Virus record (IMG/VR): IMGVR_UViG_3300014204_000107
Span: 1 to 43,467 of that record
Length of the DNA: 43,467 bases
DNA from: a virus
Lineage: Duplodnaviria; Heunggongvirae; Uroviricota; Caudoviricetes
Strand: one strand, 5' to 3'
The position numbers and the translations under genes were made by a program. Positions within the stretch are counted from its first letter, which is position 1. Each line of letters begins with the position of its first letter. The notes under the pieces were generated by a model. It was not told where the DNA came from, ran no database searches, and worked only from the letters and a program-made list of their open reading frames with translations. Shown piece by piece: positions 1 to 43,467 of the stretch.

Positions 1-2
1 CA

Positions 3-1064
3 ATTATTTATTATAATATTTGGGATGATCTTCCCCTGCCCCATTACAATAAGAATTTTTATAAATCATGCGATATGCTACTTGGCATTTCAAAGCAAAC
101 TTATAATATTAATAGAACAGTTCTTGAAAATGACAATTATAAAGATTGGCAAATCAAATACGTTCCACATGGTATTAATGATATTACGATGTATCCAATG
201 CGTGATAAAATGTCTATTAGCAGAAAAAGGCTTGAATTACTTGGAACAGATGAATATGAATTTGTTATAATGTATAATAGTCGCAATATTAGAAGAAAAA
301 TGACTTCAGATATTATATTGGCATTTAAAACATTCTTAGATAAATTGCCCGAAGATAAAAGAAAGAAATGTGCATTAGTATTACACACAGATGCAATCGA
401 TGAAAATGGCACAAACCTACCGGAAGTAATTAGAATATTAGCACCAGATGCAAATATAATTATACACCAACAAAAGCTTGGGCCATGGGACATGCATTAT
501 TTATACAATATTGCAGATGTTACAATTAATTTATCTTCGAATGAAGGATTTGGGCTATCAACCGCGGAATCTCTTATGTGTGGTACACCAATTATTGTAA
601 ATGTAACTGGTGGATTACAAGACCAGTGCGGGTTTAAAGATGACAATGGAAGATTATTAACAGAAGATGATTATACTGCAGATTTTCCATCCAATCACAA
701 TGGAAGATATAAAAATTGTGGTGAATGGGTGTATCCGGTATTTCCAGCAACTCGTTCTATACAAGGTTCAGTGCCTACTCCATACATATTTGATGATAGG
801 GCAAATTGGGAAGATGCAGCAGAAGCAATGTTATATTGGTATGAGATGCCATATGAACAAAGAATACAATGCGGTGATGCTGGGAGAGAATATGTTATGA
901 ATCCAAAAGTGGGAATGTCCGCGCCAGAAATGTGCCATAGATTTATTGAAAATATTAATATTTGCATGGATAAGTTTGAGCCACGCAAAAAGTTTACATT
1001 ATTTGATATGAATAATTATAAGACAACTGTTGATCATGTTGGCATATTGCCAACCGTAAAGTAA
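3..1064 (+). CDS. GT-B (GT4-like) glycosyltransferase, 5'-truncated by window edge
   Basis: Frame is open from nt 3 (IIYYNIWDDLPLPHYNKNFYKSCD) into the listed ORF; NEGFGLSTAESLMCGTPII is the GT4 donor-binding E-x7-E motif. Confidence 0.85.
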   Translation: MIYYNIWDDLPLPHYNKNFYKSCDMLLGISKQTYNINRTVLENDNYKDWQIKYVPHGINDITMYPMRDKMSISRKRLELLGTDEYEFVIMYNSRNIRRKMTSDIILAFKTFLDKLPEDKRKKCALVLHTDAIDENGTNLPEVIRILAPDANIIIHQQKLGPWDMHYLYNIADVTINLSSNEGFGLSTAESLMCGTPIIVNVTGGLQDQCGFKDDNGRLLTEDDYTADFPSNHNGRYKNCGEWVYPVFPATRSIQGSVPTPYIFDDRANWEDAAEAMLYWYEMPYEQRIQCGDAGREYVMNPKVGMSAPEMCHRFIENINICMDKFEPRKKFTLFDMNNYKTTVDHVGILPTVK

Positions 1065-1070
1065 AAAGTT

Positions 1071-1373
1071 ATGAAAATAATTGAATTAATGCGTAGTACA
1101 ACTACAGATACATTAATTGGTCAAGATTTAATATCCGCCGCAGAAGGTGTTGGCGGATTTAGTAAGATTGACGAATTTAAAAATTCAAAAGTAGAAGTAA
1201 TTAATCTTATTGAAGGTGCAGATTATGTGCCAACCGAAACTGTTTATCAAAACGAAGCAGAATGGTCCTTTGTGGAGAACGTGAAGCTGCATTCAATTCG
1301 TCTTGTTAATAAAGGAATACAACCGTTAGAAATTGTAGTGTTTCGAATAACAAAGGATTCAATTAAAAAATGA
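1071..1373 (+). CDS. Hypothetical protein, paralog of next gene
   Basis: 100-aa ORF; shares DEFKNSKVEV and EW..ENVKL..I.LV with 1370..1711. Confidence 0.7.
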   Translation: MKIIELMRSTTTDTLIGQDLISAAEGVGGFSKIDEFKNSKVEVINLIEGADYVPTETVYQNEAEWSFVENVKLHSIRLVNKGIQPLEIVVFRITKDSIKK

Positions 1374-1711
1374 AACTATTAGATGAACTAATGTTTGCGG
1401 ATCTTCCAAAAGATTCAAATGAAAAAATTAGATTTGTAATGATGGGAGAATGGCTTAAATTAATGTTTACTAATATTGAACGCACGTTTGATGAATTTAA
1501 AAATTCTAAAGTAGAAGTTTTAAGCCAATGTGATGGCATTGATGAGAATTTTAATTTTATATCAACTGTAAGCAAGAAACAAAATGATTTAGAGTGGCAA
1601 ATGGCAGAGAATGTTAAATTATATGCAATAGTATTAGTAAGAGACCCAGAAACAAAAGAATATAATGTAGTTTATAGGCTAACGCCAGAATCAATAAAAT
1701 ATTTAAAATGA
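1370..1711 (+). CDS. Hypothetical protein, paralog of previous gene
   Basis: 113 aa; ATGA overlaps on both sides; shared motifs as above. Confidence 0.7.
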   Translation: MKLLDELMFADLPKDSNEKIRFVMMGEWLKLMFTNIERTFDEFKNSKVEVLSQCDGIDENFNFISTVSKKQNDLEWQMAENVKLYAIVLVRDPETKEYNVVYRLTPESIKYLK

Positions 1712-2427
1712 AATTAATCAAACCAAGTTACGAAATACGCACTGAAATAGATGGTGCAAGAATACTTAAAAGTATTGAAGAAGCAGGCAGAACTTGCTAT
1801 AAATCTGAAGATAAAATAACAGAAGATTCAGCTGAAGAGTTTGTAGCAATGCTATTGAGAAGAGGACATGAATCTGTATTGGAACATGAAACTATATCTG
1901 TTAAGTTTATTTGTGATCGCGGAGTATCGCATGAAATAGTTCGCCACCGTTTATGTTCATTTAGTCAAGAAAGCACAAGGTATTGCAATTATGGCAATCA
2001 AGAACATATTACATTTATAGTTCCACAATGGGTTGATTTTGAACAAATAAATGATTTTAATAATTTTGAAATAGCCAATCCTGACGAAGAAGGACTCATA
2101 TTCAGTATACCACCAGATATGGGAATGTGGTATCTCAGTATGAGAGATGCAGAAGAAAGTTATAAATATTTAATAGAAAAAGGCTGGAAACCAGAACAAG
2201 CACGTTCAGTATTGCCAAACTCGCTGAAAACAGAAATTGTTGTGACAGCAAACTGCAGGCAGTGGCGAACTATATTTAAACAACGTACAGCAAAACAAGC
2301 ACATCCGCAAATGAGAGAATTAATGATACCATTATTGCATGAATTAGCATGGAAAATACCTGTAATATTTAATGATATATTAGAACAATGTGCGGAAGAT
2401 ATAAATAAAAATAACAATAAACAATAA
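1708..2427 (+). CDS. thyX: Flavin-dependent thymidylate synthase
   Basis: ThyX signature RHRLCSFSQESTRY, plus GHESVLEH and EQARSVLPN. Confidence 0.95.
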   Translation: MKLIKPSYEIRTEIDGARILKSIEEAGRTCYKSEDKITEDSAEEFVAMLLRRGHESVLEHETISVKFICDRGVSHEIVRHRLCSFSQESTRYCNYGNQEHITFIVPQWVDFEQINDFNNFEIANPDEEGLIFSIPPDMGMWYLSMRDAEESYKYLIEKGWKPEQARSVLPNSLKTEIVVTANCRQWRTIFKQRTAKQAHPQMRELMIPLLHELAWKIPVIFNDILEQCAEDINKNNNKQ

Positions 2428-2430
2428 ATT

Positions 2431-3906
2431 ATGGCAGCACCATTAGTATTAATACAAAGTCCAATCCTCACACAAAGCGGATATGGCGCCCATTCAAGAG
2501 ATATAGTAAAAGCATTATTTGAATTATATCCCGATTGGGATTTCTATTTTATTCCAACTCGCTGGGGCAATACACCACATAATGCAGTAGATCCAAATTC
2601 AGATTTTGGTAAAAAGATACATGAAACGATATTAACTGGTCCATTACCAAGAAGGCCCGATTTATTTATTCAAATATCGGTACCCAACGAAGCACAGCCA
2701 GTTGGTATATTTAATATTATGATAACTGCGGGTATTGAAACAACTATTGTAGACCCAAGTTGGATAGAGGGCTGCAATCGCATGGATCTTATAATTGTAC
2801 CATCAAAACATGCAAAAGATATATTTGAACAGACATCATTTGAAAAACGTGATAAGCAAACCAATGCAGTTCAAGAAGTTCTTAAATTAAGAAAACCCGT
2901 GGAAGTCTTGTTCGAAGGCGTCTTGACTGACATTTTTAAACCAGTTAAGAAAGAAGAAATAGATCCAATGCTAGTTTCAGATATTGATTCTATTCCAGAT
3001 GATTTTTGCTTCCTTTACTGCGGGCACTGGTTGCAAGGTAACCTATTTCATGATAGAAAAGACGTTGGTGGTTTAGTAAAAACTTTCTTAGAAACCTTTA
3101 AGCACGAAGAAAAGAAGCCAGCATTAATTTTAAAAACAAGTGGTGCAACATATTCCTACCTTGATTTAGAAGAGATAGCATATAAAGTAAATCAAATAAA
3201 GAATTTAGTTGGTAAAAACTTGCCAAACGTATATATTCTGCACGGTGATCTTACTGATGCAGGAATGAATGGCCTTTATAACCACCCAAAAATAAAAGCA
3301 ATGGTTAATTTCACACATGGGGAGGGATACTGCAGGCCATTAGCTGAATTTTGTGCGGCAACAAAGAAACCATTAATAGTAACTGGTTGGAGTGGGCAAA
3401 TGGACTTCTTAATTCCAGATGGAGCTGTCTTATTAAACGGTGAATTACGACAAGTAGACCCATCTGCAGCGTGGGAAGGGTTCATAATGAAAGAATCATC
3501 TTGGTTTTATGTTGATTATAAAGCAGCTGGTGCAATAATGAAGAGAGTATTTTTACAATATGGCCAATTCGATGAACGAGGAAGAAAGCAGCATAACCAT
3601 ATTGTAAAGAATTTTACATATGATGCAATGAAAGAAAAAATGAAACCATTGCTTGATAGTGTTATCAATAGAATACCAAAAGCAATGGATATTAAATTGC
3701 CAAAATTGCAATTTATAAAACCATTAAATGCACAACAAACTGAACAACCCGTTGATGTTATTGCTGAACCAATAGAAGATGCAACACCACAGCAAGAAAG
3801 GAAAAAAGCAGACCCACCAAATATGAGTAAAGCAACTACTACATATTTAGAAAATGTGCAAACAATAACAATACCAGATAATAGCAACACTTTATTCCCT
3901 AAATAA
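2431..3906 (+). CDS. GT-B (GT4-like) glycosyltransferase
   Basis: TQSGYGAHSRD N-terminus, HGEGYCRPLAEF and VTGWSGQMDFL motifs; low-complexity C-terminal tail. Confidence 0.8.
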   Translation: MAAPLVLIQSPILTQSGYGAHSRDIVKALFELYPDWDFYFIPTRWGNTPHNAVDPNSDFGKKIHETILTGPLPRRPDLFIQISVPNEAQPVGIFNIMITAGIETTIVDPSWIEGCNRMDLIIVPSKHAKDIFEQTSFEKRDKQTNAVQEVLKLRKPVEVLFEGVLTDIFKPVKKEEIDPMLVSDIDSIPDDFCFLYCGHWLQGNLFHDRKDVGGLVKTFLETFKHEEKKPALILKTSGATYSYLDLEEIAYKVNQIKNLVGKNLPNVYILHGDLTDAGMNGLYNHPKIKAMVNFTHGEGYCRPLAEFCAATKKPLIVTGWSGQMDFLIPDGAVLLNGELRQVDPSAAWEGFIMKESSWFYVDYKAAGAIMKRVFLQYGQFDERGRKQHNHIVKNFTYDAMKEKMKPLLDSVINRIPKAMDIKLPKLQFIKPLNAQQTEQPVDVIAEPIEDATPQQERKKADPPNMSKATTTYLENVQTITIPDNSNTLFPK

Positions 3907-3907
3907 T

Positions 3908-4378
3908 ATGGAAGCAGAAAAGAAAACAATATGTGGAATATGCAGCAGCCCTGAATGCATTGTGGTTGATAAAAATGGCATAGAAACAAGAATATGCCTT
4001 GAATGCGGGTATATGACGTCTTCCGAATATGTAATTGGTTCGCCAAAGGTAGAAGAATATGAAAAAACAACATCAAGATTGATAAAAGAAATGCGTAGGT
4101 CAGATGCTGCATTAGGACAATGGTGGTATTTATCAGTAGTGACAGTGCCCGATGAATGTATGATATTTCCAGTCGGCAACCCAAAAGATTGGCGGTGGGG
4201 ATTTGCTAAAATGGTGTCTATACCGATTCATGAACGCCAAAAATTTCCAATTCCAGATAAACCCAGCAAATATTATGAATCTAGGTTGGGAATTGAAAAT
4301 TCAAAATATTTTGTATCATTTAAACAGGCATTTGCGTTATTAAATGAGAAAGATGTTAGAAAACAATTTACATTTTAA
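3908..4378 (+). CDS. Hypothetical protein with N-terminal Cys cluster (CGICSSPEC...CLECG)
   Basis: 156-aa ORF abutting previous gene; putative zinc ribbon. Confidence 0.65.
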   Translation: MEAEKKTICGICSSPECIVVDKNGIETRICLECGYMTSSEYVIGSPKVEEYEKTTSRLIKEMRRSDAALGQWWYLSVVTVPDECMIFPVGNPKDWRWGFAKMVSIPIHERQKFPIPDKPSKYYESRLGIENSKYFVSFKQAFALLNEKDVRKQFTF

Positions 4379-4390
4379 AGGAGATTACAA

Positions 4391-4723
4391 ATGGATAAAA
4401 AAGATGAATTTTTTACAAAAAATGAAAACTACAATACGCAAACATATGAAGGTAAGTTACTTTCAATTATAGCGGATGAATTTATACAAAATCATTTATC
4501 CGGTGTATTAAATGCAAATGGGTTGTTAAGATTTATACGAAGACAACTTGACGCATTAGAATTATTTGATTCACTTGAGGTAGAATTGCTTGATTCTCAA
4601 TGGGATGACCCACAATTAGAGGGAGCGACTGGGTTTAGAATATTATTTGAACCAAAGGGCAAAAACAATAAAAAAGTATTAGATGTTCACGTTCGAATGA
4701 ACGGTGATGAATCAAAGGAATAA
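4391..4723 (+). CDS. Hypothetical protein
   Basis: 110-aa ORF with AAGGAG SD upstream. Confidence 0.65.
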   Translation: MDKKDEFFTKNENYNTQTYEGKLLSIIADEFIQNHLSGVLNANGLLRFIRRQLDALELFDSLEVELLDSQWDDPQLEGATGFRILFEPKGKNNKKVLDVHVRMNGDESKE

Positions 4724-5799
4724 TGAATTATATTAAATACATACCGCTATTTGCTAATCAGAATACGCAAATTAATTTAACAAATTGGCTTGTAAGTAAT
4801 TCAGGGGGTCGTTGTGATGGAGGAGGTGCATATAGCATTCCATACCAATTAGAGCATGATGTTATAAATACTATTAATAAAGAGTATTTTATATTTGATG
4901 GTCTGGTATTATTGGCAAGTAGTTCATTGTTAAAAAATAATTTTTTAGACGATATTACAAATAATGTTATATTATTTGGTGAAGATTGTATAATTACTAC
5001 ACCAACGCTACCATGCCATGCGGACATATATTCATTTAATTATGCATTGCAAGTATCAAATACTAAATATATAAAAACATTTAGTGACTTGCAGACAAAA
5101 TACCCAAACCATAAATTTTTAAATGTTATTCGCGGTAATAATTGCTCTGAAATTAAGAATTGGTATGGTAGAGTTAAAAAATATAATAACTTTCATGGTT
5201 ATGCAATTGAATGCTACGGTATTAAAGAATATTTTTTATATGCAATAGCGTTATTAGTAGATAACAATGAATTCAATAGGGACAATTTTAACTATTTACA
5301 CTTTTTCAATATAGAAAGAACAGATGATATATTATTACTTATCCTGTTAAATCGCACATTACATGAAAAATATGGTGATAAAATAGCAATATCATTTAGT
5401 AATTATATGCTTGACGAATATGAAGTGCATGGTGCATATTTAAATGATATACAACATTTGGGAACTATGCAATTTAATGTAGACGAAAAGGATATTGATT
5501 TAGCATCGAATTTACCGTGTTTGATCGACTGTGAAATGTGTTCTAACACCAAGTACAAAGATATAATGAACGTCGAGCAGAACAGAGGCAAATCATTTTT
5601 ACCACATAATTTCTGGATTTATTTAACCCACATTAGGGAGACAAGTAATTACACAAATAATATAAGATTAAAAGAAATGTTTAAATATGATAAGAAATTA
5701 GCAATTTATTATTCTCTTTTATCTGATTATGTTAATGGTAGCTTTAAAGCTGCAAGTTATTTCAATAGATATTTAACAAAAACAAAGCATATTATATGA
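4723..5799 (+). CDS. TGT/DpdA-fold (tRNA-guanine transglycosylase-like) protein with degenerate active site
   Basis: C-terminal Zn motif LPCLIDCEMC-x22-HN; KFLNVIRG, WY..VK.Y.NFHGY and YLHFFNI blocks match the phage TGT-like family as I recall it; the catalytic GDSGG position reads GEDCI. Confidence 0.65.
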   Translation: MNYIKYIPLFANQNTQINLTNWLVSNSGGRCDGGGAYSIPYQLEHDVINTINKEYFIFDGLVLLASSSLLKNNFLDDITNNVILFGEDCIITTPTLPCHADIYSFNYALQVSNTKYIKTFSDLQTKYPNHKFLNVIRGNNCSEIKNWYGRVKKYNNFHGYAIECYGIKEYFLYAIALLVDNNEFNRDNFNYLHFFNIERTDDILLLILLNRTLHEKYGDKIAISFSNYMLDEYEVHGAYLNDIQHLGTMQFNVDEKDIDLASNLPCLIDCEMCSNTKYKDIMNVEQNRGKSFLPHNFWIYLTHIRETSNYTNNIRLKEMFKYDKKLAIYYSLLSDYVNGSFKAASYFNRYLTKTKHII

Positions 5800-6380
5800 A
5801 AGACAAATTTTATAACTTCAAAGATTGTCATATTGCGTTAAAGATGATTACTGTAGATGGTAAACAAGTTGGTAGTACATGCTCTATACCAATGAATTCT
5901 TTACATCGGCTTGAAGAAGTGCATTGTGTTGGCACTGCATTTTCTGATATGCTTGATATGTGGTTATTTGATATAAATCATGAAACGCAAGATACAGCAA
6001 TGCCATTTGATACTAAAGCATGGGATCTTAGCAGTAGACCTACTCCTGGTACATATATGATGGATACAAAATCATTTAAAACGGATGAAGTTGCACCACA
6101 TAAATCAATTATATCAAGATATTCCACTGCAACGTTAAACGTAGATCCAAAATATGATATAAAAGAACAACTATATGAGGGCTCAAAAGAAGTATATGGT
6201 GCAGATTACAATATATTTTATTTTGTACGTGGCTCTCATTCGTTGCGGTTATTAAATTGCCCAACATTTGATAGTGAAGAACAGGCGTGGCAATGGATAA
6301 AAGACAATAAAAAAGAAATAAAAGAATCATTAAATAATGCAACAGTCGAAATATCTGTAATTAAATCACAAATGTTGTAA
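5796..6380 (+). CDS. Hypothetical protein
   Basis: 194-aa ORF, ATGA-coupled to previous gene. Confidence 0.6.
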   Translation: MKDKFYNFKDCHIALKMITVDGKQVGSTCSIPMNSLHRLEEVHCVGTAFSDMLDMWLFDINHETQDTAMPFDTKAWDLSSRPTPGTYMMDTKSFKTDEVAPHKSIISRYSTATLNVDPKYDIKEQLYEGSKEVYGADYNIFYFVRGSHSLRLLNCPTFDSEEQAWQWIKDNKKEIKESLNNATVEISVIKSQML

Positions 6381-6407
6381 AAAATCAATTCATAAGAATA
6401 TATATTG

Positions 6408-6467
6408 TTGGTTCGCCTTTTAAGGGGACCGCAAGTTAGAACCAAATGTTTAACAAATTAAAAGGAG
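6408..6467 (+). promoter_or_regulatory. Structured 5' leader of Hsp20 gene plus SD
   Basis: GGTTC-G-CC-TTTTAA-GG-GGACC hairpin 6410-6430; alternative perfect pairing TTGGTTC 6408-6414 / GAACCAA 6439-6445; AAAGGAG at 6461-6467. Confidence 0.5.
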
Positions 6468-6474
6468 AAGTGCA

Positions 6475-6960
6475 ATGAAAGATGTACAAAAGAAAGAAAT
6501 GTTGCCAACATTTCAAAAACAACGCAATGAATTTTTAACACCAATTGACCAATGGTTTGATGAAATGGTTAGTAATTTTTTTCCATCATCCGCGGATGTA
6601 GGAATAAAGCCATTTGAGTCATACTCTTATCCAAAAGTCGATATTAAAGAGTATGATAATAATATTAACATTACTGCCGATATTGCAGGTATGAACAAGG
6701 ATGACGTTAAAATTGCAATCAAAGATGATGTATTAACTATCAGCGGCAAAAAGACATATGAAAATACAGAGGAAGATGGTGGTACTTATCTAAAGCGTGA
6801 AATAAAAAAGAGCCAATTTTCAAGATCATTTCAATTAAATGATAATATGGACAAGAGTTCAGTTAACGCAACATTTAAAGATGGTTTGCTTAAGTTAATA
6901 ATCAATAAGATTAAACCAGCAATACCAGACGTCATAGATGTTGAAATTAAAGAAGGCTAA
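6475..6960 (+). CDS. Small heat-shock protein (Hsp20 / alpha-crystallin domain)
   Basis: PKVDIKE...ADIAGMNKDDVKI...LTISG...REIKKSQFSRSFQL...ATFKDGLL. Confidence 0.93.
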   Translation: MKDVQKKEMLPTFQKQRNEFLTPIDQWFDEMVSNFFPSSADVGIKPFESYSYPKVDIKEYDNNINITADIAGMNKDDVKIAIKDDVLTISGKKTYENTEEDGGTYLKREIKKSQFSRSFQLNDNMDKSSVNATFKDGLLKLIINKIKPAIPDVIDVEIKEG

Positions 6961-6970
6961 ATTAGCAATA

Positions 6971-6999
6971 GGGGCAGCAAAATGCTGCCCCATTGTTTT
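6971..6999 (+). terminator. Intrinsic terminator after Hsp20
   Basis: Perfect 9-bp stem GGGGCAGCA-AAA-TGCTGCCCC followed by ATTGTTTT. Confidence 0.75.
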
Positions 7000-7011
7000 A
7001 AAATATAGTAG

Positions 7012-7773
7012 ATGAAAATAAGTTACGCAATTTTAGCATGCAATGAAGCATATGAATTAGACCAATTAATCCAATTCCTCGTTGCTAACAAAAGGGAAGA
7101 AGATGAAATAGTCGTAGTCACTGACGAAGGTAAAACAACAGATGATGTTAAATATGTGGTTGGAACTAAATATAAAAATTCAATTGCAGTTTGGGCCGAA
7201 CATCCGCTAAATAATAATTTTGCAGACCAAAAGAACTATTTAAATTCGATATGTACGGGTGACTATATCTTTAATATCGATGCGGATGAAGGAATGTTTG
7301 TTGAATTAATAACTAACCTTCCGGCAATAATTGAAGATAATAGTAATATTGATATGTTCTTAGTCGGCAGGATTAATATAGTAGACGGATTGACAACTGA
7401 GCATGTTAAGCAATGGGGCTGGACTGTTACAAAAAATAATTCTTTCATAGAAGAACGGGTGATGGATATAACATCACCAGCATACAAGTTATTGTTTGAT
7501 AGCGGATTTATAATTGAAGAACATATTAATACTGCGTTAAATGAAAATACATCAAGCATCGTAAAATATTATGTGCCAATAGTTAATTTTCCAGATAGTC
7601 AAATGCGCATATACCGCAACAAGCCAGAAATTAAATGGGTTAATGCAGTACATGAAGTATTAAGTGGATATGGTTCATATACTCATTTTCCTTTGCAAGA
7701 GCAGTTTTGCTTATTGCATATAAAAGATATTAAAAAACAAGAACAACAAAATAGTTTTTACGCAACAATATAA
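7012..7773 (+). CDS. GT2-family glycosyltransferase
   Basis: ISYAILACNE, NNFADQKNY, FNIDADE (DxD), NFPDSQMRIY, VHEVLSG. Confidence 0.85.
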   Translation: MKISYAILACNEAYELDQLIQFLVANKREEDEIVVVTDEGKTTDDVKYVVGTKYKNSIAVWAEHPLNNNFADQKNYLNSICTGDYIFNIDADEGMFVELITNLPAIIEDNSNIDMFLVGRINIVDGLTTEHVKQWGWTVTKNNSFIEERVMDITSPAYKLLFDSGFIIEEHINTALNENTSSIVKYYVPIVNFPDSQMRIYRNKPEIKWVNAVHEVLSGYGSYTHFPLQEQFCLLHIKDIKKQEQQNSFYATI

Positions 7774-7774
7774 G

Positions 7775-9097
7775 ATGAGCACAAAATTAGAAAATATTTT
7801 AAACTTGGTTGATGAATATATTGCAGATAAAAAATCAAATAAAAAATGGAGACCAAGCATTGACGTAGTAAGATATGCTGGAGATTATTATTCTTCTGAT
7901 GAATATATGCGTGCAATTAAGACTCTATTAGAAGGTTGGCTTGTATTAGGCAAAGATGCGCAGGAATTTGAAGATAGATTTTCTAAATTGTTTGGCAAAA
8001 AGTATGGTGCATTAACGAATAGTGGTTCGAGTGCAAATTTATTAATGATGACTGCCATGACATCAAAACAACTATATGACTTTCCACAAGGAACGAAAGT
8101 AATTGTACCGATAGCAGGATTCCCGGCCACATTAACGCCGATATTACAAGTTGGATTTAAACCTATATTTGTTGATATTGAATTAGATACATTAAATTTA
8201 GATTTAGACCAAGTAGAACTTGCAGCAAAAGAAAGCGGGGCAAAGATAATAACATTTGCCCATGTATTAGGTAATCCGCCTAATATGGATAGAGTAATGA
8301 ATATAGTTAAGAAATATAATTTAATATTGCTTGAAGATTGTTGCGATGCATTGGGCAGCACATATGATGGTAAACCACTTGGCAGTTTTGGTGAGATGGC
8401 AAGTTGTTCGTTTTATCCAGCACACCATATAACAATGGGAGAAGGTGGATTTGTAGCAACTAATACACTACCGCAGGAAAGAGTAATAAAGAGTTTTAGA
8501 GATTGGGGCAGAGCTTGTTATTGTGAAGGAAAAGCAAGCATATGTGCAACTGGTACATGCAGAAAAAGATTTAGTAATTGGTTAGACGCATTGCCAAATG
8601 AAATAGTTGATCACAAATATGTATATAATGAAATTGGATATAATTTAAAACCAATTGAATTGCAAGCATCATTGGGATTGGCGCAGCTTGATAAATTAGA
8701 AGAAATAATACAAATAAGAAAGCGCAATTTCAAATTATTATTTAATATATTCAGCAAATATGAAGAATATTTCTATTTACCAAAAGCAACAGAAAAATCT
8801 GATCCAAGTTGGTTTGCATTTCCATTGACAATTAAAGATAAAGCACCATTTAATAGGCACAAGTTGCTTCAATATTTGGAAAATAATAAAGTACAAACAC
8901 GGCAATATTTTGGTGGTAATTTAATGCTACAACCAGCATATTCTGAAATGGTAGATGTTAATATGGCAAGAGATTTATATCCAATAGCAACAAAAGCCAC
9001 TATTGATACTTTCTTTTTAGGCGTTTCGCCAGTTATAACAGAAGAACAAATTAAATATATTGCGGAAATAATTGAAACATTTTTTAATAGATTATAA
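7775..9097 (+). CDS. rfbH: PMP/[2Fe-2S]-dependent NDP-4-keto-6-deoxyhexose 3-dehydrase (RfbH/DdhC/SpnQ-like, DegT family)
   Basis: NSGSSANLL, EDCCDALGS, SFYPAHHITMGEGG (His in place of the aminotransferase Lys), Cys cluster GRACYC..C..GTC. Confidence 0.88.
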   Translation: MSTKLENILNLVDEYIADKKSNKKWRPSIDVVRYAGDYYSSDEYMRAIKTLLEGWLVLGKDAQEFEDRFSKLFGKKYGALTNSGSSANLLMMTAMTSKQLYDFPQGTKVIVPIAGFPATLTPILQVGFKPIFVDIELDTLNLDLDQVELAAKESGAKIITFAHVLGNPPNMDRVMNIVKKYNLILLEDCCDALGSTYDGKPLGSFGEMASCSFYPAHHITMGEGGFVATNTLPQERVIKSFRDWGRACYCEGKASICATGTCRKRFSNWLDALPNEIVDHKYVYNEIGYNLKPIELQASLGLAQLDKLEEIIQIRKRNFKLLFNIFSKYEEYFYLPKATEKSDPSWFAFPLTIKDKAPFNRHKLLQYLENNKVQTRQYFGGNLMLQPAYSEMVDVNMARDLYPIATKATIDTFFLGVSPVITEEQIKYIAEIIETFFNRL

Positions 9098-9098
9098 T

Positions 9099-10115
9099 AT
9101 GAAAACAGCATTGGTATTAGGCGCTGGTGGGTTCATTGGTAGCCATTTGGTTAGACGTTTAAAATCAGAGGGGTATTGGGTTCGAGGTGTAGATTTAAAA
9201 TATCCGGAATTTTGGGCAACAGAAGCAGATCATTTTATTATTGGGGATTTACGAAACCCTAATTTAGTATTGGACGTATTTGAGTTTGCTGGGTATAATA
9301 AAAATCCATGGGACACTTATGCATCTATTGCAAATAATAAGTTTGATGAAGTATATCAACTTGCTGCTGATATGGGAGGTGCTGGGTTTGTATTTACGGG
9401 GGCCCACGATGCAGACATATTGCATAATTCAGCACTAATAAATTTAAATGTATCCAAATGTGCAGTAAAGTGTGGTGTCAATAAAATATTTTACTCTTCC
9501 TCTGCGTGTATATACCCTGCACGAAATCAAACTGACCCAAATAATCCAAAATGTTCAGAAGATACTGCGTATCCTGCCGACCCCGACAGTGAATACGGAT
9601 GGGAAAAGCTTTTCAGTGAACATTTATATAAATCATTTGAAAAAAATTATGGATTAAATGTAAGAATCGCTAGATTTCATAATATCTTTGGTCCATATGG
9701 AACTTGGTCTGACGGCAGGGAGAAAGCTCCAGCAGCATTTTGTAGAAAAATTGCAGAAATATCAGATGGTGGTGAAATTGAAATGTGGGGAGATGGCAAA
9801 CAAACAAGATCATTTTTATATATAGACGAATGTTTGGATGGTATTAGGCGGTTAATGGATTCAAATTATAGTGAACCAATAAATATTGGTTCAGAAGAAA
9901 TGGTTTCGATTAATAAACTTGCAGAAATGATAACTGAAATATCAAATAAAAACATTCATATTAAACACATAGATGGGCCATTGGGCGTTAGAGGAAGAAA
10001 TTCTGATAATACCTTAATTAGATCAATTTTAAATTGGGAACCAAAACAGCCACTATATGATGGATTAGTTAAAACGTATAATTGGATAAACGAGCAAGTA
10101 CATGGAAAAGAATAA
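9099..10115 (+). CDS. NAD-dependent epimerase, GDP-mannose 3,5-epimerase-like
   Basis: Start moved to MKTALVLGAGGFIG; QLAADMGG, SSACIYP, DSEYGWEKL, GREKAPAAFCRK, GVRGRNSDN. Confidence 0.85.
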   Translation: MKTALVLGAGGFIGSHLVRRLKSEGYWVRGVDLKYPEFWATEADHFIIGDLRNPNLVLDVFEFAGYNKNPWDTYASIANNKFDEVYQLAADMGGAGFVFTGAHDADILHNSALINLNVSKCAVKCGVNKIFYSSSACIYPARNQTDPNNPKCSEDTAYPADPDSEYGWEKLFSEHLYKSFEKNYGLNVRIARFHNIFGPYGTWSDGREKAPAAFCRKIAEISDGGEIEMWGDGKQTRSFLYIDECLDGIRRLMDSNYSEPINIGSEEMVSINKLAEMITEISNKNIHIKHIDGPLGVRGRNSDNTLIRSILNWEPKQPLYDGLVKTYNWINEQVHGKE

Positions 10116-10635
10116 GTTAGCATTAAATAGAAGAGAACTATATATAAAATATAAGTTTAATCATAATATCTTCGTTGAAACGGGCACTCATCATGGAGCA
10201 GCAATAGTTGCAGCATTAGAACTTGGGTTTAAAAAAATATTATCTGTTGAAATAGAGGAAGAGTTATATGATAGTAATGTTGCTCAATTTCAGACTGAAA
10301 TTCATAATGGTATTGTACATTTATTTCATGGTGATTCAAAAGATAGATTACCAAGTATGCTGGAATTAGTTACAGAACCCGCATTATTTTGGCTTGATGC
10401 ACATTATGGAAGTGGGCTACCAATGTGGAATGAGTTAAATATAATTAAAAACCACCCCATTAATACTCATACAATTATGATAGATGACATACCAATATAT
10501 TTCGGAGCTGGCGATCAAGTTAAAGGTATGCTATTAAATATAAATTATAATTATAAATTTGCAATGGAAGGTGCAATTAATGAAGAACAACCATGGATAT
10601 CATATGATAATTACAGATTAATAGCATATATTTAA
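10102..10635 (+). CDS. Class I SAM-dependent methyltransferase-like protein
   Basis: FVETGTHHG motif I, SVEI, GDS, FWLDAH, IDD. Confidence 0.65.
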   Translation: MEKNKLALNRRELYIKYKFNHNIFVETGTHHGAAIVAALELGFKKILSVEIEEELYDSNVAQFQTEIHNGIVHLFHGDSKDRLPSMLELVTEPALFWLDAHYGSGLPMWNELNIIKNHPINTHTIMIDDIPIYFGAGDQVKGMLLNINYNYKFAMEGAINEEQPWISYDNYRLIAYI

Positions 10636-10636
10636 T

Positions 10637-11740
10637 ATGAATAATTTTCAATATGATTATTTAATAGTTGGTGCTGGACTTTTTGGGTCGGTGTTTGCAA
10701 GAGAGATGTCGGATAAAGGATATTCTTGCTTGGTAATTGATAAAAGAAATCATATTGGTGGCAATTGTTATTCTGAAGAAATAAATAATATTATTGCTCA
10801 TATGTACGGCCCGCATATATTTCATACTTCAGATATAGAGGTATGGCAGTATATTAATAAATTTGCATCATTTAATAATTTTAGTTATAGACCAAAAGTA
10901 ATATTTAATGATAAATTATATTCGTTTCCGATTAATTTAATGAGTTTATATCAAGTATTTGGTGTAAAAACACCGGAAGAGGCACGTAAGAAATTAGAAG
11001 ATGTAAAAATAAAATTTGATAACCCATTAAACTTTGAAGATTGGATATTATCACAAATTGGTTTAGAACTATATAATATATTTATTAAGGGATATACGCA
11101 AAAACAATGGGGAAAACTACCATCGTTATTACCAAGTAGTATAATTAAACGATTACCAATTCGATTAACATATGATGATAATTATTTTAATGACACCTAC
11201 CAAGGCATTCCAATTGGGGGATATACCAGTATATTTAAAAAATTGTTATCCGGCATAGAAATAAAATTAAACACCAATTATTTTGATAATACAGAATACT
11301 TTAACTCAATTAGTAAAAGAATAGTTTATACTGGCGCAATTGATCAATTTTATAATTATAAATTTGGTAAATTACAATACAGAAGCCTTAATTTTGAAAC
11401 TATATATTTAGACATTAACGATTATCAAGGCAATGCAGCAATAAATTATTCAGACGTTACAATACCATGGACTCGCATTATTGAACATAAACATTTTGAA
11501 TTTGGAACTCAGCCAAATACAATTATTACAAAAGAATTCCCAACAGAAATCGGCGAGCCATATTATCCAATTAATGATGATGAAAATAATAAAAAATATA
11601 GACAATACAAAAATGAATCAAATAATCAATCAACTGTTTTTTTTGGTGGAAGATTGGCAGAATATAAATATTACGATATGCACCAAGTAATTGCTGCAGC
11701 ATTAAACATAGTTAAATTAGAAACCCAAACCAATATATAA
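10637..11740 (+). CDS. glf: UDP-galactopyranose mutase
   Basis: IVGAGLFG, RNHIGGN, YGPHIFHT, YTQKQWG, EPYYP, GRLAEYKYYDMHQ. Confidence 0.95.
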   Translation: MNNFQYDYLIVGAGLFGSVFAREMSDKGYSCLVIDKRNHIGGNCYSEEINNIIAHMYGPHIFHTSDIEVWQYINKFASFNNFSYRPKVIFNDKLYSFPINLMSLYQVFGVKTPEEARKKLEDVKIKFDNPLNFEDWILSQIGLELYNIFIKGYTQKQWGKLPSLLPSSIIKRLPIRLTYDDNYFNDTYQGIPIGGYTSIFKKLLSGIEIKLNTNYFDNTEYFNSISKRIVYTGAIDQFYNYKFGKLQYRSLNFETIYLDINDYQGNAAINYSDVTIPWTRIIEHKHFEFGTQPNTIITKEFPTEIGEPYYPINDDENNKKYRQYKNESNNQSTVFFGGRLAEYKYYDMHQVIAAALNIVKLETQTNI

Positions 11741-12708
11741 TGGCAAATAAAACAATTGCAGTATTTAGCAATATAACTACAGAAAAGTTCTTGGCACACA
11801 CAACTGAGATAAAAAAATATACAGAATTAGGCGCATTATATGGTAAAGATCAAACCAGGTATAATGAATATGCCAGATGTGCAATTGATAGTTTTAAAAA
11901 ATGGCACCCGGACATAGAAACCATTTATATTAATGATGATAATTTGTTAGAATATTTGCATTTATTTGGTGATGCAAAAATATCAAATAATGCAGTTGTG
12001 CAAAAATTAATATTGGCATTAGAATCAATGAAATATTATAATGCAAATAAATTAATTATATTAGATATTGATCTTATAGTTTGTGCCAGATTAACAGAAA
12101 TGTTAGAGGATGACACCACAGATATGCTGTTAAGTATGAACTATAATAGATATGAAACAACAGAATTTTGGGCACCCCCAAAATATGTGATGCAAACGCA
12201 AAACGGGCAAACATTTGAGGAAATATTAAACATTAACACTGGTGTAATGTGCTTTAATAATATTAATGCATTATCAAGGGCAGTAGAATTATGTTTAATA
12301 CACCCAACCATATTTGGCGAACAAGGAGCTATTAATGAATTAGCAGTAATGGAACAATCATATTCGTATAAAATGCTGGATGGCCCATATATTATGAGTA
12401 GTGTTGCTTATAATGTTAAATCAAAAGGTGTGGATGAATCAGGATTAATATTCGATATAGCAGAATATAACCCAACAAAGTCATATATACGAAATTGGTA
12501 TGTTAAAGATAATAAACTATATACGCCAGACCATAAACAAATTAAAGTATGGCATATAGCGGAAGGATTCCATGGCAGGCCCGATGAGGATTTCAAGCAA
12601 TTGACATACAGATATAAAAATAAATTGTTTAATCCTGCAACTATTGAGTTTTTTGAAACTGAATGTAATTGTAAAAACTTTTTTACATATGATGAAAACA
12701 GTATATAA
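11740..12708 (+). CDS. GT-A nucleotide-diphospho-sugar transferase (GT8-like), paralog of 20475..21410
   Basis: LDIDLIV DxD, NINTGV, EQGAINE, shared WYVKDNKLYT.DHK.IK..H.AEG block. Confidence 0.7.
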   Translation: MANKTIAVFSNITTEKFLAHTTEIKKYTELGALYGKDQTRYNEYARCAIDSFKKWHPDIETIYINDDNLLEYLHLFGDAKISNNAVVQKLILALESMKYYNANKLIILDIDLIVCARLTEMLEDDTTDMLLSMNYNRYETTEFWAPPKYVMQTQNGQTFEEILNINTGVMCFNNINALSRAVELCLIHPTIFGEQGAINELAVMEQSYSYKMLDGPYIMSSVAYNVKSKGVDESGLIFDIAEYNPTKSYIRNWYVKDNKLYTPDHKQIKVWHIAEGFHGRPDEDFKQLTYRYKNKLFNPATIEFFETECNCKNFFTYDENSI

Positions 12709-14611
12709 ACCGTGGGGTAAGGAAGAATGGCTAGAATTAAATGAATTTTATTGCTATAAAAGAATATATATTAATTCTGGGTATAAAACCAGTTTTCAAT
12801 ATCATAATACTAAAATTGAAACAAATTATATTATAGCTGGTACGGCAGAGGTATGGCTTGAAAACGACATTGGAGTTATAGTTAAAAGCATAATGTCTGC
12901 TGGAGATTTTTTTACTGTGATGCCGCTAAAAAAGCATAGGGTGATAGCAATGTCTGATATTATCTTGCAGGAAGTATCAACCCCGCAAGTAGATGATGTT
13001 ATAAGAATCAACGATGAATTTTTAAGAGGAAATGGCAAAATTGAAGATGAACAAAAAATACCCGCAGTACTAATATTAGCATCTGGTATTGGTAGTCGCT
13101 TGGGCAACTTAACGAAAAACATAAATAAATCATTAATACCCATTAATAGCAAAGCAATAATATCGTATATAATAAACAAATTTCCAAAAGAATATGATAT
13201 TATAATTAGTGTGGGATATAAAGGAGAATTAATTAAAGAATATTGTCAAATTGTGCATTCAGATAGAAATATTATATATGTTGATATTAATAACTTCGAT
13301 GGTCCCGGCAGTGGACCAGGAGTGTCTGCGTTAAGATGTGCAGAATATTTACAGAGACCGTTTTATTTAACTGTTGCAGACTGTATTATAGATTCAGAGT
13401 TGCCACCGTTAGATAGTAATTGGTTAGGTGTACAAGATACAAGTTCGCCGGAAAAATACGCTACAGTAAAGGCAGATAATGGTGCAGCAACCCATATTAT
13501 TAATAAAAGTTATGATGGATATGAATATGCATTTATTGGGTTAGCAGGAATTAGAGAGTATAGCATATTTTGGCAAGAACTCAATAATAACATTGAAAAT
13601 GGTGAATTGATATCGGCATTTAAAAATTTAAATGCATACACTACAATGCATATTAAACAATTAAATTGGTTTGACACTGGTAATTTAGACTCTTTAAATA
13701 AAACTAATGAACATTTTAATACTGATGTATTATCTTTACATAAGGAAACTGACGAGTTAATATATAATGATACAAAAATTATTAAATATAATGCAAATCC
13801 AGAAATAATTAGATTTAAATCGCATAGGGCAAAAATATTAAAAGATTTAATCCCAGCCAATTTTAGTGCAACAAAAAACTTTATTTATTATGATTGGGAA
13901 CCGGGCAAAACAGTTTATGAATTTGATTCGATTGAAGTGTACGATAAGTTTCTTGATTTTTATTCCACTATAATTAATAATTCTATTAAGAATTATGCGG
14001 CCCCCTCATTATATGAAGAATTTTATGTTAGCAAAACTACAATGAGAAAAAATATGTTTATCACTAGATTTGGCGCTAAATATTATGCTGATAAATTCAC
14101 AATTAATTATAATTCGCATGATTCATTGGAAAATATATTATCCAAATTTGATTTTACCGCACTATATCCAGATTTTGGTAGATTATGTTATTCTTCTTTT
14201 CACGGAGATTTGCAATTTGACAATATAATATACAATCAAGAATTAGAAAAATTTACATATATTGATTGGAGGGACTCTTTTGCAAACTATGTTGAGGGCG
14301 GTGATATATATTATGATTTAGCTAAGTTATATGGTGGATGCTTGATTCCATATAATATGATGAAAAAAGCAAACGCAATAGAATATTTTGAAGGTTCAAG
14401 CAATATTAGTTATACATACAGCATAAGTAATAATCTTAAAAAGTTTAGGGTAAATTACGAACGGTGGATTATTTCAAACGGATATAATTTAGATAGGGTG
14501 AGAATGCTAACTGCAATCATATTTTTAAATATGGCAGCCTTGCATGACGAAAAATTTAGCAAATTATTGTGGTTTAAATCAATAGAAATGCTTTCAGAGT
14601 ATGTTAAATAA
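12689..14611 (+). CDS. Tri-domain fusion: cupin + sugar nucleotidyltransferase + choline/aminoglycoside-kinase-like domain
   Basis: Likely start 12689 or 12692; KPWG..FQYH..K.ET cupin; LILASGIGSRL..K.L NTP-transferase motif; HGDLQFDNI...IDWR...YYDLAKL kinase motifs. Confidence 0.8.
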   Translation: MMKTVYKPWGKEEWLELNEFYCYKRIYINSGYKTSFQYHNTKIETNYIIAGTAEVWLENDIGVIVKSIMSAGDFFTVMPLKKHRVIAMSDIILQEVSTPQVDDVIRINDEFLRGNGKIEDEQKIPAVLILASGIGSRLGNLTKNINKSLIPINSKAIISYIINKFPKEYDIIISVGYKGELIKEYCQIVHSDRNIIYVDINNFDGPGSGPGVSALRCAEYLQRPFYLTVADCIIDSELPPLDSNWLGVQDTSSPEKYATVKADNGAATHIINKSYDGYEYAFIGLAGIREYSIFWQELNNNIENGELISAFKNLNAYTTMHIKQLNWFDTGNLDSLNKTNEHFNTDVLSLHKETDELIYNDTKIIKYNANPEIIRFKSHRAKILKDLIPANFSATKNFIYYDWEPGKTVYEFDSIEVYDKFLDFYSTIINNSIKNYAAPSLYEEFYVSKTTMRKNMFITRFGAKYYADKFTINYNSHDSLENILSKFDFTALYPDFGRLCYSSFHGDLQFDNIIYNQELEKFTYIDWRDSFANYVEGGDIYYDLAKLYGGCLIPYNMMKKANAIEYFEGSSNISYTYSISNNLKKFRVNYERWIISNGYNLDRVRMLTAIIFLNMAALHDEKFSKLLWFKSIEMLSEYVK

Positions 14612-15221
14612 AGACACAAAAATATATGGTTCCTTTAGCATTGTGCCCGGAAACAATGGATGTAATTTTTTTAATTCATTATTTGAAAAAAACGGCATAA
14701 ATGCAATATATAAACCATTTGCAATTACAGATATTGAAGAAGCAATAGAAGCAGCAAAGCAATTAAAATTTTCCGGTGTTGCAATTGCGGCACCATATAA
14801 AATATTAGCGTATGAATATGTTGATGTTTTACATGAAACTGCGCTTTATAGTGTATCAATTAATACTATAAAATTTAGAGATAACATTACAGTAGGATTT
14901 AATACTGATTATTTGGCAGCACTACAAATGATATTACCACATCAATCAAAATTTACATCAATATATGTATTGGGTGCTGGCGGGTTGGCTAGAGCAGTTA
15001 TTGCTGCAAGTAATAATATAGGCTACAAAGTAAATAACATAGTACGATCAAATTGGGATGACATTCGAGATATTAAAGATGGACTAATATTTAATTGCAC
15101 ACCAGTATATAATACAGTAGATAGTTCAAATATTTATATAGATTGTATAATTGGAACACCTACCGGAAATGAATTTTTTTTAATACAAGCAACAGAACAA
15201 TATAAAATATATGAACCCTAA
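14601..15221 (+). CDS. Shikimate dehydrogenase-like oxidoreductase
   Basis: APYK, SINTI, GFNTDY, LGAGGLARAV, FNCTP; the usual S.SP.MH shikimate-binding start is absent. Confidence 0.75.
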   Translation: MLNKDTKIYGSFSIVPGNNGCNFFNSLFEKNGINAIYKPFAITDIEEAIEAAKQLKFSGVAIAAPYKILAYEYVDVLHETALYSVSINTIKFRDNITVGFNTDYLAALQMILPHQSKFTSIYVLGAGGLARAVIAASNNIGYKVNNIVRSNWDDIRDIKDGLIFNCTPVYNTVDSSNIYIDCIIGTPTGNEFFLIQATEQYKIYEP

Positions 15222-16197
15222 TTATTTTATCGGCCCAATGTCAAAAAACGTTGTCGATGCAGTTTTAGAATTTAGTAATAGCCACAATGCTAAAATGGGA
15301 TTAATTCCATCTCGCAGGCAAATTGATTTTAATGGCGGTTATGTAAATAAATGGACAACAAAAGAGTTTTCAAATTATGTTAATTTTCATCAAACTGCTG
15401 CAAATATATTGATTGAACGGGACCACGCTGGCCCAATGCAAGGACACGTGGAGGATGATGGATATGATTCAATGGCACATGACGTAAGATGCATGGATAT
15501 CATTCATATTGACCCATGGAAAAAATATCCAATTTACGAAGATGGCCTGCATGCTACTATTGAATTAATAAATCATTGTAAAAATATACAACCAGGCATA
15601 TTATTTGAAGTTGGAACTGAAGAGAGTATTCGAAAATTTAGTGCTATTGAATTAGATAAATTTTTATCTGATTTAAAATCAATATTGTCCAATGATACAT
15701 ATAATTGTATAGTATATGCAGTTATCCAATCAGGAACTTCAATCAAAAATACAACGCAAACCGGCAAATACGATAGAGATAGATTAGTAGATATGTTAGA
15801 TGTTTGCCATAATCGCGGTATATTATCAAAAGAACATAATGGTGATTATATGCCAATTGAACTCATACAAGAAAAATTTAAAATTGGGTTGGATGCAATA
15901 AACATAGCACCAGAATTTGGCAATATTGAAACAGAAACGTATTTAAAAAACATAACAGATTCGCCAATGTTTGAGTTATTTTGGTTATTATGTTATAGTT
16001 CAAACAGATGGCAAAAATGGGTTGATATTAATTTTGACCCACATTCGCAGAAATATGAATTAATTCAAGTATGCGGACATTATGTGTTTTCAAATCCGTT
16101 ATTTGTTAATTACATTAAGAATCAACTACCTGATATTGATAATAAAATAAAAATAAAACTCACAGAAAAATTAAATGAATTATATGCAATTGTTTAG
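15211..16197 (+). CDS. GatZ/KbaZ-like TIM-barrel protein (putative hexose-phosphate epimerase)
   Basis: SRRQIDFNGGY, RDHAGP, IHID, EVGTEE, KEHNGDY, NIAPEF align in order with GatZ SNQV..GGY, GDHLGP, IHLD, IGTEV, EAHSTDY, KVGP. Confidence 0.7.
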   Translation: MNPNYFIGPMSKNVVDAVLEFSNSHNAKMGLIPSRRQIDFNGGYVNKWTTKEFSNYVNFHQTAANILIERDHAGPMQGHVEDDGYDSMAHDVRCMDIIHIDPWKKYPIYEDGLHATIELINHCKNIQPGILFEVGTEESIRKFSAIELDKFLSDLKSILSNDTYNCIVYAVIQSGTSIKNTTQTGKYDRDRLVDMLDVCHNRGILSKEHNGDYMPIELIQEKFKIGLDAINIAPEFGNIETETYLKNITDSPMFELFWLLCYSSNRWQKWVDINFDPHSQKYELIQVCGHYVFSNPLFVNYIKNQLPDIDNKIKIKLTEKLNELYAIV

Positions 16198-17320
16198 TAG
16201 AAACAACGATGTAATTTTTGGCAATGCCGATTTAGAGCAATTATATTGTTTTAAAAAATTTCCTATTTTTATGGGATGCACAAACCAACCACAATCAGAT
16301 GATGTGTTTGCGGATATGAATTGGTGTATTAGTGCTAATTCAGGATTAATACAATTAACTGAATTATTACCATTAGAAATACTGTATCAATTAGATCATG
16401 GGTCTGGCACTACTGGTACATTATGGGATGATCACCACACTGAATTTGCAAAATTTATATCAAAATATAATATTAATACTGCATTAGAAATTGGTGGATT
16501 GCACGGCATATTAGCTAATAAATATTTAAACATAAGTAAAGATTGCAAGTGGACTATCATAGAACCAAACCCAATGATTGAATCAAATGGCAATATAGTG
16601 GTTATTAAAGGATTCTTTGACAATAATTTTAAATCGGCAACTAAATATGATGCAATTGTGCACTCGCATGTGTTAGAGCACATATATGATCCTGATAAAT
16701 TTATGATGCATATATCGTCTTTTATGCACGATGGCTCTATTATGATATTTTCAATTCCAAATTTAGCAATAATGCTAGAGAGAAAATATACTAATTGCAT
16801 TAATTTTGAGCATAGTATATACTTAACTGAAGATTATGTAAATTATTTTCTTTCAAAGTATAAATTTAAACTAATTGAAAAACAATATTTTAAAGTAGAC
16901 CACAGCATATTTTATTGTGTGCAAAAAGATGAACAATTATCCTGCACAACCTTACCACAAGATTTATACAAATTTAATAAATGCATATTTAATGATTATA
17001 TTAATTATCATATTAGTATGATTACAAATATTAATCAAATTATTGATTCAACTAATCTACCAATATATTTATTTGGAGCACACATATTTTCGCAATATTT
17101 AATATCATTTGGATTAAACGTAAATAAAATAGAATGCGTGCTGGATAATGATGCAAGGAAACATAATCAACGGTTATATGGCACTAACTTAATGGTTAAT
17201 TCACCTGAGATATTAAAAAATATACCAAGTGGAATAGTGATTTTAAAAGCTGGCATATATAACGACGAGATTAAAAATGATATATTGCAAAATATTAATC
17301 CAAATATAATATTTATATGA
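16184..17320 (+). CDS. NDP-sugar C-methyltransferase-like SAM methyltransferase
   Basis: LEIGGLHG, HSHVLEH, SIPN, FEH, C-terminal FGA...LDND..K. Confidence 0.72.
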   Translation: MQLFSRNNDVIFGNADLEQLYCFKKFPIFMGCTNQPQSDDVFADMNWCISANSGLIQLTELLPLEILYQLDHGSGTTGTLWDDHHTEFAKFISKYNINTALEIGGLHGILANKYLNISKDCKWTIIEPNPMIESNGNIVVIKGFFDNNFKSATKYDAIVHSHVLEHIYDPDKFMMHISSFMHDGSIMIFSIPNLAIMLERKYTNCINFEHSIYLTEDYVNYFLSKYKFKLIEKQYFKVDHSIFYCVQKDEQLSCTTLPQDLYKFNKCIFNDYINYHISMITNINQIIDSTNLPIYLFGAHIFSQYLISFGLNVNKIECVLDNDARKHNQRLYGTNLMVNSPEILKNIPSGIVILKAGIYNDEIKNDILQNINPNIIFI

Positions 17321-17679
17321 TAGACAATAGAGCAAAAACAATAATATGTGATATTGATGGTACGTTGGTAAAACACTCAACACCATCGACATCATCCCAC
17401 CCAGAATATTTGCCAGAACTACTACCTGGCACACTTGCAAAATTTGCTGAATGGGATGTTAAAGGATATAACATAATACTAATGACTGGAAGAAGGGAGT
17501 CAGCAAGGGCCGCTACACAAAAACAATTGTCTAGATTGGGTATATTTTATGACCATTTAATAATGGGCATTGGTGGTGGCGAAAGAATATTAATTAACGA
17601 TTCAAAACCAAACGGCGAGGTTGCTGTGCGGTGTATAAATATTGAACGTGATAAAGGAATAATTGATGTTAACATATAA
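17317..17679 (+). CDS. Capless HAD-superfamily phosphatase
   Basis: CDIDGTL motif I, MTGR motif II, INDSK. Confidence 0.8.
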   Translation: MIDNRAKTIICDIDGTLVKHSTPSTSSHPEYLPELLPGTLAKFAEWDVKGYNIILMTGRRESARAATQKQLSRLGIFYDHLIMGIGGGERILINDSKPNGEVAVRCINIERDKGIIDVNI

Positions 17680-17682
17680 TAT

Positions 17683-19359
17683 ATGAATAAATTTAAAATC
17701 ATTACCCCGTCATTTAATAACGAACATTGGGTTGAATATTATGCAGCAAGTATATTAAATCAAACATATACTAATTACGAAGTATTATACATCGACGACA
17801 ATTCTACAGATAATACTTTGCAAAAAATAAAAAATATTGTTGGTAATTTACCTAATTGGCATATAATACACAATGATGAAAATAAGGGAGCAACATATAA
17901 TTATTTTGAATATTTAAATGATTATGCTACAGACGATAATGATATAATTATTCATTTAGATGGTGATGATTGGCTGTATGACAATGACGTTCTTGATAAA
18001 TTAAATACATTTTATATAGAAAATGATTCATGGATGACATATGGTGGTTTTATATGTTGGAATGGCAATGAACCACCAAGTTTGCCTCACCCACAATCTA
18101 CACCATATCCGGAATTTATACACGAACATAAATTGTATAGAAGAGATTTATGGCGTGCATCCCATTTGAGAACGTATAGATATTTTTTAATTAAAACAAT
18201 AAATAAAGAAGATTTAAAATCGATTATTGACGGTAAGTATTATTGGCACGCATCAGATTTGGCATTTCAATATCCATGTTTAGAAATGTGCCCAAAAAAT
18301 AAAATAGGTGTAATTGATTTTTATGCGCATGTGTACAATCATAGTAAACAAAACCAATCAAGAACACATGAAAGGGAGAATGCGGATAATTCAAAATATG
18401 AAATAGAAATACGAAATAGAAAACAATATATAGAAGGATTGTCTGGTGATAAATTACCATTAATTAACGCATTTGCAGATTATCAAGAGTACAATCAAAT
18501 ACCAACAAAATTTTCATACTGTTATATGCAGGAAAATGGTGAATTTGATATGGTATTATTATGTGATACTTACATTTTAGATTATGTTGGTGGCAAAATA
18601 AAAATAAATAAAAACGTGCCAATAGTTGCTAGATTATATGAACAGCGCGAATATTTCGGCAACCAAATATTTAATGCGGTTTTACAAAACTCTGATAAAT
18701 TTACTGCAATATTAACATATGATAAAGAATTATTAGGCAAATTACCAAATGCAGTATTCATGCCGGTTACGGAAGTTACTCAATTTAATATGTTGCCGAA
18801 TCCAAATGGATATGCGCCATATAAATCTCCCATGTTTAGTACATATGAATTGCCGGATGCGGCATTTCAAATTTATCAAAAAACTAAATTGGTTTCTGCA
18901 ATTTCATCCGCAAAGGCATTCTTGCCTGGTCATGTTACGAGATTAGAATTTATTAATAGTATTAAAGATAAAGTTGATTTATTTGGCAGAGGTATTAATG
19001 AAATACCATCTAAGCTTGATGGGCTGGCAGAGTATGCGTTTAGCGTAGCAATAGAGAATGTATATACAGACGATTACTATTTTTCTGAAAAAATAGTTGA
19101 TTGCTTTTTAACTGGTACAGTTCCAATATATTATGGCTGCCCTAATATCCATAAATTCTTTAATATGGATGGTATATTAACTTTTACATCAATAGCTGAA
19201 CTGCATAACATACTCGATTCAATATCGTTAGAAAAATATCAATCAATGCTGCCAGCAATTAAAATGAACTTTGATAAATGTTTTGAATATACATTAAATA
19301 ATGATATGATATATGATAAATTTTTTAAAAAAATAATTGAAGATGGTACTATTATTTAA
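17683..19359 (+). CDS. GT2 + GT10 (fucosyltransferase-like) fusion glycosyltransferase
   Basis: N-terminal ITPSFN..YIDDNSTD..HLDGDDWL; C-terminal FSVAIEN...YFSEKIVDCFLTGTVPIYYG. Confidence 0.8.
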   Translation: MNKFKIITPSFNNEHWVEYYAASILNQTYTNYEVLYIDDNSTDNTLQKIKNIVGNLPNWHIIHNDENKGATYNYFEYLNDYATDDNDIIIHLDGDDWLYDNDVLDKLNTFYIENDSWMTYGGFICWNGNEPPSLPHPQSTPYPEFIHEHKLYRRDLWRASHLRTYRYFLIKTINKEDLKSIIDGKYYWHASDLAFQYPCLEMCPKNKIGVIDFYAHVYNHSKQNQSRTHERENADNSKYEIEIRNRKQYIEGLSGDKLPLINAFADYQEYNQIPTKFSYCYMQENGEFDMVLLCDTYILDYVGGKIKINKNVPIVARLYEQREYFGNQIFNAVLQNSDKFTAILTYDKELLGKLPNAVFMPVTEVTQFNMLPNPNGYAPYKSPMFSTYELPDAAFQIYQKTKLVSAISSAKAFLPGHVTRLEFINSIKDKVDLFGRGINEIPSKLDGLAEYAFSVAIENVYTDDYYFSEKIVDCFLTGTVPIYYGCPNIHKFFNMDGILTFTSIAELHNILDSISLEKYQSMLPAIKMNFDKCFEYTLNNDMIYDKFFKKIIEDGTII

Positions 19360-20485
19360 TGTAAAACTAACAAATATTCGAGGCAACCAATATATAGTGC
19401 ACGATAGAGGGTATTTGCAAGATTATGATAAAATACAAGTTACAAAATATAGTTTAGCAAGTTTTGCTGTTGCATACCCATGGAGACGAGCTATTATTAA
19501 TATAGAATTAGATACTGATTATAATACTGATTCAAATAAAAATGATTTAAAATCCTTTATTGATAAGGAATTTTGGAATATAGACACCATATTATCATTT
19601 AAAAGAAATTGTAAACAGCAGGATTGGATTGATACATATAGTTTAATAAATGACGATTTAATATTTTATACTGGCAATCACGATCATATATATGTAGACA
19701 ATTCACAGTATTTTGTTACACTAATTAATTCGCTAAGAAAATCCCTGCATAAATACCATACTATTATAACAAGCCACTGGCCAGAGAATATTAGATACAT
19801 AAAATGTGGGTATGTTGAATTAAATGAGCTGCAGCCTAGAAAGTTAAATGAAAATGTTAAAATACTTAATGATTGGGCAGAATATGATGGCATATGTATT
19901 GACAGCTTAAATATTATTACAAAAGAATTATATGCTGATTGGTTTTTATCTGGCAATTGGGGCGATTTTAATCTACCGAGAACAGATGGAATTGGTAATG
20001 GAACATTATTTGATGTTCGAAATTATTTAGGCTTGCCATTACCAATACAGAGAATAGTTATACCATACAGAGAACTTTTTAGGCATTTCGATGGATATTC
20101 GCATCAAAAAATTAATAACAATCAATGGCCTGCGTTATCAATACCGGATGGATTTTTTGAACGAGATATAAAAATACGATACGGATATATAGAACGCAAG
20201 CAAGGCTGGACAAATATTAACCCTGCAGTCGGAAATTATTATGCCTATGATGGACAAGGCACAGATTATAAATTATTAATTGATGAAATTCCTTTGGTTT
20301 GGAAAAATAGAATTTCTGAATTTAATATTTCTGACGATATGCCACCAGATATGCAAGTTTATAGATTTTATTCAATAGCATCAGTACTATATGCGGATCC
20401 ACGATATTCGCAATGGATTGATAATGTAGTAATACTGAATATATTAAATGAATACAACTTAAAACTTGATAGATATGGCAAATAA
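19343..20485 (+). CDS. Hypothetical protein in glycan cluster (possible GT-A fold)
   Basis: Long ORF; GNHDHIYVD, RHFDGYSH; first ATG at 19343. Confidence 0.55.
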   Translation: MVLLFNVKLTNIRGNQYIVHDRGYLQDYDKIQVTKYSLASFAVAYPWRRAIINIELDTDYNTDSNKNDLKSFIDKEFWNIDTILSFKRNCKQQDWIDTYSLINDDLIFYTGNHDHIYVDNSQYFVTLINSLRKSLHKYHTIITSHWPENIRYIKCGYVELNELQPRKLNENVKILNDWAEYDGICIDSLNIITKELYADWFLSGNWGDFNLPRTDGIGNGTLFDVRNYLGLPLPIQRIVIPYRELFRHFDGYSHQKINNNQWPALSIPDGFFERDIKIRYGYIERKQGWTNINPAVGNYYAYDGQGTDYKLLIDEIPLVWKNRISEFNISDDMPPDMQVYRFYSIASVLYADPRYSQWIDNVVILNILNEYNLKLDRYGK

Positions 20486-21410
20486 AGAATTTGCGTGTGT
20501 GTTATATTATACAGATAGTCGGTATGATGAACTATCTAAAAATACAATTGATAGTTTTCTAAAATTTAATGGAGATGAATGTGATTTATATTGTGTCAAT
20601 CATGTTAATATTGCTGAATTTAATAATGGTATGAAATATTATGAGCCAATAGATAACCCAGGTATAATGCAATATATATATGCATATGAAATAATGCTGC
20701 AATTCAACTATAAAAAAATGATAGTATTGGGGTGTGACACAATAGTTTGCAGTAGATTGGATGAGTTTTTAGATGATAGCACAGATGTATTAGCGTCATT
20801 AAATTATCCAATTAGAGAATCAACACAATATTGGAGTACACCAATATCAAAAATACCATTGAACAACGGGGAAGAAATATGTTTATATGACCATTCAAAT
20901 ATTAATGCTGACGTAGTATGTTTTAACAACCCGAACGCGCTAAAAAAAGTAATTGATTTAAGCATATCACATTATACTCATTTTTCAAATCAAGGTGGAT
21001 TAAATGAGTTGGCATGGGCGGATGGATCATACAAAGTGATGATAGTAGATGCAGCATATCCACTCAGTAAAATTTCATATAATGTTAGAAGCAAAGGTGT
21101 GCCGCGAACAAGTATGATTAGGAATGGTATATTAGTAAATTGCTCAAAATGGGGATGGAATCCAGCTGGTTTTTTTGATGGCGACCAATCGCCAATAAAA
21201 TATTGGTATGTTAAAGATAACAAACTATACACTAAAGACCATAAGCATATTAAATGTTTTCATTTTGCAGAAGGCTTAGGTGGTATGGCGGAAAAAGAAT
21301 TTAACGAATTAGTTAATGACTTTAAAATGAATTGGTTTAATGATGAAACCATTAATTTTTTTATTAATGAGTGCAATTGTAAAGAATTTTTTAAAGAAAG
21401 AATAATATGA
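20475..21410 (+). CDS. GT-A sugar transferase, paralog of 11740..12708
   Basis: First ATG at 20475; collinear similarity; the DxD position reads GCD. Confidence 0.7.
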   Translation: MANKEFACVLYYTDSRYDELSKNTIDSFLKFNGDECDLYCVNHVNIAEFNNGMKYYEPIDNPGIMQYIYAYEIMLQFNYKKMIVLGCDTIVCSRLDEFLDDSTDVLASLNYPIRESTQYWSTPISKIPLNNGEEICLYDHSNINADVVCFNNPNALKKVIDLSISHYTHFSNQGGLNELAWADGSYKVMIVDAAYPLSKISYNVRSKGVPRTSMIRNGILVNCSKWGWNPAGFFDGDQSPIKYWYVKDNKLYTKDHKHIKCFHFAEGLGGMAEKEFNELVNDFKMNWFNDETINFFINECNCKEFFKERII

Positions 21411-22363
21411 CAAAAAAAATCGTATATATAACTGGTTGCCTTGGGTTTATTGGTTCTTATGTTACAAGAGAATGTTTAAATAAAGGTTGGTATGTGCGCG
21501 GCGTAGATAAAATTACATATGCAGCAAATGCTGATTTATTAGTGGAATTTAATAAGTATTCTAATTTTGTATTTGAACAAAAAGATATTAATGATTTAAC
21601 TTGGTTGTATGATTGTGATTATGTAATTAATACAGCAGCCGAAACACACGTGGATAATTCAATTGTTAAGAGCGACGATTTCATACATTCAAATATAAAT
21701 GGTGTGCATAATTTGCTTGAATTAATTAGAAATAAACACCATTTTAAAATGCCAATATTATTGCATTTTAGTACAGATGAAGTATATGGTGATATCGTAG
21801 AGGGTATGCACATTGAAACTGATTTACTTAAACCAAGCAATCCATATTCAGCAACTAAAGCCGCAGCAGACCAATTAATTATTGCATGGGCACGAACATA
21901 TAAAGTTCCTTACATTATAGTACGGCCAACTAATAACTATGGTATTGGACAATATGTAGAAAAACTTATACCAAAAGCATGTAAATTTTTATCAATAGGA
22001 AGAAAAATACCATTGCATGAAAATGGTGAACCAAAAAGAATGTGGCTTCATGCAAAAGATACTGCAAATGCTATAATTACAATAATTGAAGCTGGCGTTA
22101 AGAATGAAATATATAATATATCTGGCAATTATGAAGAAAAAAATATTGAAATCATTACAAAAATATTGATGCAATATTACAAACCCATTGATTATTTAGA
22201 CCTCAACCATTTTATTGATTTTAATGTAACTCGGTTAGGGCAGGATGTAAGGTATGCAATAGATGATACAAAACTTAAGCAATTGGGGTGGCAACCAATA
22301 TGTAATTTTGGTGAAGAATTAAACAGTATAGTGCAATATTATAAGAATAAATTTATATGGTAA
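21407..22363 (+). CDS. rfbB: dTDP-glucose 4,6-dehydratase
   Basis: TGCLGFIG, DKITYA, AAETHVDNSI, STDEVYG, PSNPYSATKAAAD, GQDVRYAID. Confidence 0.88.
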   Translation: MTKKIVYITGCLGFIGSYVTRECLNKGWYVRGVDKITYAANADLLVEFNKYSNFVFEQKDINDLTWLYDCDYVINTAAETHVDNSIVKSDDFIHSNINGVHNLLELIRNKHHFKMPILLHFSTDEVYGDIVEGMHIETDLLKPSNPYSATKAAADQLIIAWARTYKVPYIIVRPTNNYGIGQYVEKLIPKACKFLSIGRKIPLHENGEPKRMWLHAKDTANAIITIIEAGVKNEIYNISGNYEEKNIEIITKILMQYYKPIDYLDLNHFIDFNVTRLGQDVRYAIDDTKLKQLGWQPICNFGEELNSIVQYYKNKFIW

Positions 22364-22995
22364 CCAAAAATGACAAGTTACGACTATTACAATTATTATA
22401 TGAGCATACTGAAGGCCATATTGGTAGTTGTTTTGGCGGATTAGAAATAATAGATGGCATATATAATGATATGTCAGCGAATGATATTTTTATATTGTCA
22501 TCGGGGCATTTGGGGTTTGCATTATATACAATTATTGAAAAATACAAAAAAATTGATGCCCAATTATTAGTCAATTTATGTGGTGTTCATCCCGTTAGAG
22601 CTGAAAAATATGGCATATACTGCTCTACTGGTAGTTTAGGTGCTGGAATAACTATTGCGGTTGGCAGAGCAATTGCAAATAAAAATCAAGTAGTTCACGT
22701 ATTGATAAGTGATGGTGAGACTGCGGAGGGGTCGGTTTGGGAATCTTTGCGGTATATTCACGATAAAAATATTAATAATATCAAAGTATATTGTAATATA
22801 AATGGATACACTGCATATGAATCAATAGATATGGATTATTTAGAAATGAGATTAAAATCGTTTTTACCAACCATTAATATATGCAGAACAAAGGTTAATT
22901 ATTTTCCCTTTTTGCATGGAATTAATGCACACTATCATATTATGAGTGAAATTGATTATACATTGGCAACAAATATAGTAAAAAATGAATATTAG
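22357..22995 (+). CDS. Transketolase-like ThDP-binding (N-terminal) subunit
   Basis: GHIGS, LSSGH, STGSLGAG, SDGETAEGSVWE...N. Confidence 0.85.
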   Translation: MVTKNDKLRLLQLLYEHTEGHIGSCFGGLEIIDGIYNDMSANDIFILSSGHLGFALYTIIEKYKKIDAQLLVNLCGVHPVRAEKYGIYCSTGSLGAGITIAVGRAIANKNQVVHVLISDGETAEGSVWESLRYIHDKNINNIKVYCNINGYTAYESIDMDYLEMRLKSFLPTINICRTKVNYFPFLHGINAHYHIMSEIDYTLATNIVKNEY

Positions 22996-23470
22996 ACAGT
23001 CTTTTATATCATTATTATATGATGAAATGGCAAATAATAATGATATTGTGGTTTTAGTTGGTGACTTGGGCTACGGGTTATTTGACAAAATAAGATTAGA
23101 TTACCCTGATAGGTTTTACAATCCATTATCTGCTGAACAATTAATGGTTGGTATGGCAATTGGTATGGCAATGGAAGGAAAGATTCCGTTCTGTTATTCA
23201 ATAACGCCATTTTTAATTTACCGACCATTTGAACTATTGAGAAATTATTTAAATCATGAGAAAATTCCGGTGAAATTACTTGGGGGTGGCAGAGATAATG
23301 AATATGCCAGTTTAGGATTTTCACATTGGGCAACAGATGACAAACAAAATTTAAACGGTTTGCAAAACATACAAAAATTTTGGCCATCGGCCGATGAAGA
23401 ACTAAAATCGGTTATGGCGGTGGCAATTAATAATAGTTTACCATGTTATATTAATTTATCAAAGAAATGA
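22985..23470 (+). CDS. Transketolase-like pyrimidine-binding subunit (no third domain)
   Basis: GDLG, AEQLMVGMAIGMA.EG, YSITPFL..RPFE, GFSH; only 161 aa. Confidence 0.85.
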   Translation: MNIRQSFISLLYDEMANNNDIVVLVGDLGYGLFDKIRLDYPDRFYNPLSAEQLMVGMAIGMAMEGKIPFCYSITPFLIYRPFELLRNYLNHEKIPVKLLGGGRDNEYASLGFSHWATDDKQNLNGLQNIQKFWPSADEELKSVMAVAINNSLPCYINLSKK

Positions 23471-24288
23471 AAATATTAATCACAGGTGCCAATGGCTTTA
23501 TTGGTAGAAATTTATATAAAAGCTTGCAAGCTTGCAAACAATATGAAGTAATTGGTTTAACAAGGAAAGACTGCGATTTAACTGATTGCTTACAAGTTAA
23601 TGAATATTTTAAAGATAAATATTTTGATATTGTTATACATACAGCAATAAATGGCGGCCGTAGACTTATTAAAGATGAACCTAGCATATTTCATAATAAT
23701 TTGGTCATGGCTGTTAATTTACTTGCTAATAAACAATCATTTAAATATTTTTTTAATTTTAGTTCTGGTGCAGAAAATAATGAAGCCATAGATAATGGAC
23801 TATATTATGCTGCATCAAAGTATATTATAACGAACATGGTTAGAAATTATAATTGGGCCAGACAGTTTAAAATATATGGTTGCTTTGGTGTTGACGAAGA
23901 ACCACAAAGATTAATTAAAAGCAGCATATTACGCTATATTAATAAAGAGCCAATGGTTTGTAATGAGAATAAATACATGGACTTTATTTATATAGAAGAT
24001 GTTTGTACAATAATAAAGCACTATATAAATCATATAGAGGATATAGGTTTGCTGCATGAAATAGATCTTGTATATGCAGAAAAATATAAATTATTAGGTA
24101 TACTTAACATTATTAATAATTTGGATAATTACAAAGTTGATATTATTCAAGTGGATACAACTTTAAAGAACCATTATTGTGGTCGATTTGCGTTAGATCA
24201 GATCGATGCTCTAGATAGACATATAGTTGGTATTCATAGTGGAATAAAAGCTGTTTATAACGAATGCAAATCAATGTTACATGAATAA
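23467..24288 (+). CDS. NAD-dependent epimerase/reductase (extended SDR)
   Basis: ITGANGFIG, SSGAE, YAASK (YxxxK), YGCFG. Confidence 0.82.
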   Translation: MKILITGANGFIGRNLYKSLQACKQYEVIGLTRKDCDLTDCLQVNEYFKDKYFDIVIHTAINGGRRLIKDEPSIFHNNLVMAVNLLANKQSFKYFFNFSSGAENNEAIDNGLYYAASKYIITNMVRNYNWARQFKIYGCFGVDEEPQRLIKSSILRYINKEPMVCNENKYMDFIYIEDVCTIIKHYINHIEDIGLLHEIDLVYAEKYKLLGILNIINNLDNYKVDIIQVDTTLKNHYCGRFALDQIDALDRHIVGIHSGIKAVYNECKSMLHE

Positions 24289-24937
24289 TAAGTTTGAACG
24301 GGGGAATAATACAGTAGAATATTGGAATGATAAACACCATTATTATGGTATAGTAGAAAAGCCGTATGCAGAAACAATGATTAAAAATTGGGAAAATGAT
24401 ATATCCGACCAAGGCTGTGCTATTGCGTTTATTAAAGAAAATCAAAATGCAATTCTTAGAAAATCATTAGTAGATGTTGGATGCGCGCACGGAATTCTTT
24501 TATATTATTTGAAAGAGAATGTTATTAAGGATTGGGAATTAGTCGGTTATGATTTTAGTGACTTTATTATCAATAATAATGCATCAAAGTATAATAAAGT
24601 TAAATGGGAACAGCGTGACATATTAGAATTTCCAATCGATAGAGAATTTGGTGTTATAACGTGCATACAAACAATTGAGCATTTTGCTGAAGGTGACAAT
24701 TATAAACTATTAGATAATATGTTGGACCATTGCGAATATGCAATTATAGCAACTGTTGATACTATTGATAGTTGTTTTGGTGAACATTTAAGCCATTATA
24801 CAATTGATACATTTGATAACTTGGGTTATGATGTGATATGGAAATCAAAATTTGATAAAATTGATATGTCGAACGTGGGCGATTATGGTGATTATCATTA
24901 TATTTTGTTTATTATAAAAGGCAAATTATGCAAATAA
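24281..24937 (+). CDS. Class I SAM-dependent methyltransferase
   Basis: VDVGCAHG, GYDFS, QTIEH. Confidence 0.78.
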   Translation: MNNKFERGNNTVEYWNDKHHYYGIVEKPYAETMIKNWENDISDQGCAIAFIKENQNAILRKSLVDVGCAHGILLYYLKENVIKDWELVGYDFSDFIINNNASKYNKVKWEQRDILEFPIDREFGVITCIQTIEHFAEGDNYKLLDNMLDHCEYAIIATVDTIDSCFGEHLSHYTIDTFDNLGYDVIWKSKFDKIDMSNVGDYGDYHYILFIIKGKLCK

Positions 24938-26163
24938 GTTTAGTAATACCATCACGCAATACATTAAAGTATTTAAAACAAGCTTATCATAGTATTAGAA
25001 ATAATATTACAGAACAGCACGAATTAATATTAATGGATGACGCATCAACTGATGGTACTTGGGAGTGGTTGCAAGAAATTAAAGCACAAGATAAGAATGT
25101 GCAAATATATCGTAATGATACAGACGATAGAGTGGGACATACTATACTATATGATTTGGGAGCATCAATGTCAAAGCATGAAATATTTGGAATATTTCAT
25201 AGTGATATGATAGCAACGCCAAATTATGTAGATAATATGGTTAAGCATTTAAAAAGAGGCACAGTAATCAGCGCAACTCGCGTAGAACCCCCCTTACACC
25301 CAGGTGGACCAGAGAAAATAGTTTATAATTTTGGCATGGAGCCAGAAGAATTTCAAGAAGATGAATTTAAGTTATTTGTTGCAAAGCAAGAAGAAATTAA
25401 TTCTAATAATATTACTACTGGTATATTTGCGCCATGGATAATTTATAAGAAAGATTTCTTTGCTATTGGTGGTCATGATTTATTGTTTGCACCAATGGAA
25501 TTAGAAGATTCAGACTTATTCAATAGAATGTTGCTTGCTGGATACAACTTAATTCAAAGTAGAGATTCATTCGTCTATCATATGACATGCAGAGGCAGTA
25601 GATTTAAAGATGGATTAGAAATAGAACAAGTAATAGATTTGCCAGATGGCACAAAATGGTATAAACCAAAAAATAGTGAAGAATACACTATATTGCGCAA
25701 TATTAAATTTAGAGAGTGGTGGAGGAAATGGCACAGCGATGTATTACATGACGAGAATATGCTACCAATAATACAACCAAGATATGATATTACATTTATT
25801 GTTCATAATTGCACATATACTGATTTACAATATTTAGAACCTTGGTGTGATAGAATATATATTGATAATGTATCATTGAAAAAAAATTATATTGAATCTG
25901 AGAGTAAGATATCATGCTTTAGTCTTGACGAAAGAATAAAAATTATTGGCAATGATAGTATTATTGGTGGTATAATAATAGATTGTATAGATAATAGAAT
26001 ACAAGACTATTTTCAATACTTGACAACAATGTTGCCTGATATAATTAAAAAAACATACCCGGAACTTAATAATAAGTTATCTACTTATTTTAATATTACA
26101 ATCAATGACGATACCCGGCTTGAAAAGCATATGATACAACCCCTAATAAAACAAGAATTATGA
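24928..26163 (+). CDS. GT2 glycosyltransferase, paralog of 30057..31274
   Basis: LVIPSRN, MDDASTDGT, HSDM, RVEPPLH, GGHD..FAP..EDSD, YHMTCRG. Confidence 0.85.
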   Translation: MQISLVIPSRNTLKYLKQAYHSIRNNITEQHELILMDDASTDGTWEWLQEIKAQDKNVQIYRNDTDDRVGHTILYDLGASMSKHEIFGIFHSDMIATPNYVDNMVKHLKRGTVISATRVEPPLHPGGPEKIVYNFGMEPEEFQEDEFKLFVAKQEEINSNNITTGIFAPWIIYKKDFFAIGGHDLLFAPMELEDSDLFNRMLLAGYNLIQSRDSFVYHMTCRGSRFKDGLEIEQVIDLPDGTKWYKPKNSEEYTILRNIKFREWWRKWHSDVLHDENMLPIIQPRYDITFIVHNCTYTDLQYLEPWCDRIYIDNVSLKKNYIESESKISCFSLDERIKIIGNDSIIGGIIIDCIDNRIQDYFQYLTTMLPDIIKKTYPELNNKLSTYFNITINDDTRLEKHMIQPLIKQEL

Positions 26164-27164
26164 AAGTAGCATTTATTACTGAATCAAATTATATGTCTAA
26201 AGTACCTAGCGATATGACCAACATGCGCACAGAGTATAGCTGGATCCATGCGTTAGATGCTATGCATTATCCTATAACAAGATATACATTGGTAAAAGAT
26301 TATGATTTAGTTATAATAATATGGCCAAAGCTTAAAATAGGAATATCATCAGATGCCAATCCAATAGGGATATACAGACAGCCGGTGTTGCAAGAAATAT
26401 TTGCAAACAATATTGTTAATGAACTAAAAGAAAGAAATAAATATGTTGCATACATGCAAGAAGGGCCATCTTGGTTTATGACTGATTACGAAATACAAGA
26501 TCAGTTTAATTTATTTAAAAGAATGGAAGAAAGTGATATTATATTTTGTCATAATCAATATGATATGAAATGGTATGAAGGATTATTTCCTAATAAAGAA
26601 GTATATCCAATGCCAACTTTAATGATTGAAGAATTAATTAAAGACATAGTGCCAACTAAAGAAGATAAAACTATTATTGGTGGTAACTTTGCGCGTTGGT
26701 ATGGTGGATTTCAAAGTTATTATGTTGCATCACATTTTAATAATGAAATATGGACTATGACATCACATGCAATGCGTGAAGGAGAAGATCAAATACCAAA
26801 TTTAAAACATCTACCAAGATTGTGGTGGAATGAGTGGATGCAAGAGTTATCTACTTTTAAATATGCAGTACATTTAATGCCCACTGCAGCTGCAGGAACT
26901 TTTAGCTTGAATTGTGCGTTTTTTGGTGTCCCGTGCATAGGTAATATTAAAATAGATACGCAAAGAATATGCTTTCCAAAATTATCAATTGACGTAGATG
27001 ATATTGAATCTGCTAGAGAATTAGCAATTAGATTGAAGGAAGATGAAGAATTTTATAATGCTTGTTCTGTAACAGCAAAAGAAAAATATCGGGCAGAATA
27101 CGATATTGACGTTTTTCAAAAGTATTTCAAACACATTGGAAATAAATTCAAATTAAATGGATAA
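26160..27164 (+). CDS. Hypothetical protein, probable GT-B glycosyltransferase
   Basis: C-terminal AVHLM..AAAGTFSLNCAFFGVPCIG resembles GT-B donor-binding region; cluster context. Confidence 0.5.
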   Translation: MKVAFITESNYMSKVPSDMTNMRTEYSWIHALDAMHYPITRYTLVKDYDLVIIIWPKLKIGISSDANPIGIYRQPVLQEIFANNIVNELKERNKYVAYMQEGPSWFMTDYEIQDQFNLFKRMEESDIIFCHNQYDMKWYEGLFPNKEVYPMPTLMIEELIKDIVPTKEDKTIIGGNFARWYGGFQSYYVASHFNNEIWTMTSHAMREGEDQIPNLKHLPRLWWNEWMQELSTFKYAVHLMPTAAAGTFSLNCAFFGVPCIGNIKIDTQRICFPKLSIDVDDIESARELAIRLKEDEEFYNACSVTAKEKYRAEYDIDVFQKYFKHIGNKFKLNG

Positions 27165-27852
27165 AAGAATATATGATGAAATTCACGCAAATGATATATA
27201 TGCTGGATTAGAAAGTTTTTGCAAACACGCTGGTATTAAACCAATGTTACATTTAGGTTCGGCAAACCACGATGTGCCATTTGATGTTATAATTGGTAAT
27301 AATAAGCCAAGATTAATAATTGAAATTGGGTCATATTTAGGATCTTCTGCTATTCTAATGGCAAATACACTTAAAAAACATGGTGTCGAAGATTTTACTA
27401 TAATATGCATTGATACATGGCTTGGTTCGCCTGAAAATTATGTCAATCCAGAAGACGAAGAACATAATATTCTAAAGCATGCAAAGCATGGTTATCCAGT
27501 TATGTATTATCAATTTTTGCTTAATATAAAAGAAGCAGGATTAGAAAATTATATAATTCCTATACCAAATACATCATATAATGCCATAACAATTATAAAA
27601 CATATATTTGATAAATATAACTTGCAAGCATGCATGATATATGATGATGGTGCACATGATACACATTCTGTACAGCAGGATGTTTTTTATTATTATCAAT
27701 TTTTGAAACCCGGTGGAATAATGTGCGGAGATGATCTTGTATGGAAAACTGTTGAAGCAGGAGTAATAAATGCGTTACATGATTTAAATATACCTCTAGA
27801 GAATTTGCAGGCATTTGAGCCAAATAAAATATTTTGGTTTTTTACTAAATAA
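27157..27852 (+). CDS. SAM-dependent methyltransferase (Methyltransf_24/CmcI-like), paralog of 29364..30053
   Basis: IEIGSYLGSS, IDTWLGS, YDDGAHD, CGDD. Confidence 0.8.
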   Translation: MDKRIYDEIHANDIYAGLESFCKHAGIKPMLHLGSANHDVPFDVIIGNNKPRLIIEIGSYLGSSAILMANTLKKHGVEDFTIICIDTWLGSPENYVNPEDEEHNILKHAKHGYPVMYYQFLLNIKEAGLENYIIPIPNTSYNAITIIKHIFDKYNLQACMIYDDGAHDTHSVQQDVFYYYQFLKPGGIMCGDDLVWKTVEAGVINALHDLNIPLENLQAFEPNKIFWFFTK

Positions 27853-27860
27853 TATACCGC

Positions 27861-28466
27861 ATGGAAAAACAATATACATCAGATTGGTTCAGCAATAATA
27901 TTCCTGTATGGGATCAAATATTTACCGAGACACAATTTATAGGGCGAGAAAATTTAAGATTTTTAGAAATTGGTTGTTATGAAGGCAGGGCAACAACATA
28001 TTTATTAGAAAATATTCTTACTCACCCAACAAGTAGAATAGATGTCATAGATAATTTTTTAGGTTCGCCGACTGAAAGTGGAATGAATTGGCAATTCAAT
28101 GATTATAAACATATATATGCAAATTTTATGCATAATATGCGGGACTATTTAGATAAAATTAATGTATATATTGGCAAGTCTGCAGACATTCTAAAGACAC
28201 ATATGATACTTGCCAATAAATATGATTTTATTTATATAGATGGCTCGCATTTTACTTATAATGTATTGGAAGACGCAGTATTATGCCACTCCTTATTAAA
28301 TCTTTATGGTATAATTATATTTGACGATTATGGGTGGGTAGACCCAAATAATACACAGCCAACCAATAGCCCAGCATTAGGGATTAGTTCATTTTGTAAT
28401 TGCTATTCAGACTATTATAGAGTATTTTTAAATTCATACCAAGTTGGTGTACAAAAAATCAAATAA
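27861..28466 (+). CDS. SAM-dependent methyltransferase (Methyltransf_24-like)
   Basis: LEIGCYEG, IDNF.GS, YIDGSH, FDDY. Confidence 0.8.
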   Translation: MEKQYTSDWFSNNIPVWDQIFTETQFIGRENLRFLEIGCYEGRATTYLLENILTHPTSRIDVIDNFLGSPTESGMNWQFNDYKHIYANFMHNMRDYLDKINVYIGKSADILKTHMILANKYDFIYIDGSHFTYNVLEDAVLCHSLLNLYGIIIFDDYGWVDPNNTQPTNSPALGISSFCNCYSDYYRVFLNSYQVGVQKIK

Positions 28467-28489
28467 TTCATATTTGTAATTAAATTATT

Positions 28490-29383
28490 ATGCTAACTAA
28501 TATATTTAAATATAGTAACATTCCATATAAATATGATTATACAAGTAAAGTGATCAATTTAATATTACCATACTTTAATGATAATGTTAATTTAGTTTTA
28601 GCGCATGCTAGAAATGATGGTGGATATAGTTATGAAAACAATATGAAAAAAATAATTAGTTCTGCAATTGTAAACAAATTTAATATCTTATATTTGATAG
28701 GTGATGAAGATCAATGGCGGTTTCCAATATTAGAAGAGGCATACTATTTAATATTTCGTACTTACAATAATAATAACACTTGCAATTATGATAGAGTATT
28801 TCCAATTCCATGCGGACATAATTTAAAACACATATTAGAATATAATAATGACTCATTAACAGATGCCGAAATACAACAGTATTTTAAACCATTTGATGAA
28901 CGAAAGTTAACATTTAGCTTTTCTGGCCAATTAGCTGATAATAGATTGGCTATGGTAAATGCTATATTTTCAATTAAAGATTATTTTAGCCATTATATTA
29001 ATATAACTGATAGGTTTGCTGCTGGAATACCATTAAAAGAATTTTATAACATATTGGGTGATTCTAAAATAGCTATCGTTCCTGTCGGCAAACAAATTGA
29101 TGAATCATTTAGATTCTTTGAAGCTGCAAGAATGGGGTGTATCATTCTGACAGATTTTCCTGTTGATAAATATAAAGATGTGTGGTATTATAATAATGCT
29201 GCCGCGCATCAAATACATGATTGGAGAGAATTAGATGCAGCCTTAATAGTTAACTTATTAAATAATTCAATACAAAATAAAGAAGTTATACAGTATTATG
29301 AAGATAAATTATCTTTTAATGCAGTAGCAGAATATATTACAAAAATAATAAAACAAAAAACAAATGGACAATTTAATTTATAA
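28490..29383 (+). CDS. Exostosin/GT47-like glycosyltransferase
   Basis: FSFSGQ...R, SKIAIVPVG...SFRFFEAARMGCI. Confidence 0.65.
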   Translation: MLTNIFKYSNIPYKYDYTSKVINLILPYFNDNVNLVLAHARNDGGYSYENNMKKIISSAIVNKFNILYLIGDEDQWRFPILEEAYYLIFRTYNNNNTCNYDRVFPIPCGHNLKHILEYNNDSLTDAEIQQYFKPFDERKLTFSFSGQLADNRLAMVNAIFSIKDYFSHYINITDRFAAGIPLKEFYNILGDSKIAIVPVGKQIDESFRFFEAARMGCIILTDFPVDKYKDVWYYNNAAAHQIHDWRELDAALIVNLLNNSIQNKEVIQYYEDKLSFNAVAEYITKIIKQKTNGQFNL

Positions 29384-30053
29384 GGCATTTTACGATATTG
29401 ACATATATGATGGTATTGAAAATTTTTGTGCATTAAATAATATACCAACTGTTTTAGAATTGGGTTCAAGCGCACACGATACGCCGTTTGATATATTAAT
29501 TGGTACCAATAAGCCAAAATTAATTATTGAAATTGGTTCATATTTGGGAGCATCTGCTATTTTAATGGCAAACACACTTAAAAAACATGGTGTTGAAGAT
29601 TTTACTATAATATGCATTGATACTTGGCTTGGTTCAGCCGAACATTATACTATACATAAACAGTTTAGCCCGTTTCAAAAATATGCGAAGCATGGATATT
29701 CAACCATGTATTATCAATTTCTTAATAATGTAAAATTAGCTGGCCTGCAAAACAACATAATTCCATTACCACTACCATCAAATGCAGCAGCTGAAGTATT
29801 ACGACACATATTTAATAATAAATTATTTGCTGATTTGGTATATGTTGATGGGGCGCATGATACGCAAAGTGTTCACCAAGATTCATTTAATTATTATAAT
29901 TTACTTAAGGTTGGTGGAATATTATGCGGAGATGATATGATATGGCCATCAGTAGCAGCAGGTGTTATTAATGCATTAAATGATTTAAATGTGCCAATTG
30001 GCAGGTTACAAGTGTTTGAACCAAATAAAGTATTTTGGTTTTTAAAAAAATAA
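29364..30053 (+). CDS. SAM-dependent methyltransferase, paralog of 27157..27852
   Basis: IEIGSYLGAS, YVDGAHD, CGDD; near-identical DNA block with its paralog. Confidence 0.8.
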   Translation: MDNLIYKAFYDIDIYDGIENFCALNNIPTVLELGSSAHDTPFDILIGTNKPKLIIEIGSYLGASAILMANTLKKHGVEDFTIICIDTWLGSAEHYTIHKQFSPFQKYAKHGYSTMYYQFLNNVKLAGLQNNIIPLPLPSNAAAEVLRHIFNNKLFADLVYVDGAHDTQSVHQDSFNYYNLLKVGGILCGDDMIWPSVAAGVINALNDLNVPIGRLQVFEPNKVFWFLKK

Positions 30054-30056
30054 AAT

Positions 30057-31274
30057 ATGCAAAAAGTTAGTATTATAAGCCCCACTATTAATAATCTACA
30101 ATATCTTAAATTATCGTATGATTCGATTAGAAAACATTGTGGGTTAGACCATGAATATTGTGTTGCAGACGATGGATCTACTGATGGTACTATTGAATGG
30201 TGCAAAGAAATAGCAGAACATGATAATAATTTCAAATTTATTACCAATGATACTGGAAAAAAACTTGGTCATGTTATTTTATATGATAAACTTATACATG
30301 AGGTAGCAGCAAATGATATAATATTTATTTGGCATGCGGATATGATTGCTGGACCAAATTTGATTGGCAAATTATTATTGCATGTTAAAGATAAAACAGT
30401 AGTATGTGCAAATAGAATAGAGCCACCATTGCATAGTGGATTTAAATTACATGATAAAACTCGCATTATTAAAGATTTTGGTATTTACCCATCAGAATTT
30501 GATAATGAATTATTTGAGAAATATTGTATATTTGAACAAAATTCTAATAATAATTGTATAAAACAAGCAATATTTGCACCTTGGTTAATGTATAAAAAAG
30601 ATTTTACATCAATTAACGGCCACGATCCTATATTTGCACCATATCCGCACGAGGATATTGATATATTTCGCAGATTTATATTAGCCGGATATAATTTAAT
30701 TCAAGCAGATGATGCATTATTATATCATTTCACGTGCAGAGGGCATAGGTGGACAGAAGAAGTGCAAAAAGATAATAGCACTTACGAATTTTTTCAGCAA
30801 CGTGCGTATCGTAATTATATTAGAAAATGGGGTTGCGGCCCTACTCATGACATTGAAACTACGTTGCCAAAAGAATTGCCAAAATATGATGTTGGGTTAG
30901 TATTACATAATGCACAAAAATGCCATATTATAGATATGGAACCACTATGTTCAACAATATATACAGATTGCAGTGATGCAGATGAATATATACGGGATGA
31001 GCAGCCAAAAACATTTTATGATATAAGTAAAAGAGTATTGCCGTTATCTGCAACTAAAACTAATGATGTAATTATTGAATTTGATATAAAATATTGCACA
31101 CAGCAAGATTTCGAATTTATATTTAACATACAAGAAATATTAAAAGAAAACAGCGATGCTGAAAATGCACAATTAAAATTTTCAATCTTTGACATATATA
31201 TTAAAAAGCTTATTGATAGAAAAAATGAGAATTTGATTAATGTGCGGTCATATAAAGATTGGAGATATAAATGA
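30057..31274 (+). CDS. GT2 glycosyltransferase, paralog of 24928..26163
   Basis: IISPTIN, ADDGSTDGT, HADM, RIEPPLH, GHD..FAP..EDID, YHFTCRG. Confidence 0.85.
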   Translation: MQKVSIISPTINNLQYLKLSYDSIRKHCGLDHEYCVADDGSTDGTIEWCKEIAEHDNNFKFITNDTGKKLGHVILYDKLIHEVAANDIIFIWHADMIAGPNLIGKLLLHVKDKTVVCANRIEPPLHSGFKLHDKTRIIKDFGIYPSEFDNELFEKYCIFEQNSNNNCIKQAIFAPWLMYKKDFTSINGHDPIFAPYPHEDIDIFRRFILAGYNLIQADDALLYHFTCRGHRWTEEVQKDNSTYEFFQQRAYRNYIRKWGCGPTHDIETTLPKELPKYDVGLVLHNAQKCHIIDMEPLCSTIYTDCSDADEYIRDEQPKTFYDISKRVLPLSATKTNDVIIEFDIKYCTQQDFEFIFNIQEILKENSDAENAQLKFSIFDIYIKKLIDRKNENLINVRSYKDWRYK

Positions 31275-31879
31275 CTAATTGGCAACTGAAACAATTAATA
31301 AAAGAAGAAGTACAAGCAATCTTGAAAGAAAGTCCGGATACTATAAATATTCCGCGAGATCATATGTCATTAGATTGGTTTGATGAGGATACTATAGCAT
31401 TTGGTTACTGGAAAGATAAATTATTTTTAGGATATTCTACGCATGGCGGAATGCCTAATTATCAACGTTCATTAATAGCTGCTTCAGCAGATTTAAATAT
31501 ACCATTAAATGACTTTATTGTGCGTGCTGAATTTGCTGAAAATAAATCATTAACTCGTTCTGGTAATAGTATTGGTAGATATGAATATAAATACCCAGGC
31601 AGACTATGGTTAAATAGCAATATTATATCATTTTGGAAATATCCTAACTCTTTGAGTGAACTCAATAAAGTAATTAGGGATATCAAAAAAGAATATAACA
31701 TATGCAAGAAAATAATACCACCAAAAGTTAATGTAGTATTTAATATTAAATATGTTGATATACCAAAAGACGTTGCAAATGCTGATTATGTTAAGGGTTG
31801 GGATAGTGAATTTTCATCACCAGTATCTCATAATATATTATCGTCAGAATATAGTAAATATATAAGTAAAATTAAATAA
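31271..31879 (+). CDS. Hypothetical protein with N-terminal LKQLIKEEV motif
   Basis: 202-aa ORF, ATGA-coupled. Confidence 0.6.
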   Translation: MTNWQLKQLIKEEVQAILKESPDTINIPRDHMSLDWFDEDTIAFGYWKDKLFLGYSTHGGMPNYQRSLIAASADLNIPLNDFIVRAEFAENKSLTRSGNSIGRYEYKYPGRLWLNSNIISFWKYPNSLSELNKVIRDIKKEYNICKKIIPPKVNVVFNIKYVDIPKDVANADYVKGWDSEFSSPVSHNILSSEYSKYISKIK

Positions 31880-31881
31880 TT

Positions 31882-32439
31882 ATGCAAAATTCAGAAAAAC
31901 CACATGGATGTTTAATGCTATATTTTAATACTAAATATTGGCAAAACCTATTAAACTGCATTAGTGACGAAGATTTATATGTGGGTGAAGGTGAAACTGA
32001 CCAAGATTTTGGCAAGGAACGCGAGATGCATTCGACCATACTCTACGGGTTCAATCATTATAATATACCAATAAAAAATCTTAGAAAATATGCATTACCA
32101 TTAAATACTATAAAAGTAATAATAAAAGATATAAGCATATTTAGCAATTCAGAATTTGATGTATTAAAATTTGGAGTAGAATCCCAGCAATTATCACAAA
32201 TGAATAAAACATACAGAGATAATTTTAGCTATGATTCAGATTTTCCAGGTTATGAACCCCATGTAACAATTGCTTATTTATTGCCGGGTTTAGGTAAAAA
32301 ATATATAAACTTATTAGGTACTAAGCTAAATTGTAATGTAAAAAATAATATAGCATATTTCAGTAAGCCGTATACAATCAATCCAGACAAATATATATAT
32401 TCATTTGATTATGCTAAAGTGGAATCGTTTAGAAAATAA
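31882..32439 (+). CDS. 2H phosphoesterase (T4 gp57B/Acb1-like)
   Basis: Two H-x-T motifs, MHSTILYG and YEPHVTIAY, resembling gp57B HSTICYS and YTPHITLSY. Confidence 0.72.
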   Translation: MQNSEKPHGCLMLYFNTKYWQNLLNCISDEDLYVGEGETDQDFGKEREMHSTILYGFNHYNIPIKNLRKYALPLNTIKVIIKDISIFSNSEFDVLKFGVESQQLSQMNKTYRDNFSYDSDFPGYEPHVTIAYLLPGLGKKYINLLGTKLNCNVKNNIAYFSKPYTINPDKYIYSFDYAKVESFRK

Positions 32440-32619
32440 TGCATAGATTGCACGATAGCAAACAAATTCGATTTTTTTAAAACACACACATATATATTAG
32501 AAACCAACTTTTGGTTAGTGTCAGTATCCTGTCGTAAAAGGCAGTTGAGTAGTATAAAAGCTGCAATGATATTGGCACAACAATAATTAATGTTAAACAG
32601 CTTTAAAAAGGAGGCAAAA

Positions 32620-33456
32620 ATGAGAACTCTAAAATTCTCCGAACGCGAACCATCTGCGTTCATCACAACAAATGGAAACCAATTCCGTATTTATGATGGT
32701 GAAAAAATCTTCTTAACCGACGGTCAGAACTTCGAAATCCGCTTATTTAATCCATTAATGAAGAAAATAGGTGCGGAAATTATTTTGAATGGTAAAGGAA
32801 ACGGCCGCATCCTGGTATTACAGCCGGGGCAAGACATTATACTTGACAGATTCTTAGATGAAAAGCGTAAAATGGTATTTGAAACATATACTATTAATGC
32901 TGACAATCAAATTGCTATGAAAGCCATTGAAGAAAATGGCAGCATTGTAATTAATTTCTATAATGAAAAGTATATGGCACCCGCATATACAACTTATAGC
33001 ACTAATTATAGGTCAGCTGGTCCAAGTTATATGGGTAGAAGTATCGATAATATAAAATTATCAAAGTCCATATCTGGAAACTCTGGCCGTAGCAGCGGAA
33101 TGTCAGCATTGCCAGATTTATGTGATTATGCACCAGAATCAATTTACGGTAATATGTCGAACACATTTAGTGGTGATGACTTTGAAACTGGTGCACAAAT
33201 GAGCATGCTATGTGAATCAACCAATGAAATTGAAACCGGCCGCGTAGAGAAAGGTGAAATATCTAATCAAAATGTAACCCAAGTTGATGTACAATTTGAA
33301 CAATATCCATTCCATACTATTAAATATAAATTATTACCAGCCGGGCAGTACAGAGAGATTGTTAGCTACCAAGTTAAACAATATTGCCCTAATTGTGGAT
33401 TGCGTATTCCCAAGCAAAATTGGAAATATTGCCCTAAATGTGGTGAACAGTTATAA
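32620..33456 (+). CDS. Hypothetical protein with C-terminal double zinc ribbon
   Basis: Start moved to ATG 32620 (AAGGAGG SD upstream); CPNCG-x9-CPKCG at C-terminus. Confidence 0.7.
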   Translation: MRTLKFSEREPSAFITTNGNQFRIYDGEKIFLTDGQNFEIRLFNPLMKKIGAEIILNGKGNGRILVLQPGQDIILDRFLDEKRKMVFETYTINADNQIAMKAIEENGSIVINFYNEKYMAPAYTTYSTNYRSAGPSYMGRSIDNIKLSKSISGNSGRSSGMSALPDLCDYAPESIYGNMSNTFSGDDFETGAQMSMLCESTNEIETGRVEKGEISNQNVTQVDVQFEQYPFHTIKYKLLPAGQYREIVSYQVKQYCPNCGLRIPKQNWKYCPKCGEQL

Positions 33457-33474
33457 TTAATAGGAGGTAGAGAT

Positions 33475-34119
33475 ATGAAAAAATACAATAAGATATTAGC
33501 TATTTTAGATAGGTCTGGTTCAATGAGCTCGATTATAAAAGACTCTATAGGTGGAATTAACTCCTACATCATCCAACAACGAAAGTCGACTACCGACGTT
33601 AAAATGTCTGTTCTCCTCTTTGACACACACCACGAGCTTCATTACGAGAACTTAGATGTTCAACTATTACCTTGCTTTACAGAGCATACATATGTACCAC
33701 GTGGTGGTACAGCTCTTTACGATGCAATAGGGCTCATGATAGAAGAAGAGTTGGATTGGTTAGGGCAAACGCCAAAAGAAGAACGACCAGAAAAGACTCT
33801 TGTCGTTATACTTACTGATGGTGAAGAAAACTCAAGCCAACATTATAGTAGTGCAAAAATAAAAGAAATGATAACTGAAATGCAAGAAGCATATGGATGG
33901 GCCTTCGTGTTTCTTGCCGCTGATCAAGATGCGTTTGCCGCGGCTACTAATATGGGTATATATGCATCTAATACACTTAATTGGTCATCTAATAGCAAGA
34001 CAGAAGGCGTAACATTTGCTTATAACAATATGGCAGCTGCAACAACTAATTATTTTACAAGTACTGATAACCAAAATTTAATAAATAATGCTAAAAGTGC
34101 TGTAAAGCAAGAAGCATAA
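33475..34119 (+). CDS. von Willebrand factor A (VWA) domain protein
   Basis: MIDAS ILDRSGSM, GGTALYDAIG, ILTDGEEN; TAGGAGG SD. Confidence 0.88.
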   Translation: MKKYNKILAILDRSGSMSSIIKDSIGGINSYIIQQRKSTTDVKMSVLLFDTHHELHYENLDVQLLPCFTEHTYVPRGGTALYDAIGLMIEEELDWLGQTPKEERPEKTLVVILTDGEENSSQHYSSAKIKEMITEMQEAYGWAFVFLAADQDAFAAATNMGIYASNTLNWSSNSKTEGVTFAYNNMAAATTNYFTSTDNQNLINNAKSAVKQEA

Positions 34120-34126
34120 AATTAAA

Positions 34127-34158
34127 TTTGGATATTAAATAATTTTTATTTATATTTA
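34127..34158 (+). promoter_or_regulatory. Bacteroidota-type primary sigma promoter P1
   Basis: TTTG (34127-30) - 20 nt - TATATTTA (34151-58); consensus TTTG-N19-21-TAnnTTTG. Confidence 0.65.
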
Positions 34159-34170
34159 CATTACATTTAA

Positions 34171-34267
34171 AATATGCAGCATTGATCCGTAACCACACGG
34201 AAGGCGTCCATTGCAAAATGCTTCGGCGCAATGTCCAAGACCGAATTGCAATGCTGTATATTTTTTT
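34171..34267 (+). ncRNA. Candidate ~95-nt structured RNA (three-way junction) with U-tract
   Basis: 14-bp closing stem 34171-84/34249-62 (one G.U); hairpin TCCGT/ACGGA; CATTGC/GCAATG stem capped by cUUCGg; T7 tail; directly downstream of P1. Confidence 0.6.
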
Positions 34268-34278
34268 AATTTTATATT

Positions 34279-34662
34279 ATGCAATCAAAAAGCAAAGAAA
34301 AAATAGAGAAATACGATACCATATATCTTAAACACTTTGATGGTACTAATGTATCTATACCATATAGGGACTTTCCAAAAAATATGCGGCCGGATGATAC
34401 TATATGCATTGGTTCTGAAGGAGATTTTTACAGCGAGGACAATAGCTACGGTGCATATACAGAATTATCAATTACCCGCACTATATTGGAAACAGATGAA
34501 GAATATAATGAAAGAATGAGTAAGTTAGAACAAGATGAAATATGGGCAAAAGAACGCAGACGCGAATCATATTTAAAACTTAAAGAAGAATTTGAAGGAG
34601 ATCACCCGCATAATACAGTAATTATACATGATCATATGTTCAATTCTACCAGTAAAGCATAA
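34279..34662 (+). CDS. Hypothetical protein
   Basis: 127-aa ORF. Confidence 0.55.
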   Translation: MQSKSKEKIEKYDTIYLKHFDGTNVSIPYRDFPKNMRPDDTICIGSEGDFYSEDNSYGAYTELSITRTILETDEEYNERMSKLEQDEIWAKERRRESYLKLKEEFEGDHPHNTVIIHDHMFNSTSKA

Positions 34663-34682
34663 CAAACAAATAATAACAGAAG

Positions 34683-34943
34683 ATGACATTAACTGAGCGA
34701 GCAAGGCTAGTAAGAAGTCCGATATTGGAAAAAATAAGAAAAGAAACACCACTTGAAACCAGGCTTAGTGTGCTAAATAAAATGATGTTTATAGATTTAT
34801 TATCAACTTTAGGCTTTAGAAAAGATAAATATTGGACACCAGAGGAAGATCCTTTGCTATCAAAGCTTTGTGAACATGCACAAAAATTAACAAATATGCA
34901 ATTAGAAGATATTAAAGAATGGGAAGAAGATGGACGACCTTAA
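34683..34943 (+). CDS. Hypothetical protein
   Basis: 86-aa ORF. Confidence 0.55.
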   Translation: MTLTERARLVRSPILEKIRKETPLETRLSVLNKMMFIDLLSTLGFRKDKYWTPEEDPLLSKLCEHAQKLTNMQLEDIKEWEEDGRP

Positions 34944-35157
34944 TATTAAAGCAGATAAAAGAACATCAGAAGAATGGGCAGCAATAATATTGCCAAGCCA
35001 AAACATGCATATATTGGACCCAGATGGTTGGGATAGAAAGAATTGGCATTATAGTTGGTATGAAGAACTAATAACTGCAATTGAATTCACCAGCCGCCTA
35101 TTAAGGTCAACGTGCCAGCATCATCCTGAACTAGATAATGCTTTAAAAGCAACTTAA
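34930..35157 (+). CDS. Hypothetical protein
   Basis: 75-aa ORF; ILDPDGWDR motif; overlaps previous gene. Confidence 0.55.
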   Translation: MDDLNIKADKRTSEEWAAIILPSQNMHILDPDGWDRKNWHYSWYEELITAIEFTSRLLRSTCQHHPELDNALKAT

Positions 35158-35176
35158 TAAAAAAGATAAAAAAATA

Positions 35177-35208
35177 TTTGGATTTCTCGTATTTTTTTAT
35201 TACTTTTA
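35177..35208 (+). promoter_or_regulatory. Bacteroidota-type promoter P2 upstream of tRNA array
   Basis: TTTG (35177-80) - 20 nt - TACTTTTA (35201-08), followed by CAT as in P1. Confidence 0.65.
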
Positions 35209-35257
35209 CATAGTTATTTAAACAAACGAATTAAAAAGATTATAACATTCAAAACAA

Positions 35258-35308
35258 ATGGCAAACATAGCAATTATACGATTTATGGAGGTTGAGTTTA
35301 AGACTTAA
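35258..35308 (+). CDS. Putative 16-aa leader peptide MANIAIIRFMEVEFKT
   Basis: Only ORF between P2 and the terminator; A-rich initiation context. Confidence 0.3.
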   Translation: MANIAIIRFMEVEFKT

Positions 35309-35353
35309 AGCTAGCCATCTAGCTATTGATATAGATTTTGAAAATATCTGAAG

Positions 35354-35384
35354 TCCTGGTGGTTTACTAACTACCGGGATTTTT
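35354..35384 (+). terminator. Intrinsic terminator (or boxB-like hairpin) before first tRNA
   Basis: TCCTGGTGG/CTACCGGGA stem (2 G.U) + TTTTT. Confidence 0.6.
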
Positions 35385-35390
35385 CATTTG

Positions 35391-35400
35391 TGTTCTTTAA
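35391..35400 (+). promoter_or_regulatory. boxA-like antitermination motif (first of five: also 35535, 37976, 38139, 38624)
   Basis: TGTTCTTTAA versus rrn boxA TGCTCTTTAACA. Confidence 0.5.
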
Positions 35401-35406
35401 TAATAT

Positions 35407-35479
35407 GGGATTTAAGCTAATCTGGTGAAAGCGTGGCGCTGAAGACGCCGAGAGTCCGGTTCGAAACCGGGAGATCCCG
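35407..35479 (+). tRNA. tRNA-Phe(GAA)
   Basis: Acceptor GGGATTT/AGATCCC, anticodon loop CTGAAGA, T-loop TTCGAAA; no encoded CCA. Confidence 0.88.
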
Positions 35480-35613
35480 CAAACAATACGCTGCTGAGGA
35501 CGATATAGGTCGAGTCACATGCGGATATAACTTTAGTTCTTTGATATATTTATTAAATTATCAGATTAATGTGATTTTTTGGGTTCGATTACTATATATT
35601 ATAAAAGGATTAT

Positions 35614-36489
35614 ATGGCAATATGTAAAAAATGTGGTAAAGAATTTGAACCAACAAAAGGTTTTGTAACAACTTGTTCAACCAAATGTAGAAATACACAA
35701 GTTTGGTAGGAAGAAGATAAAAAGAAAAAAAGCATTTCAGCCAAATCATCAGTCAAGCATAAAAATACATTGAGTGCATTACATGATCGTATGAGGGAAA
35801 AAAGAAAAATTCGAATAAATTTACTACCTGCTGAGCAACGTAATTTTGAATTAGTTTATGGTGAAAAGGGAAAAATTGCAAATTGTTCTACTTGTAATAT
35901 TGAATTTGTTGTGTTGCATCGTGGTAATAAATATTGTAGCAAAAAATGTTCAGATATTGGCAAGAGTAAAAACATTTCTTTGAAATTAAAGGGCCATGGC
36001 GGAGTTCGAGAAGGAAGTGGATGGGGAAAAAGTGGATGGTATAAAGGATTTAGATGTGACAGTACATGGGAATTAGCATGGATCATATATAATTTAGATC
36101 ACAATATTAAATTTACGCGCAACAATGAAAAATTTGAATATGTATTTAATGATGAAATTAAACATTATGTGCCAGATTTTATAATGGAAGATGGTGTATA
36201 TATTGAAATTAAAGGATATCTTACTGCGTCAGTGATGGAAAAATCAAAACAATTTCCGCATAAATTAATAATGCTGCAGAAAAAAGATATGCAAGTATAT
36301 TTAAACTATGTAAAAGAAAAATATGGTGCTAATTTTATTGAAATGTATGAAAATAATCCGCACAAAATAAAGAAAAATAAATGTAAAATATGTGGCAAAC
36401 CAGCAAAAAAATTATTGTGTTCAAGACAATGTGCAATAATTAATGCAACACGAAATCATAATATGCTGCGTTCGCCTAAATTGGAATAG
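35614..36489 (+). pseudogene. PD-(D/E)XK free-standing (homing-type) endonuclease with Zn-finger repeats, interrupted by in-frame TAG at 35707-35709
   Basis: ATG 35614 MAICKKCGKEF...CSTKC is in frame with ORF 35770; CDSTWELAW, YVPDF...IEIKGY nuclease motifs. Confidence 0.75.
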
Positions 36490-36540
36490 GGCACCACGCT
36501 TTCACCGTGGTTAATACCAGTTCGAGCCTGGTACGCAGTA
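36465..36540 (+). tRNA. tRNA-Glu(TTC)
   Basis: GCTGCGT/ACGCAGT, CCACG-CTTTCAC-CGTGG, T-arm ACCAG-TTCGAGC-CTGGT; overlaps last 25 nt of endonuclease ORF. Confidence 0.85.
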
Positions 36541-36557
36541 CTAAAATAAATAAATAT

Positions 36558-36630
36558 TGCGAGTTAGCATAAATGGCTAGTGCACGGGACTCATAACCCC
36601 GGGGAATGGGCTCGATACCCGTACTCGCAA
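36558..36630 (+). tRNA. tRNA(CAT), Met/fMet-like, C at position 54
   Basis: TGCGAGT/ACTCGCA, loop CTCATAA, T-loop CTCGATA. Confidence 0.75.
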
Positions 36631-36641
36631 CAATAATAAAT

Positions 36642-36713
36642 GCGGTATAAGCTAAAATAGTCTAGCGCCGGCGTAAAGCCCCAGAGTAAGAAGTTCGACT
36701 CTTCTATACCGCG
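36642..36713 (+). tRNA. Atypical tRNA-like RNA, nominal anticodon AAA, defective anticodon stem
   Basis: Perfect acceptor GCGGTAT/ATACCGC, D-stem GCTA/TAGC and T-arm AGAAG-TTCGACT-CTTCT; CCGGC/CCCAG has 2 mismatches; no G18G19. Confidence 0.55.
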
Positions 36714-36809
36714 CAACTGGTGGCCATATAAATAAACTCCTGCTAGAGTTAATGCATATGGGGCCCATTTCAATAGAATAAAGTGTAGCAGAACGATATT
36801 TTATTAGCC

Positions 36810-36881
36810 ACTTGTTTGGTGTAATTGGATAGCACGCCGGCGTGGAAGTCGGAGACATAGGTTCGAACCCTATAATAAGTC
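36810..36881 (+). tRNA. Atypical tRNA with 6-nt anticodon loop (GTGGAA; His/Pro-like)
   Basis: ACTTGTT/AATAAGT, CCGGC/GTCGG, T-arm ATAGG-TTCGAAC-CCTAT, C73. Confidence 0.55.
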
Positions 36882-36887
36882 CAATAT

Positions 36888-37008
36888 GTTGGTGTGACGC
36901 AATTGGCAGACGTCCCGGGACACCGGAGTCGCAGGTTCGAATCCTGCTAAGTAAGGAGGCATCCTGAAAATTACGGATGGAATGCTGGTTCGATTCCAGC
37001 CACCAACA
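36888..37008 (+). ncRNA. 121-nt tRNA-like RNA with two T-arms
   Basis: Perfect acceptor GTTGGTG/CACCAAC + A73; Leu-type D-arm; T-arm 1 at 36931-47; T-arm 2 at 36984-37000; CATCC/GGATG arm between them. Confidence 0.65.
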
Positions 37009-37052
37009 CAACGATGCTAGAAACGCATGTTTAATATTAAAACTAAATTAGA

Positions 37053-37084
37053 TTTGGATATTAGAGAAAATTTCCACATATTTG
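37053..37084 (+). promoter_or_regulatory. Bacteroidota-type promoter P3 inside RNA array
   Basis: TTTG (37053-56) - 20 nt - CATATTTG (37077-84); TTTGGATATTA is identical to P1. Confidence 0.55.
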
Positions 37085-37268
37085 TACTTGAAATCAACAT
37101 AAAACATTAGAAAGGAAAGTCATTATAAATATTATTTTAAACAACGCAACCAGTCTTGCTAATTGAGAGTTAAAGGTGTAAATCCTGTGCGGACAAAATG
37201 TACCGTGTGCGTAAATCGATAATATTTAGACACAATAGTATAACTTAAATAATACATATAAAATATAT

Positions 37269-37351
37269 TGCGGGTTCGCAAGAAATGGTGGACTGGTAAG
37301 GCTCATAACCTTACGCCGAAGGCGCCGGGGGTTCAATTCCCTCACCCGCTA
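37269..37351 (+). tRNA. tRNA(CAT) with fMet-like acceptor and long variable arm
   Basis: TGCGGGT/ACCCGCT (1:72 mismatch), TAAGG-CTCATAA-CCTTA, variable hairpin CGCC-GAA-GGCG, T-arm GGGGG-TTCAATT-CCCTC. Confidence 0.75.
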
Positions 37352-37356
37352 CAAAT

Positions 37357-37504
37357 AGAAAGTAGTCACTCTGCATACGGTAGGATGGCGACTAACTGAT
37401 AATTGGATACCACGACCGTCTGGTTCTCTTAACTGACAGGTTGGTACACCAAGATGATTGGGAGTGACGGAATTTAGCTAATTCCGTGTAGACTGCTTTC
37501 TTTT
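37357..37504 (+). ncRNA. Candidate ~145-nt structured RNA with U-tract
   Basis: 11-bp closing stem AGAAAGTAGTC/GACTGCTTTCT; perfect 8-bp hairpin 37467-87; ACGGT/ACCGT stem. Confidence 0.55.
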
Positions 37505-37519
37505 AATAAAATATGAAAT

Positions 37520-43467: not shown

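Follow-up and report, generated by a model that had tools for sequence, protein, structure and literature searches.

The known RNAs that bear the closest comparison with the element reported here are tRNAs themselves and several RNAs that resemble them in part. With canonical tRNAs the element shares a 7-bp acceptor stem, a T-arm stacked on this closing stem and a discriminator base; however, in place of their 5-bp anticodon stem and 7-nt loop with U33 it has 4 bp capped by 4 nt. The resemblance is more extensive in the case of the class II tRNA-Leu: both have U8, a Leu-type D region (a 3-bp stem with an AAU(U)GGUAGA-like loop), A73 and a location in tRNA arrays, and both carry additional structure after the anticodon arm and ahead of the T-arm. 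Unlike tRNA-Leu, the element displays a tetraloop stub, and its variable-arm position is taken by a second T-arm together with a GGCA hairpin and another GG. The tRNA-like domain of tmRNA is likewise built of an acceptor stem and a T-arm, is chargeable and non-decoding, and is recognized by a synthetase that is blind to the anticodon (AlaRS); unlike tmRNA, the element is devoid of an mRNA-like frame, pseudoknots and the G3:U70 pair, with the 3:70 pair of the copy studied here being U:A.

Among the phage-encoded RNAs, the T4 rnaC (species 1) and rnaD (species 2) are also small stable RNAs that lie at the end of a phage tRNA cluster and have no assigned function. The former has a canonical T-arm at its end, along with a tRNA-like terminal stem, but this is its single T-arm, the other hairpins being long and unrelated, and it scores 15.1 bits under the family model described below; the latter has no T-arm and is not matched by that model. 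The nested "double tRNA" RNAs L130 and L137 are non-decoding, come from phage arrays and combine two T-arms and two D-type GG loops on one acceptor stem. However, their anticodon stem is long and has a complete, permuted tRNA body (T-arm, acceptor hairpin, D-arm) inside it, whereas the element has no such enclosing stem, its first hairpin is closed locally and its second module sits in the variable region; L130 reaches 34.7 bits under the family model. Finally, YrlA (RF02553; Chen et al. 2014, PMC4201824) also mimics tRNA without decoding and shares the canonical T-arm and the GG of the D-loop; it represents a known type of substrate for tRNA enzymes, and mimics with 6-nt "anticodon" loops are seen in both settings. 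It differs in that its arms, which include a single T-arm, follow a circularly permuted order (T-arm, acceptor hairpin, D-arm), and in having a long Ro-binding terminal helix and a linkage to rsr, whereas the order in the element is D-arm, hairpin, T-arm, hairpin, GG-bearing strand and T-arm, all inside a 7-bp stem.

The window, i.e., the whole stretch of DNA that was analysed (43,467 nucleotides), constitutes the first 43.5 kb of a complete phage record of 299,351 bp with direct terminal repeats. ARAGORN identifies 38 tRNA genes and a tmRNA (genome positions 151393-151770) in this genome, split over two arrays: the one in the window (35.3-40.7 kb) features many odd genes, and canonical genes predominate in the other (145-156 kb). 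No tRNA for Tyr, Cys or Pro was called in the phage. The window contains 13 T-loop-like 11-mers where 1.8 would be expected. At least four other tRNA-shaped genes of this phage have loops too short for decoding (at 36642, 36810 and 40500 in the window and at 76502 in the genome), and a YrlA-like permuted mimic (28 bits) is found at 40316-40429, 3.3 kb downstream of the element. The phage further encodes a PolyA_pol/CCA-adding-type protein and, near 70 kb and 33 kb away from the element, a TROVE-domain (Ro60/Rsr-like) ORF (37.6 and 33.4 bits); searches for RtcB, L/F-transferase and class Ia synthetase genes in the phage recovered none. An antisense ORF at 36652-37011 matched no Pfam family and was treated as a chance frame over the RNA genes, and a promoter and terminator scan of the array returned no more sites than shuffled sequences did.

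The two-T-arm element itself (36888-37008, plus strand) belongs to the first array, where it lies 6 nt 3′ of a tRNA-like gene (36810-36882) and is followed by a 260-nt A+T-rich spacer. Its G+C content is 54%, as against 32.3% for the genome. It comprises the following parts, in order:

36888-36894, plus strand: 5′ strand of the closing stem, GTTGGTG, forming seven Watson-Crick pairs with 37001-37007 (pair probability 0.97-1.0).
36895-36914, plus strand: U8 and G9, followed by a tRNA-Leu-type D-arm (the D-arm proper being 36896-36914) with the stem ACG/CGT and flanking pairs and the loop AATTGGCAGA; G18G19 at 36905-36906.
36915-36926, plus strand: hairpin 1, CCGG-GACA-CCGG, at the anticodon-arm position; 4 bp and a tetraloop, with no anticodon.
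36927-36930, plus strand: the 4-nt connector AGTC, which in the family alignments has the place and length of a short variable loop.
36931-36947, plus strand: T-arm 1, GCAGG-TTCGAAT-CCTGC.
36948-36953, plus strand: the linker TAAGTA with the family motif AAGTA, this motif or near variants of it being present in most members.
36954-36965, plus strand: hairpin 2, AGGA-GGCA-TCCT, a conserved hairpin.
36966-36983, plus strand: the purine-rich strand GAAAATTACGGATGGAAT with the second conserved GG (ACGG at 36973-36976; AUGG in the family).
36984-37000, plus strand: T-arm 2, GCTGG-TTCGATT-CCAGC, contiguous with the closing stem in the manner of a tRNA.
37001-37008, plus strand: 3′ strand of the closing stem, CACCAAC, and the discriminator A (37008); CCA is not encoded.

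The preliminary description had recognized the perfect 7-bp acceptor stem, the D-arm, the CCGG-GACA-CCGG hairpin and the two T-arms, and we confirmed each of these at the coordinates listed above. It had also allowed for the element being an assembly chimera. The locus is present in two public runs, one from a landfill sample, probably that from which the record derives, and the other from an independent groundwater metagenome (X2), and none of the runs found is an RNA run; a 162-nt unitig from the groundwater sample corresponds to 36866-37027 with 0 differences, and carries both T-arms and both strands of the closing stem contiguously. Since this separate assembly spans the element without a difference, it is no assembly chimera.

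Relatives of the element were recovered by combining covariance models with pattern scans. A single-sequence covariance model of the window copy, run over viral loci gathered with a two-T-loop pattern, gave a first full-length match with the same arm order at 38.9 bits (L055/L092). Comparison of this sequence with the window copy by eye revealed a GGCR-tetraloop hairpin at the same "linker" place, which seeded later pattern scans that recovered further sequences of the same layout. Under a nine-sequence covariance model, the window copy, itself one of the nine training sequences, scores 101.5 bits, members of the family 74-121 bits and ordinary tRNAs at most 37 bits, with E-values coming from briefly calibrated models; the members that this model found outside its training set are L143, L165, L166, L173, L164, L181, L185, L180, L179 and L184. 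An independent pattern restricted to the middle of the RNA (T-loop 1, AGTA and GGCA), which demands neither T-arm 2 nor the closing stem, returned nine new loci: seven are full-length with T-arm 2 and a 7-bp closing stem, and the other two are chance matches. Altogether, the pattern-seeded searches on which the census is based yielded 19 distinct full-length sequences of about 117-122 nt, along with identical copies in further samples and two more members (L162 and L132) that are cut by the ends of the available DNA.

These members are borne by unrelated viral or metagenome contigs, mostly fragments of very large phages, and are always situated within tRNA arrays, in the orientation of the tRNAs and in many cases 6-10 nt away from the next tRNA; the carrier arrays do not consistently lack any one amino-acid specificity. 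The homolog search that the preliminary description had proposed thus gave 19 distinct full-length sequences, and the occurrence of the same layout in unrelated contigs disposes of the idea, entertained there, that the element might be unique to this genome. BLAST searches of cultured phages with the 1-kb locus and with L147 and L156 returned nothing and identified no cultured carrier; a relaxed search with L181 returned T-arm pieces only (coverage at most 32%). The nearest syntenic relative (L121) that was reached via a neighbouring gene, that of DUF7873 (68% amino-acid identity), shows no tRNA region next to this gene, and its 161-kb record contains no member of the family; an exact 26-nt pattern from the element found no match in viral contigs. 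Two sets of candidates were set aside: the first two-T-loop pattern scan retrieved mostly complete tRNAs with a second, truncated T-arm element, which is another topology, and among the MAG contig matches L174-L177 only L174 reached 47.9 bits and resembles a tRNA with a trailing element.

In a structure-blind MAFFT alignment of the 19 distinct sequences (mean column identity 66%), 89.7% of the cells are paired, as against 64.1% in shuffles and 36-49% in slid controls. Both sides have changed in 21 of the 27 pairs (15.7 in shuffles), and the covariation score is 0.70 (0.21 in shuffles); 0 of 500 shuffles reached the observed values of pairing or covariation. By helix, the closing stem (96.2% of cells paired), hairpin 1 (97.3%) and the three inner pairs of hairpin 2 (90.4%) show changes on both sides in 7/7, 4/4 and 3/3 pairs, respectively, and two pairs each have changed on both sides in T-arm 1 (98.7%) and T-arm 2 (100%). 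The D stem, with 54% of its cells paired, occurs in roughly every second member, the window copy included. Both T-loops are invariant in the family, as is the GGTTCGA-TCC of T-arm 1 (19/19); G1, U8, G9, A14, G18G19 and A21 are invariant or nearly so, and the discriminator is an A in 17 of the 19. The second GG is invariant in a smaller alignment, and in that of the 19 sequences its first G is invariant and AUGG is present in 15. The acceptor-stem sequences vary freely, with G3:U70, an alanine-type mark, occurring in five members.

Hairpin 1 in most members has 4-5 bp and a 4-nt loop, and a GGCA loop caps both of the small hairpins in 13 of the 19 members. In L166 and L143, hairpin 1 still has 5 bp and a 6-nt loop and hairpin 2 is without the GGCA; since these two members depart from the GGCA pattern at both hairpins, we infer a hint that the two tetraloops might work as a pair. 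A third hairpin before T-arm 2 (GUA-UGG-UAC), which is present in many members and absent in the window copy, L150 and L156, was left off the consensus, and a long-range AAGUA-UACU pairing that can form in some members, but not in these same three, was not adopted. The window copy has all the features of the family, i.e., the six helices, the two T-loops, the two GG motifs, the AAGUA linker and the GGCA of hairpin 2, and deviates in the loop of hairpin 1, which is GACA rather than GGCA, and in the second GG, which is ACGG rather than AUGG. Thus, the "purpose-built double-elbow RNA" that the preliminary description had offered as one of two explanations finds support in the 19 distinct sequences, their covariation, the invariant T-loops and the two conserved GG motifs.

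One helix of the window copy stands apart from this conserved architecture. The minimum-free-energy fold of the element (-42.8 kcal/mol, z = -2.25 against 200 shuffles) equals the drawing in the preliminary description, which included a hairpin formed by CATCC (36960-36964) and GGATG (36975-36979). The complementarity of these segments in the window copy is real (pair probability 0.76), but the hairpin is not a conserved fold: across the family, only 34.1% of its cells are paired, which is the shuffle level. It is mutually exclusive with hairpin 2, dominates the computed ensemble of the window copy and would bury the second GG; the family fold in the window copy, at -41.6 kcal/mol, lies 1.2 kcal/mol above it. 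We take the family fold to be the functional fold of the window copy as well, and the predicted CATCC/GGATG helix to be a peculiarity of this member.

The same helix bears on the notion that the element is a precursor that yields an ordinary decoding tRNA once some 45 internal nt, from hairpin 1 through the linker, have been removed. Excision of 36915-36959 would indeed leave 76 nt with an acceptor stem, a D-arm, the CATCC/GGATG stem, a 4-nt variable loop and a T-arm, in a phage that has no called Tyr, Cys or Pro tRNA. However, the resulting "anticodon loop" would be 10 nt long, the stem that closes it is the very one that is not conserved, and a 7-nt anticodon loop results from such a removal in 0 members of the family. 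Moreover, no splicing motif was found at the element and no RtcB ligase in the phage. We therefore regard such a precursor as a very improbable explanation.

The ancestry of the family can be traced through its D region. Nucleotides 8-27 of every member were set against the corresponding region of 1,370 distinct phage tRNAs: the nearest isotype is tRNA-Leu for 18 of the 19 members, and 18 of the 20 D regions nearest to that of the window copy are from tRNA-Leu, as against a 10% share of Leu in the whole set (Mann-Whitney p ~1e-32). The long (class II) tRNA-Leu sequences score above the short ones in this comparison, and those of Ser and Tyr rank low. Likewise, among the tRNAs of this phage the family model matches tRNA-Leu(AAG) best, and among those of T4 it matches tRNA-Leu best. 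The block of approximately 57 nt from T-arm 1 to the second GG is situated between hairpin 1 and T-arm 2, in the place of the class II variable arm. The simplest history suggested by these comparisons would be that a tRNA-Leu had its anticodon arm shrunk to a capped stub and its variable arm replaced or extended by a T-arm module. This differs from the truncated tRNA-Val(GAC)-like body of the preliminary description, which is at odds with the Leu-type D region; the GACA that had been read as the Val anticodon is the form that the GGCA tetraloop takes in this member. The class II 3′ half that it had postulated does not hold up as a fusion partner, but its allusion to class II tRNAs retains a kernel of truth, in that the extra T-arm module occupies the position of the long variable arm of a class II tRNA-Leu.

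The 5′ half of the element does resemble the tRNA-like gene 6 nt upstream (local score 41, background 18 +/- 5.5), and its 3′ half is weakly similar to the gene at 76502. Together with the several degenerate-looking tRNAs in the array of this phage, the upstream resemblance might suggest a functionless, decaying pseudogene that arose by duplication or fusion of neighbouring tRNA genes. However, the 5′ half is no closer to that neighbour than to the T-arm of tRNA-Ser(GGA), and these resemblances were not taken to point to a recent fusion of local tRNAs. A fusion by local accident is also difficult to square with an architecture that is conserved in its entirety well beyond this genome. Further, every helix of the window copy is perfectly Watson-Crick, compensatory changes extend over 19 distinct sequences from unrelated contigs with both T-loops and the GG motifs held invariant, and the mean column identity of 66% argues against recent horizontal copying of one sequence. 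Accordingly, decay into a pseudogene has very little to commend it.

Standard annotation tools pass over the family. ARAGORN (in tRNA and tmRNA modes) and Rfam at the gathering score make no call on the element, the tRNA model RF00005 (cut-off 29 bits) does not match it even at E-values of up to 10, and none of the Rfam 15 families attains its threshold with the window copy or with the L156, L164 and L162 members. Under permissive Rfam settings only tRNA-Sec (19.7 bits, cut-off 47) and YrlA (18.1 bits, cut-off 69) touch it, each through a T-arm. The latter match, the better YrlA-like RNA downstream and the TROVE-domain ORF of this phage raise the prospect that the element is a Y RNA, partnering a phage Ro60/Rsr, with its tRNA-like part serving as an effector-binding module as in YrlA. 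However, the YrlA alignment is carried by T-arm 1 alone, the order of the arms in the element is not permuted, and the element shows neither a long terminal helix nor a GNCGAA-type motif (PMC4201824). The TROVE gene is also remote from the element, and TROVE is absent from ten other carrier records (one complete 361-kb genome, the rest being fragments). These observations make a Y RNA function improbable.

We favor the interpretation that the element is a non-decoding look-alike of tRNA-Leu, of class II-type descent, with LeuRS or another factor that reads shape as its partner, and would place its probability at roughly 0.6. One part of this interpretation appears considerably firmer, namely that the family, judged by its sequences, is a conserved, non-decoding mimic derived from tRNA-Leu that is matured like a tRNA, which we consider very probable; the specific choice of LeuRS, the leading candidate, as the partner is a tentative one and more doubtful than the whole. 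We envisage that the element would be co-transcribed with the tRNAs of the array, and that its ends would be cut by RNase P and the 3′ processing enzymes, with CCA being added after transcription by a nucleotidyltransferase, either that of the host or the phage's own. T-arm 2 and the GG of the D-loop would then form an ordinary tRNA elbow, and T-arm 1 and the second GG would form a second, elbow-like knob at the place of the class II variable arm, although which GG meets which T-loop is a conjecture on our part. With no anticodon loop, the RNA would read no codon; rather, it would most likely engage LeuRS or another factor that recognizes tRNA-Leu by its shape, and could possibly be charged with leucine.

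The case for LeuRS derives from what this enzyme recognizes in its substrate. The elements critical for bacterial LeuRS are A73, U8-A14, G18-U55 and G19-C56, in combination with a regular acceptor helix; the anticodon loop has no role in leucylation, and deletion of the anticodon arm costs only an approximately 2.5-fold loss in affinity (PMC2377443, which refers to the study of minimalist RNAs in E. coli by Larkin et al. 2002). At the level of sequence, T8, A14, G18G19, the TTCGA T-loops and A73 are all found in the window copy and are retained across the family. This retention of all the bacterial LeuRS elements, together with the indifference of the enzyme to the anticodon, argues that such an RNA most likely acts through LeuRS or another factor attuned to the shape of tRNA-Leu. 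Several features temper the proposal: for Aquifex LeuRS it matters how the variable arm is oriented and how large it is at most (PMC2377443), and the 57-nt module at this place might block charging; the tRNA core may be weaker in the roughly 50% of members that do not have a D stem; and, given the freely varying acceptor stems and the five members with G3:U70, a uniform synthetase identity is not assured across the family. Further, as neither a synthetase nor an L/F-transferase is encoded by the phage, charging would have to depend on host enzymes, and the phage has no evident user for an RNA charged in this way.

A more elaborate version of the preferred interpretation holds that the RNA is a two-elbow tRNA, chargeable and non-decoding, perhaps leucylated by the host LeuRS, that giant phages would use either to capture LeuRS or to deliver leucine, or else a complex bound to LeuRS, to a second, elbow-binding partner. 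We deem this version unlikely; no such molecule has been described.

Alternatively, the RNA could act as a decoy or sponge directed at an anti-phage factor of the host, one that binds or attacks tRNAs via the acceptor end or the elbow, with the two elbows providing a double bait. The restriction of the family to phage tRNA arrays is consistent with such a role, and the four or more other short-loop tRNA-shaped genes and the YrlA-like mimic of this phage would in that case add up to a battery of look-alikes. The best-known tRNA-directed defences (PrrC, RloC and related systems) cleave anticodon loops. An element that is without an anticodon loop would hence be an odd lure for the kind of attack that is best known. 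Moreover, no defence or counter-defence gene is consistently adjacent to the members, and a generic bait leaves the retained tRNA-Leu features unexplained. Thus, a decoy too is unlikely in our estimate, and the tRNA-Leu look-alike engaging LeuRS or a shape-reading factor continues to be our preferred explanation.

We found no description of a two-T-arm tRNA-like RNA in the literature. A 2023 survey of candidate structured viral RNAs mentions tRNA-like candidates in general terms only (PMC10690425), and the present family may be among its unnamed candidates. Phage-encoded non-decoding tRNA mimics as such are known; it is the two-T-arm architecture that is new, and a family of anticodon-less, tRNA-Leu-derived RNAs of large phages is apparently undescribed. 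As the tRNA finders and Rfam miss the family, its genes are absent from phage annotations. The two invariant T-loops and the two GG motifs suggest two elbows, maybe on one acceptor stem, making it a natural RNA for structural biology. The tRNA clusters of phages are usually interpreted as supplements to codon usage; here, large phages keep tRNA-derived RNAs that are unable to decode under strong structural selection. The family could show how the shape of a tRNA by itself serves in the conflict between phages and their hosts or in the control of the translation apparatus.

We found four tRNA-shaped genes besides the anticodon-less two-T-arm element, three in the window and one elsewhere in the complete phage genome (G000):

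window 36642-36713, tRNA-shaped gene
window 36810-36882, tRNA-shaped gene
window 40500-40577, tRNA-shaped gene
G000 76502-76575, tRNA-shaped gene

All four combine good acceptor stems and canonical T-arms with "anticodon" loops of just 5-6 nt (e.g., GTGGAA, ATTTTA), and three of them are called by ARAGORN as tRNA-??? with two-letter anticodons. They look like additional non-decoding tRNA mimics. The window also codes for two tRNA-Met(CAU)-like paralogues:

window 37269-37352, tRNA-Met(CAU)-like gene
window 37803-37876, tRNA-Met(CAU)-like gene

These have their acceptor stem and 3' flank in common; one displays an 11-nt variable hairpin, and the other, with a non-canonical T-loop (GGCAGAG), receives no ARAGORN call. 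In the A+T-rich spacer directly 3' of the element, a second short contig from the source sample (857 nt, lower depth) shows several 1-2-nt deletions relative to window 37050-37059, suggesting that the sample contains a variant strain alongside this phage, or that the contig resembles the locus but is unrelated to it.

Unusual RNAs are also seen in other phage tRNA arrays:

L130:3730-3865 (same sequence in L137), 136-nt nested double tRNA
L131:2757-2884 (same sequence in L141), unusual RNA
L068:528-633, unusual RNA
L064:390-500, unusual RNA

In the nested double tRNA, the anticodon stem of one tRNA encloses a permuted tRNA body. Among the L131, L068 and L064 RNAs are configurations with three T-arms within one closing stem, and others in which a bare minihelix (acceptor plus T-arm) comes after a complete tRNA. 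Further, 133 nt of a complete 361-kb phage carrying a member of the element's family (L156:749-881) match the tRNA model end to end with 42 bits; this is predicted to be a further tRNA carrying a large internal insertion.

Protein-coding genes linked to tRNA biology or embedded in the tRNA region include:

window 35770-36489 (+), HNH/endonuclease-I-like ORF within the tRNA region
window 39398-40189 (+), DUF7873 protein gene within the tRNA region (128 bits)
G000 178837-179058 and 180166-180288, outside the window, PolyA_pol/CCA-adding head domain in two pieces

The first recalls segB, the homing endonuclease of T4's tRNA cluster. The closest relative of the DUF7873 protein (L121, 68% amino acid identity) is encoded without tRNAs near its gene. 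The head-domain pieces lie in different frames with ~1.1 kb between them, and an intron or homing element possibly interrupts this gene.

Finally, the genome encodes two potential partners:

window 40316-40429 (+), YrlA-type circularly permuted tRNA mimic
G000 ~70314-71024, outside the window, Ro60/Rsr-like TROVE protein ORF (492-aa frame)

The RNA runs from a T-arm through a 7-bp hairpin (CCCGCCA...TGGCGGG) to a D-arm-like segment, and scores 28 bits against Rfam YrlA, below the cut-off of 69. The YrlA-like RNA and the TROVE ORF, ~30 kb apart, probably constitute a phage Ro/Y RNA pair.
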